From a bacterium (lineage in GTDB: Bacteria > UBA8248), in the NCBI GenBank assembly GCA_965203325.1, contig OZ241875.1:2848001-2912000 (forward strand): a DNA stretch of 64,000 nt. The letters are read 5' to 3'. Every line of letters starts with the position of its first letter. Positions within the stretch are counted from its first letter, which is position 1. Below are positions 1-64,000 of this stretch, in pieces. A program made the position numbers and the translations under genes. The notes under the pieces are model-generated. The model made no database searches. It had not been told where the DNA came from and was given only the letters and a program-made list of their open reading frames with translations.

Positions 1-2
1 TC

Positions 3-1088
3 ACGCCGGCCATCGCCACGGCGGTGGCGAACGCGCGGACATACGCCGAACTCGAAGGCATCAAGGACGGCTTTCACCAGGAGACGCTTCATCTGCGGGA
101 TCAGATCAAGGAGATTCACAACCCGGACGAACTCACCGGTTCGAGTCCGGCGGTGGAGGACATCCGGGAACTGATCGCCCGCGTGGCGCCCACCGAAGCC
201 ACGGTGCTCGTCCTGGGCGAGACGGGAACGGGCAAAGAGCTGGTCGCGCGCGGCATCCACCACCTGAGCGATCGCAGAGACCGCGTGCTGGTGAAGGTGA
301 ACTGCGCGGCGCTGCAGGAGACGCTTTTGCTGAGCGAATTGTTCGGCCACGAAAAGGGCGCGTTCACTGGCGCGGTGGGCAGAAAACCGGGCCGATTCGA
401 GATCGCGGACAGGGGCACGATTTTTCTCGACGAGATCGGGGAGATATCTCCCGAGGCGCAGGTGAAGATTCTGAGAGTCATGCAGGAGAGGGAATTCGAG
501 AGAGTCGGCGGCACCGAGACGATCCGGGTGGACGTGCGGATCATCGCCGCCACGAACCGGAATCTGGAGGAAGAGGTTCGCCTGGGCCGGTTCCGCGACG
601 ATCTCTACTTCCGCCTGAACGTCATCCCCATCGAAACGCCTCCGCTCAGGGAGCGCAAGGAGGACATTCCGGAACTGGTCGATTATTTTGTAAGTAAGCA
701 TGGCCCCCGCATGAACCGGCGCATCGAATCCGTGGACCCCCGGGCGCTGGATCGGCTCATGCGGTACGACTGGCCCGGCAACATCCGTGAACTCGAGAAC
801 GTGGTGGAGCGCGGGCTCGTCCTGGGGCGCGGTCGGGTTCTCCGGTTCGACAGGCAGCTTCTGGGCGAGGCGCCACCCTCAGCGAGAGAGAGCGAGTTCA
901 CCTCGCTCGAGGAATACGAAAGACGCTATATCCTGCGGGTGCTCGAGCATGCGGGAGGCCGCGTATCCGGAGAGCGGGGCGCCGCCCGCATTCTGGGGAT
1001 GAAGCCCACGACGCTTCAGAGCCGGATGAAGAAGCTGGGCATCGAGCCCCGCCGCGAGTTCAGGAGAGTGAACGGCAAGGGGAAATGA
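3..1088 (+). CDS. Sigma-54-dependent transcriptional activator (FhlA/NifA-like AAA+ plus Fis-type HTH), 5'-truncated by the window edge
   Basis: GETGTGKE Walker A, ELFGHEKGAFTGA (GAFTGA loop), FLDEIGE Walker B, WPGNIRELEN, C-terminal AARILGMKPTTLQSRMKKLGI HTH. The frame is open back to the window start. Confidence 0.95.
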   Translation, partial: TPAIATAVANARTYAELEGIKDGFHQETLHLRDQIKEIHNPDELTGSSPAVEDIRELIARVAPTEATVLVLGETGTGKELVARGIHHLSDRRDRVLVKVNCAALQETLLLSELFGHEKGAFTGAVGRKPGRFEIADRGTIFLDEIGEISPEAQVKILRVMQEREFERVGGTETIRVDVRIIAATNRNLEEEVRLGRFRDDLYFRLNVIPIETPPLRERKEDIPELVDYFVSKHGPRMNRRIESVDPRALDRLMRYDWPGNIRELENVVERGLVLGRGRVLRFDRQLLGEAPPSARESEFTSLEEYERRYILRVLEHAGGRVSGERGAARILGMKPTTLQSRMKKLGIEPRREFRRVNGKGK

Positions 1089-1125
1089 ATCATTGCTCAA
1101 GATATGAGGCGCAAGGAGAAATTTG

Positions 1126-1857
1126 ATGGACAGAGCAATCTGGGCGACTTGGTACGACCTGCCCGAGGCGGGGGCGAACGAGTACATCGCATGGCTGCAT
1201 GAGGTGCATCTGCCCGAGATGCTGGAGCGCACGGGCTACCTTTGGGCGGCGCACGTGGACAACGACAAGAGCGAGGAGCGAAAAGAGAACGTGAACAGGC
1301 GCCTCACGCACACCGACGACCCTTCCGTGCCGACCGGCAACGGGTATCTGATGCTCTTCGGGGCCGAGAGCGTCCACACGTTTCTGAATCCCTCTCCTGC
1401 GCAACTGGCCGAGAAGTGGGGGCCCGATGAGCGCGAGATGCTGGGGATGCGCATCGGATGCCGCGAATGCGTATTTGTGGAGACGGGGCGGATCGACGGC
1501 CCCGAGATTGCGCAGCGCGCGCCGGGCATCACGCCGGGCCCGAGAATCCAGATGGGGAGTTTCAACATCAACGCGCTCGTGAACGAAGAGGGCATGGGCG
1601 CGTGGTACGTCCAGCTTCGCTTTCCCCGGATGCAGACCCTGGAGGGCTGCGTGGGAATGCGCAAGCTGGTTTCGGTATACGGCTGGGCCAAGCACGCCGT
1701 GCTCTATGAGTTCGACCTGAACACTTCCGTCGAGCATTATTTCCAGAAAGAACTCGAGAGCGAGGAATGGTCGCGCGAAATGGTGGGCAGCCTCGTGCAT
1801 GTGCCCGGTTCGCCCAGCACGGGGCGGCGCATCTGGCCGCCTGTGGCGGATTCCTGA
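1126..1857 (+). CDS. Hypothetical protein, probably tandem EthD/DUF4286-like dimeric alpha/beta-barrel
   Basis: AAGGAG RBS before ATG; two repeats of the AW-x3/4-(H/R)-(L/F)P pattern (AWLHEVHLPEM, AWYVQLRFPRM). Confidence 0.65.
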   Translation: MDRAIWATWYDLPEAGANEYIAWLHEVHLPEMLERTGYLWAAHVDNDKSEERKENVNRRLTHTDDPSVPTGNGYLMLFGAESVHTFLNPSPAQLAEKWGPDEREMLGMRIGCRECVFVETGRIDGPEIAQRAPGITPGPRIQMGSFNINALVNEEGMGAWYVQLRFPRMQTLEGCVGMRKLVSVYGWAKHAVLYEFDLNTSVEHYFQKELESEEWSREMVGSLVHVPGSPSTGRRIWPPVADS

Positions 1858-1869
1858 AGCCTTACAATG

Positions 1870-1908
1870 AAACCGCCGGAGCCTCGTGCGAGACCCCGGC
1901 GGTTTTTT
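1870..1908. terminator. Intrinsic terminator, possibly bidirectional
   Basis: aaaccgccgg...ccggcggtttttt hairpin directly after the stop at 1857. Confidence 0.7.
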
Positions 1909-2082
1909 CTATGAAACTTACTTCTTCTTCACGCCGATGCCGGCGAAAATCTTCCCGAAGCGTTCGTACCCACGGCGATATATTTTCTCTTTATGGGAAA
2001 TAATGTATCTTCATTGCTCGTTTCGCGCAATCAAGATGAGGAGGTCGGCTCCTTTTCGGGGTGCGCCAATGAGGAGAGGGAT

Positions 2083-2523
2083 ATGTTCGAGACCACGCGC
2101 GGCGGCGTGGACGTGGGACTTTCCACGAGGAACATCGCCGCGATGAAGAAGTTCTACACCGAGGTGCTCGGCCTGGAAGAAGCGGCGGTTATCGAGGTGC
2201 CGGGCGATTTCGTGCGCGCGGCGGGTTTCGCCAAAGGCGGCGTGAAGCTCCACGCCCTGAAATCGGGTGAGGTGCTCATCAAGCTGCTCGAATTCCCCGA
2301 AAGCCCCGCTGCCTCGGGAGATGCGCTGGCGGATTCAGCCGTCGGGTTCCGCTACCTCACCTTCTGGGTGAAGGACATGGAGGCGGCCGTGGCGCACCTG
2401 CGCGATGCAGGCGTGGAACTGCTCTCCGGCATATTGTCCCGCGTGCCCGAGAGAAAGACGATTTTTTTCAAGGACCCCGACGGCAATCTGCTCGAACTCA
2501 ACTGGGTGGACCCGGCGGTTTGA
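2083..2523 (+). CDS. VOC/glyoxalase family protein
   Basis: GAGGAG RBS before ATG 2083; FYTEVLGL and FFKDPDGNLLEL motifs. Confidence 0.9.
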   Translation: MFETTRGGVDVGLSTRNIAAMKKFYTEVLGLEEAAVIEVPGDFVRAAGFAKGGVKLHALKSGEVLIKLLEFPESPAASGDALADSAVGFRYLTFWVKDMEAAVAHLRDAGVELLSGILSRVPERKTIFFKDPDGNLLELNWVDPAV

Positions 2524-2574
2524 GATAAAACGGATGCACAGGCTTTTTCAATCCATACCCAACAGGAGAAAGAA

Positions 2575-2958
2575 ATGAAGCTGACGTACGATCACATTCA
2601 TTGCGTTCACACCGACGTGGACGAGGCGGTAGGTTTTTATGTGAACGTTTTCGGGGCGACCGAGACCAACCGCATCGACAGGGGCGGCGCACCGCAGGTC
2701 TATCTCGACGTGCACGGGGCGAGCGTCATCATTCGCGGCAAGCGCGACGGCGAGGAACTGGCGGCGGGGCCGGGCGGCTGGCCCCGCTACAGCATCGATC
2801 ACTACGCGTTCTGCGTGGAAGGCAAACTCGCCGATGCGGTCGCCGAGGTCCGCGCGAACGGCGGAAACGTCATCGCCGAAGGCGAGGCGGATGAGCTCTG
2901 GTTCGCCTACGTCGAAGGCCCCGACGGCGTCGTCGTCGAACTGATGGAGATGAAGTAG
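2575..2958 (+). CDS. VOC/glyoxalase family protein
   Basis: YDHIH, FYVNVFG, IDHYAF and GPDGVVVELME metal-binding VOC motifs. Confidence 0.9.
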   Translation: MKLTYDHIHCVHTDVDEAVGFYVNVFGATETNRIDRGGAPQVYLDVHGASVIIRGKRDGEELAAGPGGWPRYSIDHYAFCVEGKLADAVAEVRANGGNVIAEGEADELWFAYVEGPDGVVVELMEMK

Positions 2959-2998
2959 AAGACCGACACTGTGGCCGAGAGCGAGCGGGGGAGCAGGC

Positions 2999-3658
2999 AT
3001 GTTTCAGAGAATCTTTTTCGCAGCTGTCGTCTCGGGCGTGATCGCGGGGCTTTTCGCCACCGCCGTCCAATCGACTCAAGTCATCCCCCTGATATACGAA
3101 GCCGAAAAATACGAGCGGCGAGAACCTGTCCCCATCCCGCAAACCCATGAGGATCACCCGGAAGAGGGAGGGGATTTCTCGCGCCTCGCGCTCACCCTGG
3201 TCTCGAACGTCGTCTCGGGCGTCGGCTTCGCGCTTTTGCTCGTCGGTTGTTTCGCCCTTCACGGGGAGGTGGACTGGCGGCGGGGGATCCTCTGGGGGGT
3301 GGGCGGCTTCATCGTCTTCTCTCTCTCGCCCGCCATCGGATTGCCGCCCGAACTCCCAGGCGTCGAAGCGGCCCCTTTACCGCACAGGCAACTCTGGTGG
3401 ATTCTCACAGTCGTGTGTACAGCGGCGGGCCTGATGCTGCTGGTCTTCAAGCCGGGAGCGTTCTTCAAGGCGCTGGGGGTCGGCCTCATCGTCTTGCCGC
3501 ACGTCATCGGCGCCCCCCATCCTGAAGCGGGCGGCGGCTTGGTTCCCCGGGCGCTTCTCGAGAGGTTCATCCTCACGGCGCTCATGGCCTCGGCCGCCTT
3601 CTGGGTCGTCCTGGGCCTTTGCGCGGGCTATTTCTTCAACCGCTTGAAGGGAGAATAA
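2999..3658 (+). CDS. cbtA: CbtA family putative cobalt transporter
   Basis: PLIYEAEKYE, PAIGLPPELPG, RQLWW and LPHVIGAPHP motifs of CbtA; multiple TM helices. Confidence 0.9.
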   Translation: MFQRIFFAAVVSGVIAGLFATAVQSTQVIPLIYEAEKYERREPVPIPQTHEDHPEEGGDFSRLALTLVSNVVSGVGFALLLVGCFALHGEVDWRRGILWGVGGFIVFSLSPAIGLPPELPGVEAAPLPHRQLWWILTVVCTAAGLMLLVFKPGAFFKALGVGLIVLPHVIGAPHPEAGGGLVPRALLERFILTALMASAAFWVVLGLCAGYFFNRLKGE

Positions 3659-3774
3659 TTCGTTCCGAATGTCGGAGTAGCCGAGGAATTCGGCTCCCGC
3701 CGCGGATTCCTCGCCGAACGCCGAGACGCTCGCCGAGGAATCTTCGGAGAAGTCGCGACCGAAGCCGGGGCGTT

Positions 3775-4095
3775 TTAGGGAGGGGGTGCCTGGTTTTGTT
3801 TTTCGATGAGATGTCTGATGCCGGCGGAGGCCTCACGAATGCCGGCGGAGGCCTCACGAATGCCGGCGGACGCCTCGCGAATGCCGGCGCCGATGTCCGC
3901 GAACATTTCGCCTTGTTGCCTGATCATTTCCTCCAGATTATCGAGGTGGCGGTTTCTTTCCTTCGACGCCTCCTGCATCTGTATCAATCCGGCCCGAATG
4001 AAATAGCACTGCGCAAAGGCGGCGCACACGATGGCCAGAGGCGTCAGGAATACGCCCAGCACTTCGAGGATGGTGACGTCGTTGGGGACGCCCAT
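3775..4095 (-). CDS. Small membrane-anchored coiled-coil protein with heptad repeat (AGIREAS)n
   Basis: MGVPNDVTILEVLGVFLTPLAIVCAAFAQC hydrophobic N-terminus, then coiled coil; purine-rich RBS-like run upstream. Confidence 0.65.
   Translation of the reverse strand: MGVPNDVTILEVLGVFLTPLAIVCAAFAQCYFIRAGLIQMQEASKERNRHLDNLEEMIRQQGEMFADIGAGIREASAGIREASAGIREASAGIRHLIEKQNQAPPP
3818..3889. repeat. 21-bp tandem repeat, about 3.4 copies (atgccggcggaggcctcacga)
   Basis: Units at 3818, 3839 (identical), 3860 (2 mismatches) and partial at 3881. Confidence 0.95.
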
Positions 4096-4260
4096 GGTTT
4101 CTCGATCCTTTCCCCTCGTGTGAATGACGGCGTCTGAATTGTAGGAGAAGCGCGAAGCGGCGGCAACCCCTTGGTCGCTTCGGCCCGGTCGTCTTCGCCA
4201 TTCACTGCCGCCGTCTTTCTCGTTTTCTCCGGCGAAAGACCCCGGCAGGGATGACGACAA

Positions 4261-4276
4261 ATCGTATAATTACGAT
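4261..4276. promoter_or_regulatory. Palindrome ATCGTA-N4-TACGAT, candidate upstream activator site
   Basis: Perfect 6+6 dyad about 100 bp upstream of a sigma-54 promoter in an AT-rich intergenic region. Confidence 0.45.
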
Positions 4277-4372
4277 ATATCGAATAATTCTTGCCTCTTT
4301 ATTAACATCTCCTTTCAGCATCCGCTTTCCTAACCCCTTGTAAATTTGATGGTTCGTTAGGTTTTCATATTA

Positions 4373-4388
4373 TGGCACGCATTTTGCT
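4373..4388 (+). promoter_or_regulatory. Sigma-54 (-24/-12) promoter
   Basis: TGGCACG-CATT-TTGCT matches the consensus TGGCACG-N4-TTGCW. Confidence 0.85.
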
Positions 4389-4445
4389 TAGAATATAGAT
4401 AAGTAGTTTCCTGAGTACCGCAGTATGAGGGAAAGGAGGCGCGAG

Positions 4446-4646
4446 ATGGAATTTCTCAAGATGTACGCAGTGGCGGGGCTTCCGGTTTTCTTCGCATTCG
4501 CCGCGATTTGGTGGTTCATGACCTCCAGCATCATCCATCAGCCTCCGGCGAAAACAGCACAGACGAAAGACGCCAGGATAGCCTTGGTCGAAACGAAACT
4601 GCTGGACGCCATTGACCCCCAATTGGAATTGCGGAAAGCCGCCTAG
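4446..4646 (+). CDS. Small single-TM membrane protein (66 aa)
   Basis: AGGAGG RBS before ATG 4446; one hydrophobic helix; ends ELRKAA. Confidence 0.65.
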   Translation: MEFLKMYAVAGLPVFFAFAAIWWFMTSSIIHQPPAKTAQTKDARIALVETKLLDAIDPQLELRKAA

Positions 4647-4683
4647 AAACATGGCTCAGGAATTCGGGAAACGGAGAGAAACG

Positions 4684-5154
4684 ATGTATGAGCGGATACT
4701 GATTCCACTGGACGGTTCGGAAGAGGCGGAAGCCGCCGCCCATGAGGTGGTTCACCTCTCGATGAACCCGCAAGTCGTTCATCTGCAATTGGTGGAAAAC
4801 GGCGTCATGCAGTCGAGGCAGCTGGAAGGCTACACGATGTACGCCGATCAGATTCACGATGCGCGCAAGCGCTCGGGCGAGGCGTATCTGCAGCCCTTGC
4901 GTCGCAAGCTGGAAGCCAGGGGCCTGCGCGTCGAGGTTTCGGTGACGAGCGGCGACCCCTTGGGTGAGGTGATCGAGAGAGCCGGGAAATTGGACGCCGA
5001 CCTCGTTCTCCTCGGCGCCGGAGAGGGCGGATGGCTGAGGCGGCGCATCGGATTGGCGCACATCGCCCCGCATCTCGCGAAGAAGGTGAAAGCCCACGTC
5101 CTGCTGGTTCAGGGGCTGTTGAAATCCGAAAAGGCTCTCCAGAGAGCCGCATAG
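4684..5154 (+). CDS. Universal stress protein (UspA family)
   Basis: MYERILIPLDGS N-terminus, GDP...ADLVLLG and C-terminal VLLV; GGAG RBS. Confidence 0.92.
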   Translation: MYERILIPLDGSEEAEAAAHEVVHLSMNPQVVHLQLVENGVMQSRQLEGYTMYADQIHDARKRSGEAYLQPLRRKLEARGLRVEVSVTSGDPLGEVIERAGKLDADLVLLGAGEGGWLRRRIGLAHIAPHLAKKVKAHVLLVQGLLKSEKALQRAA

Positions 5155-5335
5155 AAAATCCTGCCGTGGCCCAACCACTGGGCCGCGCCCCACATACCTC
5201 CCCCTCGGTGGCCCGCGCCATCCGGCAAGGGGCCGCCGGGAGGGGAATCCTCACTTTCCATTTTAGAGTCGTTCCGAAGCCGGCGCCCGGATGGTAGAAT
5301 TTCGCCTCGTCCATGATTCGCGCGAGGAGTGAGCA

Positions 5336-6232
5336 TTGAGAATCGGAATCCTGTGTCGCGATGCGACCCTACACGGCGTCCGGAGAATCTCGGAGACCGC
5401 CAGGCGCAGAAAACACCGGGTGCGCGTGCTGGATCCGTACCGCTTCCTGCTGAAGCTGGACGAGGGAGAGATATCGCTCGAATTCAGGGGCAAACCCTTC
5501 GCGGGTGCGGACGTATTTCTTCCGCGTCTGGGGGCGAACATCTCCGAGCATTCCCTGGCCCTCATCCGCCACTTGGAAGCCTCAGGCGCGCTGGTGATCA
5601 ACAACTCGCGCGCGATAGAGACGGCGCGGGACAAGCTCCGCACCCTACAGCTTCTGGCGCAAGAAGGACTTCCGGTGCCGAAGACGGCGTTCGCGCCGGA
5701 CCCGGCGTATCTTCGCGCGGCGCTCGAAAGCGTGGGCGGCGCGCCCGTCGTCATGAAACTCCCGCGCGGTACGCAGGGCAAGGGTGTCATGCGCGCCCAC
5801 GACGTCGAAGAAGCGCAGGCCATCTCCGAGGTGATGTGGAACTTACAGCGCGACGCCATCGTCCAGGAATACGTCGAAGAAGCCAGGAAGGGGGATTCGC
5901 GCGTCATCGTCGTGGGCGGCGAAATGGCGGCCGCCGTGAGAAGGCGCGCCTCGCGGGATGAGTTTCGCACGAATCTTCATCGCGGCGGTTCGGTCCGCAA
6001 AGTCACCCCTAACAGGCGAGTCTCCGAACTCGCCATCAGCGCCGCGAGGCTGTGCGGGCTCGAAATCGCGGGCGTCGACCTGCTGGAGACGAAAAGGGGG
6101 CCTCTGGTTCTGGAGGTGAACGCCGCTCCCGGCTTCGAAGGCGTGGAGCGCGCCGGCGGACCCGATGTGGCGCCCTTGATTATCGATCACGTCGAGCGGC
6201 GTTTTGAGGAGTGGAAGCAGAAAAAGGGGTGA
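5336..6232 (+). CDS. rimK: RimK family alpha-L-glutamate ligase (ATP-grasp)
   Basis: RDKLRTLQLL, GTQGKGV, VQEYV, FRTNLHRGG and LEVNAAPGFEG motifs. Confidence 0.9.
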   Translation: MRIGILCRDATLHGVRRISETARRRKHRVRVLDPYRFLLKLDEGEISLEFRGKPFAGADVFLPRLGANISEHSLALIRHLEASGALVINNSRAIETARDKLRTLQLLAQEGLPVPKTAFAPDPAYLRAALESVGGAPVVMKLPRGTQGKGVMRAHDVEEAQAISEVMWNLQRDAIVQEYVEEARKGDSRVIVVGGEMAAAVRRRASRDEFRTNLHRGGSVRKVTPNRRVSELAISAARLCGLEIAGVDLLETKRGPLVLEVNAAPGFEGVERAGGPDVAPLIIDHVERRFEEWKQKKG

Positions 6233-6305
6233 TTCGTTTGCCGGTCTTTGCGCCCCGGCCTATAATCCACAACCGGTTTTCAAGAACTGATGAGGGAGAT
6301 TCGAA

Positions 6306-7619
6306 TTGAGCGACATCGACGCCATATGCCTTGCGGCGAGGAGCGCCGCGCTCGCGCTGGCGCCACTTACGAACGAGGTGCGGAACCGCGTCCTGGCCGC
6401 CATGGCGGATGCGATTGACGAAAACTCAGGAGCTATCCTGGATGCGAACGCACAAGACGTAACCGCTGCGGAACCGCTCGTGGCGAGCGGGGAGATGTCC
6501 GAGCCTTTGCTGAGACGTCTGGAACTCAGCGAGCGCAAGGTGGCGCAGATGGCGGACGGCGTGCGCGCCGTGGCCGCCCTGCCCGATCCGCTGGGCGTGG
6601 CGCGTATGGCGACGCTCCTCGATGAGGAGTTGACGCTCAGGCGGGTCACATGTCCTTTGGGCGTGATTGCCGCCGTGTTCGAATCCCGTCCCGACGCGCT
6701 GGTACAGATCGCCTCGCTTTGTCTCAAATCCGGCAACGCCGCCATCCTGAAAGGGGGGCGCGAGGCGACGCACACGAACCGCCTGATGACCGAGCTTATA
6801 AGAGACGCGGCGTCATCGACGGGCGAGGTTCCCGCCGACGCGCTGCAGCTCGTCGAGGCGCGTGAGGACGTGCAGGCTTTACTTGCGCGAGATGACGCGG
6901 TCGACCTGCTTATACCGCGCGGGAGCAACGAGTTCGTCCGCTACATCAAGGAGCACTCGAACATCCCGGTGCTCGGCCACGCGGACGGCATCTGTCATCT
7001 CTACGTGGACGAGGCGGCGGAGACGGAGATGGCCGTGCGCCTCACTTTCGACGCCAAGACGCAATACCCCGCCGTCTGCAACGCCATCGAGACGCTCCTG
7101 GTGCACGAGAAAAAAGCGGGCGAGTTCCTCCCGCGGGCCGCCGAGGCGCTTGCGGAGAAGGGAGTCGCCATCCGGGGCTGCGATGCCACGCGGGCGATTC
7201 TGGCGAGTGCGGGCGCGGCAACGGAGGAAGATTGGGAGACCGAATATCTGGACCTCATCCTCTCCGTCCGGGTGGTGGAATCCTTGGCCCAAGCCGTCGA
7301 TCACATCAACCGCTACGGCTCGCGCCACACCGACGCCATCGTGACAAAGGATGAGGCGGCGGCGCGGACGTTTCTCTCCAGAGTCGACGCCGCAAGCGTC
7401 ATGTGGAACGCCTCCACGCGCCTGGCGGACGGCTTCCGCTACGGCTTCGGCGCCGAGGTGGGCATCGCCACCGACAAGATCCACGCGCGCGGCCCCGTGG
7501 GTCTCGAAGGTTTGGTGACCTACAAATACCAGCTTGAGGGAAACGGCCACTTGGTCTCGGACTATGAGGGAGCCGATGCGCGCCCCTTCCTCCACTGCCC
7601 GATTCCCTTAAACGAATAG
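6306..7619 (+). CDS. proA: Gamma-glutamyl phosphate reductase
   Basis: FESRPD, LKSGNAAILKGG, VCNAIETLLVH, NASTRLADGFRYGFGAEVGI and HARGPVGLEGL. Confidence 0.97.
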   Translation: MSDIDAICLAARSAALALAPLTNEVRNRVLAAMADAIDENSGAILDANAQDVTAAEPLVASGEMSEPLLRRLELSERKVAQMADGVRAVAALPDPLGVARMATLLDEELTLRRVTCPLGVIAAVFESRPDALVQIASLCLKSGNAAILKGGREATHTNRLMTELIRDAASSTGEVPADALQLVEAREDVQALLARDDAVDLLIPRGSNEFVRYIKEHSNIPVLGHADGICHLYVDEAAETEMAVRLTFDAKTQYPAVCNAIETLLVHEKKAGEFLPRAAEALAEKGVAIRGCDATRAILASAGAATEEDWETEYLDLILSVRVVESLAQAVDHINRYGSRHTDAIVTKDEAAARTFLSRVDAASVMWNASTRLADGFRYGFGAEVGIATDKIHARGPVGLEGLVTYKYQLEGNGHLVSDYEGADARPFLHCPIPLNE

Positions 7620-7632
7620 AGTTCTCCTAAGT

Positions 7633-7956
7633 TTGGGCAAGTGGGTCGTCGCCTCGTTCCTCGTTCTGGGCGGTGCGCTCGTTGTCTTTTTATTCATCTT
7701 CCAGAATCCCAAACAAGAAGAAACGATTATCACCACGGGTGAAGGTGCTGCGGTCTACGCGCAAACCTGCGCCGCCTGCCACGGGGAGCGCGGCGAGGGC
7801 AGGCGTGAACTGGGAAACCCCCTGCGCGGCCGCGCGCTTCCTCTCGCCTATATCAAAGAGGTCATCCGGCGGGGCAGGAACAGGATGCCCGCCCTGCCCC
7901 ACATCCGGGGCGAGGCGCTCGAGAACGTGTCGAGATACGTGAATCGCCTGCCGTGA
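7633..7956 (+). CDS. Membrane-anchored monoheme class I cytochrome c
   Basis: N-terminal TM helix, CAACH heme motif and distal Met (GRNRMP). Confidence 0.9.
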   Translation: MGKWVVASFLVLGGALVVFLFIFQNPKQEETIITTGEGAAVYAQTCAACHGERGEGRRELGNPLRGRALPLAYIKEVIRRGRNRMPALPHIRGEALENVSRYVNRLP

Positions 7957-7985
7957 TTTCGAGGTGCTGGCTTTTTCTCTCGCCT

Positions 7986-8765
7986 TTATCCCTCGCTTCG
8001 CTCGGCGGTCCTCACCGCGAAAGTGAAGCAGACGCCGCTGAAGATGATCATGATGAGGAGGGAGAGCCAGAGCCCCGGCAGGTTGGCCACGGCGTCCGGC
8101 GCGCTCAGGTAGAGCGTTCTCCTTAGAGCCGCCACGCCGTAGGTGAGCGGGTTCACCTGCATGACGAGGCCGATGAGCGGGTGCGCCCCCGCGACCGGGA
8201 ACACCGCGCCCGAGAGCAGCCACAAGGGGATGAGCAGGAGGTTCATGATGGAGTGGAACCCCTGGGTGGATTCGATCCGCCAGGCCAGCAGCAGGCCGAG
8301 CGCGGTGAGCGCGAAGCCGATCAGGCCCATCACCAGCACCGAGGCGAGGGCGGCCTCCAAATTGAGCGGTACGCCCGCCAGGGGCGTGGCGATGAGCAGG
8401 AGGACGCCTTGCAGCAGCGCGAGCGTCGCCCCGCCCATCACTTGCCCCAGCACGATGGCCGAACGCGGAACGGGGGCTGCGAGCACGCCCTGTAAGAAGC
8501 GCGCTTTTCTGTCGTCCACCACGGCGAATGTCGAGAAGATGGCCGTGAAGAGCACCACCATGGCGATGATGCCCGGATAGAAGTATTCGAGATAGCCCTC
8601 TCCCCCTCCGCCCGCGTAGCGGAAGTTCCGCCCGAAGCCGCTGCCCAGCAGGAGCCAGAACAGGATGGGCTGGCCGAACGCGCCGATGATGCGGCTGCGC
8701 TGGCGCACGAAGCGCACGATCTCGCGCTGCCAGATCGTCCCCATGCAAAGGAGATAGGGCGTCAT
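7986..8765 (-). CDS. ABC-2 type exporter permease (end of the cox cluster)
   Basis: YLEYFYPGIIAM, LSGAVFP and NPLTYGV motifs; six TM helices. Confidence 0.92.
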   Translation of the reverse strand: MTPYLLCMGTIWQREIVRFVRQRSRIIGAFGQPILFWLLLGSGFGRNFRYAGGGGEGYLEYFYPGIIAMVVLFTAIFSTFAVVDDRKARFLQGVLAAPVPRSAIVLGQVMGGATLALLQGVLLLIATPLAGVPLNLEAALASVLVMGLIGFALTALGLLLAWRIESTQGFHSIMNLLLIPLWLLSGAVFPVAGAHPLIGLVMQVNPLTYGVAALRRTLYLSAPDAVANLPGLWLSLLIMIIFSGVCFTFAVRTAERSEG

Positions 8766-9727
8766 GATTTCTGCGCCTCGGGGAGGTCTTCGTCCGCGTC
8801 GATGAAGCGCTTGCCCGTCTTGTTGATGAACACATCCTCGAGCGTGGGCTTGCCCAGCGTAATGGAGCGCACCTTGCCGGGAAACGCCTCTGCGATTTTG
8901 GGTATGGCCGCGTGGGCGTCGCTCATCTCGGCGCGTAGGGAACCGTCCACACTCTTCACCTCACACGCGAACATCTCCTCCAGCTTCGCGCGCAGGGATT
9001 CGGGGTCTCCCGCCTCGATGGTGAGCACCTCGCCGCCCACTTCTTTTTTGAGCGCATCGGGCGCGCCGATGGCGACGAGGTCCCCCTCGTGGATGACGCC
9101 GACGCGATCCGCATGGTCGGCTTCTTCGATGAAGTGCGTGGTGAGCACGACCGTTGTGTTCGTCTCGCTTCTCAGGCGCTTGAGTTCGTTTCTGAAATCG
9201 ATTCTGGCGCCGGGGTCGAGGCCCGTGCTGGGTTCATCGAGAAACAATATCTCGGGCCGGGGCAGGAGCGCCTTGGCGAGCTCCACCCTGCGTTGAAGCC
9301 CGCCCGAGAGGGTTTCGACATAATCCTTTTTCCTGTCGCTGATTCCGAATTGCGCGAGGAGCGCGTCGGCTGCGTTTCGCAGGGTGCTCCCGAGCATCCC
9401 GTGCAGCCTCCCGTGGTGGATCATGTTCTCGAACACGGTTAGCTTGGGGTCCAGGCCGGGCTGCTGAAAGACGACGCCGATTTTCCTGCGCACCGCATGG
9501 GGCGCATCGCGCACCGAATGGCCGAATACCTGCGCGTCGCCCGCGGTCGGGCGCATGAGGGTGGTGATGATGCGGAACAGGGTGGTCTTGCCGCCTCCGT
9601 TCGGGCCCAGGAGCGCGAATATCTCGCCCTCTGAAACCTCGAAGCACACATCCTTGAGCGCGACGCGGCTTCCGTAGCGGTGGGTGACGCCTTGGACGTC
9701 CAGGGCGGGTCCGAGGTCTGAGTTCAA
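8762..9727 (-). CDS. ABC exporter ATP-binding protein (DrrA-like)
   Basis: GPNGGGKTT, LSGG, LDEPSTGLD and C-terminal PTLEDVF. Confidence 0.95.
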   Translation of the reverse strand: MNSDLGPALDVQGVTHRYGSRVALKDVCFEVSEGEIFALLGPNGGGKTTLFRIITTLMRPTAGDAQVFGHSVRDAPHAVRRKIGVVFQQPGLDPKLTVFENMIHHGRLHGMLGSTLRNAADALLAQFGISDRKKDYVETLSGGLQRRVELAKALLPRPEILFLDEPSTGLDPGARIDFRNELKRLRSETNTTVVLTTHFIEEADHADRVGVIHEGDLVAIGAPDALKKEVGGEVLTIEAGDPESLRAKLEEMFACEVKSVDGSLRAEMSDAHAAIPKIAEAFPGKVRSITLGKPTLEDVFINKTGKRFIDADEDLPEAQKS

Positions 9728-9732
9728 TTCAA

Positions 9733-10101
9733 TCAGTCCCCATCATCTTCGGGTGAGAGTTTCCGGTTGAAAAAGTAATCCGCGTTCAGCCAGATGGCGC
9801 GGGAGTAGCGAAACGAGAATAGCGGAATCAGGATGCAAAGCCCACCCCAGACGATGAGTTGCGCCGCGAGACCCGGCGCCAGGAAGATTTCGGTGAGCAG
9901 ATAACCGCCCAGGCAGATGATGACCGTGATGGCGTAGTTGATGTAGATGGCGCCGACGAAATAGCCCTGCTCGCGCTCGATGAGATAGCCGCAGCCCGGG
10001 CACCTCTCGTGCATGCGAAAAGGACCCGTGAAGAGGGGTTCAGGACATCTCGGGCACATCAGGGCGCACCCGCGTCTCAGGGCGCGCAGGAGTTCTTTCA
10101 T
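9733..10101 (-). CDS. DUF983 family protein
   Basis: CPRC...CPGC zinc ribbon, EREQGYFVGAIYINY and two TM helices; start coupled to the upstream stop. Confidence 0.8.
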   Translation of the reverse strand: MKELLRALRRGCALMCPRCPEPLFTGPFRMHERCPGCGYLIEREQGYFVGAIYINYAITVIICLGGYLLTEIFLAPGLAAQLIVWGGLCILIPLFSFRYSRAIWLNADYFFNRKLSPEDDGD

Positions 10102-10523
10102 GCCCTCGGGTAGAGAACGTAGAGGAGCAGGTAGACCATGACGCCCGTCCAGGAAACGTAGAGCCAGATGGGGTAGGTCCAGCGGGCGATGCGGCGGTGG
10201 CGCTCGAAATCCCCCCGCCACGCCCGGTAAAGGGTGATGATCGCCATGGGCGGCACGAGGACGGCCAGGGCCGAATGCGTGATGAGGATGAAGAAATACA
10301 CCTTGCGGATCCAGCCCTCGCCGGTGAAGCCGACCGAGCCTACGTTGAAATGATAGATGAGATAGGAGATGAGGAACAAAGTGGAGACCGCGAACGCGCT
10401 CACCATCAGGCGTTTATGGACTTCCACGTTCTTGGCGTAGATTTGCCGCACCCCCGCCATGAGCAGGACCGCGCTCGTGGTGTTCAACAAGGCGTTCAGG
10501 GTGGGCAGATCTCGAAGCGACAT
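10098..10523 (-). CDS. DUF420 family oxidase assembly protein (CtaM/YozB-like)
   Basis: LPTLNALLN, HKRLM and HRRIARWTYPIWLYVS motifs. Confidence 0.9.
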   Translation of the reverse strand: MSLRDLPTLNALLNTTSAVLLMAGVRQIYAKNVEVHKRLMVSAFAVSTLFLISYLIYHFNVGSVGFTGEGWIRKVYFFILITHSALAVLVPPMAIITLYRAWRGDFERHRRIARWTYPIWLYVSWTGVMVYLLLYVLYPRA

Positions 10524-10569
10524 GAGTTTCGTGTTTTTTTAGGAACGTCTGGCGGCGAGCAGGAACGGC

Positions 10570-10866
10570 CTAGAAATCCGGCAGCACCATCAGCACGACG
10601 AACACGCACAGCACGAGCGGAATCATGGCGATGAAGCCCAGCGTCAGCTTCTCGAACTTCAGGTGCATGAAGTAGAGCCCCACGAGCGCCGCCTTGGCAA
10701 CGGCCATGATGACGAGGAGCGCGCCCTTCAGGAGTTGCGGATAGGCGGGGCTCGCCTCGGGTATGCCGGCCAGAACCTCGAGAATCGTGAGCGCCAGGAG
10801 CCACCAGAAGATGGCCATGTAGTTCACGTGATGGTCGTCGTGTTGCGCGTGGCTTTCACTTGCCAT
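10570..10866 (-). CDS. Cytochrome c oxidase subunit IV family protein
   Basis: KAALVGLYFMHLKFE motif; three TM helices. Confidence 0.9.
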   Translation of the reverse strand: MASESHAQHDDHHVNYMAIFWWLLALTILEVLAGIPEASPAYPQLLKGALLVIMAVAKAALVGLYFMHLKFEKLTLGFIAMIPLVLCVFVVLMVLPDF

Positions 10867-10923
10867 GATGTATGTGCTCTCCCTCGAACGAACCGGGCGC
10901 GCCGGGGGGCGCGCCCGAGATGG

Positions 10924-11547
10924 TTACAACAGATAGATGAACGTGAACACGAGGATCCAGACGAGGTCCACGAAGTGCCAGTAGAGGCCCGCGATTTCCA
11001 CCTCGTTCCAGTTCGTTGCCGAATAGACGCCCTTTTTGCCGCGAATCGCGATGACGGCCAGATAGATGACGCCGCCGGTCACGTGCATGCCGTGGAAGCC
11101 CGTGATGATATAGAAGGTGGTGCCGAAGAGGCTGTCGCCCCACTTGTTGGCGGCGAGGCCCAGTCCCACGTTGATCAGGTGGGTCCACTCATAGGCCTGC
11201 AATGCCAGGAAGATAAGGCCGCCGCCTACGGTGAGCCACATGTACTTGACCAGTCCGTCCTGGTCGCCTCTCTTGATGGCGTCCAGGCCCTTCACCATCG
11301 TCACGCTGCTGCATATGAGCAGGAACGTCATGAACGCGGTGAGCGAGATACCCAGCACCTCGGTGGGGTTCGGCCAGTTCGCGCTGTTGCCCCGCATGAT
11401 GGCGTAACCCGCCAGCAAGGTTCCGAACGACATGGCGTCGCCCGCCAGAAATACCCACATCCCCAGCTTGCCCCAGCTTTCTGGGGTAAGCGGCGTTTCC
11501 GCTGGTTCCACTCCGTGGGCGTGATCCACGGCGGCGGCTTCACTCAC
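10924..11547 (-). CDS. ctaE: Heme-copper oxidase subunit III (second copy)
   Basis: KLGMWVFL, TGFHGMHV and GLYWHFVDLVW. Confidence 0.92.
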   Translation of the reverse strand: MSEAAAVDHAHGVEPAETPLTPESWGKLGMWVFLAGDAMSFGTLLAGYAIMRGNSANWPNPTEVLGISLTAFMTFLLICSSVTMVKGLDAIKRGDQDGLVKYMWLTVGGGLIFLALQAYEWTHLINVGLGLAANKWGDSLFGTTFYIITGFHGMHVTGGVIYLAVIAIRGKKGVYSATNWNEVEIAGLYWHFVDLVWILVFTFIYLL

Positions 11548-11562
11548 TTCGCCTTCTCCTTC

Positions 11563-11799
11563 TCAATCAGTAAAAATGCCTTTGTTCACCGGCCCTTTTT
11601 TCGCGCGCCGGGAATTGTATACGAAATAACCGCCCGTCACCGTGGCGATCACGAACGGCATGCTGATCAGAAAACCCATGCTCCAGAGAAAACCGGGCTC
11701 GCTGTCCACCCCGCACACCGCGCAGGCGAAGGCGTAGTCCTGGACAGACAGGACGAGGCCCAAAGCTGTGGCGATGAGAACGGCAACGACTGGTTTCAC
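11563..11799 (-). CDS. Small exported/membrane CxxC protein (78 aa) in the cox cluster
   Basis: GTG start with AGGAG RBS; signal-like helix, AFACAVC, then a TM helix. Visible in the ORF track only as the tail of a longer ORF. Confidence 0.75.
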   Translation of the reverse strand: MKPVVAVLIATALGLVLSVQDYAFACAVCGVDSEPGFLWSMGFLISMPFVIATVTGGYFVYNSRRAKKGPVNKGIFTD

Positions 11800-11870
11800 C
11801 TGAATCTCCTTGGAGCGAGTATGCCACCCGCTTCGCGAAAGTGTCAACGTTTCAAGCCTTTCCTGCGTCA

Positions 11871-12569
11871 TCAGAGCAGGTAGACCAGATAGAACAGAAT
11901 CGGCCAAAGCCCCACTACGAGATGCCAGTACATCGCGCATGCGACTACCCCGTTGGGATTGCGGGCGGAGTATTTTCCCATATGCGCGCGAACGAGAACA
12001 GCGACCAGCCAGACGACCGCGCTCAACACGTGAAACCCGTGCGTTCCGATGATGGAGTAGAAGAGCGAGCCGTACACGTTCGCCGAAGCGGTGAGCCCGA
12101 AGCTGACCAGCCGCACCCATTCATATCCCTGGATGGCGAGGAAGACGACGCCCAGAACGCCGGTGACCGTGAGCAGGCGCGGCAGGACCTTCGCGTCGCC
12201 TCTTTTGAGCGCAAGCTGCGCGCGGACCATCGTGTAGCTGCTCAGCAGCAGGAGGGCCGTGTTGACGGCGGTCACTTCCACCGGCAGGCGTGGCTGAAAG
12301 GGCGGCGGCCAGGGTTTCCCGCTGAAGCGGAAGACCAGGAAGGCCCCAATCAGGCCCGAGAAGAACATGATTTCGGCCGCGATCAGGACCAGCATGGCGA
12401 GTTGGGTGTTTCCGATCAAAGGTTTTCCGGAGGGTGAAGATTCCCGGGAATCGTCTCCGTTTCCCGCTCCCCCGTTGTCATCGGGTGGTTCGGGCGGAGG
12501 CGGAGGTGGCGGCGCGCCTTCCCATCGCTCCAGTTTTTCTTTCGGCGGCGCTTCGAGTACCGGATTCAA
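11871..12569 (-). CDS. ctaE: Heme-copper oxidase subunit III (first copy)
   Basis: AEIMFFSGL, NTALLLLSS, GTHGFHV and YWHLVVGLW. Confidence 0.92.
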   Translation of the reverse strand: MNPVLEAPPKEKLERWEGAPPPPPPPEPPDDNGGAGNGDDSRESSPSGKPLIGNTQLAMLVLIAAEIMFFSGLIGAFLVFRFSGKPWPPPFQPRLPVEVTAVNTALLLLSSYTMVRAQLALKRGDAKVLPRLLTVTGVLGVVFLAIQGYEWVRLVSFGLTASANVYGSLFYSIIGTHGFHVLSAVVWLVAVLVRAHMGKYSARNPNGVVACAMYWHLVVGLWPILFYLVYLL

Positions 12570-12584
12570 CGAATCTCCTCCCGC

Positions 12585-12707
12585 CTAGTTCTTGATGATG
12601 GCTACTGTCCACGCGAAGGCGGCCAGGCACACGATGAAGAGAAACAGCAAAACCCCGGTAAGTCGGATTTTGTTCTTCTTATGTGTCTTGTCCATCGTTT
12701 CGTTCAT
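12585..12707 (-). CDS. Small single-TM protein (40 aa) between ctaB and subunit III
   Basis: ATGA overlap with the ctaB stop; MNETMDKTHKKNKIRLTGVLLFLFIVCLAAFAWTVAIIKN. Confidence 0.65.
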   Translation of the reverse strand: MNETMDKTHKKNKIRLTGVLLFLFIVCLAAFAWTVAIIKN

Positions 12708-13594
12708 CCGAAAATCATGGCCAGCAAGAGAGCCGGCAGATACACCAGCGAGTAGTAGAACAGACGCCTCGCGGATGCGGGGCCTTTTTCTCTGGCCATG
12801 TGAACGCCATACCCCAGGTAGATGAACCCCAGGATAGTAGAGAGAGCGAAATAAAGGGGACCCGCCATGCCGATGAGTGCCGGGGCCATGCCGGCGGGAA
12901 TGAGCGCCAGGCAATAGGAGACGACCTGTCTGCCCGTGCTCGCGCCGCCGGGGTCCTCGACGGGCAGAAGCTTGATGTCGGCTCTCGCGAAATCCTCGCG
13001 GTACATCACGGCGATCGCCAGCGCGTGGGGAATCTGCCAGAGGAACATGATGCAGAACACCACGAACGCCTCGATCGAGAGCGCGCCCGTAGCCGCCGCC
13101 CAGCCGATGACCGGCGGCATGGCGCCCGGAATCGCGCCCACCACGCTGTTCAGCGAGGTCGTGCGCTTGAGCGGTGTATACAGGAACAGGTAAAGCCCAC
13201 CGGTGGCCGCGATGAGAAGCGCCGTAAACGGGTTCACGAAAACGGCGAGATAGGCCACGCCCGAAAGCATGACGGCGGAGCCGAACAGGAGCGCATCGAA
13301 CTTCAGAAGACGGCCATCGGGCAGCGGGCGTTTTTGCGTGCGGATCATCCGCGCGTCCAGGTCTTCTTCGGATGCCTGGTTGAGCGCCAGCGCGCCGCCC
13401 GTCGCAAGGGCCGAGCCGATGAGCGTGTGCATGAGCAGGAAAATATCGAGGCCAGCGCCCGAGGCGAGGTAGAAGCCCGCCGCGGTGACGACGAGCACCA
13501 TCGGCAGAATGCGCGGTTTCGTGAGTTCCAGGTAATCCACCGCTCTTCGCTTGGCGGCGTCGATGTTCATCGCATCCGTGCGAAGATTCGTCAT
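12704..13594 (-). CDS. ctaB: Protoheme IX farnesyltransferase (heme O synthase)
   Basis: ELTKPRI, DARMIRTQKRPLP, YTPLKR, GAIPGAMPP and FLWQIPH. Confidence 0.96.
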   Translation of the reverse strand: MTNLRTDAMNIDAAKRRAVDYLELTKPRILPMVLVVTAAGFYLASGAGLDIFLLMHTLIGSALATGGALALNQASEEDLDARMIRTQKRPLPDGRLLKFDALLFGSAVMLSGVAYLAVFVNPFTALLIAATGGLYLFLYTPLKRTTSLNSVVGAIPGAMPPVIGWAAATGALSIEAFVVFCIMFLWQIPHALAIAVMYREDFARADIKLLPVEDPGGASTGRQVVSYCLALIPAGMAPALIGMAGPLYFALSTILGFIYLGYGVHMAREKGPASARRLFYYSLVYLPALLLAMIFG

Positions 13595-14535
13595 GCGCGC
13601 GCGCCTCCCGCCGCAACGGGCGTTTCGGTGGCCTTTAAGGCGAAGGGGCCGCCTTTATTGAGACGAAGGGCCACGACGAGTGAGGCCGCGAAGAGCATCG
13701 CGCCCACCAAGACGTGGGTGGAGGTGACAGCGATGATGAGTCCGGGAGTGAAGGCCTCGCCCATGGCGGCGTATTTGCCGATCCACGAAGCAAATCCGAG
13801 CGCAAGCTGGACGAGCAGCAAGACCCACAGGAAGTTCGCCTCTTTGGCGAGCGCGCCCGGATTCGGTAGCTTCAGTATCTTGTAAGAGAGCAGGATGACG
13901 TGGATGGTGCTCAACGCCGCGAAGAGCAGATGGGCGTCGAGCCTGTTCCCGGTGTGGCGCAGCACCGCGCCGAAGATGATCTGGACGTAGAGCAGAAAGA
14001 CCGTGATGAGACTCAGCCTGGCCAGCCGTCTGTCGTCAACGGTGTCTGCCTCCTCATGCCAGCCTCGTGAGGTAAACAGCGCCAAACTCACCATGAGGCC
14101 GAAGAAAACCTGCGCGACGCAGGCATGGACGATGGCCAGATTGAGCTTGATGAGCACAACCCGCATGCCGCCGAGCACGCCCTGTAAAATCACCAGACCG
14201 ACCGCGAACGCACCCAGCCGGCGCATCCATTTCCGCTCATCGGTTTTCCAGATGGCGGCGGCCGTCAGGATGGTGAGGATCCCCACCAGCGAGCCGAGCA
14301 GGCGGTGGGAGTGTTCGATGAAGACGCCGCCCACCATCTTCGACCAGGGAAATAAGAACATGTTGTAGCCGAACGTGGTGGGCCAGTCGGGAACGGCGAG
14401 ACCCGAACCCGTGCTCGTCACCAGACCGCCGGCGAGGATGAGTACGACGGTGAAGACGCAGGTCAGCAGGGCGAAACGATGGGGCCAGCCTCCCCCTTTC
14501 ACGGCGGGAAGGCCGGCACGGCGGTCAGATGCCAT
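13591..14535 (-). CDS. ctaA: Heme A synthase (COX15/CtaA)
   Basis: GSGLAVPDWP, EHSHRLLG, QGVLGG and conserved His residues. Confidence 0.93.
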   Translation of the reverse strand: MASDRRAGLPAVKGGGWPHRFALLTCVFTVVLILAGGLVTSTGSGLAVPDWPTTFGYNMFLFPWSKMVGGVFIEHSHRLLGSLVGILTILTAAAIWKTDERKWMRRLGAFAVGLVILQGVLGGMRVVLIKLNLAIVHACVAQVFFGLMVSLALFTSRGWHEEADTVDDRRLARLSLITVFLLYVQIIFGAVLRHTGNRLDAHLLFAALSTIHVILLSYKILKLPNPGALAKEANFLWVLLLVQLALGFASWIGKYAAMGEAFTPGLIIAVTSTHVLVGAMLFAASLVVALRLNKGGPFALKATETPVAAGGARA

Positions 14536-14571
14536 GCGCGTTCTCTCCCGGGGTAGTTTGCGTCGGCGGCG

Positions 14572-16545
14572 CTAGTGGCCGGCTTCGGCGTACTTGGGAT
14601 CGATGGCTTCGGTCTGCGGCGCCCAGTCCGCTTCCTCGCCGGGGACGCTGTACTCATAGGGTCCGCGCTGGACCACCGGCAGCGTGGGGCCGAAGTTCCC
14701 GTGCGGCGCCGGCGTAGGCGCCACCCACTCGAGCGTGTTGGCGTCCCAGGGATTCTGGGGCGCGTCGGCTCCCAGCGGAGCCATGTTCTTCTCGAGATAG
14801 CGGTAGATCCAGGCCGCGAGCGCGATGGCGACAATCGTGCCCACGATGCGCCCGCCCATCGAGAGTTCGGGCTCCATCATGCCCTCGAACAACACCGCCA
14901 CGCTCTTGTAGCCGATGAAGCCGACCACGATGGCCGAGACCGCCTGGGTGAGCACGCGGAACCACTTCGCGTTCCAGCGGAAGACGGTGGCGAAGAAGTT
15001 GAATACGAAGGGAATCTGCGAGAGTCCCAGCGCCAGTGCGGAGAGGGTGATCATCACGTTGATCGGCTGCATCCCCTGCAGGAATTCATACTGCATGGGG
15101 TTGTAGATGCGCCGCATGTGGCCGCCCACGCCCAGGATGTGCATCGGGAAGAACACCATGTTGAAGAAGATGAACGTGAGCCAGAAGTGCACCTTGCCCA
15201 GCGCCTCGTCCATGGCCCTTCCGAACATTTTCGGGAACCAGTGCTGTATGCCGCCGAAGAGCGCAAAGACGCTGCCGCCGAAGATGACGTAGTGGAAATG
15301 CGCCACGATGAAGTAGGTGTCGTGGATATAGATGTCCACCACGTTCGACGCCATGAAGATGCCGCTCAGCCCGCCGATGACGAACAGGATGACGAACGCC
15401 AGGGCGTGGAGCATCGGCACGGTGAAGCGGATCGAGCCCCCCCACAGGGTGCCCAGCCAGTTGAAGGTCTTGATGGCCGATGGTATCGCGATGACGAGCG
15501 TCGTCATCATGAAGGCCGAACCAAGTGCCGGGTTCATGCCGGACTGGAACATGTGGTGGCCCCAGACGATCCAGGACAGGAAGGCGATGGCGAGCATGGC
15601 GTATACCATGGCCCGGTAGCCGAAAATCGGCTTTCTGCAGTAAACCGGCAACAACTCCGAAGCGATGCCCATGCCCGGAAGGATGAGAATGTAGACCTCC
15701 GGGTGGCCGAAGTACCAGAACAGGTGCTGCCACAGGAGGGGTTCACCCCCCTTCGCGGGATTGAAGAAGTTGGTCTCGAACACGCGGTCGAATATCATCA
15801 TCGCGCCGGCGGAACCTAAGATAGGCAGGGCCAGCAGACCCAGAATGGCGGTGACGAAGAGCGACCACACGACGAGCGGCACGCGGAACCAGGTCATGCC
15901 CTCGGTACGCATGTTGATGAGCGTCGTGATGTAGTTGATCGAGCCCATGAGCGAGGAGAAACTGAGCACGAACAGACTTAGCGCCCATAACGTCTGCCCC
16001 ATGAAGACGCCGGTGTATTCAGGCACGGTGGATAACGGCGCGTAGCCGGTCCAGCCGGAAGCGGCGTGTCCTCCCTCGACGAAAAATCCGGCGGTCATGA
16101 TGACGGCGCCCAGAACGGCGACCCAGAACGAGAGCATGTTGAGCAGCGGGAACGCCATGTCGCGCGCCCCGATCATCAGCGGGATGAGGAAGTTGCCGAA
16201 ACAGCCCACCAGAATCGGCATCACGACGAGGAACACCATGATCGTCGCGTGCATGGTGACCGCCATGTTGTAGAAGTTCGGCGTGACGTAGCCCTCGGGC
16301 ATGCCCTCGCTCTCGTCCGATATCCACTCGAAGCCCCAGACCTGGGTCTCCGGCCAGGCGAGCTGCCAGCGGAAGATCAGGGCGAGAATTCCGCCGACGA
16401 CCATCATGATGAGGCCGAGCCAGAGGAACTGCCTGGCGATCATCTTGTGGTCCAGCGAGAAGACGTATGTGCTCCAGAACCCACCCTCGTGGTGGTCGTG
16501 AGCGCCGTGTGCGTCTGCCGTGGTTTCGCTCATGGTTTCCTGCAT
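14572..16545 (-). CDS. ctaD: Cytochrome c oxidase subunit I, A1-type
   Basis: FWYFGHPEVY, WGHHMF, HDTYFIVAHFHY and DMAFPLLN motifs. Confidence 0.97.
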   Translation of the reverse strand: MQETMSETTADAHGAHDHHEGGFWSTYVFSLDHKMIARQFLWLGLIMMVVGGILALIFRWQLAWPETQVWGFEWISDESEGMPEGYVTPNFYNMAVTMHATIMVFLVVMPILVGCFGNFLIPLMIGARDMAFPLLNMLSFWVAVLGAVIMTAGFFVEGGHAASGWTGYAPLSTVPEYTGVFMGQTLWALSLFVLSFSSLMGSINYITTLINMRTEGMTWFRVPLVVWSLFVTAILGLLALPILGSAGAMMIFDRVFETNFFNPAKGGEPLLWQHLFWYFGHPEVYILILPGMGIASELLPVYCRKPIFGYRAMVYAMLAIAFLSWIVWGHHMFQSGMNPALGSAFMMTTLVIAIPSAIKTFNWLGTLWGGSIRFTVPMLHALAFVILFVIGGLSGIFMASNVVDIYIHDTYFIVAHFHYVIFGGSVFALFGGIQHWFPKMFGRAMDEALGKVHFWLTFIFFNMVFFPMHILGVGGHMRRIYNPMQYEFLQGMQPINVMITLSALALGLSQIPFVFNFFATVFRWNAKWFRVLTQAVSAIVVGFIGYKSVAVLFEGMMEPELSMGGRIVGTIVAIALAAWIYRYLEKNMAPLGADAPQNPWDANTLEWVAPTPAPHGNFGPTLPVVQRGPYEYSVPGEEADWAPQTEAIDPKYAEAGH

Positions 16546-16635
16546 CCCTCGTAAGTTTGGTTTATCGGAGGAAAACTCCCGCCGATACGTTCAAAATATG
16601 AAAGAGGGTGCGCGCACCCTCGTGAATACGGTCGT

Positions 16636-17328
16636 TTACTTGTCCTTCTCCTCCCAGGCCTTCTTTCGCCACTTCGCGTAGTCCGCCTCGGAGTGGACGA
16701 TGAGTTCCCCGTTCATGCCCGAATGCCCGAAGCCGCAAAGCTCCGCGCAGGGAATCTCGTATTTGCCCACCTTGGTCGGCGTGAACCACAGCGGAATCGT
16801 GCGGCCGGGCACCACGTCCTGTTTCATGCGGGTCTGGGGAATGAAGAAGCTGTGGATGACGTCCGCGCCCTTGAGCGAGATGAACACCTGCTTATTGACG
16901 GGGACGTTCAACTGATTGTCGAGCACGAGGTCGTCCTTGGTGCCGAACTTCCTGTCGTCTCCGGGATAGCGGACGATCCAGTTGAACTGTTTGCCGGTCA
17001 CCTCCACGCGAACGTGGGGGTTCTGGGGGATCGCCAGCTTGAGCTTCGCCCATGAGGTTTGCGTCATTAGGACGAAGACGAGCAGGATGAAGGTGGGGAT
17101 CACCGTCCAGAGGATCTCCAGCGTGTTGTTGCCGTGCGTGTATTTCGCCTTCACGCCCGGCTTGGCGCGGTATTTGATGATGAAATACGCCATGACGACG
17201 GCGACGGCGATGAAGACGACCACTGTCAGGTAATAGGAGATATAGAAGAGAAAATCGATTTCCTCTCCTTCGATGGAGATGTTCTCCGGGAGCCAACTCA
17301 TCATGATGAAGCGTATCCTCCGGGCCAT
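16636..17328 (-). CDS. ctaC: Cytochrome c oxidase subunit II
   Basis: LEILWTVIP, DVIHSF and CuA motif CAELCGFGHSGM. Confidence 0.97.
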   Translation of the reverse strand: MARRIRFIMMSWLPENISIEGEEIDFLFYISYYLTVVVFIAVAVVMAYFIIKYRAKPGVKAKYTHGNNTLEILWTVIPTFILLVFVLMTQTSWAKLKLAIPQNPHVRVEVTGKQFNWIVRYPGDDRKFGTKDDLVLDNQLNVPVNKQVFISLKGADVIHSFFIPQTRMKQDVVPGRTIPLWFTPTKVGKYEIPCAELCGFGHSGMNGELIVHSEADYAKWRKKAWEEKDK

Positions 17329-17487
17329 GCAGCGTGAAGGCGGAGCGGAAGCGCTCCCCCGATAACCGCGAAAATTATATGGTTTTCTTATAACCGCAGA
17401 GGGAGTCTAAAGGATAAGCGAGAGAGTTTTCAAGCGCGCGCAGGAAAATAATTTGCATTAAAGGCGGGGGTAGTTTCCCCGTTTTGT

Positions 17488-17517
17488 TTGCAAGATGCGC
17501 GTCTTGCGGGCTATAAA
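17488..17517 (+). promoter_or_regulatory. Sigma-70-like promoter of tRNA-Arg
   Basis: TTGCAA-N18-TATAAA ending 8 nt before the tRNA 5' end. Confidence 0.55.
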
Positions 17518-17525
17518 GAAAGAGC

Positions 17526-17602
<77 letters not shown>

Positions 17603-17613
17603 CCGGACACGAG

Positions 17614-17641
17614 AGCCGGGGCCTTGCGGCCCCGGCCTTTT
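17614..17641 (+). terminator. Intrinsic terminator after the tRNA
   Basis: gccggggcc-ttgc-ggcccggc hairpin followed by a short T run. Confidence 0.65.
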
Positions 17642-18144
17642 GCTTCGGATTACTCCTTTGGTTCCCAATGCTCCCAAAAATCTCTTATTGCAGAATGTCT
17701 CTACAATATCTCTGTATTCTTCATCGCCCCGGCGTGCGCCCTACGCTGGTCTCTGGCCTCGCCCCCTTCGCCAGTGAAGGATTTTCACCAAATCCGCCTG
17801 AGAACCAAAGGCCGCTCCCCGGGAAATCCTCCACCGGCCACCCCCTCGCGAGAGGATTGTTTTTACTGGAAATAACGCTATATGGAGGATTCCGGGGTAA
17901 TGCCCCGTTTTTTTATGTTTTGCATTTTGTTACGGAAGGGTTACAATACGGGATATATGCAAGAACGTATTTATATATGCGCCAATAAAAATTTCGCCCT
18001 GTGGATGTTCGGTGTTTTCATCAAGTAGGGAGGAATCTTTATCGGAGGATGCTCAATGTTTGCGGCGCGGGATGTGACTCCTGACTCCCGCGTTCAGGAT
18101 GTGCGGCATATTGGGTTGTTTCCTATCAATAAGGAGGCGCTTGT

Positions 18145-20118
18145 ATGAATGCGAAGATCTTCTGGCTATTCGCCTTCGTCGTGCTCTATTGGGCCTACTG
18201 CATTTTCTGGGGCATCAAGTGCGCGAGGATGGCGAGAACGGCCGGCGACTATTTCATTGCGGGTCGCCAGCTATCCATGTGGGTGTTCGTCCTGGCGGCG
18301 ACGGCGACGTCGTTTTCCGGGTGGACGTTCATGGGACACCCGGGACTCATCTATCGAGACGGGTTCCAGTACGCCTACGCTTCGTTCTACACCATCACCA
18401 TTCCCTTTACCGGGGTGATATTCCTGAAGCGCCAGTGGATGCTGGGCAAACGCTACGGATACGTCACGCCCGGTGAAATGTTCGCCGACTACTTCCAGGG
18501 CGACGCCATCCGCATCCTCACGGTGATCGTGGCCATGTTGTTCTCGATTCCCTACCTCGGCGTTCAGCTCGGGGCCTCGGGCTTCTTGTTCAACGTGCTG
18601 ACCGACGGCGCATTCAGCGTAAACGTGGGCATGTGGCTGCTCTCGGCCGTCGTGCTCATCTACGTGGCAGCCGGGGGTCTGCGCGCCGTGGCCTACGTGG
18701 ATACGCTCCAGTGCATTCTGCTTGCGCTGGGCATCGTGATCACCGGCTTTATCGCGCTGAGCATCGCCGGCGGATGGGGCGCGCTGAACGAAGGCCTCGC
18801 CAAGCTGGCGGCCTCCCCGGTGGGCAAGTGGGGAACGACGAAAGGATACGGTGGTGGCGACTACAACGCCTATTTCGCCATCCCTGGCGTCATCCAGTTC
18901 ACGGCCGGCCTGGGCAAGCAGACGCCCGTGGGTGGTCTGTGGACGGGCATCATGTGCCTGACCTACATGTTCGCGCTCATGGGGATTCAGTCTTCCCCGG
19001 CGTTCTCCATGTGGGCGTTCTCGAACAACAACCCGCGCCCCTTCGCGCCCCAGCAGGTCTGGGCGTCTTCGGCGGGCATCGGGTTCATCCTGTTCTTCTT
19101 CACCGCGTCCCAGGGAATGGGCGCGCACCTTCTCGGCGCGAACCCGGCGGTGACCAAAGCGGGACTTGCGATATCGGACGTGCTGGCCGCGTCCATTGCG
19201 AAAAAGCCCGACTCGCTGGTTCCGTATTATTTCAACTACATTGCGGATGCGGCGCCGTGGCTGGTCGGACTCCTGGCCGTCTGCGCCCTGGCCGCCATGC
19301 AGTCTACGGGTGCGGCGTACATGTCCACGGCGGGCGGCATGCTTACCCGCGATCTCTACAAGAGATATCTGAACCCCGGCGCCTCGCATGAAACCCAGAA
19401 GGTGGCGGGACGGATAGGCGTTTTGATCATCGTGGTCTCTGCGCTCCTTGTGGCGACGTTCTCGAGAGACGCGCTCGTGTTGCTTGGAGGACTCGCCGTC
19501 GCCTTCGGCTTCCAGATGTGGCCGGCGCTGGCGGCGGTGTGCTGGATGCCGAAAATCACGAGGCAAGGCGCCACGTGGGGTTTGGCGGCCGGTCTTTTGG
19601 CCGTCATCTTCACGGAGAACTTCGGCCTCACCATTCTCAAGGGAATCGGCATCGACGTCTGGGGCCGCTGGCCGTGGACGATTCACTCCGCCGGCTGGGG
19701 CATCATCTTCAACGTGGCGGTCTGCTGGATCGTCTCTGCGCAAACGCAGGACGCGGCGGCGGCGGCGCACCGGCAGAAGTATCACGACTTCCTGGCCGAG
19801 CACGCTTCGCTCTCGCCGGAGAAACAGGGCCTCGTCCCCATGGCGTGGGGCGTTACGCTGGCCTGGATGTTCTTCGGCATCGGCCCGGGCGCCGTTATCG
19901 GCAACTGGATTTTCGGCGCCCCGAACGCTGGTTACGCGGCATGGACTTTCGGCATACCCTCCATTTGGGCCTGGCAGATTCTATTCTGGGCCCTTGGCGT
20001 CGGCATGATGTGGCTGCTCGCCTACAAGATGGAGATGTCGACGGTGCCCGAAACGGAGATCGAGGCGCTCGTGGAGGACATCGGCGACGTGGCCGCGCAG
20101 CAGGCGGGATCGTCCTAG
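18145..20118 (+). CDS. Sodium:solute symporter (SSS) family transporter
   Basis: DYFIAGRQL, ATATSFSGWTFMGHPG, GGLRAVAYVD and LAAMQST; many TM helices; AAGGAGG RBS. Confidence 0.95.
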   Translation: MNAKIFWLFAFVVLYWAYCIFWGIKCARMARTAGDYFIAGRQLSMWVFVLAATATSFSGWTFMGHPGLIYRDGFQYAYASFYTITIPFTGVIFLKRQWMLGKRYGYVTPGEMFADYFQGDAIRILTVIVAMLFSIPYLGVQLGASGFLFNVLTDGAFSVNVGMWLLSAVVLIYVAAGGLRAVAYVDTLQCILLALGIVITGFIALSIAGGWGALNEGLAKLAASPVGKWGTTKGYGGGDYNAYFAIPGVIQFTAGLGKQTPVGGLWTGIMCLTYMFALMGIQSSPAFSMWAFSNNNPRPFAPQQVWASSAGIGFILFFFTASQGMGAHLLGANPAVTKAGLAISDVLAASIAKKPDSLVPYYFNYIADAAPWLVGLLAVCALAAMQSTGAAYMSTAGGMLTRDLYKRYLNPGASHETQKVAGRIGVLIIVVSALLVATFSRDALVLLGGLAVAFGFQMWPALAAVCWMPKITRQGATWGLAAGLLAVIFTENFGLTILKGIGIDVWGRWPWTIHSAGWGIIFNVAVCWIVSAQTQDAAAAAHRQKYHDFLAEHASLSPEKQGLVPMAWGVTLAWMFFGIGPGAVIGNWIFGAPNAGYAAWTFGIPSIWAWQILFWALGVGMMWLLAYKMEMSTVPETEIEALVEDIGDVAAQQAGSS

Positions 20119-20148
20119 ACGAGACCGCAATGATGTAGGTATTACTAT

Positions 20149-20187
20149 GCGGGGGAGGGGTATGTGTCCCTCCCCCGCGTTGTTTTT
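20149..20187 (+). terminator. Strong hairpin/terminator after the SSS gene
   Basis: gcgggggaggg / ccctcccccgc 11-bp stem followed by gttgttttt. Confidence 0.7.
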
Positions 20188-20198
20188 CCGCCGCCCTG

Positions 20199-20447
20199 AT
20201 GGCTGAACGACCGATGGCTGAACTGTTCACCGCAAAATACATGCTGCTATGGGTTCTCGCGCTGGCCGCCGCTCTCTTTCTGCCCGTGCGCCAGCTCATC
20301 TGGGTTCTCTACGTCAGGCGGGCGGAGAGAGACGGTTCCGAAACCTCGGGCGAGGAACGCCTCGCACTCAAAAATCGCGCCGGAATGACGGCGATGCTGC
20401 TCTGCTTCGTTTTCTCCTATTTCTATATGAACCATCTTTTCAGGTAG
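20199..20447 (+). CDS. Small two-TM membrane protein
   Basis: Two hydrophobic helices (LFLPVRQLIWVLYVRR...LLCFVFSY); start may be 20214. Confidence 0.7.
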   Translation: MAERPMAELFTAKYMLLWVLALAAALFLPVRQLIWVLYVRRAERDGSETSGEERLALKNRAGMTAMLLCFVFSYFYMNHLFR

Positions 20448-20452
20448 CCCTG

Positions 20453-21064
20453 ATGAATCCGCGCGTGCTCAAGCGCTTCATCAAGAATATGGCGATACTC
20501 ATTTTCGTCATGTTCTCCGCGTGGGCGCTGTGGGAGATGTACGCCAAGGAAGCGCCGGGGGATTACGCCACCAGGGAGGGCGACATCCGGCTCACTGAGG
20601 GGAACTACGAGGAGGCGCTCGCGAGCTTCAACCGGGCGCTGCGCGAGCGGCCCAACCACCGGGGCGCGCTGATGGGCCGCGCGCTGGTGTACATCAAGAC
20701 GAAGCAATACGAGGAGGCTTTGGCCGAACTCACCTATCTCATCGACTATCTCAGAAAAAATCTCGAACCCGACGACCCGACAGGCGCAGGCGTCATGGCG
20801 GCGGCATACGCCAACCGGGGCATCGTCCACGACACGAAGGGCCGCTACAAGGAAGCGCTTGCCGATTACATCGAAGCGCTCAGGACCGACGAGGGAGCGC
20901 TGGACGGGCCCGGAATCATCGACAAGGTGATCTACGGCACGCCGAACCCGTCCACGGTGCGAGATCGAGCGATTTATCTAAAGGAACAACTCGCCCTCCC
21001 GCCGGAAAAACGCCTGCTGCGCGTACCGGAGATCGACGCGGCGCAGCGGATGCACAAACCCTGA
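20453..21064 (+). CDS. Membrane-anchored tetratricopeptide repeat protein
   Basis: N-terminal TM helix; TPR motifs YEEALASFNRAL and AYANRGIVH...YKEALADY. Confidence 0.88.
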   Translation: MNPRVLKRFIKNMAILIFVMFSAWALWEMYAKEAPGDYATREGDIRLTEGNYEEALASFNRALRERPNHRGALMGRALVYIKTKQYEEALAELTYLIDYLRKNLEPDDPTGAGVMAAAYANRGIVHDTKGRYKEALADYIEALRTDEGALDGPGIIDKVIYGTPNPSTVRDRAIYLKEQLALPPEKRLLRVPEIDAAQRMHKP

Positions 21065-21107
21065 AGTCTATACGGAAACGATTTGGCGATTCAGCGGGCG
21101 TGACGCT

Positions 21108-21314
21108 CTAGAAACGCACGATGCCGAGCACGTCCTGGAACAGGACCAGAAAGAAGAATACCGCGGCGATGCAGCCGAAGAGCAGGTGGACGAAATCGGC
21201 TCCCCCGTCGGGGTTTTTCGTGCGGATGGCCTTGATGGCGATGAAACCCGTGACGAACAAGAAGATGAAGTTCACGGCTTGCTGGTTCTCGCCTGCGAAA
21301 TCGAACATGACCAA
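21108..21314 (-). CDS. Small two-TM membrane protein
   Basis: 68-aa ORF with two hydrophobic segments. Confidence 0.65.
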   Translation of the reverse strand: MVMFDFAGENQQAVNFIFLFVTGFIAIKAIRTKNPDGGADFVHLLFGCIAAVFFFLVLFQDVLGIVRF

Positions 21315-21339
21315 CCTCGGCTTGGAAGTTTAATCCACG

Positions 21340-21855
21340 CTATCTGTTGTAGCGGCCCGGCACCAGGGATGTATCCTCTATATTGCGTTCCTTCTCCGTC
21401 CCCTTTATTTCTTTTTTCTCGAAGTAGGGCGGCAGGAAAGAGGTGCTCTCCCCGGCGACGAGGTGACTCAGCCAGACGATGCCGGTCATGATCGACACCA
21501 TGAGGGTGGCGGTCACGATGAAGCGCTTGATGTCAGCGGGGAGTTTTTTGCCGTAATCCTTGTCGTACCTGTGATAGGCGGGATCATTCTCATCCAGCTC
21601 ACCCTGTTTATCGAGAGCCAGTATCTGGTGCGCATGGCGGCGCGCCCAGAAGGGCACTTGATCGTAAAGCATATAGGCCATGAAGAGTTGATTGATGAGT
21701 TCTTCTGACATCTCCTCGCCGTACCATTCACTGTAGGCGAGTTGGAGGAACTGGAACTCTCCCACCTGCAGCAGATTCGCCGCCTTGGCGACTTCGGCGC
21801 GCTGGGCGCTTTCCTCCCGATCGGGACGGATGAGCGTCTGAAAGAAAGTAACCAT
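21340..21855 (-). CDS. Hypothetical membrane protein
   Basis: GAGGA RBS; AANLLQVGEFQFLQLAY...VPFWAR domain plus one TM helix. Confidence 0.75.
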   Translation of the reverse strand: MVTFFQTLIRPDREESAQRAEVAKAANLLQVGEFQFLQLAYSEWYGEEMSEELINQLFMAYMLYDQVPFWARRHAHQILALDKQGELDENDPAYHRYDKDYGKKLPADIKRFIVTATLMVSIMTGIVWLSHLVAGESTSFLPPYFEKKEIKGTEKERNIEDTSLVPGRYNR

Positions 21856-22017
21856 GTCGATTCCTCGACAAATTGAGTTCCCAGCGGCATTTGCGTTGAA
21901 GACCGAAGATGCACCGCCAGCCTAAGCCCTTTACCGGCCTGCGTCAATTTTGCGTTTGGAGGGAGATTTTCGCACAAAAGAACGTGCCCGGCGATAGCCA
22001 TCGTGTTGGATGATGTG

Positions 22018-23634
22018 CTACTTGACGGCCTCTTTTTTTGTTTCCTCGACTTCCTGTGGAAAGAGCGCGGCGTGGGTCTCCTCGAAAAGATGTTTCCCCA
22101 CGGCGAGTTGCATGGTGGCGGGCATGACCTTTTTCGCCAACCTGATCATTTGCGTGGATTTATCGCGAATGTCCCACTGGGCGTGGGGGTCTTCCCTGAG
22201 CCTCGATACGTGGTAGAGCTCGCGCGCGTTCGATGAGAACAGTACGCGCCGTTTGTGCGCGTTCGTGAGCACGTAGGGGGCGGCCAGCAGGGTTTGCCCG
22301 GCGATTTTCTCGTACGCGGCGTTGGTTTCATCCACGGTTGCCTGAAACTCGGGCGCTGCGCCCGCCTCGGGGATAGCCGAGGGCACCGTCACGCCCAATG
22401 TGATGTCATAGGGCTGGGTGTTCAGAGTAGACATGCGGTGGCGTTTTAACTGCCCGAAACACGCGGCGGAGAGCGTCACCTCGAACACGCAGCGCACGTT
22501 CTCGAATTCGCGGAGCACGGCGTCGTGTCCGCGCATGAGACGGAACGTAGAGGCGATGAAGCGCGCGCGCTCATCCTCGCTCATCTCCTTGGCCGCCGCC
22601 TTACAATGCGACATTGTTTTCCCTGAGGATGAATGGAGGAGCGCCGCGGCGATGAGCGCATCCGCGTCCGGGGTGACGTCGATCAAGGAGACGTCTTTCT
22701 CTTCGGCGATGGGCGGAACCGGCTCGGTCTCCTCGTCCACTCGCCCCAAGACGTCGGAGGCCGCCTCGCGAAGTGCCGCCCGGGTGTGGGTGTTGTATTC
22801 GGTGGGGTCGGTGTATTTCACCAGAGAGGGCGCGACGCCCTCGACGCACTCATACAGACGGCGCGCGTATTCCCTGATTTCCGCGAGGGGATGTGAGGCG
22901 CAGCGGCAGATGACGTGCTCGAGGCTCCTCGCGCTGAGCGTCATGCCGATTTGCGATTCGGTGGCGAAAGAGACGATGTAGCGCGCATCCTCCTTGGCCC
23001 AGCCCTCCAGCGTCTTGTGGTTTCTTTTCTTGGCGGCGAGTTCGGGGTTTTTCTCGAACACCCAGGGCCTGAGCTTCTCGTACAGCGCGTGATAGCAGGC
23101 GTTCTGGGCCTTTATCGTCTGGATGAAAAGGCTCTTCATGCCCGCTTTTTCGATTTCCTCAGGTATCACGAAATCATCTTCTAACAGGATGTAGCGCTGG
23201 CTCTTCTCGGTGTAGGCCAGGAGCCTGAATTTCTGGATCTCCTCCACCGCGTAGCGGCTCACGCCGATGACGTCGATGTTGAAGCTCGCGTGCTCGGCCA
23301 CGGAACTGTGCCCGTAGCCGAAGATGATGGTCTGGTTGCTCTTTCGCGCCTTTTCCACCTCAAGGCGCGCGATGGCGCGGAGCTCGTCAATCGGCCGCGG
23401 ATCGCGGCTGATGCGCGCGTAGGACGCGCTGATGGGCTCGGGCGTCAGGTTGTCGCGTTCGAGGAAATCGGCGGCCCTGCGCTGAAGTTCCGCCGCCTGC
23501 GCGCGCAGTTCGGCCTCGCTCATGGCGTCGAGGCGGCTCTCCTCCCAGCCGCGGGCGGCGGGCTCGATGATCTCTTTTTTCATCTGGCGGAGTACGTCGA
23601 CGTCGACGTTGTGACCGGCGAGAACGATGCGCAT
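22018..23634 (-). CDS. thyX: FAD-dependent thymidylate synthase ThyX, tandem two-domain form
   Basis: YGHSSVAEH, EKSQRY, EDARYI, then QLKRHR, NARELYH and LREDPHAQWDIR; 538 aa is about twice a single ThyX. Confidence 0.88.
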   Translation of the reverse strand: MRIVLAGHNVDVDVLRQMKKEIIEPAARGWEESRLDAMSEAELRAQAAELQRRAADFLERDNLTPEPISASYARISRDPRPIDELRAIARLEVEKARKSNQTIIFGYGHSSVAEHASFNIDVIGVSRYAVEEIQKFRLLAYTEKSQRYILLEDDFVIPEEIEKAGMKSLFIQTIKAQNACYHALYEKLRPWVFEKNPELAAKKRNHKTLEGWAKEDARYIVSFATESQIGMTLSARSLEHVICRCASHPLAEIREYARRLYECVEGVAPSLVKYTDPTEYNTHTRAALREAASDVLGRVDEETEPVPPIAEEKDVSLIDVTPDADALIAAALLHSSSGKTMSHCKAAAKEMSEDERARFIASTFRLMRGHDAVLREFENVRCVFEVTLSAACFGQLKRHRMSTLNTQPYDITLGVTVPSAIPEAGAAPEFQATVDETNAAYEKIAGQTLLAAPYVLTNAHKRRVLFSSNARELYHVSRLREDPHAQWDIRDKSTQMIRLAKKVMPATMQLAVGKHLFEETHAALFPQEVEETKKEAVK

Positions 23635-23861
23635 GTGAAAGGCCGTTTCCCGAGCGGCGGGCGTTGCTTCTGGTTCATTGAATTTTTGGAAGCGCCATTA
23701 TGAACCTTGAGCCCTGAAAGAACAAGCGGAAAGTTTCTGGAGGGTGCCCACGCTGTGTTTGCTCTAGAGGGTTTAACTTCTTAGTTGCGGTTTTTCAAGG
23801 GTTTTGGGATGATATTTCCGATCATGGCCGCTGAAGGCGCGGCGCGCGACGCGCGCCCCTC

Positions 23862-25214
23862 ATGAAAAAGAGGAGACACGTGAACTCTCTCATCGCCCGG
23901 ACCATTCCCGTTCTCATCATTCTTGCATCTTTCGGCTTGAATATCGCCGCTTCCGAAGCCGGGCGTCCGCGCAAGCGTCCTCCGCCGCTGGTATCCGTGG
24001 CGAAGGTGATCGAACGCGAGGTGAGAAACCGCCTCACCGCCGTGGGCAGCGTGGCGCCTTACCGCCGCTCGGTCGTGAGCAGCGAGCTCGAGGGCCGGGT
24101 GCAGTCCGCACCGCTCAAGGTGGGTGATTTCGTCCGCGCGAACAAGACGGTGCTCGCCACGGTGGGGCGTTCGGGGCTCCAGATTGACCTGCGCATCCTG
24201 CGGGCGGAACTCGAGAAGGCGCGACAGGACCTTCTGCGCCTGGAGCGCGGAAAACGCCCCGAGGAAATAGCGGCGCTCCAAGCCAAGGTGCGCGAGCGCG
24301 AAGCGCAGATGAGGAACAACGAGCTTGAACTCAACCGCGCGCGGGATCTGTATGAGAAAAAAATTCTGGACAAGGCCAGCCTCGATCGCGCCGAAGCCGC
24401 CTACGAGGCCAGCTGGCAGTTGTTCGAAGAGGCCTCCCGAAATCTCGAGCTCGCCAGACTCGGCCCCCGGCGGGAGGAGAAGGCTCGCGCCAAGGCGGAA
24501 GTGGACAGGGTGCGGGCGCGCGTCGCCCGGGTGCGCGACGATCTGGCCAAGACGAAAATTCGTTCCCCGCTGACCGGCTTTATCACCCAGGAGTGGGTGG
24601 AGGTCGGCCAGTGGCTCACCAAGGGCGGCCGCGTGGCCGAGGTCATCGAGCTCGACAGGGTGCTGGTGCAGGCCCCGATTGCGGAGCGGCGCATATCCCT
24701 GGTGCGCGTGGGCGGTGAAGCGCGCGTCGTCGTCGACGCGCTGGGAAGCCGGGCGTTCAAGGGCCGGGTGCGGGGGGTTATCCCCAAGGCGGACCCCAAG
24801 AGCCGCACCTTCCCGGTGGAAGTCGAAATTAAAAACACCGAGTCCTACGACCTCAAGGCCGGCATGTTCGCCCGCCTGAGCCTCGAGTACGGTAAAGCGG
24901 CCAGAATGGTTCTGGTGCCCAAGGATGCGTTGATCTTGAGAGCGCGAGGGCCTTCGGTCTTCGTCTTCGAGAAAGGGCGCGTTCGCGAGGTTTCCTTCGC
25001 GCAGGGCAGAAGCGTGGATTCTTTTATGGAGGTAACGGGCGGCGCACTCAGGGCCGGCATGCAGGTGGTTGTGAAAGGTAATGAAAACTTGAGAGCCGGG
25101 ATGCCCGTTCGTCTTCAGGGCCGGGGCGGCCGGCCCGGCGCGCGAGGCCGCGGAGGCGCTCCGCGCAGAGGCGGAAAGCCCGCAGCGAGTTCCCGGCGCG
25201 GAACCGGGGGATGA
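23862..25214 (+). CDS. RND efflux periplasmic adaptor (membrane fusion protein)
   Basis: Signal/TM, lipoyl halves (VGDFV, IRSPLTG), long alpha-hairpin, SRTFPVEV and LKAGMFAR. Confidence 0.93.
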   Translation: MKKRRHVNSLIARTIPVLIILASFGLNIAASEAGRPRKRPPPLVSVAKVIEREVRNRLTAVGSVAPYRRSVVSSELEGRVQSAPLKVGDFVRANKTVLATVGRSGLQIDLRILRAELEKARQDLLRLERGKRPEEIAALQAKVREREAQMRNNELELNRARDLYEKKILDKASLDRAEAAYEASWQLFEEASRNLELARLGPRREEKARAKAEVDRVRARVARVRDDLAKTKIRSPLTGFITQEWVEVGQWLTKGGRVAEVIELDRVLVQAPIAERRISLVRVGGEARVVVDALGSRAFKGRVRGVIPKADPKSRTFPVEVEIKNTESYDLKAGMFARLSLEYGKAARMVLVPKDALILRARGPSVFVFEKGRVREVSFAQGRSVDSFMEVTGGALRAGMQVVVKGNENLRAGMPVRLQGRGGRPGARGRGGAPRRGGKPAASSRRGTGG

Positions 25215-25331
25215 AGCGCATCCGCCTGATGCCGATTTGTTGTGTGTATGTAAAGGCTTGAATGCGGTGGAGAGGGATGAACGCCGCTTTATCTTGCCAG
25301 ACAACGCAGAGCCGCCGATGAAGGAGAGGGC

Positions 25332-28300
25332 ATGAATCTGCCCCGCGCGAGTGTCAAATATCCGGTCACGACCACCGTCGGGGTCATTCTGGCGGTGCTC
25401 TTCGGCGCCATCAGCCTCTACTGGATTCCGGTGCAGATGACGCCCACGATCGACAGGCCCGTCATCACGGTGGAGACCGAATACAGGGGCGCTGCGCCGC
25501 TGGAGGTGGAAGAAGAGGTGTCGAAGCCCATCGAGGAGAAGCTCACCTCGGTGGAGGGCCTGAACCGGATGACCTCGCGCAGCGAGGAGGGCAAGTCGCG
25601 CGTCTTTCTCGAATTCGACTGGGACGTGAACAAGGACGTGGCCCGCCTCGACGTCTCGGAAAAGCTGGGCCTCGTGCGCAACCTGCCCGATGATTCGGAC
25701 CGCTCCACCATCAACGCGCTCAACTCGGATTCCGAGAACCCCATCGCCTGGATGGTCGTCGAGACAAAGCTGCCCATCAACGAGGTTCGTATAGAGGCGG
25801 ATAACGTCATCCGCCCCAAGCTCGAGCGCGTAGAAGGCGTGGGTCAGGTGTGGATGTTCGGCGGCCAGGAAAGGGAGGTGCGCGTTACGCTCGATTACGC
25901 GGCCATGAGCGCGCGCGGAATCACGGTTTCCGCCCTGAGGGCGGCATTGCAGCGCGAGAACAAGAACACGAAGGCGGGGAAGATCGACGAGGGCAAGCGC
26001 AGCTATTCGGTGCGCACGGTGGGCAATTTCACCCGTCTCGAGCAGTTGCGCAACACCATCATCGCGCAAAACGCGAGCGGGGCCGTCTACCTGCGCGACG
26101 TCGCGAAGGTTTCATTCGACTACGGCGACCTCCAGCGGCGGATCCGCCTCCGGCAAGTGCCTACCATGGCTTTCGGAGCCTTGAGAAAAACCGGGGCCAA
26201 CACCATCGAGGTGATGGCGGGGGTCAAAAAGGCGATAGCCGAGATCAACGAAGTCTACGCGGGGCGCGGCATCAGGCTCAGGCAGGTCTATGACGAGACC
26301 GTCTACATCGACCAGTCCCGCTCCCTGGTAACAAACAACATCTTCATAGGCGGCATATTGGCGATAGGCGTGCTGCTCCTGTTCCTGGGCAGTCTTTCGA
26401 GCGTCATGATCATCGGCGTCGCGATCCCGGTCACCGTAGTCTCCACGTTCATCTTTATCTTCGTGCTGGGCCGCTCCATCAACATCATCTCGCTCGCGGG
26501 CATGGCGTTCGCCGTCGGCATGGTGGTGGACAACTCCGTCGTGGTGCTGGAGAACATCTTCCGCCACCGCGAGATGGGAAAAAGCAAGTGGGACGCCGCC
26601 GTGGACGGCGCGCAGGAGGTCTGGGGGGCGGTGCTGGCCTCGACACTGACCACGCTGGCCGTCTTCGTCCCCGTGGTGTTCGTCCAGGACGAATCCGGCC
26701 AGCTCTTCCGCGACATCGCCATCGCTATCAGCGTGGCGGTGGCGCTATCCCTCGTCGTGTCGATATCCGTGGTGCCCATGCTGAGTTCGCGCATCCTGAG
26801 CGGCGCAGGGAAGATATCACCGCTGACCCACTTTTTCCGCATCCTGGGGGTGTACGCGCTGGGCAGGCTTTGCCGGCGAATCTACGTGGCCACCCTGGGC
26901 TGGCTCCTTCGCGGGGTGGTGAGGCGCGTCTTCGTGGCCGCGCTCATCACGGCGGGCGCGGTCGCCGTGGCGGTCTTGTCCTTTCCTCCCATCGACTATC
27001 TGCCCAAGGGAAACCGCAATCTCCTGTTCGTGATCGTGCGCACGCCCGCGGGCCTGAACCTGGAAGAAGTGGACAAGGTCGCGCGAACCCTGGAGGCGAA
27101 GCTCGAGCACGTCAAGGAAATCGACCGGTATTTCGCCGTGGTGCGTACGCAGAATCCTATTTTCGGCATCATCGCCAAGAAGGAATACTCCGATCTCGAC
27201 TCCATGCGCGGTCTTGTGCGCAAGTTGTTCAGAGACCTACAGGGAACGCCCGGGGTGCGCACGTTCGTCACCCAGGCACCACTGTTCCGGCGGCGCGGTT
27301 CGGGCTTCATCGGCGGGATCAATCTTAAGGTTGACATCACGGGAGACAGCTTGAGCGAGATTCAGCGCATCGCCGCCGACGTGGGCGCCAGGGCGCGCGG
27401 GCTCGGGGGCGTTCGCTTCGTCAATTCGAGCTTCGACCTTGGAAACCCCGAGCTCCAGGTGCACGTGGATCGACAGAGGGCGGCGGATTTTGGCGTGTCG
27501 GTCTCGGAACTCGGGAGCGTCGTGGAGACGCTCGTGAACGGAACCAAGGCGGGCATTTTCCGGGATCGCGGAGAGGAACTCGACATCATCCTGCGCGGAC
27601 CGCTTTCGGATTTCACCCAGACGCAGCGGATCGAGGAACTCAAGCTGCACACGCCCGAGGGGCAGATCGTCTCGCTCGGGGATATCGCCCGGGTACAGGC
27701 GGCGCTCGGGCCAACGAAGGTCGAGCACATCGACCGCGACCGCTCCGTGACGCTCACGGTCAACATCGGGAGCGAACTGCCGCTTCAGGTGGCGATCGAC
27801 AGGATGAAGAAAGAGGTCATCGAACCGATGCGCCAGACGCTTCCGCTCGGCTATTCGCTGGGCGTGAGCGGACGGGCGAAGGATCTGGAGCGGACCTGGG
27901 GGTCGCTCAAGTGGTCGCTGCTGCTTGCGCTCCTGATCACCTATCTGCTGATGGCGGCCCTGTTCGAGGCGTGGAGCTATCCGTTCATCATCATGTTCAG
28001 CGTGCCCTTCGCCGCCACGGGCGGCATCCTGATGGTGAGCCTGATGAACACGATAGAACCCTCGGTGAAGATGGACACGCTCACCATGCTGGGCTTCATC
28101 ATCCTGACGGGCATCGTGGTGAACAACGCAATTCTGCTTGTTCACCAGGCGCTGAACCATTTCCGCGCCGGCCTCCCCATGCGCGAGGCGATTCTGGAGA
28201 GCGCGCGCGACAGAATGCGCCCCATCTTCATGACGACCACGACGACCGTGCTCGGCATGTTGCCTCTCGTGATCTCCTCGGGTTCGGGCAGCGAACTCTA

Positions 28301-28523
28301 CCGGGGGCTGGGCTCGGCCGTCCTGGGCGGGCTGGCCATGTCCACGATCTTCACCCTGCTGCTGATCCCGGTCGTCTTCTCGCTGTGGGTGGATTTCCTG
28401 GCGCTCATCCGGCCGGCCAGCTTCGCCGCTGCGCCGGCAGCTGCGCCGAGCGGCGCAAGCGGCGCGCCTTCTGAGCGCGTGAGACCGCGAAAATCCGTCA
28501 ACCTCATCGGAGACGAGGACTAA
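25332..28523 (+). CDS. RND efflux transporter permease (AcrB/AcrD/AcrF family)
   Basis: 1063 aa; GMVVDNSVVVLENI, GIVVNNAILL and RMRPIFMTT. Confidence 0.96.
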   Translation: MNLPRASVKYPVTTTVGVILAVLFGAISLYWIPVQMTPTIDRPVITVETEYRGAAPLEVEEEVSKPIEEKLTSVEGLNRMTSRSEEGKSRVFLEFDWDVNKDVARLDVSEKLGLVRNLPDDSDRSTINALNSDSENPIAWMVVETKLPINEVRIEADNVIRPKLERVEGVGQVWMFGGQEREVRVTLDYAAMSARGITVSALRAALQRENKNTKAGKIDEGKRSYSVRTVGNFTRLEQLRNTIIAQNASGAVYLRDVAKVSFDYGDLQRRIRLRQVPTMAFGALRKTGANTIEVMAGVKKAIAEINEVYAGRGIRLRQVYDETVYIDQSRSLVTNNIFIGGILAIGVLLLFLGSLSSVMIIGVAIPVTVVSTFIFIFVLGRSINIISLAGMAFAVGMVVDNSVVVLENIFRHREMGKSKWDAAVDGAQEVWGAVLASTLTTLAVFVPVVFVQDESGQLFRDIAIAISVAVALSLVVSISVVPMLSSRILSGAGKISPLTHFFRILGVYALGRLCRRIYVATLGWLLRGVVRRVFVAALITAGAVAVAVLSFPPIDYLPKGNRNLLFVIVRTPAGLNLEEVDKVARTLEAKLEHVKEIDRYFAVVRTQNPIFGIIAKKEYSDLDSMRGLVRKLFRDLQGTPGVRTFVTQAPLFRRRGSGFIGGINLKVDITGDSLSEIQRIAADVGARARGLGGVRFVNSSFDLGNPELQVHVDRQRAADFGVSVSELGSVVETLVNGTKAGIFRDRGEELDIILRGPLSDFTQTQRIEELKLHTPEGQIVSLGDIARVQAALGPTKVEHIDRDRSVTLTVNIGSELPLQVAIDRMKKEVIEPMRQTLPLGYSLGVSGRAKDLERTWGSLKWSLLLALLITYLLMAALFEAWSYPFIIMFSVPFAATGGILMVSLMNTIEPSVKMDTLTMLGFIILTGIVVNNAILLVHQALNHFRAGLPMREAILESARDRMRPIFMTTTTTVLGMLPLVISSGSGSELYRGLGSAVLGGLAMSTIFTLLLIPVVFSLWVDFLALIRPASFAAAPAAAPSGASGAPSERVRPRKSVNLIGDED

Positions 28524-29317
28524 CCGTCCGCCTCAGCCAGAAACGCATCCACGGCCGCGTTCCACTCGGTGTGTGAGCGGCGGTAGCTGTAGTGGCCACC
28601 TTCCTCCAGAATCACGAGCTCAGAACCCGCTATCGCCTTTTGTAAGTCCTGGGCGAAATAGGGCGGGGTGAGGGCGTCGTCCTTGGCGGCGATGATGAGC
28701 GAAGGCTTGTCGATCTTGTGAATCTCGGACGTTCTGTCGTGGGTGAGCGTCATGTCGAGCCGCGCGGTGATGACGTCCACCGGCGCGATGGTGTCTTTCT
28801 GGCGCGCTTCGAGCTCCAGGAGGTTCTCGTACATGTTCACGAACTGCGTCCACCCGCACGTCCAGAGCGAACTGAACTTGATGTATTCCTCGAGCCCGTA
28901 AGCCTCGGCGATCTGCTTGCGCGAGGTCTGGAGGCGCGTCATGTAGGGGTCCGCCGTCGTCCATGTATTGGTGAAAACGCAGCAGCCTATCCGGTCGGGA
29001 TAATCGAGCGCCAGGTTTTGCAGAATGCAGCCTCCAGTTGATGTGCCCGCCACGTGGGCCTTCTCGATTCCCAGCGTGTCGAGCAGGGCGACCGCGTCCT
29101 GCGCGATGATGCCTGTGGAGTAGGCGTCCCTGGGCTTGTCGCTCTCGCCCGTCCCCCGGTGGTCGAAGGTGATGCAGCGGTAGCGCTCCGAGAAATGAGG
29201 CATCTGGAAATCCCAGGCGTCGAGGAGACCCATGAGGCCGGGGATGAACAAAAACGCCTCCCCCTCTCCTCGTTCCGCGTAGTTAAGCTGCACTTCACCG
29301 GCTTGAATGCGTGGCAT
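28520..29317 (-). CDS. Alpha/beta hydrolase (RutD/PcaD-like)
   Basis: DHRGTGES, GTSTGG nucleophile elbow, DDALTP and GGH. Confidence 0.88.
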   Translation of the reverse strand: MPRIQAGEVQLNYAERGEGEAFLFIPGLMGLLDAWDFQMPHFSERYRCITFDHRGTGESDKPRDAYSTGIIAQDAVALLDTLGIEKAHVAGTSTGGCILQNLALDYPDRIGCCVFTNTWTTADPYMTRLQTSRKQIAEAYGLEEYIKFSSLWTCGWTQFVNMYENLLELEARQKDTIAPVDVITARLDMTLTHDRTSEIHKIDKPSLIIAAKDDALTPPYFAQDLQKAIAGSELVILEEGGHYSYRRSHTEWNAAVDAFLAEADG

Positions 29318-29334
29318 GACTTCTCCTTATCGGT

Positions 29335-30348
29335 TTATTCGTTCTCGTCGTTCAGGATTTCAGCCACCTCCACCCGGCGTCCCTCTTTCGCTGAGCGCAC
29401 GCCCGCGCGGATGACGGCGAGTGAGGATGTGGCGGCATCGCCTTCCATCTCGGGCGCAGCACCTCCGCGAACGGCGTCCGCGAACTCCTCAAGCTCCTCC
29501 TTGATGGTGTCGTTTTTCTCACACGCCACCGCTTGGGGCGCCTTCTCGCCCCGGTAGAGGACGCGCAGGCCGTCGAAGAGCGTGTAGGAGGCCGTGGCCG
29601 TCTTCCCGTAGATGTTCATGAGGTAGTACTCGGACGCCGAGGCGTAGCTCGCCGTCAGGTTCGAGATGGCGCCCGATTCGTGCTCGAGGATAAGGTTCGC
29701 CACGTCGGGGTTGTCACCGGGCAGGACGAGTTGCGCCGTGCGGCCCGAGACGGCGGCGATGGGACCCATGATGTAGGTCAGCACGTCGGCGTAGTGGATG
29801 CCGATCTGGAGCATGACGCCGCCCGGCATGGCGTCAGCCTGGTAGCGCCAGTGGCCGAGTTCGAACTGGCCCTCCCTGTCCCTGCTGATGTTGCACTCCG
29901 CCTGCACGAGTCTGCCGAATTCACCTGCGTCTATCTTCTCCTTGATCCAGCGGAAGTGGTTCTCCCGCCGCCTCTGGTAGCCGATGGCGAGCACCACGCC
30001 GGCCTCCGCGCAGGCGCGGGTGAGGGCCTTCCCGTCGGAGACGGTGTGGGCGATGGGTTTGTCGAGAAAAACGTGCTTGCCCGCCTCGGCCGCCGCTTTC
30101 GTGGATTCGAGGTGCACGTGGTTCGGCGTGGTGTTGATGATGGCCTCGATAGAGTCATCCGCCAGAATTTCCTCATAGCTCCCCGCCGGCTCGCAACCGT
30201 ATTTTTTGGCGAAGGCCGCGCGCTTGTCTTCCGAACGCGTGAAGCAGGCGGCGATCTCGATCTTGTCGGTTCGGCCGATAGCGTCCGCCAGAACGTCCGA
30301 CCACCAGCCCATGCCGAGCGAGGCCACCCTCAGGGGTTTGGAACTCAT
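29335..30348 (-). CDS. Gfo/Idh/MocA family oxidoreductase
   Basis: GMGWWS, TPNHVH, GKHVFLDKP and GGVMLQIGIH. Confidence 0.92.
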   Translation of the reverse strand: MSSKPLRVASLGMGWWSDVLADAIGRTDKIEIAACFTRSEDKRAAFAKKYGCEPAGSYEEILADDSIEAIINTTPNHVHLESTKAAAEAGKHVFLDKPIAHTVSDGKALTRACAEAGVVLAIGYQRRRENHFRWIKEKIDAGEFGRLVQAECNISRDREGQFELGHWRYQADAMPGGVMLQIGIHYADVLTYIMGPIAAVSGRTAQLVLPGDNPDVANLILEHESGAISNLTASYASASEYYLMNIYGKTATASYTLFDGLRVLYRGEKAPQAVACEKNDTIKEELEEFADAVRGGAAPEMEGDAATSSLAVIRAGVRSAKEGRRVEVAEILNDENE

Positions 30349-30439
30349 TGTCGGTATGACTCCTTATATAAGCAGATTGAAAAGATGAATCATGTTTTTC
30401 CGGGTATCCTGAAAAGCGGCACGAAGCGATGTCCTGTAA

Positions 30440-30877
30440 TCAGAAAGAAGCGCCCACGGCTTCCACGGCCACGCGCGCGATGGCTTCGTCCTGCTCCCAG
30501 TCGCCCCCGCTCACGCCGATGCCGCCCAGACACTCGCCCTCATAGAGAATCGGGAACCCGCCCTCCATCGCCGTCCATCGATCGGGACCCGCGGCGAGGG
30601 CCAGACCCAGGGCATGGGCGGTGTCGAGATGTTGCGCCTGCGCGCCCTGCGTGGTGGTGGGCCGCTTGTTCGAGGCCGAACAGACCGCCTTGGTGGTGGA
30701 TGAGTGAACGGTATGAAAGCGCCCACCGTCCATGCGCTCGAGCAGGACGAGGTGTCCGCCCGCGTCGGCGATGGCCACGGTGACGGGGATGCCGAACTCC
30801 TCCGCCTTGGCGATGGCGGCGGCCATCATCTGCTTGGCCCCCTTGGTGGTGAGTCGATGGGTACGGGCGAATGGCAT
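30440..30877 (-). CDS. GlcG/HbpS family heme-binding protein
   Basis: VAIADAGG, RMDG, GGFPI and GGIGVSGG...D. Confidence 0.92.
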   Translation of the reverse strand: MPFARTHRLTTKGAKQMMAAAIAKAEEFGIPVTVAIADAGGHLVLLERMDGGRFHTVHSSTTKAVCSASNKRPTTTQGAQAQHLDTAHALGLALAAGPDRWTAMEGGFPILYEGECLGGIGVSGGDWEQDEAIARVAVEAVGASF

Positions 30878-31044
30878 GTGTACATCTCCTGTATCTGTGG
30901 GCTACCCGTGAAGCGAGCGAAATTTTCCTCTTTTAACAATTCATCCGTCTTTTGTCGACGATTCGGGTCTTGCGTCCGCACAGCCCTTGCGACGGAGCAA
31001 GGCCTCCTCCATGATGCGCGCACTTGCGGAAGAGGAGAACAGGA

Positions 31045-31818
31045 GTGTCAGGCGTCGTTTCGTTCATCGAAGAGATTGCGCACAAGGCGGGCGCGCGCGC
31101 AGTGGAGTTGTTCGGCTGCGTGGAGGCGGAACCCAAAGGGCGCAGCATCGTCTCGCGCGCCGACAGGGAGGTCGAGCGCATGATCATCGGAGAGATTCGC
31201 GCGGCGTATCCAGATGATCCTGTCTTGGCGGAGGAAAGCGGCGTGAGCGGCGCGGGCGATATTGGGCCGGATACCCGCTGGTGGGCGATAGACCCCATCG
31301 ACGGCACGGGCCCCTATCTCAAGGGACTTCCCTTCTGGGCGGTGTCCATCGCGTGTCTGAGAGGCTCGCGCGTCGAGGCGGGCGTCGTCCACATGCCCGC
31401 GATGGGGGAGACCTTCACGGGAGACGCCAAAGGCCCCGCACTGAGAAACGGCGCGCCGCTGCCGCAAGTCGGCCAGGAAGTACCCGGCGCGCACGATTAT
31501 CTCTTCGTGCCGTGCGCCGAGGTGGAAGGCCTCTCGCACCGATACCCCGGGCGCTTTCTGGCGCTGGCCTCCGCCGCCTGCCATATCTGCCTCACGGCGG
31601 CGGGTTCGGCATTCGGTACGCTGATGGAGCCGATACGCGCCTATGACTTCGCCGCCGGGGCGCTCATCTGCGAGCGCGCAGGGGGTGCTGTGCGCTATCT
31701 CTCGGGAGCGGAGATCGACTACGCCGCGCTGGCCGACGGACGCCGCGCGCCCGAACCCGTCCTCGCCGCGCCTGAAGGGCAGTTCGACTGGCTTAAGAGC
31801 AAGGTTTCCTGGGGGTAA
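31045..31818 (+). CDS. Inositol monophosphatase family protein
   Basis: LAEES, WAIDPIDGT and YDFAAGALICERAGG. Confidence 0.9.
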   Translation: MSGVVSFIEEIAHKAGARAVELFGCVEAEPKGRSIVSRADREVERMIIGEIRAAYPDDPVLAEESGVSGAGDIGPDTRWWAIDPIDGTGPYLKGLPFWAVSIACLRGSRVEAGVVHMPAMGETFTGDAKGPALRNGAPLPQVGQEVPGAHDYLFVPCAEVEGLSHRYPGRFLALASAACHICLTAAGSAFGTLMEPIRAYDFAAGALICERAGGAVRYLSGAEIDYAALADGRRAPEPVLAAPEGQFDWLKSKVSWG

Positions 31819-31819
31819 T

Positions 31820-31898
31820 GTGGGGGGAGGACACACAGGTCCTCCCCTACGAATGCGGAGCGTTCTCGCCGTAGGGACAGGTCGCGACCTGCCCCTAC
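31820..31898. repeat. Pair of GTAG-type REP-like palindromes
   Basis: gtggggggaggac-acacag-gtcctcccctac (31820-31850) and gtagggacaggtcgcgacctgcccctac (31871-31898); the first 20 nt of the latter recur exactly at 52116. Confidence 0.75.
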
Positions 31899-31957
31899 AA
31901 TTCCTCTACTTGCAGGGGGTCTTATACGGACTTTTTCAGCAACCCCTTACGCCAAGT

Positions 31958-32761
31958 CTACATCCACATGCCCGCGCGCTGCATCATCTGGTCGAGCTGG
32001 AAACTCACGCGGTCCGCGCACTCGAACGGCGTGGTGTGGCCCGCGCCTTCCACCAACTCGATGACGGAGGCGCTCAGCCCCTCGTGCAGGGCGGTCATCT
32101 GCGCGTGCGGCACTAGTGCATCGCCCGTGCCGCCGAACACCATGCAGGGAACGGCGATTTCGCCTAAGCGCGGCGTCAACTCCTCGCGCCTCCTGAGCGC
32201 GTCGATGAGCAAGGCGATGGAATCGGGAACCTGGGAGAGCACGACCTTCTCCGTTGCCTCGATTTCGAGCGGGTGGGAGGCGATGTAGTCGGGCGCGAAC
32301 AGGCTCTCGATGAAGTGCCCCGCGAAGCCTGCCATCCCCTCGTCGATGACGGTCTGCATGTGCTGCAGTCGCACCTTTTTTCCTTCTTCGGTATCCGCCG
32401 TCGCCCGGGTGCTGATGAACCCGCACGCGCGCACCCGGAGCGGGTGGCGCAGCACCATCTCGAGCAGGATGTAGCCGCCCAGCGAAAAGCCCGCCACGGC
32501 GGCGGCGCTGATGTCGAGCGCGCCCAGAAAAGCCGCCATGTCGTCGGCCATCATCGCGACCGAGATGGGGCCGCCCGTATGCGGCGTCCGCCCCATGCCG
32601 CGCAGGTCGGGGCACAGGAGGCGGTAGCTTCTCTGCAGCGCTTCGACCTGGCGGTCCCAAATGGTGTGATCCAGCGAAAAGCCGTGCAGGAGCAGGAGCG
32701 GCGGCCCGCTCCCCGATTCCTGGTAGGCGATATCGATTCCGTTCACGGATACGGTTTTCAT
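31958..32761 (-). CDS. Alpha/beta hydrolase (PcaD/3-oxoadipate enol-lactonase-like)
   Basis: LLHGF, PDLRGMG, GFSLGG, GDALVP and GAGH. Confidence 0.9.
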   Translation of the reverse strand: MKTVSVNGIDIAYQESGSGPPLLLLHGFSLDHTIWDRQVEALQRSYRLLCPDLRGMGRTPHTGGPISVAMMADDMAAFLGALDISAAAVAGFSLGGYILLEMVLRHPLRVRACGFISTRATADTEEGKKVRLQHMQTVIDEGMAGFAGHFIESLFAPDYIASHPLEIEATEKVVLSQVPDSIALLIDALRRREELTPRLGEIAVPCMVFGGTGDALVPHAQMTALHEGLSASVIELVEGAGHTTPFECADRVSFQLDQMMQRAGMWM

Positions 32762-32906
32762 TGCGCGCTCCCATCGTGTCTGAACCGGCTTGTAGGCGCC
32801 GAGTTGTTTTTAGAGGCCACGATTCTAGCACAGCAAGGAAAGCGCCGGAACGCGGGGAGGAATGGGGGAGGCTTGAGGCGAGTTATTAGTCGGACCTGCT
32901 GGTTTC

Positions 32907-34148
<1,242 letters not shown>

Positions 34149-34326
34149 CTTTTCTCCAGACGATTCAAAGTGTGTCTCATGAACCACCGATCTTGGGCGG
34201 TGAGCGGTTCGATGTCAACAATTGCGCAGAGAAGCGTTTTTTTGTTATCCATGCGGGAGATTTGGTGGTATGTATTGGTTCGTTTTTGTTCCAAGCGTTT
34301 CATCGCCCGCATAAGGAAAACCCGAG

Positions 34327-35034
34327 TTGAACGGCAAGACGAAAATCCTGTGGACGGCGGGGCTGTGCCTGCTGGCGGCGGCCTTGCTCGCCTACCTCTT
34401 CTGGGGGCAGATAGACGACGCCTGGGCGTACCTGGTGAAGCTCCAGGACAAGAAAGAGCGGTTCAGGGACTGGATTTGCTCCTTCGGCCCCTGGGGGCCG
34501 GCCGTGTTCATCGGCGTACAGGTGCTCCAGGTGGTCTTCTCCCCCATACCGGGCGAGTTGACGGGTTTTCTGGGCGGCTACGTCTACGGCGCGCTCACAG
34601 CGACGATCCTGAGCACCATCGGCCTGACGATAGGCAGTTTCCTCGCGTTCTATATCGGGCGGAAGCTCGGGCGTCCCTTCGTGGAAAAACTCATACCGCC
34701 CAAAATTCTGGATAAATTCGACTTCCTCATCACGAACAGGGGCGCGTTTCTCGCCTTCGTCTTCTTCTCGATTCCCGGCTTCCCCAAGGACTACATGTGC
34801 TACCTCCTGGGTCTGAGTCCGCTCAGGACGCTGACGTTCGTGATCATCGCGTGTCTCGGCAGAATCCCCGGCACCATCATGCTGGGGGTCCAGGGGGCGG
34901 GGATGTACGAGGAGCAATACGGCCTGGTGGTCGCGCTTCTCATCGTCGCCGTGGTGGCCGGGGCGGCGGCGGTCTACTTCCAGGAGCCTCTGAGAGAATG
35001 GCTCAAGGAAAAGGCCGGCCGGGGTGAGACGTAA
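34327..35034 (+). CDS. TVP38/TMEM64 (DedA/VTT) family membrane protein
   Basis: QVVFSPIPGE, GGYVYG, IPGFPKD and GRIPG. Confidence 0.92.
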   Translation: MNGKTKILWTAGLCLLAAALLAYLFWGQIDDAWAYLVKLQDKKERFRDWICSFGPWGPAVFIGVQVLQVVFSPIPGELTGFLGGYVYGALTATILSTIGLTIGSFLAFYIGRKLGRPFVEKLIPPKILDKFDFLITNRGAFLAFVFFSIPGFPKDYMCYLLGLSPLRTLTFVIIACLGRIPGTIMLGVQGAGMYEEQYGLVVALLIVAVVAGAAAVYFQEPLREWLKEKAGRGET

Positions 35035-35123
35035 GACGAATCAAGGGCGGCCACACACCGAATCACGTAATCAGGAATTTTCCACAACCCCCATTGGCCG
35101 CAATTCGGCGGCAATCCCGGCCC

Positions 35124-36008
35124 TTATGAAACTCCCAGATAGAGCAGAAGCAGGGGTATGGTGACAAGGCTCAGCGCCGTGCCCGTGAACACGATGGAGG
35201 CGGCCAGCGACCCCTCATCCCCGTAGCGTTCGGCGAAGATGTAGTTCAGCACGGCGGGCGGGCTGCACGACATCAGGAAGAGCGCCGCGCGGAACGCGCC
35301 CGTGAGCGCGAAGGCTTCCGAAAGCACCCATGCCAGCACGAAGCCGAGCCCGAACCGGAGCGCCGCCACCAGGAGGCTGATTCTGAAATCCGACGCCCGG
35401 ATGGAGCGGAGCCTATAGCCCAGCGTGAAGAGCTCCACCGGGAACATCCCGCGTCCGGTCAGATGCGAGAAGCGCAGGATGAACTTGGGCACGGGAATCG
35501 CCGCCATCGCCACTACGATGCCCAAAATCGCCGCGTAAAGGGCGGGCATTTTGAGGGGCTCCCTGACGCTCGCGCCGCCGCCGTAGGCCATGATCCCCAG
35601 GGTGAAGGAGATAAAGACGTTCGGTATGGAGAGCAGCACCACGTACGCCAGACCCTCCTCGCCGAAGGCCAGAAGCGCCAGGGGATAAGGCAGCGAGACG
35701 GAGTTCATGAGCATCACGCTGGGCACGAAGGGGCGTTGCGTCATGCCCGCCCAGCGTTTGACGGCCAAGGCGACGGCGCCCGGAATGATATGAATCAGCG
35801 TCGAGATGACGCCCGTCTGGATCAACTCCTCCCACATAATACGCTGCCGCGCCAAGGCGTCGAACATCACGGCGGGAGCGAGGAGGAACAGGACGAGTTC
35901 GGCCAGTACCTTGGGGTCGAGCTTTTTCCACCGGCCGTAGAGGAAGCCGACCCCGATCACGGCCATGACCGGGAAGACGATGTTCAAAAGCGGCAATACG
36001 GAAGACAT
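35124..36008 (-). CDS. AEC (auxin efflux carrier) family transporter
   Basis: IVFPVMAVIGVG, LAFGEEGL, LFTLG and PPAVLNYIFAERY. Confidence 0.9.
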   Translation of the reverse strand: MSSVLPLLNIVFPVMAVIGVGFLYGRWKKLDPKVLAELVLFLLAPAVMFDALARQRIMWEELIQTGVISTLIHIIPGAVALAVKRWAGMTQRPFVPSVMLMNSVSLPYPLALLAFGEEGLAYVVLLSIPNVFISFTLGIMAYGGGASVREPLKMPALYAAILGIVVAMAAIPVPKFILRFSHLTGRGMFPVELFTLGYRLRSIRASDFRISLLVAALRFGLGFVLAWVLSEAFALTGAFRAALFLMSCSPPAVLNYIFAERYGDEGSLAASIVFTGTALSLVTIPLLLLYLGVS

Positions 36009-36215
36009 GCGTTTCTCGAGAATCCTTTTTGTTCCGGAAAGAGGCTGAGTATACATACCGTTCCTTCGGGTGGCCATCCCGGTGGGGCGGCTGCTCCGCC
36101 GGGCGCGCCGCTTGAGCCGGGAAGAATTTGCGCAAGGGCGCGGGGACGCGGTAGCCTGCGGGCGGTTTCTCGTTGCTTCAATACGCCATGCCATACATTT
36201 TCTTGGGAGTGAAAC

Positions 36216-36653
36216 ATGCCGAAAGTCGATCATCTGGGCTACGCCGTGAGCAATCTCGATGAGAAGAAAAACGTGATGGAGGATTTGCTGGGCTTCCAGT
36301 TTCTGGAGAGAAGGGTGTATGAGCGGCCCGGCAACACCGCTCGCCTCGATTTCTACGAGGCCGAAGACGCGGTGATGGAACTCGTGGAGATGAGCGACCC
36401 CGAGGCACCGCTCAACCGGTTCATCGCCTCACGCGGCGAGGGACTGCACCATATCTGTTTCGTCGTCGATGACCTGAGGGCCACGATGGCCGAATGGGAG
36501 GCGAAGGGAGTCGAGTTCGTCCTCGCCCCCACCTACGGCTCGCGCGGCGGGGTCATCACCTTCACGAACGCGGCGACCACGGGCGGCCTCGCGGTGGAAC
36601 TGGTGCAGTACGTCCCCGAAGGAGAGGAGGTTCCTGACTGGGCGCAGAAGTAA
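36216..36653 (+). CDS. Methylmalonyl-CoA epimerase-like VOC protein
   Basis: VDHLGYAV, MELVE, RGEGLHHICFVVDD and GGLAVELVQ. Confidence 0.85.
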   Translation: MPKVDHLGYAVSNLDEKKNVMEDLLGFQFLERRVYERPGNTARLDFYEAEDAVMELVEMSDPEAPLNRFIASRGEGLHHICFVVDDLRATMAEWEAKGVEFVLAPTYGSRGGVITFTNAATTGGLAVELVQYVPEGEEVPDWAQK

Positions 36654-36838
36654 GGAAGCGCCATTCGCATAACCCGCACCACGCGCCCGGCTTGCCTGCA
36701 AGTAGAGAAAAGACGTGCTCGCGGTGCGGGTATGCGGCCTGCCGGGGGAGAAGGGATTATATGTACCTTCTTATACTTTGGATGACGCGGGGTTGATGAA
36801 AGAATTCGCCAAGTCCGAACGAAAGCCTCATTTTTCGC

Positions 36839-36867
36839 TTGACAAGCAAGGTCCAATCCCCCACTAT
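36839..36867 (+). promoter_or_regulatory. Sigma-70-like promoter in front of the candidate ncRNA
   Basis: Perfect TTGACA, 17-nt spacer, CACTAT; predicted +1 near 36874-36875, where the first helix starts. Confidence 0.55.
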
Positions 36868-36874
36868 TTCACCC

Positions 36875-37404
36875 GGCATACAATCCACGTGTGGTCGATC
36901 TCACGGGCTGCCCGCTGAATACAAGACGACTCTTCCTGAGAGTTGAAATAGGCGGGAACCCACATTTCTTCCAAAACGTGGATTGTATGCCAACCAGCCC
37001 GTATTTCATCCGTGGGTTCGGGTGAATCAATCCGCGTGTGGATTGGGAAGGATTGTATGGGTCGAGCTAGTTCATGATGAACATACCTATCTAAACCATA
37101 TAAAGGCGGCTTTTTCAGGAAACTGATGACAGGGATGCACTATAGCGAAAAATGACTGGTTGGTCAAATAGGGAAGCCGGTTGCCGCGTCGTAGGTGAAG
37201 AAGCGGTGCCGGTTTCTAGCGGCGGCCGGAAAGGGCGATGGGGCGGGTTTCAAAAGCGCCTCCGGAGCTCAGGCAAGAAGATGAAGAATTTGGGGGTTAC
37301 TCATTAGCTGCTTGACCTCGTGGAGTAGCGAGTACCGTTCCGGGTTCGAGTTGGGTCCTCAGACCCGCAACGGGAATAATGAGTAACCCCCTCCTTCTTT
37401 CATC
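36875..37404 (+). ncRNA. Candidate large structured non-coding RNA of unassigned family (may extend to about 37477)
   Basis: No credible ORF; perfect helices 36875-36890/36976-36991 and 37292-37306/37377-37391; crossing pairings; GAAA tetraloop; AGUA/GAA loop-E motif; G-U pairs favour the plus strand. Confidence 0.65.
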
Positions 37405-37631
37405 GATGCGTACTCGAAAGCAGATTCCAATACGAGCGACTTTCGCGCCGGCTCCCCGGGTCGGGGGCGAGCATCCCCATTATAGTCTCATCTTGTCGCC
37501 GATTGCGAGTTTTTTCCCGAACGCGGGTTTCGCTCCTCGGCGCCGGCCGCTTCCGGGGTACACGGCGAGGGGCCTGTTTTCGGTTTTCGTGCGGCCCGCC
37601 GAGGGGGGAGGGCTGCATTCCGAGAGGGTGC

Positions 37632-37640
37632 TGGTATAAT
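37632..37640 (+). promoter_or_regulatory. Extended -10 element (TGGTATAAT) upstream of the DUF5678-like gene
   Basis: TGnTATAAT about 65 nt before ATG 37707. Confidence 0.5.
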
Positions 37641-37706
37641 GAATTTTGCTCTCTTCCGTGTTTTTGGCTAACCGGCTGAATTCGCGATTTGTTCGGGAGG
37701 CTCGCC

Positions 37707-37952
37707 ATGGAAAATGGATTGAACGATGAATTTGAATACTATTTGGAAAACCAGCTCGATCTCACCGAGAAGTATGAAGGCAGATATATCGTAATCAAAA
37801 ATCGCAATGTGATCGGAGACTACGATACCAAGAGAGCTGCAATCGAAATGACGATGAAAATGCATATGTTGGGCACTTTTCTGGTGCAGAAATGTAGCAG
37901 TGACCCCAACAGCATAAAAAAAAGGTTTCTGTCGCGGGCCTATTTTTCGTAA
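37707..37952 (+). CDS. Small DUF5678-like protein (81 aa)
   Basis: GGAGG RBS; EFEYYLENQLDLTEKYEGRYIVIKNRNVIGDY...GTFLVQKC; AT-rich. Confidence 0.75.
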   Translation: MENGLNDEFEYYLENQLDLTEKYEGRYIVIKNRNVIGDYDTKRAAIEMTMKMHMLGTFLVQKCSSDPNSIKKRFLSRAYFS

Positions 37953-38415
37953 TGTTCAAAAAGAAAAGTTCTGCTTTCACGACATATTGCCGAGGATATG
38001 AAAACGTCCTTTCCAATCTGGTCGAGGTCGCGCCTGCTTATGACCCCGAGTTAGGTTTCTCCAGGTCTTTTTCAGGAAATACAGAGCGGTTTCGGATACA
38101 GGCGCCACGCACAGCGCGATAACGTCGCAAGTGGTTCGGGATTTCGCCTTGCGAGCTACTGGCATGGCCGTCGTTTATGACGCCACCACTACGCAAAATG
38201 TCCATACGTATTCAGTCAATATCTTATTACCCAACCATGTTGAGTTTTCCGATTGGGAAGTGACCGAGGCGGGTGGACTTGTTGGCGATGAAGACATCCT
38301 GATTGGTATGGATATTATCGGGGCCGGTGATTTCGCGGTTAGCAATAAAGAACGAACGGTATTCACCTTTCGCTATCCTTCACAAGAAGAGATCAGTTTT
38401 TCCAAGCAAGGCTAA
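37952..38415 (+). pseudogene. Retropepsin-like (clan AA) aspartyl protease split by a -1 frameshift
   Basis: ATG 37952 is coupled to the upstream TAA; its frame reads MFKKKSSAFTTYC...APAYDP and then stops early. DTGAT and DILIGMDIIGAGDFAVSN lie in the -1 frame, open from 38044. Confidence 0.8.
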
Positions 38416-38473
38416 GCTCCCACGCATTCTACCGGGAACATGGCGCAATGATTCAATGGGCCCCTCTCCCGCG

Positions 38474-39484
38474 CTATGGCTTCCTGCTCTCTCCTCCGGC
38501 GAAAAACGCGGCGATCTTGCCCAGCGACGCCGGGATGTCCACGTCCCACTGGCGGTTCGAGCCGCCGCCGGTGTGGGGCAGCAAGACGGCGTTGGGAAGG
38601 CCGATGAGGGGGCTGTCGGCGGGCAGGGGCTCGTAGCAGTAGACGTCGAGCCCGGCCATGGCGATCGCGCCCGTTCTGAGCGCATCTGCGAGCGCCGCCT
38701 CATCGACGAGCGCGCCCCGGCCCACGTTGATGAGGGCCGCCGTATTCTTCATGCGCGCGAGCTGTTCCGCGCCGATCATCCCCTCGCTCTCTTCTGTATG
38801 CGGAAGCACGAGTACGAGGTAGTCGACCTGCTCAAGCAGATCTTCAAAGGGAAGATACGCCGCCCGGTACTCCGCCTCCACGTCCGGCGTGTGGCGCGTG
38901 CGCTGGTAGTAGAAGATCTCCATGTCGAAGGCCAAACAGCGCCTGGCGATGTCCATGCCGATGTCGCCCAGTCCGATGATTCCGACGTTCTTGCCGAATA
39001 GCTCCGCAACGCCCTCGATCTCCGGCCAGTTGGGCCGGATGTTCCACTGGCTGGTCGCGACGGGTTCCAGCCCCATCTCGCGGTAGACGCCCGCCTCGAC
39101 CGCCCGCTGGCCTAAAATCGTCTTGCGCTCGCAACACAGCATGAGAGTCAGGGCTTGTTCGGCCACGGTGGCGTTGCGCATGAGCGACTGCGTGCCGACG
39201 GGGATTCCGCGCTCGCGCGCCGCGGCCGCGTCGATGTTCTTGCAGTTCAGGCCGTGTTTCTGGATGTAGCGGAGCTTGGCAGCCGCCTGGATGACCGAAG
39301 CCGGCAGCGCCGCCTTGTAGCATAGGATCGCCTCGGCTTCCGGTGCGAGTGCCAAGAGCGCGTCTTCCTCCGTGCTGTCGGGCGCGATGATATCGAAAGG
39401 CTCGGAGGCTGCGTTCGCCTTGACCCGGCTCAGAAAACGGCCCGACGCCCCGTCGGTGACGAGCAGGCGTATCTTGTCGTTCAT
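38474..39484 (-). CDS. D-isomer-specific 2-hydroxyacid dehydrogenase
   Basis: GIIGLGDIG, LINVGRG, AGLDVYCYEP and LPHTGG; AAGGAG RBS. Confidence 0.93.
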   Translation of the reverse strand: MNDKIRLLVTDGASGRFLSRVKANAASEPFDIIAPDSTEEDALLALAPEAEAILCYKAALPASVIQAAAKLRYIQKHGLNCKNIDAAAARERGIPVGTQSLMRNATVAEQALTLMLCCERKTILGQRAVEAGVYREMGLEPVATSQWNIRPNWPEIEGVAELFGKNVGIIGLGDIGMDIARRCLAFDMEIFYYQRTRHTPDVEAEYRAAYLPFEDLLEQVDYLVLVLPHTEESEGMIGAEQLARMKNTAALINVGRGALVDEAALADALRTGAIAMAGLDVYCYEPLPADSPLIGLPNAVLLPHTGGGSNRQWDVDIPASLGKIAAFFAGGESRKP

Positions 39485-39756
39485 GTGCTCTCCTTGCGTG
39501 GGGTGTGATGTGAGAAACAGAAGGTTCTTCTTATCATAGTCGGGGCGGGGGTTGCTATTGGGTGTTTTTTTTTGTTGGCAGTTTCTCCCCAGGAGGGTTT
39601 CAAAAATTACTCCCCCTCGGGGGTTTTTGAAAGAGCCGGTTTCGGGCGCGGCGGTACGGGGATTACTCAGCGGCGTCATGGGAGTTCGCGTAGGGGGGAG
39701 CAGTTCTTCTTTAATCGGTTGCCGATGACTCTCAAGGGGGCGCCGGTTTCTTTTCT

Positions 39757-40176
39757 TCAGCTCTCCGCCAGCTTTTTCAGATTCGCCAGTTCCACGATGT
39801 TCTCTTCCGTCCCGCCCCGGTGGAGGGTCTGGTCCTCGTAAGCCTCGTTGTCCACGGTGTGCATCACGTGGGTGAGGTCGCCCACCTGCTCGAAGCGGTA
39901 GGTGATGACCTGGGCGGGCTTATCGCTCCCGCCGACGTAGTTCTCCCAGACGATCTTGGAATGAGGCTCCCATACGGTGATCACCGAGTCGCACTCGGGC
40001 CTGTCGTGAAAGGTCTGGTGGAACCGGGTCCCCGCCCCCTGGTGGCCTCCAGGCGAGGTGATCGTCACCTCCTTGGAGAACGGCGCGATTTGGGGATGCG
40101 TCTCCACGTTCCCGACGAACTCGAAAACCTTATCGACGGGAGCGCGGACTTGTTCGAGGACGACGACTGGCGGCAT
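39757..40176 (-). CDS. SRPBCC/START family protein
   Basis: GGAGG RBS; VRAPVDKVFEFV...ELANLKKLAES pattern. Confidence 0.82.
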   Translation of the reverse strand: MPPVVVLEQVRAPVDKVFEFVGNVETHPQIAPFSKEVTITSPGGHQGAGTRFHQTFHDRPECDSVITVWEPHSKIVWENYVGGSDKPAQVITYRFEQVGDLTHVMHTVDNEAYEDQTLHRGGTEENIVELANLKKLAES

Positions 40177-40232
40177 CGGTTCTTTCCTCCATGTGCTGAC
40201 CGGCCCGCGTTCCAGATGGGCCGGAGAGTCGT

Positions 40233-41144
40233 TTAACCGGGAATGACGGTTTCCTGCCCCATCCGGCTCGTGGGCCGCCAGCGCAGGGCGCGCCCTTCGG
40301 CCCAGTTCAATATCTGGTTCACCAGGATGACCAGGAACATGAGCAGGAAGATGATCAGGATGAGGCCCGTGGTGTAGTACTCGTTGTTGTAGCGCTGCAG
40401 CAGGTAGCCGAGTCCTTTGTCGGCGATGATGTATTCGCCGACGATCGCGCCCACCATGCCGAAGGGGATGCTGATCTTGAGACCGTTGAATATCCACGGC
40501 GAGGCGGAGGGAATCACGATCTTGCGCAGAATGGCCAGCTTGCTCCCCCCCAGAACGCGCGAGACGTTGATGAGGTCCCGGCTCACGCCCCGGATGCCCG
40601 CGAACGTGCTCACGAAAGTCAGGAAGAACACGATGGTCATCACCAGGATGATCTTGGGCTGTCGCTCGATACCGAACCACGCGATGAACAGAGGAGCGTA
40701 CGCGATGCGCGGAACTCCGTTGAAAGCCATGATGAACGGCTCGATGACCAGGGCCACGACATCGATTTCCGCCAGCAGGAAGCCGAAGAGAATCCCGGCG
40801 AGGGCGCCGAAGACATAGCCCCAGAAGGTGTTCTCCACCGTGTAGAAGAAGTGCACCCACAAGGAGCCGTCCGGATTGGCCGGGTCCGCGATCTCGAAAA
40901 ACGACGTTACGAGCAGACTCGGGCTGGAGATGGTGCGGTGGTCGATGAGACGCCCCGAAACGGCTTCCCACAATACGATCATGATCACGCCGAACAGAAC
41001 GCGCAGCGCCGCCACGCGCACCCAGCGGAGCTCCTCCGCGTTCCTCACCCGCCACCACAGCAGGCGCGCTCCTGTGACTTCTGGAGGAAGGAGGAGGTCC
41101 AGTTCCTCAGGAGGCGTGGATTTCACTTCGTCGGTCTGCGCCAT
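40233..41144 (-). CDS. ABC importer permease (NitT/TauT/SsuC family)
   Basis: VPRIAYAPLFIAWFG, EAA-like loop and GAIVGEY...GLG. Confidence 0.93.
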   Translation of the reverse strand: MAQTDEVKSTPPEELDLLLPPEVTGARLLWWRVRNAEELRWVRVAALRVLFGVIMIVLWEAVSGRLIDHRTISSPSLLVTSFFEIADPANPDGSLWVHFFYTVENTFWGYVFGALAGILFGFLLAEIDVVALVIEPFIMAFNGVPRIAYAPLFIAWFGIERQPKIILVMTIVFFLTFVSTFAGIRGVSRDLINVSRVLGGSKLAILRKIVIPSASPWIFNGLKISIPFGMVGAIVGEYIIADKGLGYLLQRYNNEYYTTGLILIIFLLMFLVILVNQILNWAEGRALRWRPTSRMGQETVIPG

Positions 41145-41923
41145 TACATCACCTTCGCCACTTCGTCTCTGAGCTCTTCCCAGAGCTTGTCGTAGATCTC
41201 GCGGTAAGCTTGGGAGTCGTGGATGTGGTAGACGTCGCGCGGTCTCGGGATCGTCACGGGGGTGACGCTCTTGATGGTCCCGGGCCGGCCCGTCATCACC
41301 ACCACTCTATCGGCCAGCGTGATGGCTTCGGCCAGGTCGTGCGTGATGAAGACGATGGTCTTGCGCTCTTCGCGCCAGAGCTCGAGCAACTGGTTCTGGA
41401 GCGTGAGGCGGGTCTGGGCGTCCAGGGGGCCGAAGGGCTCATCCATCAGGATGACGCGGGGGTCGCATATCAGGGTGCGGATGATGTTTACGCGCTGGCG
41501 CATTCCCCCCGACAACTCGTGCGGGTAATGGTTCTCGAAGCCCGAGAGGCCCACCTTGTCGATCAGGGCCTGCACGCGCTCGGCGACGCCGTTCGAGACG
41601 GACACACCGCGGAACTCCAGGGGGAGCAGCACGTTCTTGCGCAGGGTCCGCCAGGGCAGCAGGTTGTCCTGCTGGGTCACGTAGCCGATCTCGGGGTTCA
41701 GCCCGCTGGTGCGCTCTCCCCGGAAATGCACCTCCCCGCTGCTGGGGGGGAAGAGCCCGGCCAGGATGTTCAGCAGGGTGCTCTTGCCGCAGCCGCTCGG
41801 CCCGACGATGGTCACGAACTCCCCCTCGCCCACGTCGAGGTTCACGTCGGACATCGCATGGACGATGGTCCCCCGCGAGAGGAACCGCTTGCCGACCTGC
41901 CGGATGGACAAAGACGCCGTCAA
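41144..41923 (-). CDS. ABC importer ATP-binding protein (NitT/TauB family)
   Basis: [23 protein letters not shown] and MDEPFGPLD. Confidence 0.95.
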
Positions 41924-42094
41924 CGAATCATGCTCCCTAAGCTCCTCCGGCCGGAGCGTTCACGCCCCGGCGGGGTTGTTGAATCATCCTGCAATGGCGG
42001 GATGACGAGCAAAACCACGCCTTCCTTGAGGTTCTTTTCACTCCCCCCTTGAGGGCGATGTTGAAAAAGCCCACAGAAGGAGCATGCAACATTT

Positions 42095-42247
42095 CACTCC
42101 CCCCTTGAGGGGGAGTCGATGAAGCCGAGCGTATTTTGCGAAGGCTGAATCGGTGGGGGGACATGCCACAGAAAAAAAACTCCCCCCACCAGCGCGGTTT
42201 CGGGCTAAAGCCCTCGCCTTGCTGACTCCCCCCTCAAGGGGGGAGTG
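42095..42247. repeat. About 153-bp MITE/REP-like element with palindromic terminal inverted repeats
   Basis: cactccccccttgagggggagtc (42095-42117) and gactcccccctcaaggggggagtg (42224-42247); partial copies near 42039 and 48349-48391. Confidence 0.75.
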
Positions 42248-42402
42248 GAACTTCCCTCTTCTTGTACGGCAATAGGCCGCATGGGGGAAGTGAAGTCTCC
42301 TCTCCCCCCGGTCAGCCCCATACGCCGAATCAAGCAATCATCACTTTTGAAACAGCCCCCCTCACAGGAGGGAGGCTGCACAGAATCTACAGAAAAACCC
42401 GC

Positions 42403-43425
42403 CTACTTGAGAAAATCGTCCGTCCACACGTCGCTGCGCTTGACGCTCTTGAGGTTCTTGAGCTTGCCGCCGCTCTTCATGATGTTGAACGTGGTCTGGA
42501 CGGCCTCGTCGGTCATCCTGCCGGTCGGGTTGACCGCGCCCTTCACCGTGGCGACCGAGATGCGAAGCGCCTCGGGCGTGACGCGCTTGCCGAAAAACGG
42601 CGTCATGTCCTTGGTGAGCTGCTCGACGGAGGTCTTCTGGATGTAGTTCTGCGACTTCATGACCGCCCGCGCCATCCGCTTCACGAGGCCGGGGCGCTCC
42701 TTCATGAGCTTGGGCGTGGCCATGACGGCCGTCATCATGAACTCCTTGATGGCCTTGTCCTCGCCGGCCGCCCAGTTCACGAACCAGATGCCGAGCCCCT
42801 GGGAGAGCATGCGTTCGGGGTGCGGCGTGGAGATGGTGAAGATGTCGATCTTGCGGTTCTTGAAAGCCGGCAGCATGGTGCCGCCGCCGCCCACGGCGAG
42901 GATGCGCACGTCTGCGGGAACCTTGAGGTTTGCGCGGCCCAGCAGGTTGCGGGCGAGCACGTCGGTGAGGGCGCCCGGCCGCGTCACGCCTATCTTCAAG
43001 CCCTTGGCGCGCTTGACCTTATCCATCAAGGGCATGCCGTCCTTGATGCCCGCCTTCTTGGCCGCGTCCTTGTGGATGACCATCCCGATGATGTTGCGCC
43101 GCAGCAGGTCCACGAAGCCGATGGCCCGCTTGCCCGAGTTGAGCGCGTTCAACTGGTAGGTGCCCGGGCTGGCGGTGAACTCCGCCTTGCCCGCCAGGAC
43201 GGCCGTCAGGTGCGGTCCGCCGCCTGCGGTGGCCTTCACGTCCAGGGTGAGGCCCTCTTCCTTGAAGAATCCTTTTATCCGTCCCACGTAGATCGGGAAA
43301 AAGCTCAGGCTGTCTACCGGCTGGGTGAGAATGACCTTGTCGGCGGCCGGGGCGGCGCTTGTGAGCGTGAGCGAAAGCGCGAGTGCTGCGATTACCGGGA
43401 GAATCCGTATCCATTTACGCCACAT
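42403..43425 (-). CDS. ABC importer substrate-binding protein (NMT1/SsuA/TauA family)
   Basis: AAAGGAG RBS; signal peptide; GFFKEEGL and KIGVTRPGALT. Confidence 0.9.
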   Translation of the reverse strand: MWRKWIRILPVIAALALSLTLTSAAPAADKVILTQPVDSLSFFPIYVGRIKGFFKEEGLTLDVKATAGGGPHLTAVLAGKAEFTASPGTYQLNALNSGKRAIGFVDLLRRNIIGMVIHKDAAKKAGIKDGMPLMDKVKRAKGLKIGVTRPGALTDVLARNLLGRANLKVPADVRILAVGGGGTMLPAFKNRKIDIFTISTPHPERMLSQGLGIWFVNWAAGEDKAIKEFMMTAVMATPKLMKERPGLVKRMARAVMKSQNYIQKTSVEQLTKDMTPFFGKRVTPEALRISVATVKGAVNPTGRMTDEAVQTTFNIMKSGGKLKNLKSVKRSDVWTDDFLK

Positions 43426-43931
43426 GAAATTACTCCTTTCAACCAAAGTTAAAGATCGGCTCCGGGGACGTTCGCCGTCCCGAAGCGTAGAATGACCACA
43501 CCGGATTCGCCCGGTGTTGATGGCGTGAACGATGTCTGACTTTTGGTAGCGAAAGAATCTACAGACAATGGGTTGTGCTGTCAATTCTGGGGGGGGATCA
43601 GGGGCGTGCGGGCAGGGGGAGTAAATCCCGAACCGCACATTGCCGGAAAATATATGCAATCCCTCCCACCATCTCCGCCGCATGTTCCAACGGAAAGTCG
43701 ACCGGGCGCGCGATGAAGCGCAGGCGCGGGGCTGGCTCCGTCCATTTCCAAACCATTGTAAATATTTCCGGTTTGCCCTATACGCGCACAATAAAGGGAT
43801 CAAGGCGAAAGAAAGTCTCTCGAACTCGCGCTCCGCACGGGTGCAGGGCATGCGGCGGCCAACGATGAGCGGTGGGGGAGGATTCCCGATCATGCGGAAA
43901 TCGGGGTCGCCGGGGCCGGAAAAGGGGAGTC

Positions 43932-45056
43932 ATGGCTGCCGTTGATCTCATCGATGTGACGAAGCGCTTCGGCCGGGTCACCGTCATCACCGATCTGAAC
44001 CTGCAGATCGCAGAAGGCGAATTCGTGGTGCTGGTCGGCCCCTCGGGGTGCGGAAAGTCCACGACGCTTCGCATGATCGCGGGCCTCGAGGAAGTCTCGG
44101 CGGGCCGGATCATGATCGCCGGAAAAGACGTCACTCACGCGTCTCCCAAGGCCCGCGACATCACCATGGTGTTCCAGTCCTACGCGCTCTATCCGCACAT
44201 GGACGTGGCGGGCAACATGTCGTTCTCGCTTCGCCTCGCCAAGTTCCCGAAGGCGGAGATCGCAGCACGGGTGGCGCGCGCCGCGGAAATGCTCGGTCTC
44301 TCCGAGCTGCTTCACCGCCAGCCGCGAGAGCTGTCGGGCGGACAGCGCCAGCGCGTCGCCATGGGCCGCGCCATCGTGCGCGACGCCTATTGCTTCCTGT
44401 TCGACGAACCCCTCTCGAACCTCGACGCCAAGCTCCGCGCCCAGATGCGCACCGAGCTGGCGTTGCTGCACAAGCAACTCGACCGCACCATGATCTACGT
44501 GACCCACGACCAGATAGAGGCGATGACCATGGCCGACCGCATCGTGATCATGGACGAGGGGGTCATCCAGCAGATCGGCACGCCGCCCGAGGTCTACAAC
44601 CACCCGGTCAACCGGTTCGTCGCCGGCTTCATCGGCTCGCCGGCCATGAACATGCTGGACGGAGAGATCAGAGGAGATGGCTCGGAATACGTCATCGTCG
44701 GAGACGGCTTCGAACTGCCGGTTCCCAGGGCCTTCCACGAGAGCCTGGAGGGCGCCGCCTCCCGGAACGTCGTCGCGGGCCTGCGGCCCGAACATTTCTC
44801 CTCGACGGGCGCGAGGGATTCGGGCGGCGCCACGGCCCCGGTGCAGCTGACGGTCGACGTCGCCGAGTATGTCGGCGCCAACCAGTTTCTCGCCGCGCGC
44901 ATCGGCGAGCAAAGGATTTCCGTCTCCGTGGAAGCCGGCCCGGAGCACGGGCGGATGGAGTCGGGCACCTATTATTTCGAAACGGAGAGGCTCTACCTGT
45001 TCGACAAGGAGACCGGTCTCGCGCTCAAGCCCGCCGCTCGGGCCGGGACGTTTTAA
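43932..45056 (+). CDS. Carbohydrate ABC transporter ATP-binding protein (MalK/UgpC family)
   Basis: [36 protein letters not shown] and TOBE domain. Confidence 0.95.
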   Translation: MAAVDLIDVTKRFGRVTVITDLNLQIAEGEFVVLVGPSGCGKSTTLRMIAGLEEVSAGRIMIAGKDVTHASPKARDITMVFQSYALYPHMDVAGNMSFSLRLAKFPKAEIAARVARAAEMLGLSELLHRQPRELSGGQRQRVAMGRAIVRDAYCFLFDEPLSNLDAKLRAQMRTELALLHKQLDRTMIYVTHDQIEAMTMADRIVIMDEGVIQQIGTPPEVYNHPVNRFVAGFIGSPAMNMLDGEIRGDGSEYVIVGDGFELPVPRAFHESLEGAASRNVVAGLRPEHFSSTGARDSGGATAPVQLTVDVAEYVGANQFLAARIGEQRISVSVEAGPEHGRMESGTYYFETERLYLFDKETGLALKPAARAGTF

Positions 45057-45081
45057 TTACTAACCTCATAAGGAGGAAATC

Positions 45082-46437
45082 ATGAAATCGAAATGCAGAA
45101 ACCTGGGGATGGCTGTGCTCGCGGCGGCCCTGGCCCTGACGTTCAGCGCCACGACGCTGATGGCCAATCCCTACGAGAAGTACAAGGGCAAGACGCTGGT
45201 GGTTAGCTGGCCCTCGAATTCGCACTTCAAGAAGGCCAAGCAACTGGTCGCCGAGTTCACCAAGGAGACGGGCATCAAGGTCGAGATCGACTACTCCCAG
45301 TACCTCAAGATGCGGAATCGCCAGCTTCTGGAGATGAGCAAGAAAGACGGCGATTTCGACGTCGTCGCCTGGGTGGTGATGTGGAAGGGCGAGTACGTGG
45401 CGAAGGGCCTGTTGACGCCCCTGTCGCAGTTCTTCACCAGCCCCGCGTTCGTCGACCCGAACTTCGATATCGAGGACATCTCCGACGCCTACATCCAGAA
45501 CGGCGGCATCGTCGGCGGCAAGAAGGGCTATCTCCCCGGCAAGTCGGGTGCGCTCTACGGCCTGCCGTTCGGCGCCGAGACCTCGATCCTGGCCTATCGC
45601 AAGGACGTGTTCAAGAAGCTGGGCCTCGCCGTGCCGAAGACCTACGCCGACGTGCGCAAGGCGGCGAAGACCATCAAGGAGAAGACGGGAATGGGCGGCC
45701 TCACCATGCGCGGCAAGACCGGGCACCAGGTCACGGCCGCTTGGCTGTTCCATGCCGCGCCCATGGGCGCCCGCGTCTTCAATGACAAGTGGGAGCCCGT
45801 CTTCAACAGCCCCGCCGGCGTGAAGACCGCGGAGTTCCTGCGCGAGACGGTGAAGTACGGCCCCCGCGGCATTCCGTCCTACAGCTACGGCGAAGCGTCC
45901 AAAGCGTTCCTGCATGGCGACGCCGCCATGTACATCGACTCGCTGAAGATCGCCGCCCGGGCGCGCGACCCGAAGCAATCGAAGGTCGTCGGCAAGGTCG
46001 GCTACGCGCTGCACCCGACCGACGTTCAATGCGGCTCCGAGACGGGCGGTTTCGCCATGGGCATACCGGCCAACTCGAAGAACAAGGAGGCGGCGTTCCT
46101 GTTCATCCAGTGGATGACCTCGAAGAAGGCCGACCGTCGGATCGTCGAGCTCGGCGGCGACCCGATCCGCATTTCCACGCTCACCGATCCGGTGTTCTCC
46201 AAGAAGTTCCCGGAATACCCGGTGATCGCGGAACAGCTCAAATGCGCCGACCCGGACTGGCGGCCGCTGATCCCCGAGTGGAACGAGCTGAACATCAAGG
46301 TGCTCGGCATCGCGCTTCACCAGGTGCTGACTTCCGACAAGCCCATCAAGCCGATTCTGGACAAGGCGGCGGAGCAGGCGCGCGCCGTCATGAAACGCGA
46401 GGGCTACTATCAGTGGCAGTCGATATCTTCCAAGTAG
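45082..46437 (+). CDS. Carbohydrate ABC transporter substrate-binding protein
   Basis: AAGGAGG RBS; signal peptide; FTKETGIKVE, LYGLPF and SKNKEAAFLFIQW. Confidence 0.93.
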   Translation: MKSKCRNLGMAVLAAALALTFSATTLMANPYEKYKGKTLVVSWPSNSHFKKAKQLVAEFTKETGIKVEIDYSQYLKMRNRQLLEMSKKDGDFDVVAWVVMWKGEYVAKGLLTPLSQFFTSPAFVDPNFDIEDISDAYIQNGGIVGGKKGYLPGKSGALYGLPFGAETSILAYRKDVFKKLGLAVPKTYADVRKAAKTIKEKTGMGGLTMRGKTGHQVTAAWLFHAAPMGARVFNDKWEPVFNSPAGVKTAEFLRETVKYGPRGIPSYSYGEASKAFLHGDAAMYIDSLKIAARARDPKQSKVVGKVGYALHPTDVQCGSETGGFAMGIPANSKNKEAAFLFIQWMTSKKADRRIVELGGDPIRISTLTDPVFSKKFPEYPVIAEQLKCADPDWRPLIPEWNELNIKVLGIALHQVLTSDKPIKPILDKAAEQARAVMKREGYYQWQSISSK

Positions 46438-46519
46438 CCGAAACCCCTGAACCCGCCTCCCCCGGCCCTGCCGGGGGAGGCGCTTCACCTGCGGACAGCC
46501 GGTTCCCGGAACGTGCGCG

Positions 46520-47431
46520 ATGAGCGACCCGTCCCCTCCGGTCGCAACGGGCATGCGGCGGTGGCTCGTCGGTTACCTGTTCGTCGCGCCCGCCGTCCTG
46601 CTCATGGGCGCGGGCCTCATCTATCCGGTCGTCCAGGGACTGTTGCTCAGCATGCAGGACTGGGCGATCGGCACGCCGATGTCCACGGCGGAGTTCATCG
46701 GCGCGGAAAACTATCTGCGCATGCTCCGCGACGAAAACGTCCAGGAATCCATGTGGGTGACGTTCAAGTTCGGCTTCTTCACGATCACTATCGAGATGAC
46801 GCTGGGGGTCGCGCTGGCCCTGCTGCTCGAGAAACCGATTCGCGGCGCGTCCATCTTCCGGACGATCTTCATCATGCCGCTCATGATCTCGCCGGTGGTG
46901 GTCGGATTGGTATGGCGCTACCTCTACGACGCACGGGCGGGCTGGATCAACCATTACCTGGAACTCGCCGGCTTCGAGCCGCTGATCTGGCTGGGCGAGC
47001 CACACCTCGCGTTTTTCGCCATCGTGTTCACGGACATCTGGCAGTGGACGCCGTTCGTCTTCATCATCGTGATCGCGGGCCTCCAGGCGCTGCCGTCGGA
47101 GGTACTCGAAGCATCGCGCATCGACGGCGCCAATACGTGGCAGCAGATATTTCTCGTGAAGCTGCCGATGATCAGGTCGATCCTGATCATCGCCCTCCTG
47201 CTCCGTATCATCGACGTTTTCAAGGGGCTGGAGGTCATGCTGATCATGACCGAAGGCGGGCCGGGACTGGCGACGGAACTGCTGTCGCTGCACGTCTATA
47301 AGACCGCCTTCGACGCCCAGCAACTCGGCTATGCGGCGGCTATCTCCGTCCTCCTGCTGCTGATCGTCTTCGCGCTCAGCCTGGCGATCCTGCTGATCAG
47401 CAACCCCATGAAGTCCCGCGCCGACGTGTGA
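46520..47431 (+). CDS. Carbohydrate ABC transporter permease (MalF-like)
   Basis: FIGAENY, WQWTPF and EASRIDGA. Confidence 0.95.
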   Translation: MSDPSPPVATGMRRWLVGYLFVAPAVLLMGAGLIYPVVQGLLLSMQDWAIGTPMSTAEFIGAENYLRMLRDENVQESMWVTFKFGFFTITIEMTLGVALALLLEKPIRGASIFRTIFIMPLMISPVVVGLVWRYLYDARAGWINHYLELAGFEPLIWLGEPHLAFFAIVFTDIWQWTPFVFIIVIAGLQALPSEVLEASRIDGANTWQQIFLVKLPMIRSILIIALLLRIIDVFKGLEVMLIMTEGGPGLATELLSLHVYKTAFDAQQLGYAAAISVLLLLIVFALSLAILLISNPMKSRADV

Positions 47432-47432
47432 G

Positions 47433-48275
47433 GTGAAGGCGATGCGCATCGAATCGACGAAAGCGAGGATGCTCTTCCATTACGCCGGGCTGATCGTGTT
47501 GTCGATAATCTGCCTGACGCCCATCTACATCATGATCAGCACGTCCTTCAAAAACGAGGTGGTGATCTTCGACGGCAATCCCGTGTGGTTTTTCTTCTTC
47601 CCCACGCTTCAGAACTACGCCGACATCATCGGCGATTCGCACTTCGACCGGTATCTGGTGAATTCCATCATCGTGGGCGTTTCGGCGACCCTCATCACGC
47701 TGACGACCGGCGGCATGGCGGCCTACGCTCTGGCCCGCATGCAGTTCCCGGGACGCCAGTCCATCGCCAACGGGGCGCTCCTGGTCCGCATGATACCGCC
47801 GGCGGTGCTGGCAATCCCGGCCTTCGCGGTCTCTATCGTGCTGGGAATCGCGAACCAGCTTTCGGGTCTCATCTTCTTCTACACGGCGCTCAACCTGCCC
47901 TTCGCCATCTGGCTGCTCTACGGCTTCGTGAAGCAGGTCCCGATCGAGCTCGAGGAAGCCGCCATCGTCGACGGGGCCACGCCCTGGCAGGTTTTCACCC
48001 GCGTTCTCTTCCCGGTGATGAAGGCCGGTTACGCGGTGACCGGCATCTTCGTATTCCGGATCGCGTGGAACGAGTTCATCCTGGCCCTGCTGCTGACGGA
48101 CAGGACCACGCGCACGCTGCCTGTCGCCACCAGCCTGTTCCTGACGGACGCGGGTCCCGAATGGGGGCGCATCATGGCCATGGGCACGCTGATCGTCATT
48201 CCGCCGCTGATCTTCACCTTCTTCTCCGCGCGGCAGATCATCGCGGGCATGACGGCCGGCGCGGTGAAAGGGTAA
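47433..48275 (+). CDS. Carbohydrate ABC transporter permease (MalG-like)
   Basis: PTLQNY, ELEEAAIVDGA, WNEF and GMTAGAVKG. Confidence 0.95.
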   Translation: MKAMRIESTKARMLFHYAGLIVLSIICLTPIYIMISTSFKNEVVIFDGNPVWFFFFPTLQNYADIIGDSHFDRYLVNSIIVGVSATLITLTTGGMAAYALARMQFPGRQSIANGALLVRMIPPAVLAIPAFAVSIVLGIANQLSGLIFFYTALNLPFAIWLLYGFVKQVPIELEEAAIVDGATPWQVFTRVLFPVMKAGYAVTGIFVFRIAWNEFILALLLTDRTTRTLPVATSLFLTDAGPEWGRIMAMGTLIVIPPLIFTFFSARQIIAGMTAGAVKG

Positions 48276-48692
48276 CCGGAAGGGGCTGTTGAAAAGCCGT
48301 TATGCGACCCCTGCGAAGATTACCTTCCACCGAGGAGAATTCCGAAACCACTCCCCCTTGCAGAGCGCCCAACAACCACTCCCTTGAGGGTCGGGCATCC
48401 CGATGAGGAGATGCACGACGAACCGAAAAAGCCCGTCTCGCAACGGGTTGCCAGCGGCGGGCAGGACGTCTCTTCTCGCCGGGGAGAGGATTCATACTCA
48501 GGCGGGTCGAAGAGGCTAGCTGAGATTTATAGACGCGCTTCGCGCATGACGCCTGCGATGATGTTTCATGGATTTCATCCGCGCATCGGGTTCGGCACCG
48601 GTGGACATGAACGACTCCGGGTTCGCCTCTATACGGATCGGGTATGTATGTGTATAGTGATCCGAAATTACCCTTTCATAAGAAGAAACCTA

Positions 48693-50213
48693 ATCAGAAA
48701 CAATCATTGTTTCGCTCGAAGGGTGTTCACCGTTCTTCTCTCGTTCGCGTTGATATTGCCGGGTTGCGGCGGAGGCGGGGGCGGAGGTTCTAATCACACA
48801 CCTGTTGTTATGCCGGATCCTCCTGAGATGGAAAATATCCCCGTACCATCCGGCATCGAGAATGTCGCGGGGGTGGATATTCGGGATACGTGGAAATCGC
48901 CTGAGCCGATCAAGTCCTATTTCGGTCTTGAAAGAGGCGGCAATCTCTCCCAGTTCGAGGGATTGGATGCGTCGCAGTATTCCGTCCTGGGGTCCAAAAA
49001 CGGGATTACATACGCGCAGCGGATGTCGGGTCCGACGGACACGATTGATATCGACTTCACCGGGTATTTCGACCCGTTGCCGGATTTTGTGAAGGGAGGC
49101 CTGGAAAGAGCGGGAAAGGCCTGGTCTCACAGGCTCAAGGATATACTTGGCCCCTTCATGTCAGGTGATTCTGTGGTGACACGCAAGGGGTTGGATGAGC
49201 ATGGGCAACAGATCCCGCGCCTGGTGGACGGGATTCTTCTTGACTTTGAAACTGATTTCGAGAATCCCAAGTGGGCTGGTAGACCTTGGGGTTACTCCAG
49301 GGGGCTATATCGGTACGAACAGGTGGAGGGGCAGGATTTTACGGTAAGGACGGGCTGGTTCGAGGTGGCGGCAATAGACATCAACAGAGGACCATCGTGG
49401 TTCGTTTATATCGCCGCTCATGAGATTGGCCACGCAATCGGGCATAGTGCGTCAAGCACTACGGTGCCGGAGGCAATTTCCCGTTATGTGGACCTCGACC
49501 GGGGGGTATGGACCGGCCCGGCAGTGACGGCTGCCAATGGAGGCAGGAACGTAGCTTTCCAGAGCGACCACAACGGCGAACCGGATGTTGGTCATCTGGG
49601 CGCTTGCGAGATGATCATGTCCTATTGCGGTCCTGAGATTGCAATCCCGCATGAGATGGATTTCGCCTATATGAAGGATATCGGGTACACCGTGGCGGAC
49701 GATTATCCTTCCGAGCCCGAGCTGTACAGCTATGGCGCATGGGCGGAACACTCGGCGTGGGTGGTTACGGCGGCCCGGCGCATGACTTTCACTTCCACTC
49801 GCATCACCGATCGCATTACGGTGGAGGCAGACGTTTTCGGGAACCCGGCAGTCACCAGTTTCGCCGACGCCCACAGGGGAACGCTGACGTGGAGCGGCTC
49901 CTTGCTGGCTACCGATATGAGTAAGTTCGCTCCGGTGTTCGGCGAGGCGGAAATCGTTCTCTCGGCCGAGGCGCTCGACGGCACGGTGCAGTTTATGAAC
50001 CTTCGCTCGGTAGTAGACGTGGAAGCGCAGGCCTGGCTCACGAGATGGCGGAAATCCGGCCTGGCGTATGACGTGACGGTGGAAGAAAACGGGTTCACGG
50101 ACGCAGACGGCAAAGTGATTGGCGGGTTTTACGGCCCGAACCACGAAGAAGCGGCGGGGATTCTCGATGATCGGACGGAGAAAATTCTCGGCGCCTTCGG
50201 CGGGAGAAGATGA
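48693..50213 (+). CDS. Lipoprotein with zinc metallopeptidase domain and C-terminal TbpB-like beta-barrel (start uncertain: ATC 48693 or ATG 48648)
   Basis: Lipobox LILPG-C then poly-Gly; HEIGHAIG with later His and IMSY Met-turn; C-terminal GGFYGPNHEEAAG...GAFGGRR. Confidence 0.8.
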   Translation: MRNNHCFARRVFTVLLSFALILPGCGGGGGGGSNHTPVVMPDPPEMENIPVPSGIENVAGVDIRDTWKSPEPIKSYFGLERGGNLSQFEGLDASQYSVLGSKNGITYAQRMSGPTDTIDIDFTGYFDPLPDFVKGGLERAGKAWSHRLKDILGPFMSGDSVVTRKGLDEHGQQIPRLVDGILLDFETDFENPKWAGRPWGYSRGLYRYEQVEGQDFTVRTGWFEVAAIDINRGPSWFVYIAAHEIGHAIGHSASSTTVPEAISRYVDLDRGVWTGPAVTAANGGRNVAFQSDHNGEPDVGHLGACEMIMSYCGPEIAIPHEMDFAYMKDIGYTVADDYPSEPELYSYGAWAEHSAWVVTAARRMTFTSTRITDRITVEADVFGNPAVTSFADAHRGTLTWSGSLLATDMSKFAPVFGEAEIVLSAEALDGTVQFMNLRSVVDVEAQAWLTRWRKSGLAYDVTVEENGFTDADGKVIGGFYGPNHEEAAGILDDRTEKILGAFGGRR

Positions 50214-50321
50214 GGACGGTCGCGACGCCAGCAAACATGAACGACTCCGGGTTTGCCTGTAGACAGATCGCGTATATATATCTATTTTTGAATTCCACCC
50301 TTTATCCTGAAAGGATAACAA

Positions 50322-51869
50322 ATCAAAAATAAAAAATGTTTCGCTCAAAAGGCATTCACCGTTCTTCTCTCGTTCGCGTTGATATTACCCGGCTGCGGCG
50401 GGGGTGGTGGCGGGGGTGGACGAATTTCCCGAACACCCATGTTCGTACCTGATGAGCATGATTATCATAGTACGATAGTCATCCTTCCATCCGAGGGACT
50501 GCCTTATCCGTTCTATCATGAAGGGAATGTGAGCGGTGGCCTTTATACACACTTCAGCATATCCGAACTGCCGGATCAGGATCCATCCGAAGCCAGGCAT
50601 CAGCCCGTCTATCATGACCACCAAGGAACCCAGCGCCTGTTCGTAGGTATCGACCAAGGCACAGCTTACTCGACTGGATACACGAGAGAACTTCCTGTCT
50701 ACCAAAGGCGATCCGGTACGGTTATACGATACGGCCAATTGGATTTTGACCCTGACCGTGGAGAAGTTGTTGCATTCATCGATGATGCGATGGACGAATC
50801 ATCGAACGTGAAACGCTATACGAAGTCTCCGGAGGTGCGAATTACCGGTCCCTCGACCCAGAAGGACAGAAATCGTGTAATTGCCGCCGTGAGGCTTGTA
50901 AATGCGTCTCTGCCCCCGCAATACAAGATGACCGTGGGACCGTCATTGCCCTCGAGCGCATATGATTATGATCGCGACATTACCAGGGACAACACCATCC
51001 ATATCCAGTTCAATCACGAAGATGTTGCGATTGCGCCTAACGCCGGTGGTATCACGTTTAATTATCCGATTAACGAAGACGGCGATATCGATGGCAATGA
51101 GATCAAGAGTTCGTTCATCGAGATAAACAAGGACGCGCCGGTATACATGGACTTTACGGACCGCCGTAACGTGATACTGATAGCGCATGAATTGATGCAT
51201 GCTTTGGGGTTCTATGGAGGAGATCATGTAGACTGGGTCAGATTCGCCTCAATCCTGGAGGGATACAACACCATATATCTTAACGGCCAGAGCACACCCC
51301 CATATGGGCATCCGTTCGCCCAACCGATGTCTCTCCTTTATCCGGTAGACCGCGCAGCAATCAGGGCGCTTTATTCATTGGATCCCGGCGACTCTCCCTA
51401 TGCACTCGGACCATGGAGCAGCACAGCGACGCACATTCACGGGAATCGCAAGCATACAGGTTTCGGTGTGGCTTATCGCAACGGCTATGCGGAACCGTGG
51501 GCTTACGGCTACAATCCGCCGTTCGACCTGAGACAGAACACATCCCTTCGCGGAAACGTCACCTGGCGAGGCACGTTACTTGGCTTTACGCCCCAGGTTC
51601 AGGCCGTTGCCGGCAACGCATTTGTAAGCGTGAATATGAGCAGTCTCAATGTACGTGCTGACTTTACCGGACTTGAGTTTTGGCGCACAGATACAGTCTG
51701 GGGAGATGGAAACCTGACATATTCGATCGCTGTCCGCGGCAACACCTTTAAGCAGACAGGTGGTGATGCCGGTATCCTGACAGGCATTTTTGTCGGTCAA
51801 TCTCATGAGGGTGCAGCCGGTACGCTCGAAAGAAGTGATTTAACAGCAGCCTTTGGCGCATCGCGATAG
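50322..51869 (+). CDS. Paralogous lipoprotein with zinc metallopeptidase domain and TbpB-like barrel (start uncertain: ATC 50322 or TTG 50379)
   Basis: Same signal peptide FTVLLSFALILPG-C plus poly-Gly; HELMHALGFYGGDH; C-terminal GIFVGQSHEGAAG...AAFGASR. Confidence 0.8.
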   Translation: MKNKKCFAQKAFTVLLSFALILPGCGGGGGGGGRISRTPMFVPDEHDYHSTIVILPSEGLPYPFYHEGNVSGGLYTHFSISELPDQDPSEARHQPVYHDHQGTQRLFVGIDQGTAYSTGYTRELPVYQRRSGTVIRYGQLDFDPDRGEVVAFIDDAMDESSNVKRYTKSPEVRITGPSTQKDRNRVIAAVRLVNASLPPQYKMTVGPSLPSSAYDYDRDITRDNTIHIQFNHEDVAIAPNAGGITFNYPINEDGDIDGNEIKSSFIEINKDAPVYMDFTDRRNVILIAHELMHALGFYGGDHVDWVRFASILEGYNTIYLNGQSTPPYGHPFAQPMSLLYPVDRAAIRALYSLDPGDSPYALGPWSSTATHIHGNRKHTGFGVAYRNGYAEPWAYGYNPPFDLRQNTSLRGNVTWRGTLLGFTPQVQAVAGNAFVSVNMSSLNVRADFTGLEFWRTDTVWGDGNLTYSIAVRGNTFKQTGGDAGILTGIFVGQSHEGAAGTLERSDLTAAFGASR

Positions 51870-52115
51870 AAAGAGAAGGAAAGACAGGAATGCCAGAGTG
51901 GGGATGGGGAAATATCAGGCTGATTCGTATCTTCCTGAAGAATCACTTCCCTCGGTACTGACTATTCGCCCGTCTTCGAGCAATCTGGAAAGGCGACAAA
52001 AAACGAAAAGAGAAATGCAAATTCCCTGGATTCCGACAATTCCTTCCTCCTCGGTCGGGGTTGATTGCCGGAATGACGGAAACCTTCGGATCGGCCTATT
52101 ACGGATTCGGAACCT

Positions 52116-52164
52116 GTAGGGACAGGTCGCGACCTCGGACAGGCATAGGGGCCTGACCGACTAC
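52116..52164. repeat. GTAG-type REP-like element
   Basis: gtagggacaggtcgcgacct identical to 31871-31890; ends ...gactac. Confidence 0.7.
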
Positions 52165-52193
52165 AGAGTCGAGCGCTCCCCACTTCGAAATTT

Positions 52194-52586
52194 TCAGAGA
52201 ACGTCCTCGTCCTCTAACAGCACCTTCGCCTTGGCCTCGTCGTCCGCGGTCAGGGCGACGTTCGCGTAACCGGCGTGGCGGTTCAGGATGTGCATGCTCT
52301 GGATGTTCACGCCCGCGACCTTGAATTTCTCCGCCACTTTGGCGAGCGCGCCGGGCTCGTCGCGCAGCCTGATGATCATCGCCTCGTCCGAGATCGCCCG
52401 GAAGCCCGCGTTCATGAGCACGCGCAGGGCGCGGTCGGATTCGTCCGTGGTCAGGATGACGACGCCCTTCTCCCCTGCGACTTCGGTGTTCAGGGCTTCG
52501 ATGTTGATGTTCTCGTCGGCCAGCGCCTTGCTGATGTCCGCGATGACGCCGACTTCGTCGCGCACCGTGATGATGATTCGATTCAT
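52194..52586 (-). CDS. Tandem ACT-domain protein
   Basis: DEVGVIADISKALADENINI and DEPGALAKVAEKFKVAGVNI; GAGGAGG RBS. Confidence 0.9.
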   Translation of the reverse strand: MNRIIITVRDEVGVIADISKALADENINIEALNTEVAGEKGVVILTTDESDRALRVLMNAGFRAISDEAMIIRLRDEPGALAKVAEKFKVAGVNIQSMHILNRHAGYANVALTADDEAKAKVLLEDEDVL

Positions 52587-52598
52587 CGAGAATCCTCC

Positions 52599-53729
52599 TC
52601 AGGCCGTTCGCCTGTGTTTTTGCTTCACGCAGTCGTCGACGAACTCGTTCACCATCTCGCGCGTGACGTGCGGCATGGTGATGATGTGGGCGATGTCGCC
52701 CAGCGGCGCGATTTGCCACTTGCGCGACACCTCGCCCGGGGGTCTCGGGAAAACGACCGTCACCGAGTTCTTGTGGCGCCACGCGGGGACCCCGAACTCG
52801 CCGAAGCGCTCGACGGCGTATTCGGCGACCGCGAGCATCTCCGCCACGAGCTCGCGGAACCCGTCCATCCCCAGGCGCTCGAAGGCGTACCACATCATGA
52901 GCGGCGTCAGCGCGTTGCGCGAGCCGGGCAGCGTGGTGTCGAGCACGCCGACGTATTCTATCGAGCGCGCGATGCGCGCCACGTAATCGCGCTTCGTCAG
53001 CACGACGCCGCAGGGCAGCGGACAGCCGATGAGCTTGTGGCCGCTGATGGATACGCTGTCGAAGCCTGCGTCGAAACCGTAGGGCTGCGGCTCGTCGACG
53101 AAGGGCAGAATCATGCCGCTCAGGGCGGCGTCCGCGTGGATGTAGGCGTTCGTGACGGCCAGGTCGTCCAGGATGCCGCGCACCTTGCCGACGTCGTCCA
53201 CGGCGCCTTTCATCGTGGAGCCGATGTTCGCCATGAAGATGACCGGCGCGTCGCGGTGGATGCGGATGGTCTCGCGGAGGTCCTCGTAGTCGATTTCCCC
53301 GTCGTCCCGGCTCTTGATCATGATGTTGCGCACGTTCAGCACGCGCAGGATCTTGAGGACGCTGTAGTGCGTGTCCTGGGAGAAATACACCACTCCGTCC
53401 GGGAACAACTCGCGCCCCATGTAGATGCCGTACATGTTGCCCTCGGTTCCGCCGGAGGTGACGTAGCCCCAGGCCTGCTCCTGCTCCAGATGCATCAGGG
53501 AGGCGAACCGGGCGATGACCTCGCGCTCGATCTCGTGGGTGTTGCTGCGGAAATTGCTGTCGTGAAAGGGGTCGCCGACGTTGTTGAGGGTGTATTCCAG
53601 AAAGGGCAGCAAGTCCGAATAATCGAAACTCTGGTTGCAGGGGTAGCCCACCTGCCGCTGCGCCAGCTCCTCGAAGTCGCGTTTCAAGGCGTCGAGATGC
53701 GCCCTGATCAGTGGATTCGGTTCGTTCAT
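52599..53729 (-). CDS. PLP-dependent group II decarboxylase, histidine decarboxylase-like
   Basis: GYPCN, NNVGDPF, WGYVTSGGTEGNMYG, DTHYS, HADAALSG, SISGHK (PLP lysine) and GSRN. Confidence 0.9.
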   Translation of the reverse strand: MNEPNPLIRAHLDALKRDFEELAQRQVGYPCNQSFDYSDLLPFLEYTLNNVGDPFHDSNFRSNTHEIEREVIARFASLMHLEQEQAWGYVTSGGTEGNMYGIYMGRELFPDGVVYFSQDTHYSVLKILRVLNVRNIMIKSRDDGEIDYEDLRETIRIHRDAPVIFMANIGSTMKGAVDDVGKVRGILDDLAVTNAYIHADAALSGMILPFVDEPQPYGFDAGFDSVSISGHKLIGCPLPCGVVLTKRDYVARIARSIEYVGVLDTTLPGSRNALTPLMMWYAFERLGMDGFRELVAEMLAVAEYAVERFGEFGVPAWRHKNSVTVVFPRPPGEVSRKWQIAPLGDIAHIITMPHVTREMVNEFVDDCVKQKHRRTA

Positions 53730-54058
53730 GGCTGGAGCCCTCCTGCTCGCGCGAGAGCAAGGCCTTTGGATTTTTCTCCGCACCCCCATCTCCCGCGGCT
53801 TTGGACGCCGGATGGCGGCGAAGATTCCACACGGCTTCAAGATACCCTATTTTCGGGGAGAGAAAAACGCCGGAATTTTCAACGCGCGGGCAACAAAACA
53901 GAATAGAGGTTGCGTGTGGTTCGGGGCGGTTTATGGTTTATGGCCTATGGGGCGGTGAATTGTTGACACCATGGGATGCCAGCCGTAAGATGCGCTCGAT
54001 TCGACATCCCGTGTGGCATGAGAAAAAGGTGCGTGTTGGAGCGCCGTGGGGGCAGGAA

Positions 54059-54415
54059 ATGCCGGAAGAATATCTACCCATATTGATTCTGATCGCGCTG
54101 GCCGTCGGCTTCGCCGTCGTGAACTTGGGCGTGACGTTCCTCCTGGGCAGGCGCAAGTCCACGGTGGAAAAAGACTTCGCCTATGAGTGCGGCATCGTGC
54201 CCGAATCGAACGCGCGCGGGCGCTTCAGCGTGAAATTCTTTCTGGTGGCGATACTGTTCATCGTCTTCGACGTGGAACTCATCTTCCTCTATCCGTGGGC
54301 GGTGAACTTGAAGAGCATGGGCGTGTACGCTTTTCTCGCGATTCTGCCTTTCATGGCTTTGCTGGTGGCCAGCCTGATTTACGAGTGGCGCCGGGGAGCA
54401 CTCGAATGGGACTAG
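54059..54415 (+). CDS. nuoA: NADH-quinone oxidoreductase subunit A
   Basis: [18 protein letters not shown] and [10 protein letters not shown]. Confidence 0.96.
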
Positions 54416-54903
54416 AACAACAACTCGAAGGCCAGGTGGTGCTGGGCCGCGCGACCGACGTCATCAAATGGGCGCGTAAGAACAGCCTGTGGCCCGCGCT
54501 TTTCGGGCTGGCGTGCTGCGCCATCGAGATGATGTCGACCTCGGCGGCGAAATACGACATCTCGCGCTTCGGCGCCGAGGTGTTCCGCGCGTCGCCCCGC
54601 CAGGCGGATCTGATGATCGTGGCGGGCCGGGTGTCGCGCAAGATGGCGCCCGTGCTCCGGCAGATATACGATCAGATGCCCGAGCCGAAATGGGTGATCT
54701 CCATGGGCGCGTGCGCGTCCACGGGCGGGATATTCAACAACTACGCGCTCGTGCAGGGCGTGGACGAGGTCGTGCCCGTCGATATCTACGTGCCGGGCTG
54801 TCCGCCGCGCCCCGAAACGCTCATCGACGGGATCATGAAGCTCCAGGCGAAGATTGCGGATGAAAAGCTCTACCGAGAGGATTCCGGCGTCACCTCGCTT
54901 TAG
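54406..54903 (+). CDS. nuoB: NADH-quinone oxidoreductase subunit B
   Basis: [17 protein letters not shown] and PGCPPRPE. Confidence 0.97.
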
Positions 54904-55012
54904 ATGATGTGAGAAGGCTCCCCACGCCACGTGAGTTGGAAGTCAAAGCAGGGGCGGGGTGAGCGCTTTTTCGTGAAATGAACAAACCTTTGTGAAATGA
55001 GGGGTTAAGCCG

Positions 55013-55573
55013 TTGAGCGAAGAGGAGCGGGAGCAAACCGAGGCCGAAGAGCCGATCGAGAAAAAAGACCCCGACCTCGTTTTGCTTCAGGCGAAAATCG
55101 GGGAGGGCTTTCTCGGAGCGACGGAACATCGCGGGCAGATTTCCGCCCGGGTCGCGCCGTACGCCCTGCTCGATGCGGCGCGGTTTTTGCGCGATGAAAG
55201 AGGCTACAAGCTGCTGAGCTTCGTCTGCGGGGTGGATTGTCTGGAACTGCCGGTGTCCTACCGCTTCAAGGTGACGTATTCACTCCTGAACCCCGAGAGA
55301 TCGCGGCGTCTGCGGCTCGAAGCCCCTTGTGCGGACGATCTCGAGCCGGCGATGCCCAGCGTCTGCGGGATATGGCCGGGCGCGAGACTCCATGAGAGCG
55401 AGGCGTACGACCTTCTGGGCATCACCTTCGAGGGGCACCCCGAACTCGAGCGCATCCTTACGCCCGAGGGCTTCGAAGGTCATCCCCACCGCAAGGATTT
55501 CGACATCTCCGCCGAGCCTGTGGCGTTTACGTTCCGGGATACCCCCGCGGGCAAGCCCAAGGCGGCGGAATAA
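55013..55573 (+). CDS. nuoC: NADH-quinone oxidoreductase subunit C
   Basis: ESEAYDLLGITFEGHP and GHPHRKDF. Confidence 0.94.
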   Translation: MSEEEREQTEAEEPIEKKDPDLVLLQAKIGEGFLGATEHRGQISARVAPYALLDAARFLRDERGYKLLSFVCGVDCLELPVSYRFKVTYSLLNPERSRRLRLEAPCADDLEPAMPSVCGIWPGARLHESEAYDLLGITFEGHPELERILTPEGFEGHPHRKDFDISAEPVAFTFRDTPAGKPKAAE

Positions 55574-55591
55574 GGATTACGGGAGCTGGTT

Positions 55592-56815
55592 ATGGTAACG
55601 GATGCCCGGCAAACGGACCCCCTCGACAGCGACATGCTCGGTCCCATCCAGACCGAGACCATGACGCTCAACATGGGGCCGCAGCACCCGAGCACCCACG
55701 GGGTCTTGCGCGTAGTGCTCGAACTCGACGGCGAGACGGTGCTCACCTGCAAGCCCGTCATCGGCTACCTCCATACCGGCATCGAGAAGAACATGGAGGA
55801 GAAGACCTACAACAAGGCCCTCCCCATGACCGACCGCATGGATTACCTGGCGCCCATGTCGAACAATCTCGGCTTCGTCCTGGCGGTCGAGAAACTCCTG
55901 GACATGGAGGTTCCCCGGCGCTGTAAATACCTGCGCGTGCTGCTCGCGGAGATGACGCGCCTGAACAGCCACCTCGTCTGGCTCGGCACCCACGCGCTCG
56001 ATCTGGGGGCGATGACGGTCTTTCTCTATTGCTTCCGGGAGCGCGAGCAGCTCCTGAAGATTTTCGAGAAAGTTTCGGGCGTCCGCATGATGACCAGCTA
56101 TTTCCGGGTGGGCGGCGTGGCGCGCGAGCCCTACCCGACGTTTTATGACGACTGCCGGAATTTTCTGGAACCATTCTCAGAGCGCGTGGACGAGTACGAG
56201 GAGTTGCTCACGAACAACCCCATCTACCGGAGGCGCGCGGAAGGCGTGTGCGCCATGACGGTCGAGGAGGCCTACGCGCTCGGCATCACGGGGCCGCTGC
56301 TCAGGGCCTGCGGCGTTCCCTACGACATCCGCAAGAACGAGCCCTACTCGGGCTATGAAGAGTTCGACTTCGAGGTCCCCGTGGGCGAGCGGGGCGATAT
56401 TCTGGACCGGTATCTGGTGCGGGTCGCCGAGATGCGCGAGTCCCGGCGCATCGCCATGCAGGCGTTAGAAGGCATGCCCGAGGGTCCCCTCATGGCGGAC
56501 AACCCCAAGGTGGTGCCGCCGCCCAAGGAGCAGCTGGCCCACGACATGGAAGCGCTGATCCACCATTTCAAGATATTCACCGAAGGATACAGCGTGCCCG
56601 AGGGCGAGGTGTACCATGCCATCGAGTCCCCCCGGGGGGAGCTCGGCTATTACATCATCAGCGACGGCAGCCCGAGCCCTTATAAGGTAAAAGTGCGCGC
56701 GCCGAGTTTCGCGAACCTCCACGCGCTGGCCGATATCACCCGTGGCGGGCTGATGGGCGACGTCGTGGCCGCCATCGGCAGCATCGACATCGTGCTGGGC
56801 GAGATAGACCGCTAG
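55592..56815 (+). CDS. nuoD: NADH-quinone oxidoreductase subunit D
   Basis: NMGPQHPSTHGVLR, GYLHTGIEK and DIVLGEIDR. Confidence 0.97.
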   Translation: MVTDARQTDPLDSDMLGPIQTETMTLNMGPQHPSTHGVLRVVLELDGETVLTCKPVIGYLHTGIEKNMEEKTYNKALPMTDRMDYLAPMSNNLGFVLAVEKLLDMEVPRRCKYLRVLLAEMTRLNSHLVWLGTHALDLGAMTVFLYCFREREQLLKIFEKVSGVRMMTSYFRVGGVAREPYPTFYDDCRNFLEPFSERVDEYEELLTNNPIYRRRAEGVCAMTVEEAYALGITGPLLRACGVPYDIRKNEPYSGYEEFDFEVPVGERGDILDRYLVRVAEMRESRRIAMQALEGMPEGPLMADNPKVVPPPKEQLAHDMEALIHHFKIFTEGYSVPEGEVYHAIESPRGELGYYIISDGSPSPYKVKVRAPSFANLHALADITRGGLMGDVVAAIGSIDIVLGEIDR

Positions 56816-56839
56816 AGATAAATAGAGGATGACCTCGTT

Positions 56840-57439
56840 TTGGCGTTGATACGGTTTCCCCATTCCGGGCAGGAAGAGCGCTTCGAGTTCTCGCCCGAGA
56901 ACCGCGCGGAACTAGAGCGCATCATCGCCAAGTATCCCGTGAAGCGCTCGGCCCTCATCCCCGCGCTCCAGTTGGCCCAGGAGCAGGAGGGTTTCATCAC
57001 CAGCGCGGTGATGCAGCATGTGGCCGAGATTTTCGAGGTTTCCCCCATGGAGGTGTGGGGCGTGGTGAGCTTCTACACCATGCTCAAGACCCAGCCCATC
57101 GGGGAATACCACGTGCAGGTGTGCAACAACCTCTCGTGCGCCCTCATGGGTGCGGGCAGGCTGCTGCGCGAGATCGAAAACCGCCTCGATTGCCGCGTCG
57201 GCCACACGCGCGAGGACGGGAAATTCTCGATCGAGGCGGTCGAATGCCTGGGCGCGTGCGGGGGCGCTCCTTGCGTGCAGATAAACGAAAACTATTTCGA
57301 ATGCGTCACGCCCGAGATCATGAACGATATATTCAGCGCGCTGGAAAAGGGCGAGACCGTCTCGCCCATCGGGGCGGACGAGGTGGTATCGCCCGCACTG
57401 GCAGGCGCCGAAGAAGCAGACGGCGAAGGCCAGGGCTGA
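56840..57439 (+). CDS. nuoE: NADH-quinone oxidoreductase subunit E
   Basis: VCNNLSC...ECLGAC [2Fe-2S] motif. Confidence 0.95.
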   Translation: MALIRFPHSGQEERFEFSPENRAELERIIAKYPVKRSALIPALQLAQEQEGFITSAVMQHVAEIFEVSPMEVWGVVSFYTMLKTQPIGEYHVQVCNNLSCALMGAGRLLREIENRLDCRVGHTREDGKFSIEAVECLGACGGAPCVQINENYFECVTPEIMNDIFSALEKGETVSPIGADEVVSPALAGAEEADGEGQG

Positions 57440-57449
57440 GGGTCTGAAG

Positions 57450-58754
57450 ATGGCGTTGGTACTGGAAAAAATCGTGACGGGCCGGTTCGACAACCCCGAC
57501 GCGCCGCACATCGCGGGTTATGAGGCCACGGGCGGCTACGAGGCGATTCGGGGGCTCCTGGGTGGCGTCGAACCCGCAGACGTCATCGAGATGGTGAAGG
57601 CCTCAGGGCTGCGCGGGCGCGGCGGCGCGGGGTTTCCCTGCGGCCTCAAGTGGAGCTTTGTGCCCCAGGTGGACGGGCCGAAATACCTGGCCGTGAACGC
57701 GGACGAGGGGGAACCCGGCACGTTCAAGGACCGCGAACTCATGCTGCGCGACCCGCATCAGCTCATCGAGGGCATCCTCATCGCGTGTTACGCCGTGGGC
57801 ATCGAGAAGGCTTACATCTACATTCGCGGCGAGTTCGTCGCCCCCTGGCGCGCGGTGGAAAAAGCCCTGGCCGAGGCTTATGAAAAAGGCTACGTCGGCC
57901 AGAACATCATGGGCAGCGGTTTTTCGTGCGATATCTACACCCACCGCGGCGCGGGCGCCTACATCTGCGGCGAGGAGACGGGCCTTTTGGAGTCGCTCGA
58001 GGGCAAGCGCGGGCACCCGCGCCTCAAGCCGCCGTTTCCGGCGGTCATCGGCCTCTATGCGCGGCCCACGGTCATCAACAACGTGGAGACGCTCGCGAAT
58101 CTCCCCCACATCGTGAACAAGGGGGCGGAGTGGTTCGCCGGCATCGGAATCGACGAGAAGAACTCGGGCACCCGCATGTACTGCGTCTCGGGGCACGTGG
58201 CGAAGCCGGGCCTGTATGAACTGCCGCTCGGCCTCACGTGCGAGGAGATGATTCACGAGCACTGCGGCGGCATGCGGAACGGCGCGGCCTTGAAGGCGGT
58301 GATTCCCGGCGGCGCGAGCGCGCCCGCCCTCACCGCGCAGGAAGTATACGAAGACAAGGTGACGATGGATTTCGACTCTTTAGCCAAGGCGGGCAGCATG
58401 GGCGGCAGCGGCGGGGTCATCGTCATGGACGAGACGACGTGCATGGTGCAGGCGGCCGGCAGGCTCGCCGCCTTTTTCGAGCACGAATCCTGCGGGCAGT
58501 GCTCTGTCTGCCGGGAGGGAACCGGCTGGGTGTCCGAGATTCTGGCGCGCATGGAACGGGGCGAGGGGGTGCCCGACGATCTCGATACGCTCGCGTCGAT
58601 AGACCCCAACATGCGCGGCAACACCATCTGCGTGTTGTCTGATGCGTGCGCCATGATGTTCGGCGCGTTCCTGACGAAGTTTTACGATGAGTTCGAAGCG
58701 CACATCTCTCTGGGCCGCTGCCCGCTGGGCAGCCCGTATCCCGCCGCGATGTGA
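57450..58754 (+). CDS. nuoF: NADH-quinone oxidoreductase subunit F
   Basis: GRGGAGF, NADEGEPGTFKDR, GAYICGEET and ESCGQCSVCREG. Confidence 0.97.
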   Translation: MALVLEKIVTGRFDNPDAPHIAGYEATGGYEAIRGLLGGVEPADVIEMVKASGLRGRGGAGFPCGLKWSFVPQVDGPKYLAVNADEGEPGTFKDRELMLRDPHQLIEGILIACYAVGIEKAYIYIRGEFVAPWRAVEKALAEAYEKGYVGQNIMGSGFSCDIYTHRGAGAYICGEETGLLESLEGKRGHPRLKPPFPAVIGLYARPTVINNVETLANLPHIVNKGAEWFAGIGIDEKNSGTRMYCVSGHVAKPGLYELPLGLTCEEMIHEHCGGMRNGAALKAVIPGGASAPALTAQEVYEDKVTMDFDSLAKAGSMGGSGGVIVMDETTCMVQAAGRLAAFFEHESCGQCSVCREGTGWVSEILARMERGEGVPDDLDTLASIDPNMRGNTICVLSDACAMMFGAFLTKFYDEFEAHISLGRCPLGSPYPAAM

Positions 58755-58771
58755 TGGGGGAGAGGCGATAG

Positions 58772-61369
58772 ATGTCGAATGAGCAGGTAACATTCGTATT
58801 CAACGATCAAAGCATCACGATGGACAAGAGCCTGCCCGTCCTGGAGGCCGCGCTGCGCATCGGCGCGCACGTTCCGCATTTCTGCTACCACAAGAACCTC
58901 TCCATCGTGGGCCAGTGCCGGGCCTGTCTCGTCGAGGTACTCGACGCCGGCAACGGCCGGCCGATACCCAAACTCCAGCCTTCCTGCGCCACGTATGCGG
59001 CCGAGGGCATGGTGATCAGTTCCGTGACGCCTCGCGTCATCGAGGCGCAGGAGGGGGTGTTCGAATTCCTGCTCAAGAACCACCCGCTCGATTGTCCGGT
59101 ATGCGACCAGGGCGGCGAGTGCCCCTTGCAGGATCAGACCATGGCCTACGGCAAGGCGATCAGCAGGACGCACGAGTTCCGGCGCATTTATCCGAGCAAA
59201 GAGATCAGCGCTTTCATCAAGCCCGAGATGAACCGCTGCGTGCACTGCACCCGGTGTATCCGCTTCACCGAGGAGATCGACGGCGGGGCGGAGTTCGGCT
59301 GGGCGCAGCGCGGCGACCGCACCGAGGTGGGCGTCTATGAGGACCTGCCCCTGACGAGCGTCGTCTCGGGCAACGTCATCGACATCTGCCCCGTCGGCGC
59401 GCTCACGGACAACAAATATCGCTTCACCGCCCGCGTGTGGGAGATGGAGGAAACGCAAGGTCCCTGCACCCTGTGCAGCGTGGGCTGCCGCCAGGGCGTC
59501 TGGACGAAGGACGGCGAGATCAAGCGCGTGACGGCGGCGGAGAACGAGAGGGTCAACGACACCTGGATTTGCGACGTCGCGCGCTACGGCTGGAGCGGGG
59601 CACACGGCGAGGGCCGCATCACCCAGCCGATGATCAGAAAAGACGGTGAGTTGAAGCCCGCCGCTTGGGCGGAGGCGGTCGGCGAGGCGGCGAGAGGCTT
59701 CGGCGCGCTCATCGAACAAGCGGGCGGCGGCGCCATCGCCGGTCTGGGCGGGGCATCCTCCACGAACGAGACGGCCTATCAGTTCGGCGCCTTCATGCGC
59801 TCGGTCCTGGGAACCAACCACCTGGACAGCCGGATTCATCCGCGCGACATCGTGCAGACGGACTTGCAACGCGCCGCCCTGGGCGGCGTGGGCGGCGCAG
59901 GCTCCATCGAGGAGTTGGGGCGTTCGAAGGCCGTCATCATCGTGGGCAGCGACCCGTTCACGCAGCACCCCATCCTCGCGCTTCAGATCAGAAAGGCGCA
60001 CCGCGCGGGCGCGGTGGTCATCAACGTGAACCAAAGGCGCATCGACTTGCGCGTTTCAGGCCGCGTGCATCATCTGGTGCCGGTTCTGGGCGGCATCTCG
60101 CGCACGCTGCGCGCGCTGGCGGCATGTCTCGCGGACGGCGGCGCGAGACCCGAAGGAGAGAACGCGGAAGAATACGCCGCGTTCGTAGGTTCCGCCGACA
60201 TGAGCCGCCTGTGCGAAGAGGCGGACGTGTCGTCCGATGACCTCATGGCCGCCGCCCGGGCGATCCTGGCGGCCGAGGGCTCCGTGAGCATACTCTCCGG
60301 CCCCGGTGAGACGGGGAAGGTCGCGGTTTCCGAGGCGATCAATCTCGGGATTCTGCTCCGCGCCAACATGCTCTTCGCCACCGGCGCGCCGAACTTACAA
60401 GGCGCAATCGACATGGGTCTGCATCCCGCAGCCCTGCCCGGCGGGGATATGTCGGATGAAGATGCCCGCGCCGCCTGCGGGGAGGCATGGGGAAGGCCGC
60501 CCGGCGCGCAGGCCGGTAAGGACGCGAACGCTATACTCGACGGCCTCGCGAGCGGTGAACTCAAGGCGCTGTACATTCTGGGCTGCGACCCTGTGGCCGA
60601 GCATCCCGATGGCGCGCGGGCGAGAGAGGCGCTGGAGAAGGCCGATTTCGTCGTTCTGCAGACATCTCACTTGAACGCGAGCGCGAAGTATGCGGACGTC
60701 GTGATTCCCGCACCCACGCTGTATGAGGAAACGGGCAGCGTCACGAACCTGGAGCGCAGGGCGCAGTCTCTCCCGCGCGCGCTCAAGCCGATGATCGACA
60801 AGATGGTTCCCGAAGCCTGGCGGGCCTTCGCCGATATCGGAAAGGCGATGGAGCGGCCCATGCGGGCGAACTCGCTGGACAAAATCCGGATTCAGGCGCG
60901 CTCGCTGGTCGACGATTACGCGGACGCCTTCGGCCGTATTCCCGATGAGGGCCTGCATTTAAGACGAGAGGGGCGGCGCGCCTATCAGATCGCGCAGATT
61001 CCGGAGAAAGAAGCGCAAGCGCCGGGCCTCAGGATGCTGTTGACGCCCGTCTTGTGGCTCTCGGGGGCTTATGCGGCCTCTGCCTATCATCTGGCCGACA
61101 TGCCGGAAGCCGCGCTCGCCCTCTCGCCGAGCGATGCGGAAAGCCTCGGCGTTTCAGATGGCGAACTCGTGGAATTCGAAGTGGGCGGGGAGGTCGTTCG
61201 GCTTCCCGCGCACGTCGAGAAGAACGCGCCCGTGGGCGTCGCCTTCGCGCCGGAGGGTTATTTGCGCGCGCACGGAGCTTCGGCGCTCAACACCGGCGGC
61301 GCGCCGGGCCGCCAGGGGCTGGAGATTCGGGCCCGCAAGGCGGAAAAACCCCAGGAGGTGGGCGCATAG
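58772..61369 (+). CDS. nuoG: NADH-quinone oxidoreductase subunit G
   Basis: CYH...CRAC, HPLDCPVCDQGGEC, CVHCTRC and N7-type CTLCSVGC...C. Confidence 0.95.
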   Translation: MSNEQVTFVFNDQSITMDKSLPVLEAALRIGAHVPHFCYHKNLSIVGQCRACLVEVLDAGNGRPIPKLQPSCATYAAEGMVISSVTPRVIEAQEGVFEFLLKNHPLDCPVCDQGGECPLQDQTMAYGKAISRTHEFRRIYPSKEISAFIKPEMNRCVHCTRCIRFTEEIDGGAEFGWAQRGDRTEVGVYEDLPLTSVVSGNVIDICPVGALTDNKYRFTARVWEMEETQGPCTLCSVGCRQGVWTKDGEIKRVTAAENERVNDTWICDVARYGWSGAHGEGRITQPMIRKDGELKPAAWAEAVGEAARGFGALIEQAGGGAIAGLGGASSTNETAYQFGAFMRSVLGTNHLDSRIHPRDIVQTDLQRAALGGVGGAGSIEELGRSKAVIIVGSDPFTQHPILALQIRKAHRAGAVVINVNQRRIDLRVSGRVHHLVPVLGGISRTLRALAACLADGGARPEGENAEEYAAFVGSADMSRLCEEADVSSDDLMAAARAILAAEGSVSILSGPGETGKVAVSEAINLGILLRANMLFATGAPNLQGAIDMGLHPAALPGGDMSDEDARAACGEAWGRPPGAQAGKDANAILDGLASGELKALYILGCDPVAEHPDGARAREALEKADFVVLQTSHLNASAKYADVVIPAPTLYEETGSVTNLERRAQSLPRALKPMIDKMVPEAWRAFADIGKAMERPMRANSLDKIRIQARSLVDDYADAFGRIPDEGLHLRREGRRAYQIAQIPEKEAQAPGLRMLLTPVLWLSGAYAASAYHLADMPEAALALSPSDAESLGVSDGELVEFEVGGEVVRLPAHVEKNAPVGVAFAPEGYLRAHGASALNTGGAPGRQGLEIRARKAEKPQEVGA

Positions 61370-62350
61370 ATGGTTACGCTGCTCATCATCCTCGGGAAAG
61401 TGCTCGTGGGCTTCGGCGGGCTTTTGCTGCTCGCCGCCTACATGACCTGGATGGAGCGGCGCGTGTTCGCGCTCATACAGGTGCGGGTGGGCCCCAACCG
61501 CGTGGGTCCCTCGGGGCTGTTGCAGCCCATCGCCGACGGCATCAAGCTCATGTTCAAGGAAACCATCATTCCCGCCCAGGCAGACAAGGTGATTTACGTC
61601 CTCGCGCCCGCCGTCACGCTCATTCCGGCGCTGGCCGCCTTCGCCGTGGTGCCCTTCGGCGATTCGGTGACCGTGCTCGGCCAGAAGGTGGACCTGGTGT
61701 TGGCCGACATCAACGTCGGCATCCTCTACATCTTCGCCATGGCGGGCATCGGCGTGTACGGCATCGTGCTCGGCTCATGGGCGTCGAACAGCAAGTACCC
61801 GCTCATCGGCGGGCTTCGCTCGGCGGCGCAGCTCATCAGCTACGAACTCTCGCTCGGCATGTCGCTTCTGGGCGTGGTCATGATCTCCGGCACCCTGAGC
61901 TTGAAGGGGATCGTCGAGGGCCAGGCCGGGATGCCCTACATCGTATTGCAGCCCCTGGGCTTTCTGCTCTTCGTCATCTGCATGCTGGCGGAGACGAACC
62001 GGGCGCCGTTCGATTTGCCCGAGGCCGAGAGCGAACTCACCGGCGGATTCCATACCGAGTACAGCAGCATGCACTTTGCGGTTTACTCCATCGCCGAGTA
62101 CTGCAGCATGATTACGCTCTCGGCGGTGGGGGCGACTTTTTTCCTCGGCGGATGGCGCGGGCCGCTGCTGCCGCCCGTCGTCTGGTTCCTGATCAAGGTG
62201 CTGGCGTTCATGTTCTTCTTCATGTGGCTGCGCGCCTCCACGCCGCGCCTGCGCTATGACCAACTGATGGGTTTCGGATGGAAGGTGCTCCTGCCGCTGT
62301 CCATCCTGAACGTGATACTCACGGCCGGCGCCGTCGTTTTCATCGGCTAG
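61370..62350 (+). CDS. nuoH: NADH-quinone oxidoreductase subunit H
   Basis: GPNRVGP, AETNRAPFDLPEAESEL and PRLRYDQLM. Confidence 0.97.
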   Translation: MVTLLIILGKVLVGFGGLLLLAAYMTWMERRVFALIQVRVGPNRVGPSGLLQPIADGIKLMFKETIIPAQADKVIYVLAPAVTLIPALAAFAVVPFGDSVTVLGQKVDLVLADINVGILYIFAMAGIGVYGIVLGSWASNSKYPLIGGLRSAAQLISYELSLGMSLLGVVMISGTLSLKGIVEGQAGMPYIVLQPLGFLLFVICMLAETNRAPFDLPEAESELTGGFHTEYSSMHFAVYSIAEYCSMITLSAVGATFFLGGWRGPLLPPVVWFLIKVLAFMFFFMWLRASTPRLRYDQLMGFGWKVLLPLSILNVILTAGAVVFIG

Positions 62351-62375
62351 CGGGCCGCTCAAGGGGGGAGGTTTC

Positions 62376-62855
62376 ATGTTAGGCGAGATTTGCAAGGGGT
62401 TGTGGCTGACGCTCAAGCATTCCTTCAAAAACCGCGTGACCGTGCAATACCCCGACGTCAAAGAGGAGATGCCCGTGGGCTACCGCGGCCTCCACAAGCT
62501 GCTGCGCTGGGAAGACGGCCTGGAGCGCTGCGTGGGGTGCAAGCTCTGCTCGGCGGCCTGTCCCGTGGATTGCATTTACGTGGAATCGGAGGAGAACGAC
62601 CCCGAAGCGCCCACTTCCAAGGGCGAGCGCTACGCCAGCATTTACGAGATCAACGAGCTTCGCTGCATCTTTTGCGGATACTGCGAAGAAGCCTGCCCGG
62701 TCGGCGCGGTCGTGCTGGGCAACGAGTACGAATTCTGCCAGGACGACCGGGGCAAGTTCCTCTACGAGAAGGGCGATTTGCTCGTGGAAAGCACCGAGGA
62801 TCATCCGGAGCTTCATGCCCGCTATGACGAGAAAAACCTGCTCACGTATGTCTAG
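62376..62855 (+). CDS. nuoI: NADH-quinone oxidoreductase subunit I
   Basis: Two CxxCxxCxxxCP motifs. Confidence 0.97.
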   Translation: MLGEICKGLWLTLKHSFKNRVTVQYPDVKEEMPVGYRGLHKLLRWEDGLERCVGCKLCSAACPVDCIYVESEENDPEAPTSKGERYASIYEINELRCIFCGYCEEACPVGAVVLGNEYEFCQDDRGKFLYEKGDLLVESTEDHPELHARYDEKNLLTYV

Positions 62856-62900
62856 GGTTCGATTTGAAGCGGGCGCCCGCCCGCTGGAGGAAGGGCGGTA

Positions 62901-63419
62901 GTGGCCAGTTCCCTGTTTTTTTATTTCCTGGCGGTGGTGACGACGGTGGGCGCGATAGCCGTCGTCGCGTTCCCAAGCCCGCTCTACAGCGTGCTCGCCC
63001 TCATCCTCACTTTTCTGGGTCTCGCCGGTCTGTATCTCTCGCTTCACGCGCAGTTCGTCGCCATCGTTCAGGTGATCATCTACGCCAGCGCGATCATGAT
63101 GCTCTTCCTGTTCGTGGTGATGCTGATTAACCTGGGCCGGGAGGAGAAGCGGGAGTTGCGCCTGCCCGGCCAGAAGCTGCTGGGCGCCATCGCGGGACTC
63201 GCCGTCTTCAGCGTACTGCTCAAGATATTCCTCTCCACCTCTCTCATGACGGGAAAGAAGGGGAGTTTCCCGCCCGAGCGGGTGAGCGAACTGGGCAACA
63301 CGCAGATTATCGGAAACCTTTTGTTGACGGATTACGTCCTTCCGTTTCAGGCGATGGGCGTCTTGTTGTTCGTGGGCATCGTCGGCGCCGTGGTGCTGGC
63401 GCGCAGGCGAAGCCGCTAG
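62901..63419 (+). CDS. nuoJ: NADH-quinone oxidoreductase subunit J
   Basis: QVIIYASAIMMLFLFVVML; position in operon. Confidence 0.94.
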   Translation: MASSLFFYFLAVVTTVGAIAVVAFPSPLYSVLALILTFLGLAGLYLSLHAQFVAIVQVIIYASAIMMLFLFVVMLINLGREEKRELRLPGQKLLGAIAGLAVFSVLLKIFLSTSLMTGKKGSFPPERVSELGNTQIIGNLLLTDYVLPFQAMGVLLFVGIVGAVVLARRRSR

Positions 63420-63431
63420 GAGGGGTGAGAC

Positions 63432-63734
63432 GTGGCGCCGCTTGAGCATTACCTGATTCTGAGCGCGGTTCTCTTCTCCCTCGGCGTCGTGGGCGTCGTG
63501 GTGCGCAGGAACGCCATCGTCGTCATCTTGTGCATCGAGTTGATGATGAACGGGGCGAACCTGGCGTTCGTGGCCTATGGCCGCTTCCTGGATTCCATGG
63601 CGGGCCAGATGATCGTGTTTTTCGTGATGGCTGTGGCCGCGGCGGAGGCCGCCATCGGCCTGGCGATCGTGGTGCTGATCTACAGAAACCGCGAATCCAC
63701 CGACCTGGACGAGATCAATCTACTGAAGCTATAG
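63432..63734 (+). CDS. nuoK: NADH-quinone oxidoreductase subunit K
   Basis: RRNAI, CIELM and [11 protein letters not shown]. Confidence 0.96.
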
Positions 63735-63746
63735 AGTTAAGGAATC

Positions 63747-64000
63747 ATGGATAGTCTGACCCTCATATTGCTGTTCCCCCTCATCGGCGTGCTGGTGAAC
63801 CTGATCTTCGGCTGGAAGCGCGGGGAGAAGTTCGCCGGCTGGGTCGCGACGCTGGCGATGGCGCTCGCTTTCGCGGCGTCGATTGTGGGCTGGCTCCGCC
63901 TCCTGGGGATGCCCGAGAATGGGCGGCTCATCCGCGTCGTCTTGTTCGATTGGATTCCGGTGGGCGCCTTCGAGGTCAAGGCGAGCTTCTCGCTGGATCC
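63747..64000 (+). CDS. nuoL: NADH-quinone oxidoreductase subunit L (5' part, runs off the window)
   Basis: MDSLTLILLFPLIG...FDWIPVGAF...SLD; follows nuoK. Confidence 0.88.
   Translation, partial: MDSLTLILLFPLIGVLVNLIFGWKRGEKFAGWVATLAMALAFAASIVGWLRLLGMPENGRLIRVVLFDWIPVGAFEVKASFSLD

Follow-up and report, generated by a model that had tools for sequence, protein, structure and literature searches.

The window, that is, the whole stretch of 64,000 nucleotides that was analysed, includes a gap of about 1 kb (36654-37706) without any credible open reading frame (ORF). A glyoxalase-family ORF (36216-36653, assigned by Pfam) lies upstream of the gap and a small ORF begins downstream of it, at 37707. 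The gap itself contains only short ORFs of at most 107 amino acids, and six of these, when compared with Pfam, returned no match at E ≤ 1. Small ORFs of the gap were considered as genes and discarded; those starting with MSNP begin within the conserved 3' arm of one of the RNA elements described below (H2). ARAGORN finds neither tRNA nor tmRNA in the region, and no Rfam family matches the window at its gathering score. At E ≤ 10, three weak Rfam matches appear within 36600-37750, none of them covering the long helices, and the covariance models of ROOL, GOLLD, OLE, HEARO and raiA match this interval neither at gathering score nor at E ≤ 10. The initial annotation, which had reported a gap of about 1 kb free of credible ORFs and lacking the hallmarks of any standard RNA family, describes the region correctly in both respects.

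Transcription of the gap is predicted to start at about position 36874, downstream of a sigma-70-type promoter that consists of a -35 box TTGACA (36839-36844), a 17-nt spacer and a -10 box CACTAT (36862-36867) on the plus strand, which also carries all the features described below unless stated otherwise. The -10 box is weak, with three of six matches to TATAAT, and the promoter is not listed by a consensus promoter scanner. At all 16 syntenic loci the -35 box is conserved and stands at the same distance from the first helix, in keeping with the earlier proposal of a dedicated promoter with these boxes, and the -35 box and spacing are retained in most paralogous copies of the first RNA element (H1) despite otherwise diverged spacers. 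Folding energy by itself cannot give the strand of the RNA, because the minus strand of 36870-37520 folds with a lower z-score than the plus strand (z = -6.58 and -4.55, respectively; 20 shuffles each). The plus strand, already proposed from G-U pairs, is indicated by the base pairs themselves: many H1 pairs switch G-U with G-C or A-U in the alignment, and the 1230 cells of H2 include 139 G-U against 8 A-C or C-A.

H1 (36872-37004; 138.6 bits with covariance model R1) is a structured leader RNA of ~133 nt. Its fold consists of a long helix at the 5' end, a core of conserved internal-loop sequence (GAAUACAAGAC ... GAAAUAGGCGGGAACCC) and a further helix that closes the structure or makes a pseudoknot. 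The terminal helix, P1, pairs 36875-36890 with 36976-36991; the two arms are complementary at 16 of 16 positions, as first described, and the 3' arm holds the near-invariant GUGGAUUGU. The closing helix is formed by the strands CGGGCUG (36904-36910) and CAGCCCG (36995-37001) and crosses P1, with 94.4% of its cells paired and a swap between U-A and C-G in five sequences. Over the whole element, in an alignment of 43 copies, 93.7% of the cells are paired and two-sided changes are found in 15 of the 33 pairs, and neither the paired fraction nor the covariation score was equalled in any of 500 shuffles. Among paralogues, P1 exchanges GC with CG, CG with GC and UA with CG (columns 5/157, 6/156 and 8/154, respectively). 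The CAGCCCG strand also takes part in a local downstream hairpin in 61 of 77 H1 copies, as seen in minimum-energy folds computed without a shuffled control. Intrinsic terminators after H1 are rare: a crude rule flagged five copies, two of which are convincing.

Model R1 matches the source genome 15 times. Within the genus, H1 is found in 20 of the 22 genomes; of 14 further Nitrospinota genera that were sampled, three have it. It also occurs in four MAGs of Acidobacteriota and in one Gammaproteobacteria MAG, where it reaches 21 copies. The ~55 genomes searched contain more than 150 matches, from three phyla. A pattern scan of genome contigs yielded 70 stretches, which were then checked with R1; those outside the Nitrospinota, the Acidobacteriota and the single Gammaproteobacteria MAG had no R1 match and were taken as chance. 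H1 usually precedes a gene with a signal peptide at a distance of 25-70 nt, with examples in the other phyla too. A signal-peptide-like ORF starts within 250 nt downstream of 41 of 78 H1 copies (30 under a stricter rule), compared with 332 of 1500 random genome positions put through the same procedure (145 under the strict rule), a control made of random positions and not of gene starts, and the enrichment is overstated because many of the copies are orthologues and not independent. The ORF downstream of one copy (c1446) passes the Pfam family TbpB_B_D with 31.6 bits. Tandem H1 copies also occur, at locus L042.

Eight H1-like copies in the source genome have neither 5' arm nor promoter; they are divergent from an HTH_17 gene and do not stand ahead of a gene for an exported protein. 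Six H1-like copies, nearly identical to one another, stand at the end of a repeated unit, which carries an HTH_17 gene together with a large surface-protein ORF on the opposite strand. A role of H1 as the guide or bridge RNA of an insertion sequence was rejected, as this unit contains no transposase.

Downstream of H1, the leader continues as a 5' UTR (37005-37170), of which the first 56 nt are found at 16 of 16 syntenic loci and the next blocks at seven and eight of the 16. In genome G005, the stretch matching 37005-37170 precedes the start codon of an intact lipoprotein gene. RNAalifold energies of -40.1 and -42.9 kcal/mol do not separate the two strands of this segment. A second GGAUUGUAUG motif (37050-37059) is part of it, as is UGACUGGUUGGUCA (~37153-37166), which forms a small palindrome or hairpin. 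A scan also lists a promoter candidate on the minus strand (37167-37139), whose TTGACC makes up one half of a short palindrome or hairpin that is conserved. The hairpin tcag-GAAA-ctga (37115-37126) and the other small hairpins of the initial annotation are present in the sequence. As a conserved structure the former was rejected, being intact in the closest species and broken in others when the alignment is inspected by eye. The next segment (37171-37236) is a variable hairpin region (gaagccggt / gccggtttc) that is found at only two of the 16 syntenic loci, has been lost from L007 but is longer in both L008 and L009, and gives a non-significant match to Rfam M23 (20.5 bits, E 0.42).

The segment 37237-37284 is assigned to a lipoprotein gene remnant, made up of the last 15 codons (DGAGFKSASGAQARR) and the stop codon TGA (37282-37284). 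In tblastn searches with the G005 protein it shows 9 of 15 identities to the C-terminus (DGAGFEGAFGAHKRK); as 15 residues reach an E of only 0.27, the assignment is based on position and synteny, not on the score. The stop precedes the G5 run of H2 by 7 nt, a spacing that matches seven of the 28 H2 copies examined, gene-bearing loci included. The intact ORF of G005 (locus L019) lies between H1 and H2, has a lipobox (AGCGGG) and ends with GAGFEGAFGAHKRK and the stop; its product gives sub-threshold matches to the Pfam families FHBP_C (22.2 bits, cut-off 28.1) and TbpB_B_D (18.7 bits, cut-off 26). The lost gene would have encoded an fHbp/TbpB-like surface lipoprotein. Stages of decay are seen elsewhere: the copy in genome G003 is frameshifted, and at four loci the signal peptide and the C-terminus persist, fused into one remnant. 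The spacer before the small ORF at 37707 (37521-37706), a block found at nine of 16 syntenic loci, may derive from the 5' region of another lipoprotein gene, arranged in tandem with the first, with a weak tblastn match of the 5' region of the G005 protein at 37564-37704 (E 0.024).

H2 (37284-37399, core 37289-37394; 123.8 bits with model R2) is a three-way-junction RNA that forms the 3' trailer of the lipoprotein gene. Its stem pairs 37284-37306 with 37377-37399, two arms of 23 nt that are 87% complementary and include the perfect 15-bp core noted in the first reading. The stem covaries (AU with GC, UA with CG), and compensatory changes among homologues, proposed at the outset as a check, are present in both H1 and H2. 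H2 occurs at 12 loci in the source genome and in 16 of the 22 genomes of the genus, with one match only outside the genus. At 11 of the 12 loci it follows, after 7-114 nt, the stop of a large ORF of 286-1068 amino acids. These 11 ORFs share a GAFGA-type C-terminus (GAFGAxKQ before the stop, or similar), and ten of them begin with a near-identical lipoprotein signal peptide. Rfam finds nothing on the H2 copies, except for a chance-level match to c-di-GMP-I-GGC elsewhere in L127 (22.9 bits, E 0.2). H1 and H2 are both multi-copy families, and no database recognises either of them at its own threshold.

Integron attC sites are characterised by R''/R' boxes (RYYYAAC ... GTTRRRY), an unpaired central spacer and extrahelical bases. 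H2 was rejected as an attC site, since its arms (GGGGGUUACUCAUU / AAUGAGUAACCCCC) pair without interruption over 14 bp and the fit to the boxes is limited to GTTA/TAAC in reversed order. It was also rejected as an intrinsic terminator, which would be a compact hairpin rich in G+C with a U tract directly behind it, because it is not called by a terminator scan and its stem encloses ~78 nt. The 3' flank of H2 reads UCCUUCUUUC at this locus and AGCCAG or ACU/GUU in other copies. It leads into a trailing region with gatgc/gcatc hairpins (37400-37520) that is poorly conserved, with blocks at three and five of the 16 syntenic loci, and that has a weak isrK-like Rfam match (13.6 bits, E 4.4) and, at ~37497-37516, a weak terminator-like site (4-bp stem and U6), which the scan does not call. 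Analogous elements are the conserved 3' flanks of variable surface-protein genes and the mRNA-stabilising REP-type 3' hairpins. H2 resembles these in its position directly after the stops of paralogous surface-lipoprotein genes and in its tandem recurrence with remnants of gene ends; it differs in being a three-way junction of 106-112 nt with conserved loops and covarying stems, and no simple palindrome, and in its near restriction to one genus.

Both elements are multi-copy, H1 is patchy across phyla, and the tandem arrangement of H2 copies and remnants of gene ends suggests recombination. These properties might be expected of mobile DNA repeats, such as MITE- or REP-like palindromes beside genes, the structure of which matters in DNA and not in RNA. 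Such an origin is very improbable, because the stems covary among copies, unlike conserved terminal repeats, and G-U pairs are frequent on one strand only. The promoter, moreover, stands at a fixed distance before H1, the copies occupy orthologous positions across species, and no target-site duplications are visible at the H2 flanks examined. The initial annotation had named a MITE, with many genome-wide copies, as the finding that would speak against an RNA: the copies do exist (15 of H1 and 12 of H2), but covarying, strand-specific stems at fixed positions relative to genes are not what a MITE presents.

The glyoxalase gene is found upstream at 19 loci, and the element is present in 16 genomes of the genus, in which the gap ranges from 416 to ~2000 nt. 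The parts kept in every one of the 16 syntenic genomes are limited to the promoter, H1 with the 56 nt that follow it, and H2. The middle between H1 and H2 varies from ~130 to ~1000 nt, and its blocks recur at two to eight of the 16 loci. H1 is 93-100% identical among these genomes, compared with 72-94% at codon position 3 of the adjacent gene and 21-98% in the intergenic DNA just upstream of the promoter, and this high identity holds in the 14 genomes that have no ORF between H1 and H2. H1 is, judging from these identities, kept by selection although the gene is gone. The order H1-ORF-H2 recurs at another locus of the source genome (L118), and at a second locus in related genomes the H1-H2 frame encloses 0.3 to ~6 kb.

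The initial annotation had interpreted the gap as one ornate RNA of 530-600 nt, similar in size and complexity to ROOL, GOLLD, OLE or HEARO. In such a reading, 36875 to ~37516 would be a single large non-coding RNA of a new class, with H1 and H2 as its domains and the middle as a variable linker. The stretch resembles the families named above and raiA in its overall non-coding length, its many predicted helices and its own promoter. There is a single conserved promoter, no convincing terminator lies between H1 and H2, both elements occur together in 16 of 16 syntenic genomes (14 without an ORF between them), H1 is under purifying selection, and the region folds better than its shuffles. A single large RNA is nevertheless improbable and the original claim is not supported, because the stretch, unlike those families, does not behave as one conserved unit: the middle is unconserved in sequence and length and contains recognisable pieces of a decayed protein-coding gene, and H1 and H2 occur separately elsewhere as gene leader and gene trailer. 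No conserved long-range pairing is seen to connect the halves; the complementary stretches of 10 and 12 nt include sequence that lies before the promoter. No large-ncRNA family of Rfam matches.

The locus is probably, with a fair measure of doubt, a relic lipoprotein transcription unit, of which the promoter, the H1 leader, the last 15 codons with their stop, and H2 survive, and in which H1 is riboswitch-like. A continuous transcript from H1 to H2 is predicted from the sequence, as are its start site and 3' end.

The closest known relative of H1 appears to be sRNA-Xcc1 (RF02221), an sRNA located on an integron cassette in Xanthomonas campestris. It is described as an 88-nt RNA verified by Northern blot (PMC2996969); sRNA-Xcc1 is placed upstream of symE in integron cassettes (bioRxiv 10.1101/2025.06.18.660453), and seven copies are reported in Xylella, five of them in tandem (PMC12189769). 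RF02221 gives no match at E ≤ 10 on the window's own H1. Its best genome-wide matches in the source genome are H1 copies (29.2, 27.6 and 21.1 bits); it tops at 35 bits in five other genomes and matches 21 sites of the Gammaproteobacteria MAG with up to 35 bits, most of which coincide with H1 matches, against a gathering score of 53 bits. By these matches, H1 is a distant, sub-threshold relative of sRNA-Xcc1, a kinship that reduces the novelty of H1 without removing it. The two share an outer helix (CGGGCUG:CAGCCCG in H1) and a hairpin with the internal loop AAUACAA.A / GAAUA; this common core is seen in the cmscan alignments of Acidobacteriota H1 copies to RF02221, and the AAUACAA and GAAUA motifs are invariant or nearly so in the alignment of 43 H1 copies. 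H1 and sRNA-Xcc1 are alike, too, in their multiple copies, in their patchy distribution and in having a gene downstream. H1, by contrast, is ~45 nt longer, with an extra 5' arm that forms a 14-16-bp helix, and an insertion replaces the second hairpin of sRNA-Xcc1, so that the outer helix becomes a pseudoknot. The genes after H1 are mostly those of exported proteins and not symE, and no integron context is seen around the nine annotated H1 loci.

H1 could itself be an independent trans-acting sRNA gene, its proximity to genes reflecting shared regulation or read-through and H2 being an unrelated 3' element. The RF02221 matches to H1 copies agree with this, as do the Northern-verified 88-nt RNA (PMC2996969), the retention of the H1 sequence after loss of the downstream gene and, after one paralogue group (c1457), a terminator-like hairpin followed by a U run. 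Most H1 copies, however, have no terminator before an ORF that starts 25-70 nt downstream, and H1 would therefore be part of that mRNA. In addition, the 3' strand of the closing helix overlaps platform-like hairpins, and the position of sRNA-Xcc1 upstream of symE (bioRxiv 10.1101/2025.06.18.660453) also fits a leader. An independent sRNA gene is thus unlikely.

For the relic transcription unit with a riboswitch-like H1, the relevant comparison is with riboswitch leaders, which as a general class combine a pseudoknot with an expression platform. Like them, H1 lies in 5' UTRs close to the promoter, has covarying stems joined by strongly conserved nucleotides, and is present several times in a genome, ahead of functionally related genes and also in tandem; in the predicted folds, the 3' strand of a key helix can also join a downstream hairpin. 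Unlike riboswitches, H1 is followed by a gene set that suggests no ligand, few of its platforms are recognisable terminators, and it outlives the loss of its gene. No member of the Rfam riboswitch families matches H1. Searches of the literature on Xcc1, symE and integrons yielded nothing on a riboswitch reading, and those on riboswitches in sponge-associated Nitrospinota nothing relevant. It is conceivable, though doubtful, that H1 and sRNA-Xcc1 together represent an unrecognised riboswitch class. Such a leader would sense a ligand through competition between a pseudoknot and a hairpin downstream of it, and would control sets of exported and surface proteins in Nitrospinota, Acidobacteriota and Gammaproteobacteria. 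If so, "sRNA-Xcc1" would be a terminated symE leader and not a classical trans-acting sRNA.

In the mechanism proposed here, H1 would act in cis as a riboswitch-type switch, where the binding of a ligand or factor would decide between pseudoknot pairing and the downstream hairpin. H2 would protect or mark the 3' end of the mRNA, or would be released as a stable RNA. Because H1 has not decayed after the loss of the gene, a cis-switch model is insufficient for this locus, at which a ~640-nt transcript from H1 to H2 probably persists as a non-coding RNA that would act in trans, as is reported for sRNA-Xcc1.

The profile of H1, with its covariation, its promoter at a fixed distance and its association with genes for exported proteins, fits an orphan riboswitch or a protein-binding leader, and it offers a new way to read sRNA-Xcc1, whose mechanism has been a question since 2010. 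H2, for its part, is a structured element in the 3' UTRs of a large surface-lipoprotein family whose signal peptides are almost identical; to our knowledge, structured and conserved 3'-UTR elements specific to one gene family have rarely been described in bacteria. The locus also calls for caution in annotation, in that a long, ORF-free, structured and promoter-bearing gap can be two UTRs of one gene joined by deletion. A leader and a trailer can outlive the gene that they enclosed, and the variable content of the H1-H2 frames suggests that genes for surface proteins turn over rapidly while the RNA-coding frames around them stay conserved.

The gap at 36654-37706 separates a glyoxalase-family ORF (36216-36653; Pfam) from a small ORF beginning at 37707, and it contains only short ORFs, in line with the initial annotation, which saw no credible ORF here; six of them were tested and have no Pfam match. 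The promoter lies where it had been placed (TTGACA at 36839-36844, a 17-nt spacer, CACTAT at 36862-36867), and the 16-bp helix that follows (36875-36890/36976-36991) is indeed perfect. The second helix (37284-37306/37377-37399), described as a perfect 15-bp stem with an extension, is present on the plus strand and is 87% complementary across 23 nt. Both strands fold better than their shuffled versions (z = -4.55 for plus, z = -6.58 for minus), and energy therefore does not pick the strand; the plus strand had been chosen correctly. Rfam returns no match to the region at gathering score, as anticipated, and three chance-level matches at E ≤ 10, while an ARAGORN scan of the region finds nothing. 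Although these features are real, their reading as a single large non-coding RNA fails. The best-supported reading is that of a relic transcription unit, joining a novel leader RNA resembling sRNA-Xcc1 (H1, 36872-37004, plus strand) to a novel trailer of lipoprotein genes (H2, 37284-37399, plus strand).

Several other features mark the region. Just 3' of the glyoxalase stop codon, a 22-nt inverted repeat (36672-36731, 82% complementary) may be the terminator of that gene; the terminator scan does not call it. A promoter-like minus-strand site (37139-37167; TTGACC-17-TATAGT, 10 of 12 positions matched) lies across a short palindrome or hairpin (UGACC..GGUCA) that is conserved in the leader. The stretch 37600-38420 is low in GC (0.44-0.50 vs. 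about 0.60 for the genome) and encodes a pair of ORFs found in only some syntenic genomes: one of 81 aa, which matches DUF5678 weakly (20.1 bits, short of the cut-off), and one of 94 aa, with no match in Pfam.

A DNA search of 40 relatives gives matches in 18 of 22 same-genus genomes and in none of the 18 more distant ones. The matching region lies directly downstream of the glyoxalase gene in 16 genus genomes; in a seventeenth (G009, locus L022) the gap is just 416 nt and only the first 48-70 nt of H1 are retained. Mapping the window block by block shows that every one of the 16 syntenic loci has the promoter, H1, the 56 nt that follow it and H2; the blocks between the 56-nt stretch and H2 occur in 7, 8, 2 and 5 loci, and those 3' of H2 in 3, 5 and 9. 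The distance from H1 to the last H2 varies from ~280 nt to ~1.4 kb, and several genomes carry two or three tandem H2 copies. Compared with each of these loci, the window is 93-100% identical in H1, 83-100% in H2 and 77-98% in the 56 nt after H1; the values are 72-94% at third codon positions of the glyoxalase gene and 21-98% from its stop codon to the promoter. Conservation of H1 is close to that of first and second codon positions (95-99%), including in 14 genomes with neither an intact nor a frameshifted ORF.

These loci point firmly to a gene that formerly lay between H1 and H2. G005 (L019) has an intact ORF between them, starting with ...MSCIFFMVVSQAVMVAGCGGG (lipobox), ending with ...GAGFEGAFGAHKRK before the stop codon, and scoring below threshold against Pfam FHBP_C (22.2 bits) and TbpB_B_D (18.7 bits). 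Its layout runs from H1 (L019 1533-1665) through a 5' UTR of ~310 nt to the ORF (1976-2731) and H2 (2736-2843), after which come two more units of gene end plus H2. The gene is broken into two frames in G003 (L020), reduced to a short fusion of signal-peptide region and C-terminus at four loci (L015, L016, L018, L023), and represented in the window only by DGAGFKSASGAQARR followed by TGA (37237-37284), which has 9/15 identities to the G005 C-terminus (E 0.27, not significant alone). The remnant stop codon lies 7 nt 5' of the G5 run opening H2, a spacing shared by 7 of the 28 H2 copies inspected, the G005 and G003 copies among them. A second similarity, at 37564-37704 (E 0.024), is weak; it suggests an origin in the 5' region of another gene copy in tandem.

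H2, a three-way junction, appears from its genomic context to belong to the 3' UTR of a single family of lipoprotein genes. Its covariance model (R2) finds 12 loci in this genome and 3-17 matches in each of 16 of the 22 genomes of the genus. It matches once in a different Nitrospinota genus and not at all in the five H1-bearing genomes from outside Nitrospinota. Eleven of the 12 loci in this genome have H2 starting 7-114 nt past the stop codon of an ORF of 286-1068 aa with the C-terminus ...GRMVGAFGAxKQ or ...AGAFGARxxD; the window is the sole locus without a large ORF before H2. A near-identical lipoprotein signal peptide (..YAFALAAVFALTLAGCGGGGG) is present in 10 of these 11 ORFs, one of which was translated in full. 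The order H1, ORF, H2 recurs at the locus of another H1 copy (c3273, L118); in this group the H1-H2 distance is only ~300 nt in G003 and G005 and 2-6 kb elsewhere, and thus the gene between them is variable there too. The 14-bp H2 stem is invariant in the syntenic group; family-wide, three stem pairs swap A-U/G-C or U-A/C-G, and the inner helix covaries too. G-U far outnumbers A-C (139 vs. 8 of 1230 cells, seven reverse-strand rows excluded), and the structure is therefore a property of the sense-strand RNA.

At least ten large lipoproteins of this genome (603-1068 aa; L118, L127, L180-L188) have this near-common signal peptide and a GAFGA-type C-terminus, and those tested have no Pfam match. 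The 30-40 nt flanking H2 on each side are also repeated between copies, which would fit gene conversion.

H1, for its part, most probably belongs to a multi-copy family of structured leaders. Partial copies are found elsewhere in the genome by DNA search, and a covariance model (R1) was built from an alignment of 43 distinct copies, all from the genus. The proposed fold has four helices: the 14-bp outer P1, CCCGC/GCGGG, a variable hairpin and, crossing P1, the 7-bp helix CGGGCUG:CAGCCCG. With this fold 93.7% of cells are paired, vs. 28-42% with partners slid by 1-3 columns, the fairer comparison, and 15 of 33 pairs show both-sided changes; none of 500 shuffles equals the real alignment in paired fraction or in covariation score, a significance overstated because the copies are related. 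Most copies have a TTGACA box at a fixed distance 5' of P1, the spacer being otherwise diverged. R1 matches number 15 in this genome and 1-16 in each of 20 of the 22 genus genomes, and occur in three of the 14 other genera of Nitrospinota that were sampled; full-length matches are found in Terriglobia, Vicinamibacterales, Acidobacteriota and Candidatus Marinacidobacterales MAGs. A 2.4-Mb Gammaproteobacteria MAG (G061) has 21 H1-like matches over 20 contigs, a higher density than in every Nitrospinota genome searched. Three or four tandem copies lie inside 1.5 kb at L042 (G007:C1:1847450-1850583) and L043 (G010:C1:3729615-3731734), with a lipoprotein ORF 35 nt downstream of the last copy at L042.

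Three H1 copies in this genome lie 35-170 nt 5' of signal-peptide or lipobox genes, one of which passes Pfam TbpB_B_D. Of its other copies, one paired in tandem with a degenerate copy lies ahead of a 664-aa lipoprotein gene, one ahead of a sugar-transferase gene, and one degenerate copy ahead of a histidine-kinase gene. At 40 further loci from nine genomes, a signal-peptide or lipobox ORF lies within 25-70 nt downstream of most copies. By a crude uniform rule (such an ORF ≤250 nt downstream) the count is 41/78 copies (30/78 in a stricter form) vs. 332/1500 (145/1500) random genome positions; the H1 count is inflated by orthologous copies, and a comparison with gene starts instead of random positions would be stricter. 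Among Acidobacteriota and Gammaproteobacteria copies, a signal peptide lies downstream in 3 of 5 and a membrane protein in one more. In eight H1-like copies of this genome, nearly identical to one another, 5' arm and promoter are missing, and each is divergent to an HTH_17 gene (G000:C1, the contig of the window, ~703452, 1031211, 1263759, 1997727, 2587912, 3373200, 3871174 and 4229208; e.g., L124:2892-4111). This gene (236-239 aa), ~390 nt from each, heads a repeated unit of ~2 kb with an adjoining repeat-rich ORF of >680 aa.

The H1 family is probably related to sRNA-Xcc1, below the Rfam threshold. The Rfam model (RF02221) does not match the window's own H1 at E ≤ 10; its top three matches genome-wide are H1 copies (29.2, 27.6 and 21.1 bits), Acidobacteriota copies score 28-30 bits, and the Gammaproteobacteria MAG has 21 matches (maximum 35 bits), most at R1-match coordinates. 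None of these H1-associated matches reaches the cut-off of 53 bits. In the cmscan alignments the sRNA-Xcc1 outer helix is the counterpart of the crossing helix, and an AAUACAA/GAAUA internal loop is common to both. According to PMC2996969, sRNA-Xcc1 is 88 nt long and Northern blot-verified, with predicted targets only; two other papers place it 5' of symE, on the integron cassette that is most widespread in Xanthomonas (bioRxiv 10.1101/2025.06.18.660453), and count seven homologues, five clustered, in Xylella (PMC12189769). No paper found in the literature search interprets it as a leader acting in cis.

P1 and the crossing helix may form together, as a pseudoknot, or be mutually exclusive. 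A local hairpin takes up the 3' strand of the latter in 61/77 copies (minimum-energy fold of 62 nt from that strand; an uncontrolled count), a pattern resembling a riboswitch expression platform. One Gammaproteobacteria copy has a downstream partner that duplicates the 5' strand (CGGGCUGG), with UUUGUG after it; a convincing U tract occurs in only two copies (L139, L088). The sequence GGATTGTATG stands in the 3' arm of P1 (36980-36989) and again 70 nt further downstream (37050-37059), where it could be an alternative partner of the P1 5' arm; this second copy is kept across the genus, with no compensating changes seen in the genus alignment.

The leader would operate through a switch mechanism, and H2 would serve as a 3'-end element or a stable RNA. 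A leader without its gene should drift, yet H1 is kept where the gene is gone, which argues for a gene-independent role here. This conservation after gene loss is the chief argument for a non-coding transcript that survives here and may act in trans.
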